A stretch of 64,000 bases of DNA from Mytilus edulis (taxonomy: Eukaryota), in NCBI RefSeq assembly GCF_963676685.1, contig NC_092353.1, positions 29,698,001 to 29,762,000 on the forward strand, read 5' to 3'. Within the stretch, counting starts at the first letter, position 1; every line of letters begins with the position of its first letter. Under the pieces are notes generated by a model that was given only the letters and a program-made list of their open reading frames with translations, searched no databases and was not told the origin of the DNA. Below are positions 1-64,000 of this stretch, piece by piece. The translations under genes and the position numbers were made by a program.

Positions 1-727
1 TATAATAACTTGCTAATGGTTCTAATCTAAATCTGGCTTTTGGGAAATGTACTATTTATTCCTGTAATCTTACTTTTTTTTTAAGATGTGGCATCTTTAC
101 CTCCTGTATGACTTATAATCGAATCTGACTTATCACAAGTTTTTTTTTTGTTTTTTTTTTTTGCTTATTACTGGGAATACATGCGGGTGTCTGAAGAAAG
201 TCTGTAATTTAGACCATCTGAGTACACTTTGATCGGCATTTATCTTTGTATATTATAATGGTTGCCATTCATCGTTTTACTAAATTTTTATTCCCAGTTC
301 AGTATGTTTTTCACTGCCTGTAAACAAAGATATAATAGAAAGACATGTACTTAAATGAAATCACCTTTATTGCAACAATCATATCATCTTAGATAGTGTT
401 TGTATATAATTCACAATATGTTATATAACAGATATATTCATTGCCTGCATTGTATAATTTAAATTTTATCAATTTTCTAATTATACTGCTAAATGATAAA
501 TAATTCAAAACAACTTTGCTGGAATATGTTACTTTGTTTCGGTTTATTACTTTTTATATATATTATAAAGAAAAGGATTTCGAGGTCACTGAATTTGAGG
601 CCTCGAAGTACTAAGTAACTGCATGTTTTTCGAGTCATATTTGTTTCTCACATAAAACACAATTATTGTTTTCTGGTTGATCACCAAGGACGTTCGTGCC
701 TAGTACAATCTATTTAAGGCATATTTC

Positions 728-783
728 AATTGTAAACATTATGAAACAAAACTTAAGGATGAATATACACAGGTTCGTTTGAT
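728..783 (+). repeat. 56-bp perfect direct repeat, left copy
   Basis: aattgtaaacattatgaaacaaaacttaaggatgaatatacacaggttcgtttgat is identical to 6237-6292. Confidence 0.95.
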
Positions 784-856
784 GGATGTAATTTTTATAT
801 GGATTAGATACACATGTTTATTTTTATGCAATATTTTTATTTTGTAATTATTTAAA

Positions 857-2050
857 ATGGCTTCAAAGAAACGAAAATCCGCTAATGTTGTAAATTCAAA
901 TGATTCTAGCAAAAAATCAAAAGAGGAATTAATAGCAGAACTAATTGTGATTGGAGTTAATGCTCCTGCTTCATTTAGCCAAAAACAATTACAAGCTTTG
1001 TTACACTCAAATCGTCAACCTATGCCTGCTGTTAATGTGCAAACAAATGATGACACAGAAGTAGTCAATGATATCATATCAGAGAAAACTATTCGTGAAC
1101 TATCGGCCAATGTTAAATCGTTGACCGAAACAGTTAAAAGTCAAGGAGAAATTCTTAAAACAGTAGTGGATCTTCAAAAGAATGCTACCGGGAATGATGT
1201 ATCGCATACTGGTACTCAAATTCAATCGTCATCTCAATTTATCGAAACACAGGGATATAGTGCTTCCGGGAAAGTGTCTGTTGGTATGTTTCCGCACATA
1301 CAAACAGTGTCACAAATCCAGCGACAAAATATTAAAGAAGGTAAGTACATTAATTTAGTTTCTTTGCTTATTCCTGTAAATGAAAATCAAAGTGATACAC
1401 AGCAAATAGAGGCAGATGGATCTATTTTCCTTCTTAAGCCAAAAGATCATCGCCTGCAGCGTGACCTATCTATCCAAGAATACATAGAGGCATTTAACAT
1501 TTACAAAAACATTGTGTGCGAATTCGAAGATTGTCGGGTAGAACTTGACATGTTTTTGCAAGATGTCATAGAAATGGCAACGAAGTTCAAAGGTAACATT
1601 TTCTATGAATACCATAAGGCCTTCGCTAAGAAAGTTGCGGCAATTAAATTAACAAAAGGTTTGACCGTCGACTGGTCAATCAGAGATGAGAAATTGTATT
1701 CTTCAGTTTGCTTAGGGAGAGCTATCAATACATGTGGCGTATGTGGAAGTTCATTGCATAGCACTGAAATGTGTTATTTATCCGATACATCACAGGGCAA
1801 AAACAACCATTCCCAACAAAAGCGCAATCCTACAACACCGTATTCTAAACCACAATCAGCCGATATTGACCAGTACGGAAGACCAAAGCTATTCCACAAA
1901 GGGAGAGAAATCTGCAACTATTATCTCGCTGGTAATTGCTACAGGGGATCCGCGTGCCGCTATGCTCATGTTGACATGAATATGAAATCGTCAACTCAAA
2001 TCAAACCCTCTACAAGTGTACCAAAAACAACCAAACAAGCAAATATATGA
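857..2050 (+). CDS. Gag-like ORF1 of the YR retrotransposon
   Basis: 397-aa intact ORF. Coiled-coil-like segment, CGVCGSSLHSTEMC knuckle and C-terminal CCCH finger (CNYYLAGNCYRGSACRYAH). Lies directly upstream of RT. Confidence 0.85.
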   Translation: MASKKRKSANVVNSNDSSKKSKEELIAELIVIGVNAPASFSQKQLQALLHSNRQPMPAVNVQTNDDTEVVNDIISEKTIRELSANVKSLTETVKSQGEILKTVVDLQKNATGNDVSHTGTQIQSSSQFIETQGYSASGKVSVGMFPHIQTVSQIQRQNIKEGKYINLVSLLIPVNENQSDTQQIEADGSIFLLKPKDHRLQRDLSIQEYIEAFNIYKNIVCEFEDCRVELDMFLQDVIEMATKFKGNIFYEYHKAFAKKVAAIKLTKGLTVDWSIRDEKLYSSVCLGRAINTCGVCGSSLHSTEMCYLSDTSQGKNNHSQQKRNPTTPYSKPQSADIDQYGRPKLFHKGREICNYYLAGNCYRGSACRYAHVDMNMKSSTQIKPSTSVPKTTKQANI

Positions 2051-3682
2051 CTAGATAATGATAATGTGTTAATGCATGCCACGACACCAATTAATGTAGA
2101 TAAGTTAGCATGGGAGCTACAGAGACATCCTGATAGATATTTCGTAAATTCATTAATTAACGGGTTACGTAAAGGATTTTTTACGGGCGTTTCATCTCTA
2201 CCGGAAAAGGTTTTAGAATGTAAAAACCTGCTTTCTACTACAAAATGTCCAGATGACGTGTCCGGATTAGTCAAATCAGAGTTAGACAATAATTTTGTTA
2301 TAGGCCCATTTACGAAAGCCCCTTTTGATATATACAGGGTTAGTCCTGTTGGCATTGTTGAAGGTAAATATTCTAAAAAGAAAAGACTTATACTTGATTT
2401 ATCTGCACCTCACAATAGTGATGAGCATAGTAGTGTCAACGACCTCATCAACAAAGAAGATTTTTCGTTTTCGTATATTAAAATCGATGATGCCATTAAA
2501 ATCATCAAAGAATACGGTTTTGCCTCAAGATGTTGTAAATTGGACGTATCTAATGCATTTAAATTAATCCCTATTCATCCGAGTTTATGGCATTTATATG
2601 GATTTAAATAGGAAAATATGTATTACTTTTACACTAGATTAGCATTTGGGTGTCGTTCCAGTCCTAAAATTTTTGACAATTTATCTATCGCTATGTGTTG
2701 GATTTTACACAATAATTATGGAATTAATACAGTTCTACATCTACTAGATGATTTCTTAACAATCGACAGACCGTCAGCAAATGCCGACGCTACTATGAAA
2801 ACTTTAGTTTCCGTGTTTGCTTCACTTGAAATTCCGATCGCAAAACATAAAACTTTAGGACCGGTAACATGCATCGAATACTTAGGTATAATATTGGACA
2901 CTATTCGTATGGAAGCTAGATTACCCGAAAAGAAATTATGTCGAATTAAGGAATACCTATTGTTTTTCCTCAATCGCAAAACATGTACAAAACGTGAGAT
3001 GTTAAGTTTATTGGGGCATTTAAATTTTGCTATGAGAGTCATTATTCCTGGGAGATCGTTTATATCTTATCTACTTAACATAGCTCACTCTGTTAAAGAA
3101 CTTCATCACCATGTCACTTTAAATTCTAGTTGTAGAAATGATTTATCATTGTGGCATAAGTTCTTAGATCAGTGGAATGGAATTTCTTTCTTTATTGATG
3201 ATAATATAGTAAATGCGTCTGATTTTGATTTATATACTGATGCTGCGTCAACCGTGGGATTTGGAGGTTATTTCAAAAATCGATGGTTTCAAGCGTTATG
3301 GCCCAAAGAAATGAAATTAGATAAGGAATTATCAATGTCTATGGCTTACATGGAATTATATCCTATAGTAATTGCTGCTATTATATGGGGTGATGAGTGG
3401 TCAGGGAAGCGTATTCTATTTTACTGTGATAATATGGCAACAGTTTTAATTATAAAGAAAGGGAGATCAAAATCATTAGAAATTATGAGATTAATGAGAC
3501 GTCTAACTTGGTGTTCCGCAAAATATAATTTTATTATTCACGCTACTCATGTAGCCGGAAAATGTAATACTATAGATGATGCTCTCTCTCCATTTCAGAT
3601 GGATCGTTTTCGTCAACTGTGTCCGACAGCATCAGAGGAACCTTGTCACTGCCCGCCCCACTCAGAAATTCTGTGGAATTAA
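2051..3682 (+). pseudogene. Reverse transcriptase-RNase H of the YR retrotransposon, one premature stop
   Basis: ORFs 2066-2611 and 2618-3682 share a frame and are split by TAG at 2609-2611 (GFK*ENMYY; Trp expected). RT motifs: KKRLILDLS, KLDVSNAFK, LAFGCRSSPKIF, HLLDDFL, YLGIILD. RNaseH motifs: LYTDAAS, MELYPI, FYCDN, HVAGKCN..DALS. Confidence 0.9.
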
Positions 3683-4655
3683 GTTGTGTGATTAATAATT
3701 TGTGGAGTAAAAGTATTAATAGTGCTACAAGAGATGTGTACACATCTGGATATAAGTGTTTTCTCAAATTTCGTACCTCTCAATTCGAGGGAGAAAATAT
3801 TGGAAATGTAATGTCTAATATTTCCGAGGATATATTAATTTGTTTTGTATCATATTGTCAGTCAGTGTTAGATTTGAAATATTCTACTATCAAGTTATAT
3901 CTAGCTGGAATATGTCATTTTTCTATTGCAAATTGTAGTGTCAATCCTTTAGTAGATAATGTAGGTAAACCTTTGCTACGTTTACAAAATATTCTAAATG
4001 GTATAAAGAAAACTGAAAACAAAAGTGTGCGACAAAAACTACCGATTACTTATAGTGTGCTGCAACAGATTTACCAACATTTACAGAAAAGTATTTTCGA
4101 TCCGCATTTAGATTTTACTATGTTAACTGCATCTGTTATAGGTTTTTTCGGTTTCCTGCGTTGTTCTGAATTTACATGCAAACAGTCATTTGATTCAGCT
4201 TTGAATTTAACTATGGATGATGCAGTATTTTTATCTGATTGTCAAGTTAATCTATGTTTGAAGGCATCCAAAACCGACATTTTCCGTCATGGAGTAATCT
4301 ATTTAAAACTAATAACAATATTTGTCCATATGTACAGTTGTCAAAATATGTAACATCCAGAAAAATGAACGGTGCAACAGATAATGATCCGCTATTGGTT
4401 GACAGTAGTAATTTAGCTTTACGCCGATCGTTATTTATAGACAAATTGAAAACAATTCTATCACACTTGGGTTTAAATGCCGATAAATATAGTGGACATT
4501 CTTTCCGAATAGGAGCAGCTACAACTTGTAGTTCTAATGGTATCCAAGATCATATGATTCAAACTTTAGGACGTTGGAAATCTGACTGCTACAGTCGTTA
4601 TATAAGAACATCTGAAGTTGACATTCGTCAAGCTCTTTCGAAAATGTGTAAATAA
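3599..4655 (+). pseudogene. Tyrosine recombinase of the retrotransposon, one frameshift near 4297
   Basis: ORFs 3619-4353 and 4254-4655 together supply the catalytic R (GFLRCSEF), K (SKTD), HxxR (GHSFRIGAAT), W (GRWKS) and Y (SRYIR). The frame switches at HGVI/LFKTNNNICP. Confidence 0.9.
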
Positions 4656-5734
4656 TTACGATTCAAACTTTGTTAGAAGGGAAATTAGTGATTCGTTATT
4701 ATAATTTTTATTTTTTGTTTTGTATTTAAGAAGACTATCGATTTCTGCTTATTTTTGTAAAGTTTGCTCTAATTAGTCGAAAACATATAAATAAGTACCA
4801 ATATTCAATTTGGCACAACCACTGTCTCGGAATAATTTTGGGGATACTCAATGCGTTACAAGGGCAGCATGTGTAGCATTTCGTTTGCATGGGCAATGTA
4901 ATAATGAATTTCATCCATTCTTTACTTGTCACAAAATTATTATCTGAGTTCTCAGGCAGCCCTGAATAAAATGGATAACTAGGCAGCCCTCTCGTCGGGT
5001 GAACGAATCATTTGTTTGTCCATTTGACAGTTCTTTTGGATACATGTTTTAGTTTGCAAATGGTTTTTTCACTCGAGGTTATCCGTCTCAGGTTGCAAAG
5101 TGAGCCCATACCCTCTAAGCATGGGCTGGGCCAGCGCTCAACATGCAGGTATTAAAATTAATTAAATAAACTAAAAGAGTGGGTATACTTGAGTTACATA
5201 TGTTTGACATGGGATGGGCCAGCGCTCAACATGTCACTCGTAGAGAGGTATTTTGAAGTAACATATAATTGTTCTTTGAATTATGCTTCGGGCTCTTGTA
5301 AATACTCTCTTTTAAAAGGCTCGCTTTGCTATTAGGTTCACATTGTTTGAGGTTTCATTCAATACTCTACGAGTTATTTTTCTGTTTGATGTATACTAAA
5401 GTGGCTCGTGACTTTCTCCTTAAAGTATATGGTGAAAGTTATTTGAAGTCACGGTACCACATCTACACTCTGTCGTCAAGTGCAAGTGCCGCGATAGATG
5501 CTCGAATAATGTGAATTTAATTGAGATATGTATTTTATTTTTTATTTTTTAAATACATATCAATTGCTAGCATGTTGCCCGTAACGTCAATTTTATATTT
5601 TGTATTTTTTATTATATTATGTTTTTATTACTTTTGTATAAATATTATGTCCTGAATACAAGCCTGTGTAATTATATATAATAAATATTAGTCATTCTTA
5701 ATTGATTTGATTACTTTAACTTAGGTGGCAATTT

Positions 5735-6100
5735 GAGTTGGTTGACCGTTATGGAATAACCGTTTCACAAATGATATCGGATATGTTCCTTACGTCGTAA
5801 CTACAATCCCCTTCCCTTTCATGAATATGACCTACCGAATTAGACAATTTACCGGATTTGTAATCACATAAGCAACACGACGGGTGCCACATGTGGAGCA
5901 GGATCTGCTTACCCTTCCGGAGCACCTGAGATCACCCCTAGTTTTTGGTGGGGTTCGTGTTGTTTATTCTTTGGTTTTCTGTGTTGTGTCGTGTGTACTA
6001 TTGTTTTTCTGTTTGTCTTTTTCATTTTTGGCCATGGCGTTGTCAGTTTGTTTTGGATTTGTGAGTTTGACTGTCCCTTTGGTATCTTTCGTCCCTCTTT
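5735..6100 (+). mobile_element. 3' fragment of a dispersed Penelope-like retroelement family
   Basis: Closely similar to 7318-7690 and 22355-22720. Encodes the RT C-terminal peptide ELVDRYGITVSQMISDMF followed by a shared 3' tail. Confidence 0.7.
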
Positions 6101-6236
6101 TGCTATACTTCATCAGTCGTTCTAATTCTGCATCTATGACAGATCTAATCTGTACCGTTACACACATTTAAATCTTAAACAGCTGGAGAAAGTTCATCGC
6201 TCGTTCAAATCTTTATCAATAGAAACACGGCTCATA

Positions 6237-6292
6237 AATTGTAAACATTATGAAACAAAACTTAAGGATGAATATACACAGGTTCGTTTGAT
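6237..6292 (+). repeat. 56-bp perfect direct repeat, right copy
   Basis: Identical to 728-783. Confidence 0.95.
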
Positions 6293-6337
6293 AGGCGTCT
6301 GACATTTATCAAATGGAATTACATATAAACAATTTGG

Positions 6338-6344
6338 TATAAAA
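6338..6344 (+). promoter_or_regulatory. Probable TATA box of the F-type lectin gene
   Basis: TATAAAA about 105 bp upstream of the ATG at 6443, with an Inr-like TCAGTT at 6373-6378. Confidence 0.45.
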
Positions 6345-6442
6345 ACCCTTATGATTCATGCCTTTACAGCATTCAGTTTTTTATAGTGTTAAAGAAACGA
6401 CGGATTAAGCTTTATTTCAGAGCTGTATATCGGTATACTAAC

Positions 6443-9400
6443 ATGATGATCGTTAGAGAGCGTTTTACAATTTTACTGTTTTGCCTTACATGTACAGTTC
6501 ATATGTTTGCTGCAAAGTCTTGCAAAGGGAGAACATGTGATGTACGGATGCCGTTACTAGACAATATGAAGGCTCCACTTGTAGCAGAACTTGACGTCTC
6601 TGAAGTTAATAGAGAACTGAAGCAATACATCGAAATCAGTATTAATTCAACGTACAATGAGAATATTGAAGAAATGATTGTTAAAAACTTAGGAGTGCTC
6701 AAGTCTATGATGTTAAAGGAATATTCAAACGAAAAAAAGAGCACAAAACATATGTTTGATATTCAAATTGTTAATATGTTGGATAGTTTGAAAGCAAGAC
6801 AGGATTATCTACAAACAGAATTAAAGGAATATTCCTTTAATTTATCTATTTCTGCTGAACACTTTGAGCAAACATTGATAGATTTGGTACGTGATGTCGA
6901 GGGGAAACTTGATGCAGTGTTTCTTAATATGACCAGACATTACAAACAAAAAATCAATAAACTTTCCGATCGTTTGAAGAAGGAATTCGTCGATTTTCAA
7001 GAAAGTACAGATGACTGGAAAAATAACATCACCCAAACATTATTAGGTAAGCCGATGTTACTAACTTAAGAATGTTCACTATTCTAGTTTTTGACTTTTT
7101 GTCAAATATTCAGAATCCTCTAGTTTTATCCATGTTAGTGCCCCCAAAAACTTCCCCGCTAACCCTTATTTTTCTTTTCATAATTTTACTACATATTGTT
7201 TAAAATGTCTGTTTTGGAACTTCTTAGGAAGAAAGATAAGAAGTTATCAATATCCTTTAACTTTACTTTCCGCTATATAGATGATGTTCTCTCCGTAAAT
7301 TTTACGGACGCCATCATGAGTTGGTTGACCGTTATGGAATAACCGTTTCACAGATGATATTGGATATGTTCCTTACGTCGTAACTACAATCCCCTCCCAT
7401 ATTCATGAATGTGACCTACCGAATTAGACTGTTTACTGGGTTTGTAATAACATGAGCCACACGACGGGTGCCACATGTGAAGCAAGATCTACTTTTTCTT
7501 CCGGAGCACCTTAGATCACCCCCAGTTTTGGTGGGGTTCGTGTTGCTTAGTCTTTAGTTTTCTATGATGCATCATGTAAACTATTATTTGTCTGTTTGTC
7601 TTTTTTCATTTTTAGCCATGGCTTTGTCAGTTTATTTTCGATCTATGACTGAGTTTGACTGTCCCGCTGGTATCTTTCCCCTCTTCTTTATAAATATTGG
7701 TCAGGTAATTTTTTTAACGATACAAAATTGTCATATTGTTTATAGACTATAAACGGGAAATACATTTTTTATAGTGATAAATAGAAAATTACACCACAAA
7801 TTGACTACTGGGCTGGTGATACCCTCGGGGACGGAAACGTCCACCAGCTATGGCATCGACCCAGTGGTGTGAATAGTTATCAAAAATATTCTGTTGGAAT
7901 TTTTTCTATGTAAAATACAGCCTTAAAATATGATAAACACATAGTTTTCATTATCAATATGAAAAGTCTTTCACGTGAATAACAAACATCTATCGAAATT
8001 TGCACATTTTATTTAATATCTAGACCGCTTGCTATCTGCTTTTTCAAAATAGAAGAAGGAGGAAGATACCCCAGCTACCTTAACTTAGTTTTTTTTATCA
8101 TGTCAATTGCTACTGATTTTTCTCCTTGTTGCAGGCATATACTGTGGATTCATTTATTTTCGTGGGTATCAATTTTTGTGGTTAAAGGAAAACTTTCATA
8201 ATCTTAGATATTTGATTTCGTAGTTTTGCCAATCTCTGCATACAAAGCCTGTGCGAAATGTATAATTCGTCGACGTTTGAATTCGTGGTGCACCTGTATC
8301 CACGAAAAAAAAATTTCAACAAAGTATTAAAGAAGTCACAATAACTGCTAACATCCACTTCATTTGACCTCTGTTGGATAGTTGTCAAGTTGGTTATCAT
8401 ACCACATCTCTTTTTATATGTGTTTATATAACATACCAGAAAATAGTAGCTAGGGAAAAGGCAATCGGCAAAAACTGCAAAAACATACAAATCTATAAAA
8501 CCAATGCTAGACTTTTATTAATCTAATTGTAATATCGGTTTCGTTATTGCAATTATTCGTTCCCTTTGTATCCAAACTTTATGTAAAGTCATATCAAAGA
8601 TTATTGTTGATGTCCTACTTCAATAAACATACAATTTTTTGTTGAGAAACAGTGCTAGTTTACATTCAAACTTGATACATCTTGGGTATCACGATTGTAC
8701 ATTCAACATCATGTCAGAAACTATTTTTGAGAGAGATTTTTAAATCTACGAAATTCTTCTGTCCACTTTAAAATTGGATTTATAAACAACAATGTAAAAA
8801 CATCAAGCTATATGATCATGATACTTAAATCATATTAAAAGCTTTCTGAAGTGTTGTCTAAGTGTGTCATTTTCGAATTATAGTGTATTTCTTAACTTAA
8901 TGTTTTTTTAGACAAGTACATCATTGAAGTTTCCTTAGATGACAAACATGTACAGCAAAGTTCAGAATATTACACCAAGACGTTTCCTGCAAGTAATGCC
9001 ATTGATGGTGATCTCTCCACATTCTCACATACGTCGTCACAAACCAATCCATTTTGGATTCTTGACCTGGGAACCGTGTTTACAGTGAAAAGAATACAAG
9101 TCTTTGCTCGTACAGACTGTTGTGGTAAGTTAAAAAAAAAACTGGTGACAACTATTCTTTTTCATTGTGAAAATGTGAACGATATCATGATTGTTTTTTA
9201 AACCTTTTACAGAAATATGGTTATCCACTGTTGTGCGCTGTGTATAAAAAGTAAAATGTATATATAACATTAAACCTCGACAGCTGCATATAGTTCCTTA
9301 AACATTCTTCTTCATTTTGTAATTACCTAAATTATTTTCTATTTTTGTGATGAATTGACGTCCATTATTGATGAGAACGCAAGTCGCAAGTTTCAGAAAC

Positions 9401-11690
9401 GATAACAAAAACATTTCCAATAGAAGAAAACATTCAAACCTGGATTTAGGAATCTCGAGACTATGGTCGTAAAAAATATTCAAAAAATGCTAGACATGGA
9501 CAACTAAGTAAAGATCTCTTGAAATATGCTATAATGTATGCATAATAGAGTACAATTATCCTGTCAATGATCTCGATCGCATTTCTTTTTTTATATTAAT
9601 ATGACAGTTATTATCCATTCGTTTGATGTATTTGATGTGTTTGAGCTTTTGATTTTGACATTTGATTAGGGACTTTCAGTTTATGACTTTCCTCGGAGTT
9701 AAGTATTTTTTGTTATTTTACTTTTGTTGTGGTACTTCTTTTTGTTGTATTTATTCCCTTAGTTTTTGTTTGTGACATTGATTTAGAAGAAGATGTGGTA
9801 AGAGTGCCAATGAGGTAACTCTCCATCCAAGTCACACTTTGTAAAAGTAAACCATTATTTGTCCTCTTTATAATACATGAGGTTGGAACATCAATTAACT
9901 GATAAACCATTTATATAAAAATTGTTTCTCACTTGTTAAAAAATATTAAAGAACATGACATTGATGACATACTGGTAAAAGTTTTAGTTACACTTACACG
10001 ATAGTTTCCGGAAGAAACTTCAAAGTGAAAACAGAGTTGGATCGAAAAATAGGACTTCTGTGTAATCCAGAATTCATGTATTTAGTTTTGATGTTATATT
10101 TTTTATTCTCATCGGATATTGTCAAATGTCTTATCGTTTGTAGTTTTGTGTGTTAGGGGAAATATAATTAACCATCCAGTTCATTTATAAGATTTAAGTT
10201 TGGGTAAACTAAATTTACACGATGTATTTGGTTTACTGTTCGATTTAGATTAAATACCGATATAGCTAGATAATACAATTAATTACCTAATTACTACCAC
10301 AATTTCATATTAATAAGCATTGTAATATTCATTGTTATCAATACATGTAATATCAGTATTACAAACCTAATCTTGACCTCTATCCTATTTTTGGAATTTT
10401 TTTGGAATTTAAATGTGACGTCACTTTTGTGTCGATCTCTTTGGCTAACATATAATACGTTTTTCGGCAGTGTTTTTTTTTTAAGTGCTGATTTAGGTTG
10501 TTTTACTTATTCGTTTTTATTCTGTAGTCAATCACCACTTCAGTGTTAACATGTATATCTATTATATAGTCATTTTTATAAATTAACTGGTTGCAAAAGT
10601 ATGAATTATTCTAAATACTAAAGATTTTCTTATCCCAGGCAGATAACCTTAGTCGTATTTGGCACAACTTTTTGAAGTTTTTGGTCCTCAATGCTCTTCT
10701 ACTTTATACTTGTTTTGGCTTTCGAACTTTTTTTTATCTGTGCATCACTGATGAGTTTTATGCAGACGAAACGCGCGTCTGGCGTATTAAAATATAAGCC
10801 TGGTACCTTTTGATAGCTATTATTTGTGTGTTTCTCTGTCCTGTATGTTTCCCCATTTATTTGTATTGAAGTCCTGTCATGTAATGTTGTCATTTTAATG
10901 TTATATTTAACAATGTCATAAAAGTAGGAGGTTTGGCTAGCCACACAACCAGGGTCAACCCATCATTTTTTTTCTTACAATGTCCTGTACCAAGTTTAAG
11001 TTTGTAACCCGGATTTGTTTTCTTCTCAATTGATTTTATGAAATTCGAACAGCGGTATACTACTGTTGTCTTTATTTGAACTACTACATACATTGTTACC
11101 TGGCTGTTTAATTAAACAAAACCTTTTAAAAAAATCTAATTAAAATAGGTTATCTTCCAAGAAGAGCCTGTAAAAGTTTGAAATCAATACTATATATCAA
11201 AGGAAAATTCAAAGAGAACGTTTTCTTTAAAATTCATTTACCCCATTATTTGGGTCTTAAACTGCATAGATTCATATGCATGAATATGGAACTTTATTAA
11301 AGTTGTCATCATGTTGTTGATAATATTTTCATTTAATACAAAGTATTGTCTTGAGATTACTCCATAAAGCAATCGTGTAATTTTTCTATTATGTTTTCTA
11401 TTTTCTAATCCAAACCGACATAGATTTTGTATGCTTTTACATATACATATGTAAATCAGTTTCTGTTTGTTTCTTTCAAAAGGGATTACATTCGTGATAT
11501 GGATATCACAGTTGGGCCAACAACTAATAATATGACACTGTGCACACATTATAGTGGACCTGCTAGTACCAAGGACCATCTGATATTAAAATGCAAGAAA
11601 CCTGTAGATGGTCGATTTGTCAAATTATCAAGAGTTGGAAAAAACGCTGTGATGGCAGTAGCAGAAGTAGAAGTATTTGCTTATGTTTGA
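6443..11690 (+). CDS. Secreted coiled-coil + F-type lectin (fucolectin/F5-8 type C-like) domain protein, 3 exons
   Basis: Exon 6443-7046: signal peptide and coiled coil, donor G|gtaagc. Exon 8912-9124: SNAIDG..FSHT..NPFWILDLG..ARTDCC, donor G|gtaagt. Exon ~11483-11690: DYIRD..CTHYSGP..C..PVDGRFVKL..AVAEVEVF. The phase at the last acceptor is off by 1 nt (see findings). Confidence 0.8.
7215..7690 (+). mobile_element. Internally deleted Penelope-like RT fragment
   Basis: FTFRYIDDVLS (RT catalytic motif) is joined to KFYGRHHELVDRYG and the family 3' tail. Confidence 0.7.
7802..7888 (-). repeat. Retrozyme-unit fragment carrying a structured (pseudoknot-like) motif
   Basis: Homologous to 53933-54013 of the hammerhead repeat unit. 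Confidence 0.7.
10527..10820 (+). mobile_element. Degenerate retrozyme monomer in intron 2 of the lectin gene
   Basis: Reverse-complement homolog of the 363-bp unit at 53642-54004. Contains a hammerhead. Confidence 0.7.
10742..10785 (+). ncRNA. Minimal type I hammerhead ribozyme
   Basis: GCAUCA-CUGAUGA-GUUU uaugc AGAC-GAAA-CGCGC-GUC^-UGGCGU. Core intact, palindromic helix III (ACGCGCGU), one helix I mismatch. Confidence 0.8.
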
Positions 11691-12569
11691 ACATTGTATA
11701 AACGCGTGAGGAGAAACGGTATCCAAAAGGACAATTTCAAACTGTTTATATCAATGTCACAATATATACGTTATAGCTCCATTAGTAGAAGTAGTGCATT
11801 TGTATTCCGTATAATTCTTTCATGGTGGTTGATAATGTATTTTTATATGTGAAAGATAGTACACAAAAGTATTTAATATTTTTAAACTTGATGTGTTTAC
11901 ATGTATGACATTCACATAGAGAATGGAAATTGTCTTAAAATGTAATAATCAATAACAGAAACTATATGATAAGAATAGTTTTGAAACAAACCATTGAGAA
12001 GCTGAATAACTGCACATCATAAGTACAAAGAAATAAAGATAACGCTATAACACATTTATCTAAATGCCTAAAACAACACTTGGTATATAGACGATTGATT
12101 ATAAATAGTGCCTTTTTCAAAGAAAAATATAATGCAATAAATATTACATTCACTTGTTCAAATGTCAACTGGTGTGCTAAGCTATATATTGTTATCAGAC
12201 GGTGTGAAATAAAGCAAAAAACGAAAAAAGATCAAATTATTTGTTCTTTTCAGAAGTTGGCAGGAGAAAACGAAAATATATTACAATTGCAAAGACCCTA
12301 CTATCAAACAGTGTTTAAATTAATTTACATACATCGTGTCGAAGAGACGGATGAAACGTATCTTGTACAAAATGTCTCTGATTTAAAAAAAAATTCTCTG
12401 AAACAAACATTATCAAGAGGCTTCATTACTTGTTTGAAAACATATTTGTTATGTTTGCAGGATGTGTTTTTCAACAAACAATCTGTACAATAAACTGTGC
12501 TCCTTTTGTTTCAGTTTTGTTTCATATTTCGTATGAAGCTGAATTCATACCAGAAGTTAGTAGCACCCT

Positions 12570-13130
12570 TTAGATTCACTTTCGCTATTGAGATGATGTG
12601 TTTTCCGTAAATAATTCAATATTTGATAAATGTTGAACGCCTTTATCTCATCGAACTTGAGATACAACATATACAATTGAGTCTGCCACATATCTTAACT
12701 TACATTTCGAAATAGAGAAAGAGGGTCGGTAGTAAACAAAACTTTGCGAAAAAAAAGATGATTTTAGTTCCTAATTGTAAGCTTTCCATTTCTAAGTAGC
12801 AACATTCCAGCAGCGCATACGGAGTATATATCTTATAGTTAATTTTATATCCCAGGGCTTGTATTTTCTTTCATCTTTCCTAAATAGAGGATTGCTGCTC
12901 ACTTGGAAGCTATTAAACCAATTGCAAGTATTAAAGATGAAGTCATTCTGTTTTACAGATGACGACAGATGTGTTCTATATGTCGAAGCTTCAATCCCGT
13001 CCCCTTTACCCGAATGTGACCTACAGAATTGAACTTATCACCGGGTTTGTACTTACATGAGCATATTAAACTAGTGACACAAGTGGAGAATGATATGCTT
13101 TCCTTTCCTGAGCACCTGAGATCACAATAT
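12570..13130 (+). mobile_element. Old, degenerate Penelope-like RT fragment
   Basis: Decayed copy of the same RT (remnants of SATYLNLH.., FPFLSSNIPAA, GLLLT.KLLNQ). Its 3' part recurs at 13915-14065. Confidence 0.6.
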
Positions 13131-15034
13131 TACAATTCAAATAAGTTTCAGGCTGTGTATGTGATATTAAGCGTGTTTATATAATGATGATTATTAAAGA
13201 AAAAATATAAATATATCAATATCAATATCATCTGAGCCAAAAGAATAAGGAAACTGACACAAGCGCAAAAAAATAAAAGGTCAAAAACGTAAAACCAACC
13301 AACGATACAGCGTGTGAACGCAGCATTGGGAATATGAGGCGAAATATACCTATACTCCAACTCACCAGTCTAAACAAACTGACAACGCCATAACATCCAA
13401 AAAAAAATACGCCAGAGAACAAATAACAATTTACAAATCACACATAGAAAATAAAACACTCATACACACGTACCACACAAAAAACTGGATGTAATCTAAG
13501 GTAGGAGAAGTTGATCCTGCTCTACATGTGACACCAGTCGCAGTTTCATTTTCAACATGTTTATTACTAATATCAATAGATTAAGCTATATCAGATTCGC
13601 AAAGGACTATTATCAAGCCCTAAGACGTCATCAAATTCATAAACAATCGCTCACATAAACTTTCTAGTCTTTTAACTTGACGGAGTGTGAAATTTAGAAA
13701 CTGAAACAAAGTTTTTCATGATAAAGTATAGGCAAGACGGTTATCAGTTTATACATTACAGACATTCAAAAGATAAAGGTTCAAGAAACAACAATAAAAC
13801 CTAAAGCAAGAGTAAACTGAACCCCTTTATAGATAAAACAAGGAGTTATCTGATAGTCTCGGTGCTGACGTTGCTATCCTTTTATTGACTTTTCAGTGTT
13901 CATTTATTTGTTTCAATCCCGTCCCCTTTACCCGAATATGACCTACAAATTGAATTTATCACTGGGTTTGTACTTACATAAGCAAAATTACTAGTGACAA
14001 AAGTTTAGAATGATATACTTACCATTCCGGAGCACATGAGATCACAATATTACAATTAAAATATGTTCCATTTATTTGTCTTTTAAAAGTCAATACTTCT
14101 CTGTTCCTTTTTGTCGTATGACTGTGAACGTGGGCCGGCTCAGTATTTGTGTATCTAGCTGTTATTTTTTGCTGTTGTATTTCTAATGCGGATTGGTCAA
14201 AATTCTCTTTTGCATCTTTGAGAGATAATTCTGTATGTTTTTTTGGTTTTTTTTTATGTCAGATGTGTTGTTAATCTATGATGTATGTTAACGGAATTTT
14301 GGCTGCCGGATTCCGTTAATACTGTCAGCCAACCAACAATGGCTGTTTGGATTGCTTACACTATATATGTATCAATACGACGGAACTATCAACAGCTGTC
14401 ATTAAAGTTATAAAAGCTACCTATAAAAACAGGTTTAACCCACCATTATGTTCGGGATGCATATACAAAGTCAAGAATATTACAGTTGCTTTAAGCTGTT
14501 CGGTTTGTGAATATTGTCACTTATTTAATGAACATTGTTTAGTATTTTTGATACATTTTTTGTTAACATTTGGGTTAGAAAGCTTCTACAACATTCTTTT
14601 TCGAACTGGGTCAAATTTCTATTGGTAGAAAAAAACCTTATGAAATAGTTTTTAGGAGGGGTTGAATATGATCTTACTGACACTGTAGATCTCAAAATGT
14701 GAAACGACACAAGAAAAAAAGTGTGTGTATCCGAGTATGTTAGTACTAGTATGGAAACATATAAGTATATTATATACGTATAAATATGTATCAAGTTAAC
14801 GACAGACGTTCTCTGTCGATAACCGTTGGCCTACACAATAATTTATGTATAACTCGTCTTTAATGTATCCCAACAATATTAGATCTTCAAATTTTATCCT
14901 GACATATGTGTGCACATACAAATACCTCTCTGACATGAAGAACTATATATATTCATTTACTCAAGTTATCAAAATTATTTCACATTAGCTAGTGATTAAA
15001 ATGATCATCCAACGGTACTAAAACAGTTTTGTAG

Positions 15035-18000
15035 TCACATTTTGATATGAATGCCAGAATTGCTTGAATGAGAATTAATGGAACATCTTGGTGACTCTCC
15101 ACGAGAAAATTCACTACAAGTTGATAGACTTGGACCCCGAAAATATGGTTGTCTTAGATGACCGTTCAATAGCCCTTCTTTTTCCTGGTCTTCAACACTC
15201 TCTAAAAATGTATTATATATATGGCATTTTATAATATGTTATGCGAGGTTAAATATTATGTAGAATAGTCGGTGAGAAAAATAATATGCCCCGTATTGTC
15301 AGGACGATGTTACACAATAAAGAAAAATTGGTTCAAATCTTATTTTTTTCGGAATGAAACCTAAAAGAAATATGCAAGAAAAAGATAAAATTATGACAAA
15401 AAGCAAACCCACAACACACCAGGGTCTCTCTTTTTCTTCATAAAATTAGTTTTATGAGTACCTAAGTGTAGAAAACTTTCCGTTTTACAAAGAATAACAA
15501 TACACACCTGAGTGCACCAATGATTTTTCGCGTCAATACAGGAGTACAAATACAGGTTGCATCTTATCAAAGAGAAAAACAGATAAAGGGTAATCAATAT
15601 AAAAGGATTCGTATATCTTTCTTTCGATAAGTTAACGTTGCACTTTGATACTGCATATTAAATATGTCAAATGTACAATGCAGAAATATGTCAAAACTTA
15701 TCTTAAACAATTCAGTTTTTGTTCTAGTAACATGACAAGGTCCAATGTCCAATCAGTTGTTCTAGTAATGACTGAAATATTAAATTCATTTCCATTTTGT
15801 GTCAAAGTTTGATTAAGGTTATATTGTGAATATATTTTATAAAACCGCATCGCAATCAAACATTTCTTATCGATGATACTTTTAAATGATAATATTAACT
15901 TCATTTTTCAAGTTTTGGATCATTACATTACTTAACTTTCATAGCTGTTGCCCTCATATCATTTAATGTATTGTTTGCCAAATGTTTATTAAAAAATATT
16001 AAGAGCAAAATTATAAAAAAAAACAGGGGCCCTGGTGATATGAGGGCAACAGCTATGAAGGTTAAGTAACATTCATGCATTTTCGTGCACAAATCATTTA
16101 AAAAAACGAAAACCGAGTTCGCTTTCTATTTACATCTATATTTATGTTTATATCGCTTATATGACCATCGAAGGTATTCAGTCAACTCGATAGTTTATTA
16201 AGATGACGTGGGGGCTAAAACATACACGAAACGAAGCTACATAGTATGGAGCCAAAGTCCTTTAAATTGTCTGTTTAAGACTTTTTAAAATTTGAATAAA
16301 TGTTTTACATGGTTATAAATCAAATATGAGTCAAATCTATGAACATGAATTTTTAGACAGTTAGTGCCCCTTTAAATCTTATCAACGCTTAAACTGTTTA
16401 AATGTCACTGAACATTAATCAGCCCAAATTTACACAGCAAATCGTGTTCTCGAATTTTAAAATTAAACGTATGGTAGTCTTGAAACATTAAAGGGGCACT
16501 AGCTGTCAAATTCATGGTCACCGATTTGACTCAAAGTCTCATATTTGATTTATAACAATGTAAAACATTTATCCAAACTATCAGAAGTCTAAAATAAACA
16601 GTTTACAGAGCATGGGGTAGATAATATATAGGTTCGTTTCGTGTTTATTTTAGTCCAGACGCCATCTAATTACCTACCGATTTGACCTCAGATGACCATA
16701 TAAGCGATGTAAACATAAATAAAGATATGAATAGATTAAACCAGCACGTGCAATTGGATTTTTATAGATCTGTTTGATTTTATTTTATAGATTAAAAATA
16801 GATGTTTCTCATTGTTTTTAACCGTATAAGAAGGATTTTATGTGCATCGAATTAGTAATCAAATGATTTACCGTAGTTTCACTTTCATTGTTGACATTCT
16901 TTTTCTTAAAATAACCAGTATACGTACAATGCATGCGTTGTCAATCTCTAGCTAGGGGTTAAATTGAATCACTTGCAAGTGAATTACTAATTATCAATGT
17001 TTCTTAGCGTCATTTGACAAAATTGAACCTTTTTGGCTGCAAAAAGTGAATTGTTATTTCACTATTTCACTTTCATTATTGATTGAACAGGAAAAAATCA
17101 AACTTTAGATTTTTATATATCTCGTAGCTAGTGCCCCTTTAAGAATTTATGGTTTACAATTCTATCAATTAGTGTTGAAATACTCATTAAAATCATAACA
17201 ACTAACTCGTTTTGCAATAATGAACACATACCATCTAGATACACGTCATCGTCTCCTGTGTCATCGATGATGGTTTGTGGAGCATGAGACGGACTTTCAT
17301 CTCCTACACCAGCTACGGTTTTACGTAAATCTTGTTTCGCCTTTAGAGAGGACGAAACACTCGGTAGTCTGATGTCAACTCGTGACCCTTTTCTTAATGC
17401 TACCTGCAGAATTATAGATTATAAAAACTTTTGATTCTGTTTTCTTAACAATGGCTAATATGCTTATCAAAATTGAAAATGCTTCATTAAAGTATATTTC
17501 AGTACTGATTTTGTATTTTGTTTCTGAGATTCAAAGCGTTCGAAAAAAATATATCCGTTCAAATTCAATACAGAAGATCGTCGAGTCAACACCAGTGTAC
17601 CACTTCCTGTTTGGTAGCACTGCTAATGGGCTATTATTCCAAGTGAAAACCCTAATTGACAAGACCAGTTTACGTTTTCAATATGTATGTCTCAGTTCAA
17701 AAAACATATTTGTTTTCAAATTCAAATACAATAACAGGTACCGCATGCTAATATATGATTTGTATCTATTTCGAGTGAACCATACTTGTCTTTCATTATA
17801 ATTTCAATAATCAAGGAATTTAAATAAAAGCAAACAACCATCCAAATTGCTTACGTCTGTGTCATTTTGATTTCCGGAGGAGATTCGTCTAAATGACAAT
17901 TATACCAAATCTCTTTTCATTAACAACATCAGTATAACATCCTGAAACTTTCAAAATCTGTATTGTTACCTTTTCATTTAAAGCATATAGTTTGTTGGTA

Positions 18001-21000
18001 ATATCTCGACCTAGGATAATGTTGAATACGTTAGCAAGGTAAGATTCTTTTATCAACAAATATTCCAAACTGTGTCTTGACCAAAATATATATCTACACA
18101 TAGATCCGGCAAAGATTGATACCTACAAAGCGAAGTATACATTCAATCATATCAACGTAAGATTTTTTAAATATATTGTTGGTGTTGAGTTTTTGTAGTC
18201 GTATTTGTACAAAATGTTATGATATTCGTAAGTGTAAAAATATTTCAATATCAATATATATATAAACCGACTAATAAGTGCTAGACGGTCAATCGATGTC
18301 TTACGAATGTATACGTACATGCGGAATATAATAGATTACCGATTAATCGGGACGTGTCTGTGTGAAACATATAATATAAAATGAAATGACTTTAGACCTG
18401 TTTTGTCCGACTTTTTTGCATGGTATTAATTTCTTTGTCAAAGCGCAAATCTCGTCCCAGAACTGTTGAAACCTACTATCGATTATTAACAAAGAGCAAC
18501 ATACACAGCTGTTATTTGTTGCCTCGTTTGGTGCTAAGTGTGATTCAGTTTTGAATGACTATCAAAATAATATTTTCAACCAAATCTTACTAACTTTCAA
18601 TTAATCATATTGTTTTAAAACTATATTTTTTAATGAAATGATTATTACCTGGTATTTCTCGTCGCCGCCAACACCAGATTCAAATTCAGGTGAGTCAATA
18701 AATTCCTTTTCGTGTATTTGGTGAAGGAGGTTGTTATGACTGTAAACATTCATTCTGTGAAGAAGAAAAAAAGAGAAGAAAAAAATCATGAATATGTGAC
18801 ATGTTTAGAAAAAAAACGGACATGAAGGTAACTTTTAAAATGCTACCTCAACACAAAGACATATATGTTTCCTTGATGTTATATGTTTTTACAATTTTAT
18901 AGTGAATAAGGAAATTGATGTGCTTATAATGGATCGATATGACAAAACAAGAAACTTTGGGTGCATACTGTTTAGTGCCGAACTTGTAATCTGTAATGTT
19001 TTGTAGCGGTAGAAATATTGCTGGGTGGCTTCCCTACTGTAAGTAAAAGACAAACTCACAAAGTTACATAAACTATAGCATATACTGGTAAATTACCAAC
19101 CTCAGACCTTGATTCAATGACAGAAAAACTTTATTATATAACTGTTGCAACTGCATTCAACCTACAGGTAAACGACCAATATTTGGTAAGTAATGGACAA
19201 ACTCTTTCACATAATAATCGAAAATGAAGTACGTTCATACAAATAGCTATATCCTTCTGACAATATAGCTTGATCCGCGGGAGTATACTGAAGTGTTTAA
19301 AAGTACATATAAATGAGACAGCTTACTTTCCAGACATCAAAAGACCGAGTCTGTCCGTCTTACTGATCCCTTGTGTAGCGTATGCCTCGCCTTCGTGGAG
19401 TGATGTCAAAGTACAATAATCTGTGGAGACCAGTTTCTTAAACAAATGTCTGAAACATGAGTTAATTGATCATTAGTCATTAACTGTCTAGTGGCAAATA
19501 TTACATTCATATTATTTGCAAAAAATCTTAACAAAGGTTCAGTTATTATCATCAACTGGTGGACCTTGAAATTGTTTGACTCCTCTCGAGAACAAAGGCG
19601 TATTTGTATTGGAAGTTGGAAGCTCGATATTACCCCAGATTGCTTAAGAACACCATAGAGTATATATATAAGAGTACTCAGACTGGCAGTAACTATAAGT
19701 TGTAATTTGAGGCCTACTTTGAACTAACGAATAAGCTTAGTTCTTCCGCACGAAAATTTGCATCTTCTTGTTCACATTACTAAAATGTGTATACATGGAT
19801 CACTGATTATAAGGTTACCTCCCATGGCTAAGCTTATATTGAGGCCTCACTAAATCTATGACAAATAAAATGATGGAATTATCAAATGTATAATGTGAAT
19901 TCCTTAGGGGATGATAATAGTCCCAAATGAAAATATGTTTCCTTGGCATAAGCCTAGTTATTTCACACCTTTGTAACTGTAATGACACGAAAGCTGATAT
20001 CTTGCAATATATACATAAGGGCAATATGATAACGAGTGACCGGATTGTATAAGTCGTAACAATAGTTTAACATGGTATGAAGTGGAAGTCAATCATTGTG
20101 ACATAGGTGGTGATAAGTCAAGGTCTAAGTTATAAAGGCCAGGATAAACAATTGATATAGCAACAAATGCGTGGAGCTGCGCAGGCGTATGCAGGTATAG
20201 GGAAGACCGATAAAGAATAGTTTTATTTTGAAAATAATACTCATAACATTTCTCTTATACTCTACTGTATACGATCGTATGAAAAAGGCTTACACTTGTG
20301 GTCAGCTGAAAAAGAATTCTACTGATTTTTTATTTTTTATTTTTTGTTGATGAATTGCAGAAAGTTCTTTATTACAAAATTATATTACTTTTAAGAAACA
20401 TTTTTAAAAGTATGTCGTCTATACAATAATCGCAAATCAGATTAAATCGGAACTCGTCTTCAATTTTCACTGATCAAAAGGTTGTTTGGTACATACCTTG
20501 GTATTTTCATCGGTTGAAAGAGAGCCACATAAACTTGTTCTAATTCATCACAAAACTTAACTGGTCTAATGTGGTACATCAGGAATAATGTCTGAATCGC
20601 ATTCAGAACCATGAAAGAAAAATTCCAGGAAAAGAAATCAGGCGCACATAGTACAACCCATGACCACACCGATAACAGTAAAAATCCTGTAAAAGATTTA
20701 TAAATGGTATATGCAATGTGAACGTAAAAAAAAACACTTCTGGCGTTTTTTTTAAATATGTTAATAATTTAAATTATCGGTTTTGAATAATTTGTCTTAA
20801 ACTTAAAAAAACAACTGTAACATTGTTAAAAATTCTTACATAAAAAATACATTCGTGCAAGGTTTTTGTATTACATTAATTTACAATATACCATCAGCAT
20901 AGTACTATATTTTTTAATTTATAAAGAAACTGTTAGCGAGCAATATTTTAATAGAAGATAACAATAGGACTATTACCCAAAACAAAGAACCCATGCATGA

Positions 21001-21211
21001 AAAGTATTCCTTTCTTTCCATCTGGAGCAAACAGGGCTATTAATAGAACACAGTTTGCCAGCTGAAAAAGAAAATGATTGGGTGACGTCCAGGTGGAGCA
21101 GCCAATTACAGGGTTTGTCCAGTTTCTAAAGATGACGGTTCTGTTGTCAATTTGTGATATATTGTCCCATGCCATTTTTGTGTAATTTTCTTCTATTCTC
21201 ATGCTAAACAT
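15035..21211 (-). CDS. POPDC: Popeye domain-containing protein (POPDC/BVES family), 7 coding exons, ~381 aa
   Basis: Exons (minus) 21211-20977, 20686-20497, 19449-19327, 18754-18649, 18122-17970, 17403-17232, 15201-15035. All GT-AG and phase-consistent (1146 nt). Three TM segments (HFLFQLAN.., WSWVVLCAPDFFSWN). Popeye cAMP-binding motifs FIDSPEFES and YQVS, plus CRYIFW, LGRDITNKLY, DIRLPS. Confidence 0.92.
15928..16069. mobile_element. Mini inverted-repeat element
   Basis: 34-bp inverted repeats with one mismatch (ttacttaactttcatagctgttgccctcatatca / tgatatgagggcaacagctatgaaggttaagtaa). Confidence 0.65.
16492..17138. mobile_element. MITE with TTAA target duplication (Kolobok/piggyBac-type)
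   Basis: TIRs AGGGGCACTAGCT / AGCTAGTGCCCCT. TTAA at 16488-16491 and 17139-17142. Related partial copies at ~16075-16375 and ~30057-30700. Confidence 0.85.
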
Positions 21212-21586
21212 CCTGGGTTTTATTCTGAAACAGATTTGAAAATTAAAAACAAATGACTTCGTTAAATTAATGTTTACGATTTGTTCTTGTCAAGTTTAAT
21301 AATATACAATTATTTTAAACAGATTTATAACAAAAATAACTTAAAGGCACACATTTTGATGCTTGACACCCTTAATTAGCAGGATTTTCAACATGCTAGT
21401 TCACAAGGTATAATGTCACCCTATCCTGACACGTTATTACGAATACATGCAGGCCGACCAACCTTGCATTCCAAAGGGAGGATCAACAAATGCCTATTAG
21501 TACATCATTGATTTCACTTGACCGGGACTCAACCTCTTCGACTCGAGGCGGGTAGCTACGACGCGACGTTGTTTGGTACTGTAGTA

Positions 21587-22010
21587 GGTCCGAGACCACA
21601 ATTATTTCGTAGTGCATTTCTTTTAGGACTTAAATGAAAATTTCAAAAAATCCCACCTGCGCTTTCTCAAAGAAACTTTCACAGTGTGTTGTACTACTTT
21701 TGGGACAAATTATTTCAAAATTATAGAAAACTTCATCGGCTCTAACTCAAAATATGGACAATTTTATGTTTAGGGCGTCTTGAAATCTGTTGACAGCTTC
21801 CGAAGTGCTAATTTTAAACCTTTTTCAGCTGGACCAAATCACTACTTTTCTTTAAAATTCTGGACCCAAATTTTTTTTACAGTGAAAATTACAGAAATAA
21901 ATTTGGAAGGGGTATAAAAATTAATGGCAAGTAACCCACTGTCAACACTAGGGACTATATGAACAACGAAAATCAAGGGACGACAGGGACGACAATTGTG
22001 GTCTCGGACC
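21587..22010. mobile_element. MITE, 17-bp TIR, 4-bp AGTA target duplication
   Basis: ggtccgagaccacaatt / aattgtggtctcggacc, flanked by agta on both sides. Confidence 0.8.
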
Positions 22011-22074
22011 AGTAAAATCAAATATGTATAATGTTTTACTGTTGTGAACACTTACGGCCCTATATACATTTGAA

Positions 22075-22720
22075 AACAAAACTTTACGACAAAAGACAAA
22101 AGAAGACAAAAAAAAAGACAAAAGAGATGATTTCAGCTTTCCAATTTTGAACTTTCCATTTCTAAGTAGCAACATTCCAGCAGCACCTGCATACGGGGTT
22201 TATATCTCCCAATTGATACGATATTCCCGTGCTTGCATTTCCTATCATGACTTTCTTGATAGGGGATTGCTGCTCACAAGGAAGCTATAAAACCAAGAGT
22301 TCCGAATGGTGAAGTTGAAATCATCCCTTCGTAAATTTTACGGACGCCATCATGAGTTGGTTGCCCGTTATAGAATAACCTTTTCACAAATGATATCGGA
22401 TATGTTCCTTACGTCGTAACTACAATCCCCTTCCCTTTCATGAATGTGCCCTACCGAATTAGACTATTTACCGGATTTGTTGTAACATGAGCAAAACAAG
22501 ACGGGTGCCGTATGTGGAGCAGAATCTGCTTACCCTTCCGGAGCACCTGAGTTCACCCCTAGTTTTTGGTGGGGTTCGTGTTGTTTATTCTTTAGTTTTC
22601 TATGTTGTCTCATGTGTACTATTGTTTGTCTGTTTGTCTTTTTCATTTTTTGCCATGGCGTTGATAGTTTATTTTCCGATTTGTGAGTTAGGCTGTCTCT
22701 CTGGTATCTTTCGTCCCTCT
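22075..22720 (+). mobile_element. Penelope-like RT C-terminal fragment with 3' tail
   Basis: Encodes TKLYDK..RDDFSFPILNFPFLSSNIPAAPAYGVYISQLIRYSRAC..KFYGRHHELV. No GIY-YIG domain seen after it. Confidence 0.75.
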
Positions 22721-23075
22721 AATATACTTATATTCAAAAACAAATTTCAAAATTTCTCAGAGCCAAGAATATTGTTCACCCATTACAGGTCATATAATAT
22801 TCTGTTAGCAATTATGTTTAACTATTTTTTAGTAGTGTTGTTTATGAGGAAATATTTGTATTTTAACGTGTACTAAGATCTGTATACAAACGTATAGCAT
22901 TGTAATAACATCATGAGTATCGAATCGCGTAAAATCGATGCAAACCTCACTATAGCTTTCCACTATGTAAATTTACTTCATTATTTTTCATTATTATCTG
23001 ACAATTTATACACTGCAGAAAACATTTCAGAAGTACAATAAAACGTTTTATAATAAAATATTAAGCAGAACATAC

Positions 23076-23170
23076 CTTTATTAATTAGTATTTACTCCAT
23101 CAGCAACCTGTACATCTACCAAGATCTCGTCCTCTGGTGTGTCTGAAAATGTCTGCAAGTCGGTAGGTAA
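23076..23170 (-). other. Probable 5' UTR exon of the POPDC gene
   Basis: Donor AAG|gtatgt at 23076/23075 would pair with acceptor tttcag at 21225, just upstream of the ATG. The 5' end is uncertain. Confidence 0.4.
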
Positions 23171-23714
23171 GGAAAGACAACCATACTTTTTGATTGATTG
23201 AAATATGCGACAGCTTAAACATATTGAAATAAAACCAATATACTGAATATTTCTAGTTTAATTTTACGTGAATAAACAGATTGATCAGTTTATGTCGGTA
23301 TAGCATATAATACCAATAGTGGTCACAGTATTCCATGTTTGAAATAGACAAACTTTCATTATGCTAAAAATGTAACGGTGCTTCTATACAAAATATAAAA
23401 TCTTCTATTTGATAGCTTTTTTATTCTAGAGACATTTACAAGGATCCAGTACTGAAGATGTAACCAGGGACGCGATGGTACTTTATCAGTTGTGAAATCA
23501 CGATATTTTGGGCAGGTACTGATAGAGACGTAGAGAGGCAAATTTGAATTGTCAAAACTGCATACTCAGAAAATCGAAGTGCATGATTCCACATAATTGG
23601 TCATAATATGTTCCTCCTATCTGTTGGAGTTCATTTGTATATTTTTCTAACTTTTGAGCAATCAAAGGGAGGATATGAAAATATATTGGTCATTACTGAT
23701 CATTTTACACTCAA

Positions 23715-24860
23715 TCTATACCTTCGAAAACCCAGTCCGCCACGGCTAGAGCATTATGGGAAAAGTTATGGGGCGTTATTATGAGAGTAAGGTTATTCAG
23801 GAACTGTGCAGACTTGGCGGCCTAAACATATCGTCGTATCACTTGCGAGGGAACGGTCAGTGCGAGCGGTTTAACCAAAGCTTAATACACATGATGGGTA
23901 CTCATGATGAGGATTAAAAAATCCAATTGAAAAGTGTATGTTGCACCACTGGATAGAACATCCTTATAAAGCAACAAAACACGAAACAACTAGATACAGC
24001 CCATGTTATTGGTTGGCTTTAAATTTATAGGGTTGTAAAAGCGTTGACCGTGCGCACATTTATAGAATGAAGCGCTTCCGCGCTTCATACAAAATGTATT
24101 TCGGTCAACGCTTTTACACCCCAATAAATTACAAAAAGAAGCATTCAATTCTTAAAATAAAATAACAAAAAAGCATTATAAACAAGAAAATACGATTTGA
24201 GAGTACTCGCAGTTACTGACAGCTAGTTAAAAGCCAAAAACAATTAATAATAAAAAATCATGCATCAGAGACTAAAATCAACATCTGGGATCCCAGGGAT
24301 TTAGTTTTTTAACGTCATAAACAGTCAGAGAAGTCACGACTTGTGCAATGCCAAAAATAAATGTAGGTAGTAGGATAGTGAGGAGCGACTTCTATAGAGA
24401 TGAAAATTAACGTGTCTGTGTCTCTATACATCCCGCCTCAAAAGAAGATACAATTTAGTTATGTTTTAATTTGCTAGTGACAAAATCGATATTAGTGCCA
24501 ATGTAAACTATATTCAGAGATCTAATTACAATATTGGTACGATAACCCTTACTTATAAGTTTGTTTATATAATAAGATAGAAACATGATCGAGCTCGGAA
24601 GACGGTCCATAGAAATATGGTTCTTCCTATTACTTCTATTCCCAGTGTAAACCCTCAGTGTAGTGAGAACTGAAGAACTATTGTCCATTTAAATCAGTTT
24701 AAGAAGATGAGATTTTAGACTGTGATAGGACAGCGGATGATCAGGTTGTTTCAAATGATTTGTCTTAGAATTCAGATTCAGATTCAGAAGAAGAGCGTTA
24801 GTTCATAAATGCCAGAAGCTTCATGTACAAGTACCCGGACACGTCCACTCTGTTAGATCT
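23715..24860 (+). mobile_element. Decayed Ty3/Gypsy integrase remnant split by later insertions
   Basis: 23715-24010 reads ESKVIQELC..YH..GNGQCERFNQSLIHMMGT..ATKHETT.YSP. About 24590 reads RKTVHRNMVLPI (post-integrase motif). Confidence 0.65.
24020..24155. mobile_element. Foldback terminus of an abundant non-autonomous element
   Basis: Long internal inverted repeat (tgtaaaagcgttgaccg / cggtcaacgcttttaca). Further copies at ~27330-27680, 32616-32684 + 35206-35510 and ~37740. Confidence 0.7.
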
Positions 24861-27059
24861 ATTTCCATTTGTATCAATTTGAGGAGATAAAAAAAATGAT
24901 TTTTATAGTTTGTTCTTATGTTGTACTGTTACACCACTGTCCAAGGTTAAGTGAGTGTTAGGGTACCGCTAATATGTTTAACCCCATCACGTTATGTATG
25001 TATGTATCACTGTGCCTGTCCCAAGTCAGGGGCCTGTAGTTCAGTGGTTGTCGGTTGCAGCTTTGTTACATAATTGTTTTCCAGTAATTTTTTTGTTCAT
25101 CTTTAGACCGTTGGTTTTCTCGTTTGAAATGTTTAACATTTTTTCATTTCGGTGCCTTTGACAGCTGACTTTACGTTATGTGCTTCGCTTATTGTAGGCC
25201 GTACGGTGACCTATTATTGTTAATTACTGTGTCATTTGGTCTCTTGTGAAGAGTTTTCTCATTGGCAATCATACCACGTCTTCTTTTTATACAACACACA
25301 CACATTTAGACGTCTTGTAGAGGAAACGTTTCAAAAGGCAAAGTTAGGTATAAAACACAACGTGTCGTGTCTGGAGGGAAAATGGAAACCTTTTGCAAAT
25401 ATGCATATGATGAACTTAAAGATATAGACAGTTTGAAAATTGTGAATACCGGATATTGTTTTTTTTTAGAAGGAAATCGTATATTGAATTATGAAGAATA
25501 TTTTTTTCGAAGAATGGTTGGTTTCATAACTTATTGAGACTTTAGAGTATTATTATAGATACAGGGACCAAATCAAAAAGTATAAATTGAAAGGTCTTCT
25601 TTGCTATTATAACAACTATGAGTTTCTGTCTTTGAAATTTAAATATATTGTCTATTGAAAAGGCAGGTCAATAAGATATGATAGTGCATACGAAGAGATG
25701 CAGCTAGAACTAAACTCTTTTCTACATGATGTGAATAATTTTTATAACAGAATTTGATTATACAAATCATGTTATCATCCCATTTTTTCATTCTCCTGTA
25801 CATACATTTTTGATATTTTATTTGTATGTACATTGTATTGCAATGCCTTGATTTTCTGTCGTTGCTATATATGGTAAAGAGGCTTTTGACGCATGCGCAT
25901 CTAGTTACCCTAAATTTCAAAAGTATTATGGGTTTGACATGTTAGTGTCGAGACGAAACTTTCCGGAAGAGGGTGTGTGTGTGCCACCGTTTATATGTAT
26001 TCAAAATATTTCGCTCCATTCATTAAGAAATAAATGTCATTAGTGTTTTCAGTTTAATATGTTTCACATCATAATCATATTTCATATTCATATGCTTATT
26101 CCACTTGACAATTGAACGCACATAGTTTTGCGCTGCGTATTTAGAAACAGACTATAGCTTTGTATGTTATGTTTGGCCATTAGTACCGAACATTTAAATC
26201 AAATCATAGTATTTAAATCAGTACTATTGAAATTGAATTCGATACTAAATTAACATTTAAATGATATACATGTATATTCGAATGGCATGCGCTAAGCATG
26301 AACTCAAAGCGCGGCAATACTCACCATATACATTATATACTAATAAGCACGTTTTATGATGAGAGTCTCGGCTACAGGTACTTGTAAATCTATTTATTCT
26401 TTTGTTATATCTCTATGTTTCCATTAAAGGATATACCTATTTTCGTATTTCAAATATAGTATTCAGTTTGGCTCGAAAGCCGCATTTTCAAATTTGGTAA
26501 ATATATATCAGGAAATGTCGGATTCAAGCACCGTTGCATGTGAATATTTAGTGACTCTATATCTTCACCCAGTTGGTAATAGATTTGGTGTCCAAATTTC
26601 CTGCGACAGTGAATATGGATCAAAATATTAACTTTGCAGGTCTCTCAGTGTCTATCTTGTCTACCGCATTTCTAAATTGACCATTGCTTGGTTTAACAAA
26701 GACTGACGGACAATCATTAATTTGTAGTGTTAAGTTTGATTTAACATTATCTGCAATTAATTCGGACTATTTTATGTTGCACCACTATATCATATTTTTG
26801 TAATGCCCCGCATCCCTAGCGATTTGATCCAAAAACAAATGAAAAAATAGTGCAAAAGTAGGCGATGACGCGGTATCTTGAATGGTTGGATATGGTTTCC
26901 TTCCTATAATTAACGACAAGATTAAATAGCAATCATTGTTTAAAGATAAGATGTATAGAGTCTTTTTAAATCATAAGGTTCTTATTTCTGAAACAAACAG
27001 TTTCATAAATAGACGATATTTTGTTGCGATGACAGATATGTTTGTCGATGCTTATCGGT

Positions 27060-27252
27060 CATTAGACCGTTGGTTTTCCCGTTTGAATGGTTTTACACTA
27101 GTAATTTTGGGGCCCTTTATAGCTTGTTGTTCGGTGTGAGCCAAGGCTCCGTGTTGAAGGCCGTACTTTAACCTATAATGGTTTACTTTTCAAATTGTTA
27201 TTTGTATGGAGAGTTGTCTCATTGGCACTCACACCACATCTTCCTATATCTA
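27060..27252 (+). repeat. Dispersed repeat family (3' end ..ggagagttgtctcattggcactc.caccacatctt..tatatct)
   Basis: Similar copies at ~25100-25290, 31480-31655 and 63685-63735. Confidence 0.7.
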
Positions 27253-28123
27253 TTCAATTTGCATGTTCCATAACTTGTAGTAATGAAACACTGTAAATAA
27301 ATATAATGTTTCAAGTAAAGTGGTCGTTATTTAAGAATAGAAGGCTTCTTTTTGTAAATGTATTAGGTGTAAAAGCATTGACCGAAGTACGTTTCATTCT
27401 AAGATGTGCGCACAGTTAACACTTTTACAACCATATAAAATTACTATAAGAAGCATGCAATACTAATAATAACATTTTTTTGTTAAGATCATGATTTTCA
27501 AAACACGATTTATATCAAGGTTTTCTTTTATTTACCTGTGCACTTTATTGTGGAAGTTTGTGTTATCACGAATGTTACATTTCATTTTGAAATGAAGGTC
27601 AATTTCTAAAAGACACGAGATTACTGTTAACCAATCAAAATAACGTATCATAATGAAACATACATGTAATGTAATTATATGGATATGATGACGAGATATA
27701 GATATAAACCCTGCTTTTGTACATAACAGACACACTGAACCGGACTTTAAACTTTCTATATAGTTCACAAGATATCTGTCTTTGACTCTGAGTTAACCAA
27801 TCTTTTCTCCTACTCTATTTTACGCGTTCTAAGCGGAAGAGCAGATTTAAATTTTCCAATCTTTGTTTCGAACTAGCGACCTTACACTAAAACAAAGAAC
27901 CCTACTATGAGATATAACAATGAGTCAACATCAAATGTCAAACTCTAAATCAGTCAATTCTAGAAAACAAAATAAAGGAATTTAGCATAGAAACTACCAC
28001 AGGTCTTTTACTCAAAGACCACAACTTTGTTTCTCAACATATTCAACTACATGAAAAGGTACAGAAAATCCATTTATTTCATACGAAATCAGTAAATGGT
28101 AATAAGAATTTCTAAATTTCATA

Positions 28124-28164
28124 GGTCCGAAGCGGTTTCTGTGCTCACCTTCATCAAGAACGCT
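28124..28164 (-). ncRNA. Degenerate hammerhead of a second family
   Basis: Minus strand reads gcguuc-UUGAUGA-aggugagcaca-GAAA-ccgcuuc-ggac. Core C3 is mutated. Related to 62869-62912. Confidence 0.4.
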
Positions 28165-29087
28165 ATAATATTAATCAAAAGTTTGAAAACCAGTCATGTT
28201 TAAAATTCGAAAAGCTTTAGGATCAAAAGTAACCTAAAAATGAAAGACGAAATCATCTATGATCAACTTTGCCTCTTAGTTTCTAAAAAACTACAACATT
28301 TCGCAATCAAAACTTTAAGAATATATATTTATACCATGACATTTGTTTTTCAATGAAAAAATGTGACAATTGTTAACCTTTTAGTTTTTGTATAAATACC
28401 TTAGCAATGGTCCTAAGATATAATTAAGGGTACAGGAACAAATGGAGTTCGGTGTAATTGTCAATAACACAGACAGTTCGTTTGAGTACAGTTCAGAATA
28501 TGTTTCTGTACTTGCTGCTTATTATTGTATCTTACATATCAGCATTTCCCTTCACAAGTACGTCAGAATATTGGACTCCTACATGTACCTGTATGGTGTT
28601 CACGACCAGACCTATTGTTATACAAACAAACTTTACAATATATGTCAATATGTCTTGAGTTCAATAAAGGTAAAATTAGGGCATAATGATAACAATTCAA
28701 TGTCACACCTCTTCTTCAATAATAATTCAGACAACGGTGAAATTCGTACGTTAAAATGGACGGATTGACACATAGGTCGTGTTTGTCATAGGTGATCTTG
28801 CTCGGTGAGGGTACTTCAGTTACAAATTTTATCAAAATATGACTTGTACTAATTCCACTACAATTCCATACCAAACGCATTTGATTGAATTAGAGGCCTT
28901 AAATGGGGGTTAACTGGATTAAATACTGTCCGATTAGTCGACGTTAAACATAAAACCCATTAGTTTATAATTGAATGAAATCAATTTACTTTAACTTCGA
29001 TATGTTACTAATTTAAGACAACAGTAACGTTAATTCATGCACACAGACCCCTATGGTCACTATTTTCTTTAATCTTTGTTTATTGGT

Positions 29088-29094
29088 TATAAAA
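29088..29094 (+). promoter_or_regulatory. Probable TATA box of the ShKT-mucin gene
   Basis: TATAAAA 115 bp upstream of the signal-peptide ATG at 29203. Confidence 0.5.
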
Positions 29095-29202
29095 GATCGA
29101 TGCACTATCTTTCACATTAATACAGTTCATGATCCCAATACAGAACAGTGCAGTTCCTCCAATATAAGGTCTCTGTAAGCAGCTCATGGTTCATGGTTTA
29201 AA

Positions 29203-32200
29203 ATGTTTTCGATTATTTTAGTATTGCTTGCAGCGGTATCGTTAGTTAATGGAGCTACTATAGGTGTTTCGGATGCTACTACTGAAATGTATGCTAGTAC
29301 TATGCCAGGTTTGTATAGATATGATTATATAGTGTGAACAGTTAATGACAGTCAGGCAACCAAATTATGTGGTTCATGTTTTACTATATTTTTTGGCTCA
29401 CAAAGTCAAATATAAAACTTGTAATTTCACAGAACCAAATCCAAAAGTTGTAATCCCCTGTCGATAACTTGAGAAAATGTTTAGAAAAGTTTAACTAAAG
29501 TTTCATTTACCTCGGGAATAGATAACCTTACATTTTGACTATTATATATTGGACACTTTTTGTCATATAGCTCTCAACGTTTTTACGAAGTTTTACATCC
29601 TTGGCTTTCGAATGCTTAGGTCTGAGCGTTCAGATAAAGTACTACTTTAATCGTAAAACCTGCAATGGATTTAAATATCGAGAGTCTATATAATAAAATT
29701 AACATAAATTTGGGAGTTTTAGATACTTCAATTAAATACAAATGTTATTTAGCTAGAATCTTTTGGTAAAATTTTGCAACGACGGACATCTTTATTTCAA
29801 ATAAATTTACCTATATTCGTTAAACAATAATATTTTAACTTCGAGTAGATTTTTGAATTTGGTAACAAATGTTTTCTTATAAACTCAAAATTTGGCAAAG
29901 TGGTGGTATTGGTCTGTCTTTGGGTTTTAATAAGTTCGCCATGAATCTGTGATACTGTAAATACTTCAGTAAAAGATAAAAAAAAAAAAAAAAAAAAAAA
30001 CCTGGAAGCAGGTAAAAATACACCTTCCCGTACCGACCTGTTTGTGTTCAATATATTAAAGCTACAAGATATATGAAAAATTTAAATCATGATTTTTTTT
30101 TGTTTGTTCAGTCATTAATGAAAGTGAAATAAAGAAATAATAATTCGCTTTTAGCATCTAGTATGGTTCAATTTGATCAAAATAAGCTAAGAAACATCGA
30201 TGATAAATTATTCACTCGCAAGCGAATAATCGACCTCATTGAATCTGTATTCATGCGAACTTCAATTTAACTACCCTTAGCTAGAGATGGATTACGCATG
30301 ATTCTTGCGTGTTCGGTTAGTAAAAGAAAAGAACGTCAAAATTAAAAGTGAAACAAAGATAAATCATATTATTGACTGATTCATTCCACAAAAGAATCAT
30401 CCTTATTCAGGTAAAATCGAAAATAAACTTATGATTTAACCTAAAACAGGGAATTAAACAGACATAGAAAAATCTAATTGCAAAAGGTTGCTATCTATTT
30501 GTATTAATGTTTATGTTTATCTCGATAGTTAACTAGATGACGTCTGGACTAGAACACACATGAAATTCTGATGTATTTTATATAGTATATGCAATTTGTG
30601 ATTATCTAAAACTTATTATAATTTGGATCTGTGTTTTAGTAGGTTATAAATCAAATATGAGAATTTGAGTTAAATCGGTGAACACGATTTTGACAGCTAG
30701 TTTTATTAGTACTATGTCTTTAACCTTTCAACAGTTGCTATGAGATAATTTATGTTTTTTTGTCTTCAGAATGCAGCGACAAATTAGACAGCTGCTTTGA
30801 TTTCAGCGATGGATCTTGTGTAGGAAGATATGCACCATGGGCCAGAGAAAATTGTGCTTACAGATGTGGTTATTGTCCAGGTATAAACTTACGTGAAAGA
30901 AAAATTTGTTTGTTCGATATAATTGTTGAATATTGGCCTTCTAGGCCTTTTTTTCTTTTTAATATTTAAGATAGTTAGGCAATGAAATCCTAACATAGGA
31001 ATTTAGACAATGACATCCTAACATAGGAATTCCAGTTACAAGTATTTGCATTTTCTTTATTGTTCCACTTAGGTTACCACCCAGTAAGCCAACGTTTTTG
31101 TATCTTCTTTATTTAAAAGATTCTTTTTGTCTGCTTATTTGCAGATCATTAAGACACCAACAGGGATAGATGGTGGTTTTGAGAGCTTTTTTTAAATTTT
31201 TGTTTTTGTATTCTCCGTCGTTTATAATATATGTCCTTGTCCATAGTTTATGTCTCGAGCGTACTGGATGGGGCTAATTCCAGAGACGCAAATAATGCAT
31301 AGGTTATCACGCTATATATTTGTAATACCAATGTTCATTGTTGATGCTAGATTGTCGTATAAGTATTCCAACATCATACTACAATGCTGTACGAATCTCA
31401 GAATTTATTGGATAATGATGGTGACAAACAAGTAACCAGTGATTTTTCAATCGATCTCTATGTCAAACTATAGCTTTTTTCTATTTGAATGGTTTTACAC
31501 TAGTCATTTTGGGCCCCTTATAGCTTGATGTTCGGTGTGAGCCAAGGCTCCGTGTTGAAGGCCGTACTTTAAATGATGGTTTACTTTTTCTACAAATTGT
31601 AACGTGGATAGAGAGTTGTCTCATTAGCACTCATACCAAATCTTCTAATATCTGTTAAGTTAATAGGAGGTAAACTGCATCTGACATAGAAGAAGCTTGT
31701 CTGTATCCTCATATACTAAGCATCTACATTGAACATACAATCCAATTGTACCTGGCTACAACGCTCTTTATATTTTTTTTTATTTTTTCAAGTGCAAAGT
31801 TCATAACTAAATGAACACTATCAACGTTATAATTTTTTATATTTAAAATACAGACAATTATCCACCCTGCCAAGATCAGATAACTTATTGTAAAGAACTT
31901 GGCAGTGAAGTTTGTAACCAGAAGCAGTATGCTGGATACGTTCGTCTGAACTGCAGGGAAACTTGCAATAAATGTGAAAGTAAGTCTGACATACCGACGG
32001 TTCTACATATAAGACTAAAGTTTTACATAGAAAGAAATCATATCATCAACTGTTACAACACATATCAGCCATTATTATTAGAAAACTTTTCGTTAGTTGA
32101 AACAAATAGAATGAAATCGCAGTAAAAAGTTCTAGTAACAAAAACCTAAATACATCATATTCACTTACACAATATTACGAAAGGTAATTTGTAAAACTTG

Positions 32201-35200
32201 TACCTTGGTATAACCGGAGGATATATCTATTTTACAACATGGTATCTAATCTGATTTTGTTTTTTGTTTTAGTATTTGACCCTATTTTAAGATAATTCAT
32301 GACAAAGTACATGTAATAACACCACGGTCTATGTTTTAAAAAAATATAGAAAATATAACATAATCAACTGTAACAAACTAAGGATAGAACAAAAAATATC
32401 AACATTAATTGTTTGGTCAGCTAGAACAGTTACAGCATCTACACTTGAGTGTGTGAAATGGACAATGAAATAAAGTTTGCTTGCTTGTTAAGTAAATCTT
32501 GAAATCCATATTACGTCTTTGGATAGATCTAATCACATTTTATAGCAAATAGAAGTATACTAAGAATAGTGCAGTGTTTTTGATATACCATTTAAACTGA
32601 TATCATTTTTCAATTTAAGAACTGAATGCTTCTTTTTGTAAATTTATTGGGGTGTAAAAGCGTTGACCGAAGTACATTTTGTATCAAGATTCAAGATTCA
32701 AGATTCTTTATTTCTTAAACACCATAAAGATACAATGGTACAAAGAAGTTCATCAAAAGTCATATAACATAACACAAACACACATGACAAGATGAGATGA
32801 AAATATCAAATAATACATGATAAACAGTATAGTAAAGAAGAGTGGTGATTAACCAGGAAGACTCACTTGAAAAGTTATAACCCTGATAAATTTGCACAGC
32901 TTTTTCAACTTATTTTTAATTTTTAACTGAAATAGTTTTTCAAATTTTAGTATGTTACATCTGTGCAAGAAAAAAGTATCCAAATATTGTGCTCGAAAAT
33001 TTGCCAAAGAACTACACTGCAAAGTGTAATGAAATTCATCACCAATCTCGTTACAATGACATAAGTTACAATATCTAAGGTTTCGCTCAATCTTATTCCA
33101 TCTACCAGTTTCGATGGGTAACTTATGGTTACCCGTACGAAATCTACAATATGTTATTCTATCTTTATCATTTAAAATATTCAGATATTCCTCAAATTCA
33201 AAATTTTGTTTATACAATTTGTAGGCCAAACCTTTTGGCGAACAGTCAATATCAGCTCTCCATTTCTGTTGAAACTGATCAAATAACTTTTGTTTTAAAC
33301 TAATACCCAACCACTTAGAATTAAAATTTCCTTGTGACAACCATATATTGCTGTATCCACATTTATCTAATATATCTTTAATGCATTTCAACCAATCTGA
33401 CCTAAATTGGTTGTCCGAATTTTTCAAGAACACGTATTTGTATAGTATTTTAGCAATCCTGTTATCATCCCCATTAACCATTTTTGACCAAAAATTAACC
33501 ATACGCAGCTGTATATATAAAGACATGGGATAAATACCAAGTTCACCATAAATCATAAAATTGGGTGTCGACTTCTTAAGGTTTAATAATAATTTACAAA
33601 ATTTTAGGTGCACTTTTTCTATAATATCAGTATTACTGAAACCCCAAATCTCACACCCATACAGGAGAATTGGCTTCACAATTTTATCAAAAAGATCATA
33701 TTGTGATTTCACTGACAAGTTGTGCAACCTCCCCTTTTTCAATACTTCATACATTGCTTTATTTGCTTTTCTAAAACTAAAATCTTCTTAGCACTCATAA
33801 AGCTACCTGTTCTTGAAAAATTCAACCCAAGATATGTCAATTCATTGACTATCTCCAATGCATTTCCGTCATATATAAAGTTAATATTTTGGGGTAATCT
33901 ACCACCAGAAAAAATTATAATCTTAGTTTTACTTGTGTTAACTTTTAATTTCCAGGTACTGCAATATTCAAAGAATATATCTAATTGCAACTGCAGATCG
34001 GATGCATTATCCGAAAATAACACTGTATCATCTGCGTATAATAACACAAACAGTTTTAAGTAGATATCAAACTCATTCTCTATTTCATCAGTAATACAAT
34101 TTAAGCCACATACATTTTTTTCTTCAATAAACTGTTGAAGGTCGTTCAAATACAATGAAAATAAAAAAGGAGATATATTTTCACCCTGTCTTACACCGAT
34201 ATTGCATGAAAAGTATTCTGACATTTCACCATTATACATAATACGAGATTTAATACCAGTGTACATATTAAAAATTACATTATACATTTTACCGTTAATA
34301 TCATTCACAAGTAATTTATGCCAAAGACCCTTTCTCCAAACAGTATCAAAGGCTTTAGCAAAATCTACGAATGCACAGAATAGTTTCTTTTTCTTATTTT
34401 TCATGATACTAATAAGCATGTAGATAACAAATAAATTATCTGTAGTAGAATAACCTTCTCTGAAACCAGCTTGATTCTGACATAGTAAACAAAAATCATC
34501 AGAAAATTTATTCAAACGTGAATTCAAAATAGAAGTAAATAATTTCCCAAAGCAGCTTATAACTGTTATAGGTCTAAAATTGCTAGGATCATGTTTGTTA
34601 CCTTTATTCTTAAATAAAGGTATAATATTTCCAGAAAGCCAATTTTCAGGGATAGTTCCACTGTCAAATATAATATTAAAAAGGTTCACAAACACCTGTG
34701 ACATAACACTAAAAGAGTGTTTTAAATATTCATTTACAATCATATCATCACCAGAGGATTTATTATTTTTTAACTTTCTCAAAGATTTTTCAATTTCCTC
34801 TTCTGTAATAGGTGAATTTAATATAACATTTAAATCTTTTACATTGTTCTGATTTTCTAAAACAATCTCTTCATCTTCAGAATTTCCTAAATTTAAGTTC
34901 TTAAAATAATCAAACAAAATATTAATAGGTACACATGGATTGTTTCCCCTTTTACCACCGTTCAAAATCTTCCAGTATTCTTTCGGGTTAATCGATCTTA
35001 AGTTTTCTATCTTGTGTCTAATTTTCTTTCTACGTTTACGAATGCTCTTATCCATTACTCGCTTATAACTCTTTTCTAGTTTCTTTGTTTCATTCACTCT
35101 GTGGTCAGTATGGTTTCGCTTAAGTTTTCGTCTACTAGACCGAAACTTTTTTCTAGCTTCCTTACATTCGCTATCGAACCATGGTTTTGATTTTTTTATA

Positions 35201-38200
35201 TTTTGTGTATGCAGCGCGGAAGTGCTTCATTCTAAAAATGTACGCACGGTCAACGCTTTTACAACCCTATAAAGTTACAAAAAGAAGCATTCAATACTTA
35301 TAATTACATTTTTTAGCTATGATCATGAAAACACGAATTTTATATGTTTTATTATTTAATTCACCTGTGCACTTTATTGTTGGAGCACGTGTTATCATGA
35401 GTGAAAAGTTGTATTGAGCAATGCAACTGCTTACGGAATAACACGTGATGTGCAGTTAGCCAATAAGAATAAAATATTATAATGAAACATACATCTAATG
35501 TAATTATTTATCTTTTAGTTCCTGCTTTAACCTACGTGCCTGGAAACGATACTGATGTTTTACCAACAGGTTTGTTTAAAAAAACCATTTTAGAAATTGA
35601 TTATCGAATGACATATATGACTTTGAAAAGTTCTAGATGCAAAATTTTCGATAACGCGACCTGTTAAAAACTGTGGTACTTAATTAAGTTACAGCTGTTG
35701 AACTGCCAACACTTTCGGAAGAGCTAGTAGTGCACAAAATTTATTATATCATAAACTATTGCGGTTGAAATCAGCTAGTTCTTGTTTTTGTCAATTTATA
35801 TTCTATTCCATATAGAAATGTTAAACTTAGATATTGAATGCAACTGTCAATGCACTTAGAAAACAAGTTAATACTTTTTTTCTACAAAACGTAGAAGTAT
35901 TTATTTATATTCAGTTATTACTATTGATGTATTTGTATTGCATTGTTATCTTGTATACGAAGATTAGAAAATTTGAATTGACTGATTCTAAATCAAATGT
36001 AGAACTTTGTTACAGTCAATCACACAAATGCATCATACATTTATATATAACGTTTTTCAGATCTGGTTCCTACAAAGCCAACAGGCATCAAGCCCACGGT
36101 TATTCTAACGAATGAAACCATGAATGAAACAACAGGGGAACAGACTACAGTAGGAACACCTGGTATGCATTTCGGTTACTTTAGTTACGCATATTTACGT
36201 CCTTTGGTATCTGTTAGATGGTTGTTTCTTTAGCAATCTTACCACTTTTTCTTATACTTATGTTCGTTATAGGTAGGTATAATGAAAGACAAAAAAACAG
36301 ACAAACGGTAGACTTGGAACTATAAAAAAAACAACGAACTGTATTGAAGTATACAGAGGCGGATTAGGGAGGGCAGACCCCCCCCCCCCCCACCCTTTTT
36401 GGAAAAAAAATTGGTTGCTTATATAGGGAATCACTGAAGCGTGACTGGAACGGACCCACTCTTAGGTCAGTCAGTGGGCCCCCACTTATGAAAATTTCTG
36501 GATCCGCCACTGGTATAAACACTTGAATTACCGAACATCTGTCTCCGAATAACCTTCTAGCGGAATGCAGCAATAATCACTTTTTAGTTAACACGTTGAT
36601 TATTTTAAATGGTCTATATAAATACAATATTGCATCACGATATTTTTCTTTTAACAGTTTATGGAGCAAGTTGATTGCTAATTGCTTGAATAATGAAAAT
36701 GATTTACACGTCATTCTTTTCTTCAGAATGTGGTGATAATCGTGATAACTGTTTTAACTATGCTGATGAACAATGTATAGGGAGATATGCACCATGGGCC
36801 AAAGATAACTGTGCTTATAGATGTGGTTATTGCCCAGGTATGCATTAAAAATTAAAAAAAATCAGTTTGTTTGATATTTTACATACAGCTTTAATTAAAT
36901 GAATTTAATGCAAAAGTTTAAAAGAAGGCTGACAAATGGAGTATAAGACTTATGACTATTGTGAATTTTTTATTTAATAACAGTGTTCTTTTCGTAATGA
37001 AAATGAATGCAGATAAGAGTTACATTATACAATTGTTAAGTTATACTTTTTCTTCTTCCTTGTCTCGTCTTAAAATAACATGTAGAGTATTAAATGCTTT
37101 AAACTGTGTAATTGTCAAAAGAGAGATCATGCGTTTCTGTAGTCGTACCTCACTTATTTTTTTTTTATGGCAGGACATTACCCACCTTGTGAAGACAAAA
37201 TAGATTACTGTCAACAGCTTGGAAGTGATGCCTGTACCAATAACCAGTATGCTGGATTTGTCCGTCTTAATTGTAGAAAGACTTGTGATAAATGCACAGG
37301 TAGGTTGAGGTACCAGGTAGGACAACACCCAACTTACGATAACAAAAATATAAAGTGGGTGTATATTGAGCAAATAACTATATTGAATATGATCATTTAT
37401 CGTCTTTAAACAAACATTTTTGATATATATTTTTTGTTTACTCCTAGTTGCAAAGATAGAAATACGGCATGTTTAAGGACTAATTTATTTTTAAAAAGCA
37501 GGTAAAATCATAAGTTACCCAACATGCCTGTACAGGAAAAAGACCGTCCTTGATTTGATACATTGTACTGTAATTCTTTTTTTTTTTTTTTAAGATTAAA
37601 GAATGTGTTTATCGTCTCATCTAATAAATCTATTCAAACATCGCTTTTTTTGTTATGACTAAGAGTACGCTACAGTATATCATTTTTTATTATTCTTTGC
37701 GGTTATAGTATGGTTACTGTCTCTTGACGTTTGCTGTTAATTAAGAATTGAAGGCTTCTTTTTGTTAGCTCATTGGGGTGTGAAGGCGTTGACAAAAGTA
37801 CAGTTTACAAAAAGATTTATTCAATACTTATAATTACAATTTTTAGCAAGGATCATGAAAACACGATTTTTATCAAGTTATTATTTAATTTACTTGTGAA
37901 AAATTTGGGACCTCGTGTCATCATGGATGATAAATTTTATGCACTTTTATATAATACATCAATAACAAATAATTTAAAAACAGATCGTGTTTATCTTTTC
38001 AACCATAAAGTTATGTATTTCTATCGAAAGGAAAAATACGTCCACAAATCCGTATTTTGAGGAAACATCTGAAATTTGAACCTCAATTTACTCAAAAAGT
38101 AGCACATGAAGGTATATTATTGATTACATATTTGATTTAATCAGGGAAAAAATAGCCTACATGCAAATTTTCATAAAAATTTAAATACGGGACCAAAACT

Positions 38201-51400: not shown

Positions 51401-52829
51401 ACAAAACCATCTACACCTGAACCAACTAATGCATCTACTCCTGAACCTACTAGACCATCTACACCAGAGCCAACAAAACCATCAACACCAGAACCAACAA
51501 AACCATCAACACCAGAACCAACTAAATCATCTACACCTGAACCAACCAATTCATCTACACCTGAACCTACCAGACCATCAACACCAGAACCAACAAAACC
51601 ATCAACACCAGAACCAACAAGACAGTCTACACCCGAACCAACCAAGCCATCTACACCAGAACCAACGAATGCATCTACTCCTGAACCTACTAGACCGTCT
51701 ACACCTGAACCAACAACACCGAAACCAAAGAAACCCACGCCATCACCAATAAACCCAGATTACTCAAAAGAACAACCAACACCATCCCCAACACTTCCAA
51801 CATTAAGTCTGTCATCGTCTGGTCCAAAAGGTAAACAGTTTTTTGATGTTATTTCAAAGTATTGCTCTATCTTTGTGTGACATGATATCAATCACAATAC
51901 TGACAAAACAAACTATACTAAAATAACTAGATGTAACACAATATGTGCTAATAAAAAATGATTTGACATTGACATCATAGGATTCATAAGTGAAAAGAGA
52001 CAGTTTCAAAGAAAAAAATAACATATAGGAATACTAGTACAATGAAGTAAAATAAACCAAATCTGCCAATGAATGTCTGCGGTAACAATAAAAAAAAGTC
52101 TTTTCAGTGAGGACACAAAATTCTAAGGAAAATGAAACAAAACAGATTTTTCATCTGACATAATATTTCTGCAAACTAGACATTTTTCGATGTATATGAA
52201 CATCTACGGTAATAATAGAAAAATGTCTATCAAATTAGTGAGAACACAAAAGTACTGATAAAAGAGGACAGAAAACACTCACTTGTCAATGTGGGTGAGA
52301 AGTTATTAATCAAACGACTTTTGTCAATGTATGTTTTATATTCAAACAACAAATACATATGGTCATATTTGAATTATTTTTGTTCAGATCTTGTTGACGG
52401 TCAAACGGATAATCACTATGTTTGAATATAAACGTTCCTGTATACTTAATCTAATTTACTTGCTTCTTTACAGTATGTAGTACAAATTTTGTGGAACCTG
52501 TTCCAACGTGTTGTAAAGTGTGCGCATGTCCAGGTGCACAGGTGTTTGGACGAGTAATAAATGAACTCGGTGAACCCATTCCTAATGCTGAAATCTCGTT
52601 CTCGGGTTGTGAATGTGTACGATATTTAACAGATCCATCTGGAAATTATGAAATCCTTAACATTTGTGTTGAAGGACATGAAATGTTATATGAACATCCG
52701 GGTTATATGGCCTCAAAAGTTTTACCAGTGCCTGTAGTACCAGGTGGAAAATTCTGGAAAGCAGATAACATTCTAAGAACAAAACCGGTTGTTCCCGGAC
52801 TTAATGTAACACAAACAGTTACTGGTTGA
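29203..52829 (+). CDS. Secreted ShKT-repeat mucin with CILP-like/carboxypeptidase-regulatory-like C-terminal domain, 16 exons, ~1401 aa
   Basis: Exons 29203-29308 (signal peptide MFSIILVLLAAVSLVNG), 30770-30880, 31854-31979, 35519-35569, 36061-36162, 36727-36837, 37174-37299, 39127-39177, 40670-40729, 41480-41590, 42033-42155, 42817-43002, 43925-44035, 44322-44441, 49476-51830, 52474-52829. All introns are GT-AG phase 1; total 4206 nt. Eight 6-Cys ShKT modules (C.D...C......C.......C...C..C). AATAAA at 53178. Confidence 0.85.
32685..35205 (-). mobile_element. 5'-truncated non-LTR retrotransposon (RTE-X-like LINE) in intron 3 of the ShKT gene
   Basis: RT ORF 33739-35097 (FRPITVISC, QAGFR, FVDFAKAFDTV, GVRQG, LYADD), frameshift ~33770, C-terminal ORF 32849-33754 with IETGRW..C..C...GDEFHY..C. 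3' AATAAA plus (GAATCTT)n tail at 32685-32712. tgtat duplicated at 32680-32684 and 35206-35210. No endonuclease present. Clade is from motif recall. Confidence 0.88.
36354..36512. mobile_element. Short MITE
   Basis: TIRs cagaggcggat / atccgccactg, with gtata on both flanks. Confidence 0.7.
38262..39002 (+). mobile_element. Non-autonomous Helentron/HINE-like element with ~400-bp internal duplication
   Basis: Starts actagaacacacccgtgatatcgcgggt (small palindrome). 38420-38575 resembles 38822-38975. Ends ..attatagat. Confidence 0.5.
45353..45417 (+). repeat. (AAT)n microsatellite
   Basis: About 21 perfect AAT units. Confidence 0.95.
45663..47048 (+). CDS. DUF1647-like (putative GT-A-related) membrane protein, single coding exon, nested in intron 14 of the ShKT-mucin gene
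   Basis: 461-aa intact ORF with TM LILGLVQFILITGTMTFFIYMV. Motifs IITAMS, LVIYDFGLS, CEIRPFPFEKF, YALKPLMI and VIWAD.YIRF match my recollection of DUF1647. Probable 5' exon ending 45227 (ATG|gtaaga), acceptor at 45628. Confidence 0.75.
   Translation: MLCLYLSILAIWKGILCIRRRRRSKKDIEIETICEKDAIENDEKPDKKKCSGKHLILGLVQFILITGTMTFFIYMVNERTEKSCGQLEIPDKWKCQFNHFFNTNHEVKVYQHFNCQSVTNKTFEENLNVIHGYASNMSDKITKVLNVRVSHSPFLNLFENKTKTKLELNSQLSKNESREEDNTQLPKLIQNEVKSFLYIIHKIGKSAHKPDYGKQPNKPASPAIITAMSDENINEGKAFLKNVVRKIYPLQDIQRLVIYDFGLSKDHINYLAIRCSFCEIRPFPFEKFGNLTIHYALKPLMIGLSLEEFKTVIWADPYIRFQPVYLSNVVKSAQKYGIQAAKNYENVRITNKDVRRNVIKYLGEETCMDTFDEIQSKFLVFSRDSSAYDIVLPWIQSSVGYGEMLKGNFNQSVTSIYNPVEETILDIILNRLYNRNMSSILMDMNDYVYIDKHVIYNAISH
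47415..47635 (+). mobile_element. Retrozyme fragment with core-mutated hammerhead (47547-47594)
   Basis: gagcgtca-CTAATGA-gttgttttatagac-GAAA-tgcgcgtc-tgacgc (G5 to A). Further decayed copies at ~47160-47245 and 48755-49110. Confidence 0.65.
49990..51720 (+). repeat. Coding minisatellite, 24-bp unit (STPEPTKP) with higher-order repeats
   Basis: acaccagaaccaacaaaaccatct repeats. A 72-bp super-unit occurs ~4 times at 50166-50455, and PTNASTPE-PTRPSTPE blocks recur. Confidence 0.95.
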
Positions 52830-53641
52830 AATATATATGGACGGACAAGTTTATACGTGTAGTAAACAATTGATGTAGCGATATCTGTGATAACAAACTT
52901 AGTGAAAGTCGTTTTTTCATCTGTTTCATCATGTAGACATATTCATTTGATAATATTTCATTAGATTGAAAGTCTTTGACTTATAGAGACCTGTAGTTGT
53001 TACTATTTCCTTGTCCTATAAAGGATCGTTCTCCAATCAAAATCATACCTATGTCGTTTTTACTAAACTATACTAAAAAGACTATGGTTGACAATTACAT
53101 CTATAAAATGACACGAAAGGTTATGGAATTTAAAATGTATTCCCCTATACTTTTATCCATATTAAATTTGATCCGGTAATAAATGTCAAGTATTATTGTG
53201 GGTTAGAAGCGATTATAAAAAAAATGTCAGCAAGAGCAAACGCAAAGATAGAGGTCACATAAATGTTTGCCATTCAACTATCGTGAGTTTGTCATTCTAT
53301 TACTGTAACATGTTATGTGCAGTTGTTTGATTCCATCGAAAGTGTTATCATTATTTCCACCGAATATAACAATTAAATGTGTTTATTCTTTTCAAACATC
53401 TTGATTCAAGTTTTTAAGCAAATAACCGGCACTCTATGGAAACACATTGTGATCCTCTTCTTGTCTACATGTTTACGTATTCCATAATTCACACACACAG
53501 GAGCTTTCAATGAAAACTATCTAGCTTTTCACATTCCTCTACGTTATTGGTATCCATTTACCTCAATACTGTTTCAGTATCGGTGTCGGCTTATGGTGAA
53601 CATAATTCAATAATTTCAACAATAAGTATATCGCTATAATT

Positions 53642-54250
53642 AGTTATCAAAGGTACCAGGATTATAATTTAGTACGCCGAAAGCGCGTTTCGTTTACATA
53701 AGACTCATCAATGACGCTCATATCAAAATATTTATAAAGCCAAACAAGTACAAAGTTGAAGAGCATTGAGGATTCCAAATTCCGAAAAGTTGTGCCAAAT
53801 ACGGCTAAGGTATATTCTATGCCTGGGCTAAGAAAATCTTTAGTTTTTCGAAAAATTCAAAGATTGTAAACAGGAAATTTATATATATAAAAAAAAACCA
53901 CATAAATGATATTCATGTCAACACCGAAGTGCTGACTACTGTGCAGTAGATACCCTCGGGGACGAAACGTCCACCAGCAATGGTATCGACCAAGTGGTGT
54001 AAATAGTTATCAAAGGTACCAGGATTATAATTTAGTACGCCAGACGCGCGTTTCGTCTACATAAGACTCATCAGTGACGCTCATATCAAAATATTTATAA
54101 AGCCAAACAAGTACAAAGTTGAAGAACATTGAGAATCCAAAATTCCGAAAAGTTGTGCCAAATACGGCTAAGGTATTTTCTATGCCTGGGATAAGAAAAT
54201 CCTTAGTTTTTCGAAAAATTCAAAGTTTTGTAAACAGAAAATTTATAAAA
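53642..54250 (-). mobile_element. Tandem non-LTR retrozyme: ~1.7 copies of a 363-bp unit, one hammerhead per unit
   Basis: The unit start agttatcaaaggtacc occurs at 53642 and 54005. Hammerheads at 53674-53719 (mutated) and 54037-54082 (intact). Confidence 0.85.
54037..54082 (-). ncRNA. Intact minimal type I hammerhead ribozyme
   Basis: Minus strand GAGCGUCA-CUGAUGA-GUCU uaugu AGAC-GAAA-CGCGC-GUC^-UGGCGU. 6-bp helix I, 4-bp helix II, palindromic helix III. Predicted cleavage between 54043 and 54042. Confidence 0.9.
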
Positions 54251-55831
54251 AAAAAAAATGCAACATGATATAATTTGAAATAACTCAAACAAAAAACTAA
54301 CGACCAGGTATTTGACAAATCATAAATGGAAATCAAATATGATACATAAATTAGTATATTGACAAAATAGCTATAAAACTGAACCTGTATAAGGAGAAAG
54401 GCGGATAAACTGTATGATGTATATAAACCATGTTGAACGTACGGAAGACTACGCACTTTTTTGCCACGTGTATTGCTCTATCTGCCATTTGTATCAACAC
54501 AATCCTGCTGTTAGCCATGTGTATTGCTCTATCTGCACAATCCCTATGCACATATATCGCTTGAATTATTTTGTTAATTAATTTCAAATATAGTTAATTT
54601 GTTTATAAAAATAATTTTTTAACATAGTTTTGATAAAATCATTGGCATTTCAGTACTACACAATTTCAAAAGATTTTCAAATTCACATTTACCAAGTACA
54701 AGTGTAAAATGAACCCCTTTTATTGGTTATACACACTTTCATGAGATGGGTATGATTGCAATTAGAAAACTGTATAAATTCTATTGTTTCTGAAGTAGTC
54801 TTTAGAACACAAAAAAGAGATCCTAGTATCTATAATGAGTTTATTTATAAATTAAAGGACAAAAATGTGATCAACTACAGGTCACCATCAGGTACTGTCT
54901 TTAAAGATGAGCAAAACCCAAACATTATAATAGTAAGCTTTAAAACGCCCCAGAATGAAAAACAGATGAAACCATTAATAGTAATCAAAATCATCTGGCG
55001 GTCAATATATAGTCTTCAAAAACACATTGGTTTTACATATGTTCTCCTTTCCGGTATGTTTATTTACCGGGATCGATTCGGAGGTGCTTGTCTTATAAAG
55101 TCTATACAAACAAATGCTAGTGTTCTGTGAGAATTGCACGCAATACATACTCCCTTATCGGTTACAAAACTTGACATTAGAAAACTATATAGCAAATATT
55201 AAATCAATATCTTCAAGAATGACAAAAAAAGGGTGGACAACTGATTATTTTAGTCAAAAGGACCATAACTCTGCACAAAATCATCAGACCACAACTTGGT
55301 CTTTTACTGGTAATGATGAAACAATACGCCAAATATCAAATCAATATCGTCATGCTTGAAGGAAAAAAGTGTGAAAAACGGATTTGCTGGACTGACGTAT
55401 GGACAGACAGACGGAGTGCAAACCTAAAGTCCCCTACGACTTCGTCTGTAATAACTTGACAAAGAATTCCCCTCAATTCGGTACTAAAGACCGTCTTAAT
55501 CTAGCAATGAAGTGATGTTGGTTTTTTTGTTGCTCTATGTTGAAGTCCTCACTGTCATGCACTTTGTGGTAAATCCTTTGATTTTTATTGTGGATGTACT
55601 GATTTTGTGTAATGGATGGATACCCCACATCATTTGTTTTTTCTATGATAGAAAAATGTGTATACAATGTATAAGAAAAACGTTCCCTTTTTGAAACTAA
55701 TAGAGAGAGAGGTGATATTATTTAAATGAAATTTCTAAATCCAAGGACAATAACTCTGCACATAGTCATCAGACCTGAACAAAATTCGGAAACTATATAC
55801 CAATTATTAAATCAATATCTTCAAGAATGAC

Positions 55832-58800
55832 AACTAGAAGCTCTAAAGAGTCTGTGTCGCTCACCTTGGTCTATATACATAGTAACAAAGGACACTGATG
55901 GATTCTTGACAAAATTGTGTTTTAGTGTTGGTGATGTGTTTGTAGCTCTTACTATACTGAACACTCTTATTGCTTACAATAATCGTTATCTAAAATGAAC
56001 TAGCCCAGAAGTGACAGAGGAAAACATTTTGAAAAAAATTATTAAATTTTACAAAATTTACAAAAATTGTTAAAAATTGACTATCAAGGGCAATAACTCC
56101 TTAAGGGGTTAATTGGACACTTTAGTCATGTTGACTTATTTGTAGCTCTTTACATTATTGCTGTTTAGTTTATCTCTATCTATCATAATATTCAAGATAA
56201 TAACCAAAAGCTGCAAAATTTTCTTAAAATTACCAATTCAGGGGCAGCAACCCAACAAGTTGCCAGAATGGTCTGAAATTTTCAGAGCAGATAGATCTTG
56301 ACCTAATGAACCATTTTATCCACAGCATATTTGCTCTCAATGCTTTTGTATCAGAAACATCAGCCAAAAACTGCATTTTACCCTATGTACTATTTCTAGC
56401 CATGGCGGCCATCTTGGTTCGTGGGCGGGGTCATCGGACAAATTGTTTAAACTAGATACACTAATGATAATTGTTGACAAGTTTGGTTAAATTTGTCTTA
56501 GTAGCTTGAGGGGAGAAGATTTTTGTAAAAGATTACAAAAATTTACAAAACTAGAGGCTCTAAAGAGCCTGTGTGGCTCACCTTGGTCTATGTGAATATG
56601 AAACAAAGGACACAGATGGATTCATGACAAAATTGTGTTTTGGTGATGGTGATGTGTTTGTACATCTTACTTTACTGAACATTCTTGCTGCTTACAATTA
56701 TTTCTATCTTTAACAAACTTGGACCAGTAGTTTCAGTGGAAAATGTTAGTAAAAATTAACAAATTTTATGAAAATTGTTAAAAATTGACTATAAAGGACA
56801 ATAACTCCTAAAGAGGTCAACTGACCATTTTGGTCATGTGACTTATTTGTAAATCTTACTTTGCTGAATATTATTGCTGTTTACAGTTTATCTCTATCTA
56901 TAATAATCTTCAAGATAATGACAAAAAACAGCAAAATTTCCCTAAAATTACCAATTCAGAGGCAGCAACCTAACAACGGGTTGTCCGATCCATCTGAAAA
57001 TTCCAGAGCAGATAGATCTTGACCTGATAAACAATTTTACATGATGTCAGATTTGCTCTAAATGCTTTCGTTTTTTAGTTTTAAGCCAAAAACTACATTT
57101 TACGCCTATGTTCTATGTTTAGCCATATCAGCCATCTTGGTTGGATGGCCGGGTCATCAGAAATATTTATAAACTAGATACCCCAAAGATGATCGTGGCC
57201 AAGTTTGGATTAATTTGGCCCAGTAGTTTCAGAGGAGAAGATTTTTGTAAAAGATTAATAAGATTTACGAAAAATTGTTAAAAATTGACTGTAAAGGGCA
57301 ATAACTCCTAAAGAGGTCAACTGACCATTTTGGTCATGTGACTTATTTGTAAATCTTACTTTGCTGAATATTATTGCTGTTTAAAGTTTATCTCTATCTA
57401 TAATAATCTTCAAGATAATGACAAAAAACAGCAAAATTTCCCTAAAATTACCAATTCAGAGGCAGCAACCTAACAACAGGTTGTCCGATCCATCTGAAAA
57501 TTCCAGAGCAGATAGATCTTGACCTGATAAACAATTTTACATGATGTCAAATTTGCTCTTAATGCTTTCGTTTTTTAGTTATAAGCCAAAAACTACATTT
57601 TACTCCTATGTTCTATGTTTAGCCATATCAGCCATCTTGGTTGGATGGCCGGGTCATCAGACACATTTTTTAAACTAGATACCCCAAAGATGATCGTGGC
57701 CAAGTTTGGATTAATTTGGCCCAGTAGTTTCAGAGGAGAAGATTTTTGTAAAAGATTAATAAGATTTTCGAAAAATTGTTAAAAATTGACTATAAAGGGC
57801 AATAACTCCTAAAGAGGTCAACTGACCATTTTGGTCATGTGGCTTATTTGTAAATCTTACTTTGCTGAATATTATTGCTGTTTACAGTTCATCTCTATCT
57901 ATAATAATCTTCAAGATAATGACCAAAAACAGCAAAATTTCCCTAAAATCACCTACTCAGGGACAGCAACCCAACAACGGGTCGTTAGATTCATCTGAAA
58001 ATTACAGGGCAGATAGATCTTGACCTGATAAACAATTTTACTGATGTCAGATATGCTCTAAATGTTTTGGTTTTTGAGTTATAAGCCAAAAACTGCATTT
58101 TACCCCTATGTTGTATTTTTAGCCATGGCGGCCATCTTGGTTGGTAAACGGGGTCACCGGACACATTTTTTAAACTAAATACCCCAATAATGATTGTGGC
58201 CAAGTTTGGTTAAATTTGGCCCAGTAGTTTAAGAGGAGAAGATTTTTGTAAAAGTTATTGACAGATGACGACGACGGACGCCAAGTAATGAGAAAAGCTC
58301 ACTTGGCCCTTTGGGCCAGGTGAGATTAAAATGTTAAAAATTGACCATTTTGGTCATGTCGACTTATTTGTAGATCTTACTTTGCTGAATAAAGGCAACA
58401 GTAGCATACCGCTGTTCAAAACTCATAAATCTATGGACAAAAAACAAAATCGGGGTAACAAACTTAAACTGAGGGAAACGCATTAAATATAAGAGGAGAA
58501 CAACGACACAACATTAAAATGTAACACACACAGAAATGGACTAAGCAATAGACAAAATCCTAATAACAAATATAACATCAAAACCAAATACATGAATTTG
58601 GGATAGAAAAGTACTGTGACACGTCTTATAGTAATGTAAATTCACACTCAAATATAAGAGAAAACAAACGACACAACAGAAACACAACGTAAAAATGTCA
58701 CAAACACAGAAACGAACTATTATATAACAATGGCCATTTGAACATTATAGCTGTTTACAGTTTTGCTCTAAATGCTTTGGTTTCAGAGATATACGCCAAA

Positions 58801-59020
58801 ATCTACATTTTACTCCCGTGTTCTATTTTAAGCCATAGAGCCATATTGGTTTGTTGGCCGGGTCACCGGACACATTTTTTAAACAACATGCCCCAATGAT
58901 GATAGTGGCAAAGTTTGGTTTAATTTGGCCCAGTAGTTTCAGAGGAGAAGATTTTTGTAAAGTTAACAACAACGACAGATGACTACAGACGCCCAAGTGA
59001 TGAGAAAAGCTCACTTGGCT
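55832..59020 (+). repeat. Nested HINE/Helentron-like elements carrying a ~500-bp tandem satellite
   Basis: Left termini actaga(a/g)gctctaaagag(t/c)ctgtgt at 55833 and 56550. Unit marker aaaattgact at 56781, 57281 and 57782 (period 500-501). Right terminus with GAC repeats and palindrome ctcacttggccctttgggccaggtgag at ~58265-58325, partial at ~58975-59020. An unrelated repeat is inserted at ~58390-58738. Confidence 0.8.
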
Positions 59021-62000
59021 GTTGGTGTGGAAAACTGATTATTTTAGTGAAATTTTTAAGACCACAACTCTGTACAAAATCATCAGTCCAAAACAAAATT
59101 CAAACTTAAAAGATCTGTAACTTGTCATGATAAAACACCATACCAAATTTCAAATCAATTTCTTTAAGCATGAAGAAAAAAAGTATGGTATGGAAAACTG
59201 ATTTGCCTGACTGACAGATGGACAGACAGACAGACAGAAGGACAGAGTACAAACCTAAAGACCCCTTCAACTTAGTTGGTAGGGGACTAAAAACAATTAA
59301 AGTAAATGTTATATCCGTGTATATCTTTGTCATTTATAGTTCCAGCATCATACTGTAATTAACTTAATGTCTAGCACTACTTAAAAAGATATTATCAATT
59401 ATCAAGTATATTTCAACAAGGAAAACTATTCTGATGTAAAAATATTCGTTACTTATCATTAAAAAGAAATATATAATCAAATTTAAGCAAAACACTTTTA
59501 AGAATAGTGTAGTGACGGACAGGAAACCAACATAGTAGTGTGTGAGCTCTACTGACCACATCATTTAAGAGAGCAATATCAATGTAGTAACTATCAAAAC
59601 AAGAATGTGTCCCAAGTACACGAATGCCCCACTCACACTATCATTTTCTATCTTCAGTTGACCGTGAAATTGGGTAAAAAAAACTTTAATTTGGCATTAT
59701 GATTAGAAAGATTATATCATAGGGAACATGTGTACTAAATTTCAAGTTGATTAGACTACAACTTCATCAAAAACTACCTTGACCAAAATTTTTAACCTGA
59801 AACAGGAAAGAGGGAAGAAGGGGCAGACAAACAAACGCACAAACACGAAAACATAATGCCCCTCTACTATCGTAGGTGGGGCATAAAACCTCCCTGTAAA
59901 TAATTCTACTTCAATTGCAGACCATTTCCTTGATATCATAAAGCATAAAATGAACAAAAAGTTATAAGTTTGCTTATAATTTATTATAAAAGGTAGCATT
60001 TGAATGTACTGTACATAATCTACATATTATACATTTGTACAATTATTTACATTTCATTCATACCTACATGTACTACTGATCCTTTTCCTCCCTTCTAATC
60101 TATACAGTAAAATCTAACTTTACTTGATTTATAAATATTATGTTTAAAAATGTCAATAAATAATCTGAATAACTCTACAAAAGAACAAATTGTTAAATAT
60201 ACTTTGATATGCATTATGTGGATTGGCTGATATTTTGGAGTACTAATTTTCATAGATTGAGGAAAATTTGTATTTTCATGGTTACTTTATCTTTTGTTGT
60301 TAATAACAAAGTCTGAATATCAGCCTAAAGAAACTTCTTTTTTTGTTGAAAACACGAATCTGTGGTTCACCTAAACCTTAAAAAAACCATGAAAATTGGT
60401 TCTTCACCAATAATGAGTTCTCACTATTCAGTTAATAAATTGCTATAAACTTTGATGTTTGAGGATAATTGTGTATAAAAGAGATGTGGTATACATGCCA
60501 ATGAAACAACAACACAAATAACCAAATAAAATTAAGAGGTCATTATACTAGACAGTCTTGCAACAATTGAATAACATAGAAATAGCCCCTCAACAGCTGT
60601 GAATAAATTTAAGAGGCTATCTAAGCTATGCCAATCATTAATAATAAAATGCTAATTTTTAGGTAATATATCAACATGAAAAGAGAATGGATTGTGTTTA
60701 CAGAAAATAATAGTTAAAATTTGTTAAACATATGAAAATGTTAACATCAAAATGATCCTGTGTAAATGATTTAAATTTTAAGTTAAGGTGACCATAACTT
60801 CATCCTCATCAACAATAAACCAAACCTTTAACCTGATATAGGAAAGATGAAGGGACGAACTAATGAATAGACAGACAAACAGACAAGAAAATATCAAAAG
60901 GGGGCATATAAACTTATTATATCTCTGATTAACTTATTTCAATGTGGAAATGTTACCTCTGTATTACAGGTACACAACTGGCCAGGTTTGAAAATATGAT
61001 TGATCTAAATTTGATAAGATAATGTTTCTCAATTCATATATTCATTCACTGAAGAGTCTTCACAAATCTGCTTTAAACCTATTACCTTTTAGCAAATATT
61101 CCTACATTTCTTAAGTTTTTATAACAAATTAATAACAAGTATCTTTAACAAATGCTCATATATAATTAAACACCCCTTTTCATGTTTCCAATCGAACTAA
61201 CATACATATAAAATGTATACTTCAAACATGTATTAGTTAGTAAGGATTAAATAATTCCAAAATAATAAAAGTATATTGGTAAAATTGCAAAAATTCAAAT
61301 GACATAATTGCCAAGTTGTAATGAAAAAATCACTGATAAGATTTAACAAATAATTTGAGTAATATGAATTTGTCTTTTTGGTTTATTTGAATACACAAAA
61401 CAATTAATTAATTCTTAAATAGTAGATATTAGTTAATACGTGATGATCTACAAAAAGCTTTATGTTTTTAAAAAAAAATTGGTAATTGTGCTTTTAAATT
61501 TCTAATCAAAAGAAGACTGAACTACATTTCAATAATTTCTTATTTTCGATTTGATATTCAAAAACAATATTATGAATGTTCTATTAATTGATTCAGACAT
61601 TGATGAAAAAACACACATAATTTGCACCCTTGTATGTCTTAATACCTGAAAATGAATATCTTACAATATAATGACTAAATGCATTATCAACATCATGTAC
61701 AGAGCTATAAACGTTGTATTTAATTTTACATAGAACTTATTTCTTCTATTGCCAAAGTATATGATGTTTTTATAGAATTTGTGAAGAACATAAAAAGGAG
61801 TATGTGTATGCAAAAAAACAGGATAATGTTGCTTCCATTTTTCAAAAATACAATTTATCTTATAAAGCTTTTAAAATTCTAAAGAAAAAACAATTGTCAC
61901 TGAGTGTCTTTATAGGCAATAATATGCAAATTTTGACCTCAAAAGTGAAATATAGCTTTCGGTAAAATCAATTAATTTGATGGGACAAACTGGATTTCAC

Positions 62001-62172
62001 CAATTAATTAAAGGACTCCATTATTTTAAAATAAGTTATTTGATCATTTAACTACAAATTATTTATTTATAAATTCAATTTTATATCTTCAGGGTTGAAA
62101 GAAGATTTGCTTTACATAAAAGTCAGTTTGGTTTAAAATGACAGATGATTGGCATGAGCAATAATACTATTA

Positions 62173-62424
62173 GGCAGCAACCATTTGATTTTCTGGGGGG
62201 GGCTATGGTTTTTTTTTCTGGACAAATTTTTTTTTTCGCGACAAGTCGAAAACAATTTTTTTCTTTCAATTTTAGCATTACATATAGTGGCAGCTGAGGG
62301 TGAAACAAACAATTTTTTTTTCTCAGAATCAAAAACAAATTATTTTTTTCTCCAAAAACTGGAAACAAACTTTTTTTTCCAAAAAAAACCATAGCCCCCC
62401 CCAGAAAATCAAATGGTTGCTGCC
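62173..62424. mobile_element. PIF/Harbinger-type MITE
   Basis: About 45-bp TIRs beginning ggcagcaaccatttgattttctggggggg. TTA duplicated at 62170-62172 and 62425-62427. Confidence 0.85.
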
Positions 62425-62868
62425 TTACCATGGCATAGAATTTTAACTAAAATATGTCACCGTGATAATTTTCTTCCTACATATTGAATTAGGCTGACCA
62501 ATGTAAAATGAAATGAATTTATACATCTTCACATATAAAGCAATTTCTATACATATATTTTTTCAATGTTGCATTATACCAAGTTTTCTATACAAGTTAA
62601 AAACAAATTGAGGATAAAATAATACAATATCTAACAGTAAGCATAAACTTTTTAATCAATTTGCATGCAAACAATTATCACATTCCCATAAGAAAACATT
62701 CAGCTATACCTAGTTTACTGCAAAAAGGCTTATTTTTGTAAATATCTATAACAATCATTTGAGGGGGGAAATCACCACTACAAAAAGTGCATTTAAAAAT
62801 GTCTAATATTATTAAATCATTCGAAAATCATAGAAAGAAAATTGAAAACAACACATTTAATAATTTCA

Positions 62869-62912
62869 TGCGATGGAAGCATTTTTCTGGATTCACCTTC
62901 ATCAGAAACGCC
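62869..62912 (-). ncRNA. Degenerate hammerhead of the second family
   Basis: Minus strand gggcguuu-CUGAUGA-aggugaaucca-GAAA-aaugcuuc. The 3' arm of helix I is decayed. Confidence 0.45.
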
Positions 62913-63316
62913 CAAAGCAAAAACATTTGAAATCCAAGGATGAAATAATAACTATTACATAACCTTAACTATCCTTCTTGGTATAAATTCTATATTCAAT
63001 TAAAAGAATATTTCTTCTTACAATAAGGTGTACATAACATGGATATGAACTCATCTACTTTTAAAGCATGATTACAGAATACTGATCCTAATTATAATCA
63101 CATTTGACACTTAACTATGCACTAAATATTGACCTTACAGTTACAAAACATAAATATCACATGAAATAAACAGTAACCAAGGTAACAGATTATAAATATT
63201 TAACAATATACTAAAATCTGGACGGAAAACAACAAGCACTAACAACAAACAATTAATCACAGATAAATAGGCTGCCATAGTTTTATAAAGGATTTCTAGT
63301 CTCTTCTCCTTAGTAA

Positions 63317-63402
63317 TTATCCTCTAGTCTCTGGAGAGCGGCAACGGTTCTTCATTTGCAAGACATTCTCTCCTTGTATCATAATATCGTACATGAAAAT
63401 GA
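63317..63402 (-). CDS. Possible terminal coding exon of a gene extending beyond the window
   Basis: Acceptor tatttttcag at 63403, a locally higher-GC stretch (HFHVRYYDTRRECLANEEPLPLSRD* or IFMYDIM..RG*), then a long AT-rich 3'UTR-like region. Product and frame are unknown. Confidence 0.35.
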
Positions 63403-64000
63403 CTGAAAAATATAGACATGTTTAGCTGATTCATATGTAAAGGCATTTCCTTACCATTTTATTTTGAATACATTCATATTTGTACACACCTTTAACATTT
63501 TCATATTATATAAAACATTAAAAAGAGGAAGTGGTTGGTCTTTGAAAAAGAACTAGTTTAATCCCATTATGTTCATGTACCTAGTCTTATACCTGATTCT
63601 GTTACTGTTTTTTTGTTTGTTATGGTCTTTATTTCATTTTTTTTTTAATTTGGGAATTAAGCCAATCTTTGTTAGTGTTAACTTGTATATGGAGAGTTGT
63701 CTCATTAGCAATCATACCACATCTTCTTATATCTGTTTGTTAAATTTATTCAAAACTTTTTTGTAGCAATTAATAGTTTGAACTGTTTTTGGGATTCCTG
63801 CTTGTTTTTAAAAACCATGTGTTGCCCTCTGAATGTCTTTACTTATTTGTACTGTTGTGTTTTTGTCTCATTCATGTGTATACAACACATACCTTATTTA
63901 TGTTATTTTATAACAGACATTTATCAAATATATTTCTTATGCAGCATACTGACATCTAAAAGTAACTCAATTTAAAGTGTTAGGTGTTAAATCTCAATCT

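Follow-up and report, generated by a model that had tools for sequence, protein, structure and literature searches.

A Ngaro-type retrotransposon of Mytilus edulis likely expresses its tyrosine recombinase from a spliced RNA, as a fusion to the N-terminus of Gag

In tyrosine-recombinase (YR) retrotransposons, the recombinase frame is often without a start codon, and the route in print for the Ngaro group is a proposed frameshift. Ngaro elements are described, in the portions available of three accounts, as carrying gag, RT/RNase H and YR genes, split direct repeats arranged as A1...B1-A2-B2 and a short -1 overlap of YR, and as having no methyltransferase (PMC7192593, PMC9210276, PMC13003380). 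Ribosomal frameshifting is given as the probable route to their YR (Poulter and Butler, 2015, in the passage quoted by PMC13003380). Two retroelement systems in which splicing is used are described in sources of which excerpts were accessible. The SD' RNA of murine leukemia virus (MLV) joins a donor inside gag to an acceptor in pol and encodes an in-frame Gag-N/integrase protein, P50, which is packaged and partly nuclear (PMC10496198). In Ty1/Copia elements, conserved alternative splicing sets the ratios of the proteins (PMC5580714). Finally, DIRS-like families of Xenopus have a predicted LAP2-related domain, of LAP2alpha type, in their ORF1, and the accessible part of this account draws no tie between that domain and the recombinase (PMC9210276).

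The stretch analysed here, hereafter the window, comprises 64,000 nucleotides of the 1.37 Gb M. edulis genome and contains, at 787-6239, a decayed YR retrotransposon of the DIRS order and Ngaro type, whose closest named relatives are Mytilus proteins (96% identity). Its gene set, split direct repeats, short -1 overlap and missing methyltransferase are shared with the Ngaro elements, as far as the available portions of their descriptions go. A gag-like ORF, RT/RNase H and a tyrosine recombinase follow one another in that order, and the YR/RT-RNase H overlap is brief and in the -1 frame (3580-3682). No Pfam match to a methyltransferase is found after RNase H, where only 28 codons of the RT frame remain beyond the Gln of DALSxFQ, leaving no room for one. 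The traits of DIRS1-like and PAT-like elements are absent, the repeats being direct, not inverted, and a methyltransferase domain being missing. The element thus carries the Ngaro features tested and is assigned to this type from its sequence by features, the tree holding families of its own genome only.

The complete repeat layout is seen in L024, a fuller copy of the family, where repeat A (4919-5207 and 633-921; 289 nt, 98.6%) and repeat B (1847-1922 and 512-587; 76 nt, 92%) are ordered A1-ORFs-B1-A2-B2. The window copy retains just parts of A1 and B1 (Table 1); the greater part of A1 and almost the whole of A2-B2 are gone. It cannot itself make a full RT or YR, because of an RT stop and a YR frameshift, and in this broken copy the matches to RVT_1 (E 7.6e-5) and Phage_integrase (E 1.2e-4) are both under the Pfam cut-off. 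A perfect 56-nt direct repeat flanks it (728-783 and 6237-6292); this resembles a target duplication, and such an insertion is unusual for a YR element. A dispersed common repeat of about 370 nt lies inside the 3' region of the element (5735-6101) and again 1.58 kb downstream (7288-7697).

Table 1. Features of the element and of the predicted splice, in window coordinates
Feature	Position	Strand	Basis or remark
Left split direct repeat A1, 3' remnant	787..854	+	About 289 nt in fuller copy; L024 matches 787-854 at both its A copies
gag ORF, 397 aa, C-terminal CCCH zinc finger	857..2050	+	ATG at 857; PF00642 E 1.1e-5
Helix-loop-helix, HeH/SAP/LEM type (Gag 22-53)	920..1015	+	After basic N-terminal tail; kept in spliced form
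Long amphipathic helix (Gag 76-110)	1082..1186	+	Predicted structure; kept in spliced form
Splice donor AAG/GTAAGT, phase 1	1338..1346	+	Cut 1340/1341 in Gly162 of E-G-K, after 161 codons + 1 nt
Facultative intron, 2,258 nt	1341..3598	+	Would take out Gag core, zinc finger, all RT, most of RNase H
gag stop TGA, then CTAG	2048..2054	+	RT in same frame; likely readthrough signal
RT/RNase H frame	2051..3682	+	Stop at 2609-2611 in this copy; ends 84 nt past acceptor
Tyrosine recombinase	3580..4655	+	-1 frame to RT; PF00589 E 1.2e-4; frameshift near 4294 in this copy
Splice acceptor, pyrimidine tract + CAG	3581..3598	+	Within RNase H DALSxFQ codons; CAG = Gln codon
Split direct repeat B1	4863..4942	+	L024 comparison; A-B joints in assembled public runs

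Our results point to splicing as the way in which this recombinase is reached: the Ngaro-type element likely expresses YR from an alternatively spliced RNA in which the YR frame follows on 161 N-terminal codons of Gag. A fusion of about 515 residues would be expected in intact relatives, the YR being 350-359 codons long in most main-clade families. An earlier note on this DNA, made from the letters alone, had proposed such a splice, and its phase-1 donor at 1340/1341 and acceptor at 3598, which would place 161 residues of Gag in front of the YR frame, hold at these very bases. As the YR frame is open from 3580, position 3599 is a second codon position (phase 1), matching the donor phase, and the 2,258-nt skip, when recomputed, indeed lands in the YR frame. 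The note had also placed the first ATG of this frame, at 3811, downstream of an N-terminal helix; the alignment agrees, this ATG being 71 codons past the acceptor and beyond a conserved T-x-x-x-Y helix. Its description of the donor as a perfect GT site applies to the window, which fits the U2-type consensus at 9/9 positions, but does not extend to the family, where GT is a minority allele. Nine own-genome matches show GC in five cases, GT in two (one being the window) and a decayed AC in two, and the three public runs that cover position 1342 all read the GC form.

The predicted junction was looked for in four public runs from four studies, of which assembled contigs were compared with positions 780-5300, the RNA nature of all four being guessed. 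The search proposed in the earlier note was successful in one of the four: run X6 holds a joint 1338->3597, with a skip of 2,258 nt and GT..AG ends once the cut is moved by +2 (two letters are ambiguous), and it thereby coincides with the predicted junction to the base. In the joined contig (depth 8.2), 949-1338 is followed by 3597-3626, and an unspliced contig of the same run covers 1851-3626 (depth 9.9). The last 30 letters of both are the first 30 of the YR contig (3597-5005, depth 14.5). The joint is thus carried by one contig with 30 letters on its short side, the bridging threshold being 31. Coverage in X6 is absent at 1339-1521, and neither this gap nor the contig depths are taken as measures of expression. 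The contigs of the other runs (X1, X2 and X3) pass both sites unspliced.

Conservation of the acceptor was assessed in two collections. From the M. edulis genome, 79 stretches were taken, and the analysis used all 60 that were added later, six of the initial 19 and the window; 65 anchored loci fall into 25 families, with RNase H identities of 33-77% between representatives (L089 and L111 have no anchor). From metagenomes, 70 of 80 loci were anchored and make up 38 families, 8 being without the DxxSR anchor and 2 being mis-anchored and dropped. The test asked for a CAG in the RT frame, a pyrimidine tract and an AG-free zone at codons 5-13 after the Asp, a codon window that was picked after viewing the data and is identical in the null. 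An in-phase acceptor is present in 25/25 own-genome families, each other phase giving 1/25 and the null 1.4% of 988 control windows, and in 36/38 metagenome families, the other phases giving 0 and the null 5.3% of 1,199 windows; two metagenome families have no acceptor. These frequencies, together with the exact joint in a public run, bear out the view of the earlier note that the agreement between the sites goes beyond chance. In all 25 own-genome families, the acceptor has 10-13 pyrimidines in 15 positions, and AG is absent from a zone of 18 nt or more. Its CAG lies on the Gln of DxxSRxQ in 20 of them and is shifted by 6 nt, with the phase kept, in the five others, while in the metagenome families it lies at codon 6, 8, 9, 11 or 13 after the Asp, always in phase.

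The codons used at the acceptor are frozen. Among the own-genome families, which share ancestry and whose counts are thus not independent, Ser is TCY in 25/25 (as against at most 50% in nine other conserved Ser columns), Arg is CGN in 25/25 (at most 65% in five other conserved Arg columns) and Gln is CAG in 20/20 (background 105/260). The pattern is not accounted for by shared ancestry, since the other conserved columns have drifted. The RNase H motif shows a splice-driven synonymous constraint. A separate bias is observed at RT codon +11 past the acceptor (about 3629-3631 in the window), where a conserved Ala is GCA in 20/24 families, far above the other Ala columns; its cause may be an exonic splicing element or a constraint that the YR frame imposes.

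The donor is conserved less widely. In a quick tree of the own-genome families, a main clade of 18 families is found, in which the donor lies on the Gly of the Gag motif I-I-x-G. This glycine codon reads G/GY in 15/15 scorable main-clade families, compared with at most 13/17 GGY in 16 conserved RT Gly columns, and 14/15 of these donors keep A at +3, though the next residue varies between Lys, Arg and Met. Metagenome matches to the Gag motif have GY at the donor glycine in 17/22 cases (background 59%). In the distant clade, by contrast, the glycine codon is GY in only 1/7 families, and candidate donors further upstream are indistinguishable there from background. Strong phase-1 donors are common in any case (36 in 34 kb of RT). 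The idea put forward in the earlier note, that splice signals and phase are shared by relatives, is thus upheld almost universally for the acceptor and within the main clade for the donor, and fails for the donor of the distant clade.

Three other explanations have to be weighed against splicing. It is unlikely, in our estimate, that YR comes mainly from programmed -1 frameshifting in the RT/YR overlap of about 100 nt, as part of a Gag-RT-RH-YR polyprotein, with the splice as a side product. The -1 position of the YR frame and the conserved length of the overlap agree with such a mechanism, as do the three runs in four with unspliced contigs only, and frameshifting can coexist with splicing. 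Yet no in-frame X-XXY-YYZ heptamer is found in the RT/YR overlap of the window, and a canonical one is rare among its relatives (1/24 own-genome overlaps, one rearranged copy being omitted, and 2/38 metagenome overlaps), non-canonical sites being possible. This test is able to detect slippery sites, because all four families with a -1 gag/pol overlap, used as a positive control, hold A-AAA-AAC at one place (7/8 copies). Furthermore, frameshifting leaves unexplained both the frozen TCY-CGN-CAG codons and the phase-keeping shifts of the CAG. We give slightly less credit still to the acceptor being real while the functional YR is initiated at an AUG of its own, or is joined to another donor in the leader or elsewhere in gag, with a dispensable or variable Gag part. 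An in-frame AUG ahead of the YR domain, named in the earlier note as an argument against the splice, does occur within the first 40 YR codons in 9/24 families; it is absent there in 15/24, including the window's family, whose first ATG lies past the conserved helix. The distant clade, with the glycine donor missing in 6/7 families, and five database proteins joined further upstream in gag (P0019, P0020, P0038, P0060 and P0066) speak for other donors. Most of these upstream-donor models nevertheless retain the HeH segment, and the joint observed in X6 uses the glycine donor. An own AUG or another donor is likely to be the case in some other families, less so in that of the window.

The least probable explanation, to which we give very little weight, is that the X6 joint comes from a deleted genomic copy or from an assembly artefact, the codon pattern having another cause, such as an RNA replication element. 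The guessed RNA nature of X6 and its lack of coverage just beyond the donor leave some room for it, and internal deletions are common in this element family. On the other hand, the joint lies at bases that had been predicted beforehand, with GT/GC..AG ends and just 2 nt of microhomology, whereas the other deletions of the family fall elsewhere. Among the own-genome matches listed (9 and 23), there is no copy that breaks at the donor or starts at the acceptor. A copy deleted exactly in this way would, moreover, most simply be a reverse-transcribed spliced RNA.

Splicing would leave Gag and RT to be expressed from the unspliced RNA. In the window and at the homologous sites of L027-L109, TGA-CTA separates gag from an RT in the same frame in 11 families and TGA-CTC does so in one, and most TGA-CT families have no ATG ahead of the first conserved RT motif. 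The TGA-CTA(G) of the window matches what we take to be a stop-codon readthrough context. A second acceptor, at the AG right after the gag stop, was considered and rejected: families with TGA-CTAC, TGA-CTAT or TGA-CTC lack this AG and still keep TGA-CT, so that readthrough fits the main clade better. Four families (L076-L084) form a sub-clade with a support of 100 that has switched to a -1 gag/pol overlap, its conserved A-AAA-AAC lying some 1,590 nt ahead of the acceptor. In the distant clade (L085-L107), gag/RT overlaps are long, and most families carry after YR an extra ORF of about 210-240 codons, probably an SGNH hydrolase.

Joins of Gag to YR are also found in database proteins, of which 70 with at least 395 aa were examined. 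In 19 of the 70, Gag is joined to YR at the glycine of I-I-x-G (7 by profile and 12 by eye). These models span scallops (XP_021367462.1), oyster (XP_062587031.1), mussels (XP_076086765.1 and XP_063404516.1), abalone (XP_048259505.1), the coral Porites lutea (XP_073258365.1) and the fish Chanodichthys (XP_067218215.1). In a further 31, RT is joined to YR, several of them taking the same acceptor with scattered donors inside RT; gene predictors thus use this site in any case. The gene models are predictions; what they indicate is that sites at corresponding positions can be recognised in several phyla, which is not evidence of the splicing as such. One protein, P0058, is a complete Gag-N/YR fusion of 586 aa recorded on an ENA contig of 3,717 nt. 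With the 2.2-kb intron of its relatives, the unspliced form would need about 3,980 nt; the contig is about 250 nt too short for this and is thus probably without the intron. Many RefSeq models of 520-630 aa labelled "uncharacterized" could be explained by a Gag-N/YR splice. A search of a viral collection gave just three weak, phage-like integrase loci.

What the splice would add to the recombinase was examined on predicted structures and profiles. The cut comes just after a short helix (153-160) and ahead of the folded Gag core, so that the retained piece is without core and zinc finger. It holds two predicted helices (22-32 and 42-53, pLDDT about 94), and the long helix at 76-110 is a probable coiled coil. 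In profile searches, the Gag N-terminus matches 2out (E 4e-4) and the LEM-like domain of LAP2 (1h9e, E 0.026). Pfam HeH is matched by 3/13 members, at best with 1.6e-5, while the window member matches Thymopoietin alone (E 0.017). SAP chains rank top in a structure search, as a weak match (Z 5.1, rmsd 5-6 A, 47-48 aligned). The indications that this piece carries a SAP/LEM-like fold are weak but consistent. A search of a protein atlas with Gag 1-161 gave no usable match, and a Foldseek search with full-length Gag returned no match at E <= 0.001, so that we do not propose a capsid fold. Because the piece lacks core and finger and has this putative fold, nuclear or DNA tethering seems at least as likely as the targeting of YR into Gag particles, which was the role suggested in the earlier note. 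The LAP2 match recalls, by description, the ORF1 domain in the available part of the account of the Xenopus DIRS-like families (PMC9210276).

In the mechanism that we propose, the unspliced RNA would serve as genome and as Gag message and would also yield Gag-RT-RNase H, via the likely readthrough of TGA-CTAG. A fraction of the RNA would be spliced, from a usually weak GC donor to the acceptor hidden in the DALSRFQ codons of RNase H, and the weakness of the donor would hold most of the RNA at full length. Through the splice, YR could gain an initiation codon together with the basic tail, the SAP/LEM-like fold and the long helix of Gag. These grafted Gag parts are predicted to take it to the nucleus and to DNA, and perhaps to co-assemble with Gag.

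Among known systems, and judging from the excerpts available, MLV SD'/P50 is the closest in mechanism to this gag-to-YR splice (PMC10496198). P50 contains only the last 116 residues of integrase and is accessory, the working integrase of MLV being made from Gag-Pol; here, unlike in MLV, the whole recombinase lies behind the splice, and most families have no other visible start for it. In Copia, the accessible text has the spliced RNA encode Gag alone, whereas here it would encode the integration enzyme, with the Gag core and RT removed (PMC5580714). Likewise, the route in print for Ngaro YR is probable ribosomal frameshifting (PMC13003380, in the passages available), while our data favour a Gag-N/YR fusion made by splicing. 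The earlier note knew of no such description for Ngaro or DIRS elements, and its impression agrees with ours: no report of a spliced YR or of UGA readthrough in these elements was found in the literature searched, a prior remark in Goodwin and Poulter (2004), Poulter and Goodwin (2005), Poulter and Butler (2015), Repbase or supplements being possible. The accessible parts of PMC9341512, PMC7192593, PMC9210276, PMC5890265, PMC4157794, PMC8547959, PMC3783388, PMC6681497 and PMC5633606 contain no spliced YR. With a defined junction, the question of how YR is expressed can be put to existing RNA-seq. The protein to be studied is redefined as well: entry into the nucleus, the choice of targets or packaging may depend on an N-terminal module that the bare YR frame lacks.

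We lean, by a little, towards a broader reading. Throughout the Ngaro elements of animals, those of corals and fish included, integration would be carried out by a spliced Gag-N/YR fusion and not by the bare YR. DALSR would have acted as an acceptor for more than 500 million years, and the splice would equip the enzyme with a chromatin tether of SAP/LEM type and with a helix for oligomerisation. Three decoding devices would then be combined in one short RNA, readthrough or -1 frameshifting for Pol and splicing for YR.

Two further observations concern the window outside the element. A 246-codon open frame at 6329-7069 has no Pfam match. Finally, positions 50001-52000 display an extreme strand skew (GC skew -0.64, AT skew 0.48), which is probably due to a simple repeat.

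Follow-up and report, generated by a model that had tools for sequence, protein, structure and literature searches.

A candidate UGA-CUA readthrough junction between gag and pol in Ngaro-like tyrosine-recombinase retrotransposons of Mytilus

We analysed a 64,000-nucleotide stretch of the Mytilus edulis genome (GCF_963676685.1 NC_092353.1:29698001-29762000), hereafter called the window. It contains a retroelement with the ORF order gag, RT/RNase H and tyrosine recombinase (YR), the last two recognised by RVT_1 and Phage_integrase matches below cut-off. The features of the element, all on the + strand, are as follows.

728..783, +: 56-nt exact direct repeat, copy 1, possible split-direct-repeat remnant
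857..2050, +: gag-like ORF of 397 aa, start ATG 857, 84-99% identical to Mytilus proteins P0079, P0080, P0300 and P0304
gag aa 349-372: C-terminal CCCH zinc finger (Pfam zf-CCCH E=1.1e-5, above cut-off)
1338..1346, +: strong match to the 5' splice-site consensus AAG/GTAAGT in gag, phase 1
2048..2054, +: gag stop with type II readthrough context TGA-CTA-G, read in the sequence
2051..2071, +: in-frame linker of 7 codons from the stop to the first pol AUG, as read in the window
2072..2074, +: in-frame AUG, an alternative initiation site at which gene callers start pol (family pol models begin MHATTP or MQATTP)
2051..3682, +: pol, RT-RNase H (Pfam RVT_1 E=7.6e-5, below cut-off), 98% identical to the intact protein P0130
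2609..2611, +: copy-specific nonsense codon TAG inside RT
3580..4655, +: YR ORF, overlapping the end of pol, with a frameshift near 4299 (Pfam Phage_integrase E=1.2e-4, below cut-off)
3584..3598, +: candidate YAG splice acceptor, pyrimidine-rich (fraction 0.70), phase 1 for the YR frame
6237..6292, +: 56-nt exact direct repeat, copy 2

We take pol to include RNase H from known motifs and synteny; no library match was found for it. Protease, DDE integrase and methyltransferase had no Pfam match at E<=0.1 in the five ORF pieces of the element, and pol ends at 3682. Ngaro-like YR retrotransposons are described as carrying gag, RT/RH and YR with a pol/YR overlap, no methyltransferase and direct repeats (PMC9210276, PMC3783388, PMC8547959). 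The window element fits this description because of its ORF order, its missing methyltransferase and its direct rather than inverted repeats. We therefore use Ngaro-like YR retrotransposon of Mytilus as a working label drawn from sequence, with RT trees that were built from search hits alone. DIRS1-like elements have inverted terminal repeats, an internal complementary region and a methyltransferase domain. Such an identity was considered and rejected: within 1-7000, inverted pairs reach at most 34 nt, at 74%, and there was no methyltransferase match. Split direct repeats follow the pattern A1...B1-A2-B2; the window shows one 56-nt exact pair only, with no B pair, and the related locus L005 has two nested repeat pairs, 98-100% identical, that are compatible with this pattern. 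The closest proteins come from M. edulis, M. trossulus, M. galloprovincialis and M. coruscus, intact M. edulis models being 98-99% identical. Within the window no second copy of the element was found, and a tblastn search with pol against phages and plasmids gave no match.

The surrounding DNA holds other features. A dispersed repeat of ~365 nt, 87-91% identical between copies, occurs at 5734-6099, 7317-7685, 22353-22720 and 43347-43503 (the last partial), and one copy sits between the end of YR and the second 56-nt repeat. At 6329-7069 lies a 246-codon ORF, probably an exon of a host gene, in which a hydrophobic stretch follows the first Met; its DUF445 match is weak (E=0.019). About 49780-52000 is taken up by a long tandem array, 24 nt in period, whose GC and AT skew are strong.

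At the window junction, gag ends AAT ATA TGA (2048-2050) and the same frame continues CTA GAT AAT GAT AAT GTG TTA ATG(2072) CAT GCC ACG ACA CCA into the RT region. An earlier interpretation of this DNA, the sequence-only reading, had gag stopping at this TGA and the same frame entering RT without overlap, and our reading bears this out: gag/pol overlap is absent, and both the -1 and the +1 frame meet stops after a few codons. In M. coruscus model P0012, DNDNVY stands immediately before MHATTP, so this stretch of the linker carries no indel. UGA followed by CUA or CGG defines type II readthrough (PMC3159437), and the window stop has this form.

The sequence-only reading further held that the frame contains no other stop and that it encodes a Gag-Pol fusion of ~941 aa. 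Both points fail for this copy. The TAG at 2609-2611 interrupts RT, placing two stops in the 941-codon span 857-3679, and the window copy therefore cannot give a 941-aa fusion. We attribute this TAG to copy-specific decay because a sense residue occupies this position in 11/11 other proteins that share the local RT motif; the YR ORF is frameshifted as well. The window element is a decayed copy, and whether its gag stop is programmed therefore had to be judged from relatives.

Related Mytilus proteins share the stop. In family A, 12/13 proteins with a gag tail (from M. edulis, M. galloprovincialis, M. coruscus and one ENA record) end at QANI, and the thirteenth, P0091 of M. coruscus, slipped to the +1 frame and ends QIYD. 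Solving both frames together yields TGA-Y-T, which the AG used as an acceptor by model P0012 narrows to TGACTAG or TGATTAG. Family B, a sister Mytilus family with gag 39% and pol about 67% identical to the window element, has 32 proteins with a gag tail: 14 end QAK(N/I), three end in the +1 frame, one ends in the -1 frame, one terminates prematurely, and the other 13 are models that connect to internal pol at differing points. Back-translation of the three family-B frames combined leaves TGACTAG as the sole solution, with the frame of family-B pol taken as in-frame. The contexts of both families are back-calculated from predicted proteins and pool different copies. No protein reads in frame across the gag stop in family A (0/13), family B (0/32) or family C (0/16). 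Judged from these predicted proteins, the gag stop is family-wide and no decay product, which largely refutes the possibility, raised by the sequence-only reading as a test of itself, that it is a nonsense mutation of one copy.

More distant relatives came from a genome-contig scan, which gave seven loci, L001-L007. These are eukaryotic-type retrotransposons in bacterial genome bins (Ca. Thiodiazotropha, Sedimenticola) and are probably host DNA contaminating symbiont bins. L001, available as real DNA and intact, has gag 30% and pol 54% identical to those of the window element. Its gag ends AAG AAA TGA CTA TTC, and pol stays open in the same frame for 562 codons. The 100% identity of its upstream repeats points to a young element. 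Within the L001 family, 14/16 proteins, one of them L001's own gag, stop at the aligned residue. Another, P0368, whose gag is 73% identical to that of L001, runs across the junction in the +1 frame; read in frame 0, it agrees with sibling gag P0370 at 8/8 residues, with sibling pol P0373 at 11/12 and with P0374 at 7/15, compared with 1/8 for sibling gag and 0/12 for sibling pol in a control frame. P0368 implies (T/C)GA followed by (C/T)TA, and places 29 codons between the stop and an anchor Lys, equal to L001.

Homologues that have diverged and whose downstream ORF is open and in frame keep the type II context, at two junctions read as DNA (window and L001) and three deduced from predicted proteins. 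Conservation of CTAG, which the sequence-only reading expected, thus holds in part: TGA-CTA is kept in frame in distant lineages, but the fourth-base G is not universal, L001 reading TGA CTA T. The hexamer TGACTA accounts for 31/8298 stop triplets in the window (0.37%) and 12/3794 in the fetched loci (0.32%); though rare, it is found again where gag ends in two distant lineages. Between the window and L001, the junctions match at 29/80 positions overall and are dissimilar outside one identical 7-nt block. As a counter-case, 1/15 other ORF stops in these elements, that of the L005 YR, is also TGA CTA. This L005 stop (5413-5418) is followed by a 44-codon open extension, probably by chance.

These observations bear on the explanation that the TGA is copy-specific nonsense in a naturally fused gag-pol ORF, or that its CUAG context arose by chance. 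The window copy is indeed decayed elsewhere, at TAG 2609 and in YR, and fish relatives do appear as fused gag-pol models. The lack of in-frame readers in all three families speaks against it, as does the recurrence in two distant lineages of a hexamer found at 0.3-0.4% of stop triplets; we consider it largely refuted and very improbable. The fused fish-type relatives (P0025, P0155, P0156, P0160, P0163, P0167, P0169 and P0195) are available as proteins only. They have a Lys/Asn-rich junction before YL(S/N)(T/S)P and could represent natural fusion, a slipped A-run or a predictor artefact. A profile search, which modelled 965 positions and was biased to fish-like elements, returned fused gag-pol proteins, none of them with X at a stop.

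Pol might instead start at its own AUG (2072), by reinitiation after gag or from a shorter internal transcript, to give free RT-RNase H. This AUG lies only 21 nt past the stop, and family-A gene models, RefSeq included, begin at its position. Several other families also have Met there, with many pol calls starting at it, and family B permits AYG three codons after the stop. Moreover, a minor promoter is reported in the gag-pol junction of Tca2 (PMC2194720). Gene callers and the length floor of the search, however, favour Met starts; Met also occupies this position in L002, a member of the frameshift clade, and in the L001-family linker the called starts differ in position among relatives. L001 itself has Leu where the window has AUG 2072, and its first AUG after the stop is 72 codons in, within pol. 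Because that AUG lies past conserved pol sequence, reinitiation is possible for family A but cannot serve L001. An own-AUG model also leaves the in-frame TGA-CTA unexplained, and we regard it as unlikely.

Splicing offers another route around the stop. The phase-1 donor at 1340 is in frame with CTAG at 2054, and a join between them would give GagN-Pol, with CTAG being kept as an acceptor. M. coruscus model P0012 uses the AG of this CTAG with another gag donor, the 13/32 joined family-B models connect gag to pol, and in L001 the AGs at 2941 and 2980 are phase 1, their pyrimidine fractions being 0.65 and 0.55. Copia is known to set gag versus gag-pol by splicing (PMC2194720). The window acceptor at 2054, however, has no pyrimidine tract (fraction 0.35 vs an element median of 0.50), and L001 and P0368 keep TGA-(C/T)TA but not the G. 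The joined family-B models differ in the junction they use and lack the conserved start of pol, a pattern that predictor artefacts would produce. The donor, as G/GTARG, is partly kept in L002, L003 and L006 but is absent in L001. Splicing, furthermore, needs no in-frame UGA right before the acceptor. Removal of the gag stop by splicing is, on this evidence, quite improbable.

The same donor is in frame with TTTCAG at 3598, the candidate acceptor for YR, whose pyrimidine fraction of 0.70 is reached by 4% of the 205 AGs in the window element. A phase-1 YAG in frame for YR occurs at the matching pol position in L001 (4530), L002 (2285), L003 (4524), L005 (4354) and L006 (2321), with pyrimidine fractions of 0.60-0.70 across the six elements; this shared position may partly reflect amino-acid constraint on pol. 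None of the gene models examined contains a GagN-YR join, and the candidate splice is frame-compatible only.

The readthrough reading raises the question of a 3' stimulatory structure, for which the sequence-only reading proposed folding the downstream region. Folding with ViennaRNA, whose model excludes pseudoknots, revealed no stable 3' structure after the window stop relative to shuffles (z=+1.27, and +0.5 to +1.7 in most windows). A long-range duplex test stayed at control level for both the window and L001, and downstream of the L001 stop we found a local hairpin only, its best z=-3.3 being picked from 15 windows. A 3' stem-loop after an 8-12 nt spacer is frequent but non-obligatory in type II readthrough. 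UGA-CUA alone gave 1.5% readthrough in HEK-293T cells, and 3' structure proved unneeded in four vertebrate readthrough genes (PMC4132726), which matters here because the window has none. Type III readthrough, with UAG-G, a purine-rich spacer and a pseudoknot, was tried and rejected: the window codon is UGA-C, and ViennaRNA, without pseudoknots, gave no stable fold.

Decoding of the UGA as selenocysteine, or a non-canonical bypass that needs distant signals as proposed for Tca2, would accommodate two observations: wherever the codon can be established it is UGA, and no local stimulatory structure turned up. Yet neither SECIS nor any other Rfam family matched window 500-6500 at E<=1, one weak miRNA match aside, and L001, L002 and L005 gave none at the Rfam gathering score. 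The conserved CUA at +1 to +3 is, by contrast, a prediction of plain type II readthrough, and we give these alternatives hardly any credence.

Relatives outside the TGA-CTA lineages show a different arrangement at the same place. The junction is readable in 5/7 loci, the omitted two being L007, which is decayed, and L004, which starts after the junction and forms a tandem pair with L003 on one contig. Pol is in frame in L001 and in the -1 frame in L002, L003, L005 and L006. The sequence-only reading had asked whether pol lies in another frame elsewhere, and the answer is divided: L001 repeats the in-frame TGA-CTA, but 4/5 readable fetched junctions have the -1 frame. In all four -1 loci a heptamer precedes the gag stop by 33-39 nt and is in the gag frame.

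A_AAA_AAC heptamer, candidate -1 frameshift site: L002 711-717; L003 2956-2962; L005 2789-2795; L006 756-762

Sites of -1 frameshifting have the form X_XXY_YYZ, which A_AAA_AAC fits. Among Mytilus proteins, the family of P0014/P0152 contains the corresponding S-K-N peptide. Downstream of the four slippery sites, simple hairpins are not unusually stable, 52-88% of control pol windows folding as well (pseudoknots lie outside the model). In L002, a frameshift-type element, the gag stop overlaps the pol AUG (TAATG, 754-758). Because of the -1 pol frame together with A_AAA_AAC, these relatives seem to make Gag-Pol by recoding at this junction, and the gag/pol junction looks like a recoding site.

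In a tree of 34 rows, the -1 loci L002, L003, L005 and L006 belong to a strongly supported group of 11 rows (100/98). A second clade unites families A and B (100/99), and a third holds L001 with its family; these latter two are not joined with support. The two TGA-CTA lineages being unjoined with support, readthrough would be old or would have arisen more than once.

Combining these observations, we propose, with a probability of roughly three in four, that Ngaro-like tyrosine-recombinase retrotransposons produce Gag-RT-RNaseH by type II UGA-CUA readthrough. In this model most ribosomes would halt at the gag UGA and release Gag. A small fraction, a few percent by analogy, would decode the leaky UGA-CUA(G) via a near-cognate tRNA and pass through the linker into RT-RNase H, producing a Gag-Pol fusion of about 940 aa. 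Because the element encodes no protease, the fusion would stay uncleaved and the enzyme would remain tethered to Gag. The proposal that a programmed, leaky UGA-CUA joins gag to RT-RNaseH therefore survives at the family level but not for the window copy, which has decayed.

We also lean, by a little, towards a broader picture in which Ngaro-like YR retrotransposons set their Gag:Gag-Pol ratio by recoding, with two devices switched at one junction: alphavirus-type readthrough at UGA-CUA, used by two or more deep lineages, and -1 frameshifting on A_AAA_AAC, used by another. The conserved phase-1 acceptor may in addition splice the recombinase onto GagN. Without a protease, every enzyme would then be a Gag fusion from one transcript.

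UGA-CUA readthrough has well-known counterparts. Alphavirus nsP3/nsP4 and the vertebrate genes OPRL1, OPRK1, AQP4 and MAPK10 have the identical UGA-CUA or UGA-CUAG (PMC3159437, PMC4132726, PMC13517186), and in alphaviruses, as in the window element, the polymerase lies downstream in frame. Unlike these cases, the junction here lies in a eukaryotic retrotransposon, its readthrough is predicted, and the window showed no extended 3' stem-loop. MuLV likewise uses an in-frame gag stop to make a low-ratio Gag-Pol fusion (PMC2194720), which here is predicted. MuLV, a type III case, differs in having UAG, a purine-rich spacer, a pseudoknot and a pol-encoded protease, whereas the window has UGA-CUA, no such structure that we found, and no protease or DDE integrase. 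Candida albicans Tca2 shares a single in-frame UGA between gag and pol (PMC2194720), but it is an LTR element rather than a YR element and has a predicted pseudoknot in the junction. The Tca2 junction gave no readthrough in yeast reporters (PMC2194720), a caution for any claim of readthrough at a UGA junction. In Xenopus Ngaro elements the ORFs all overlap (PMC9210276); here the arrangement varies by lineage, gag being followed directly by in-frame pol in some and overlapping it at a -1 slippery site in others.

Gag-pol readthrough in MuLV and in-frame stops in Tca2 and SIRE1 are known already (PMC2194720). Among the literature matches listed, we found no description of recoding in DIRS or Ngaro elements; the founding Ngaro paper (Goodwin and Poulter 2004) and the review by Poulter and Butler 2015 may already note the arrangement. 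Recoding is not addressed in the excerpts of PMC9210276, PMC8547959, PMC7192593, PMC3783388, PMC6681497, PMC3266345, PMC12440569 and 10.1101/2021.04.08.439009, and those on YR elements report overlap of the ORFs without stating how the downstream ones are expressed. The available part of a frameshifting review (PMC5009743) does not mention DIRS, Ngaro or tyrosine recombinase. In PMC10294476, 12/33 supplementary files held no junction match, and the excerpt describes its curated libraries as LINE, SINE and DDE/D. The mechanism is already known; the host element and the device switch would be new.

If true, this reading would give a precise, testable answer to how downstream ORFs are expressed in Ngaro-like elements and would add one more retroelement class to those using UGA-CUA readthrough. 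Readthrough and -1 frameshifting would be interchangeable within one group. Annotators who start pol at the first Met, invent introns to get past the stop or score it as decay would then be misreading intact elements.
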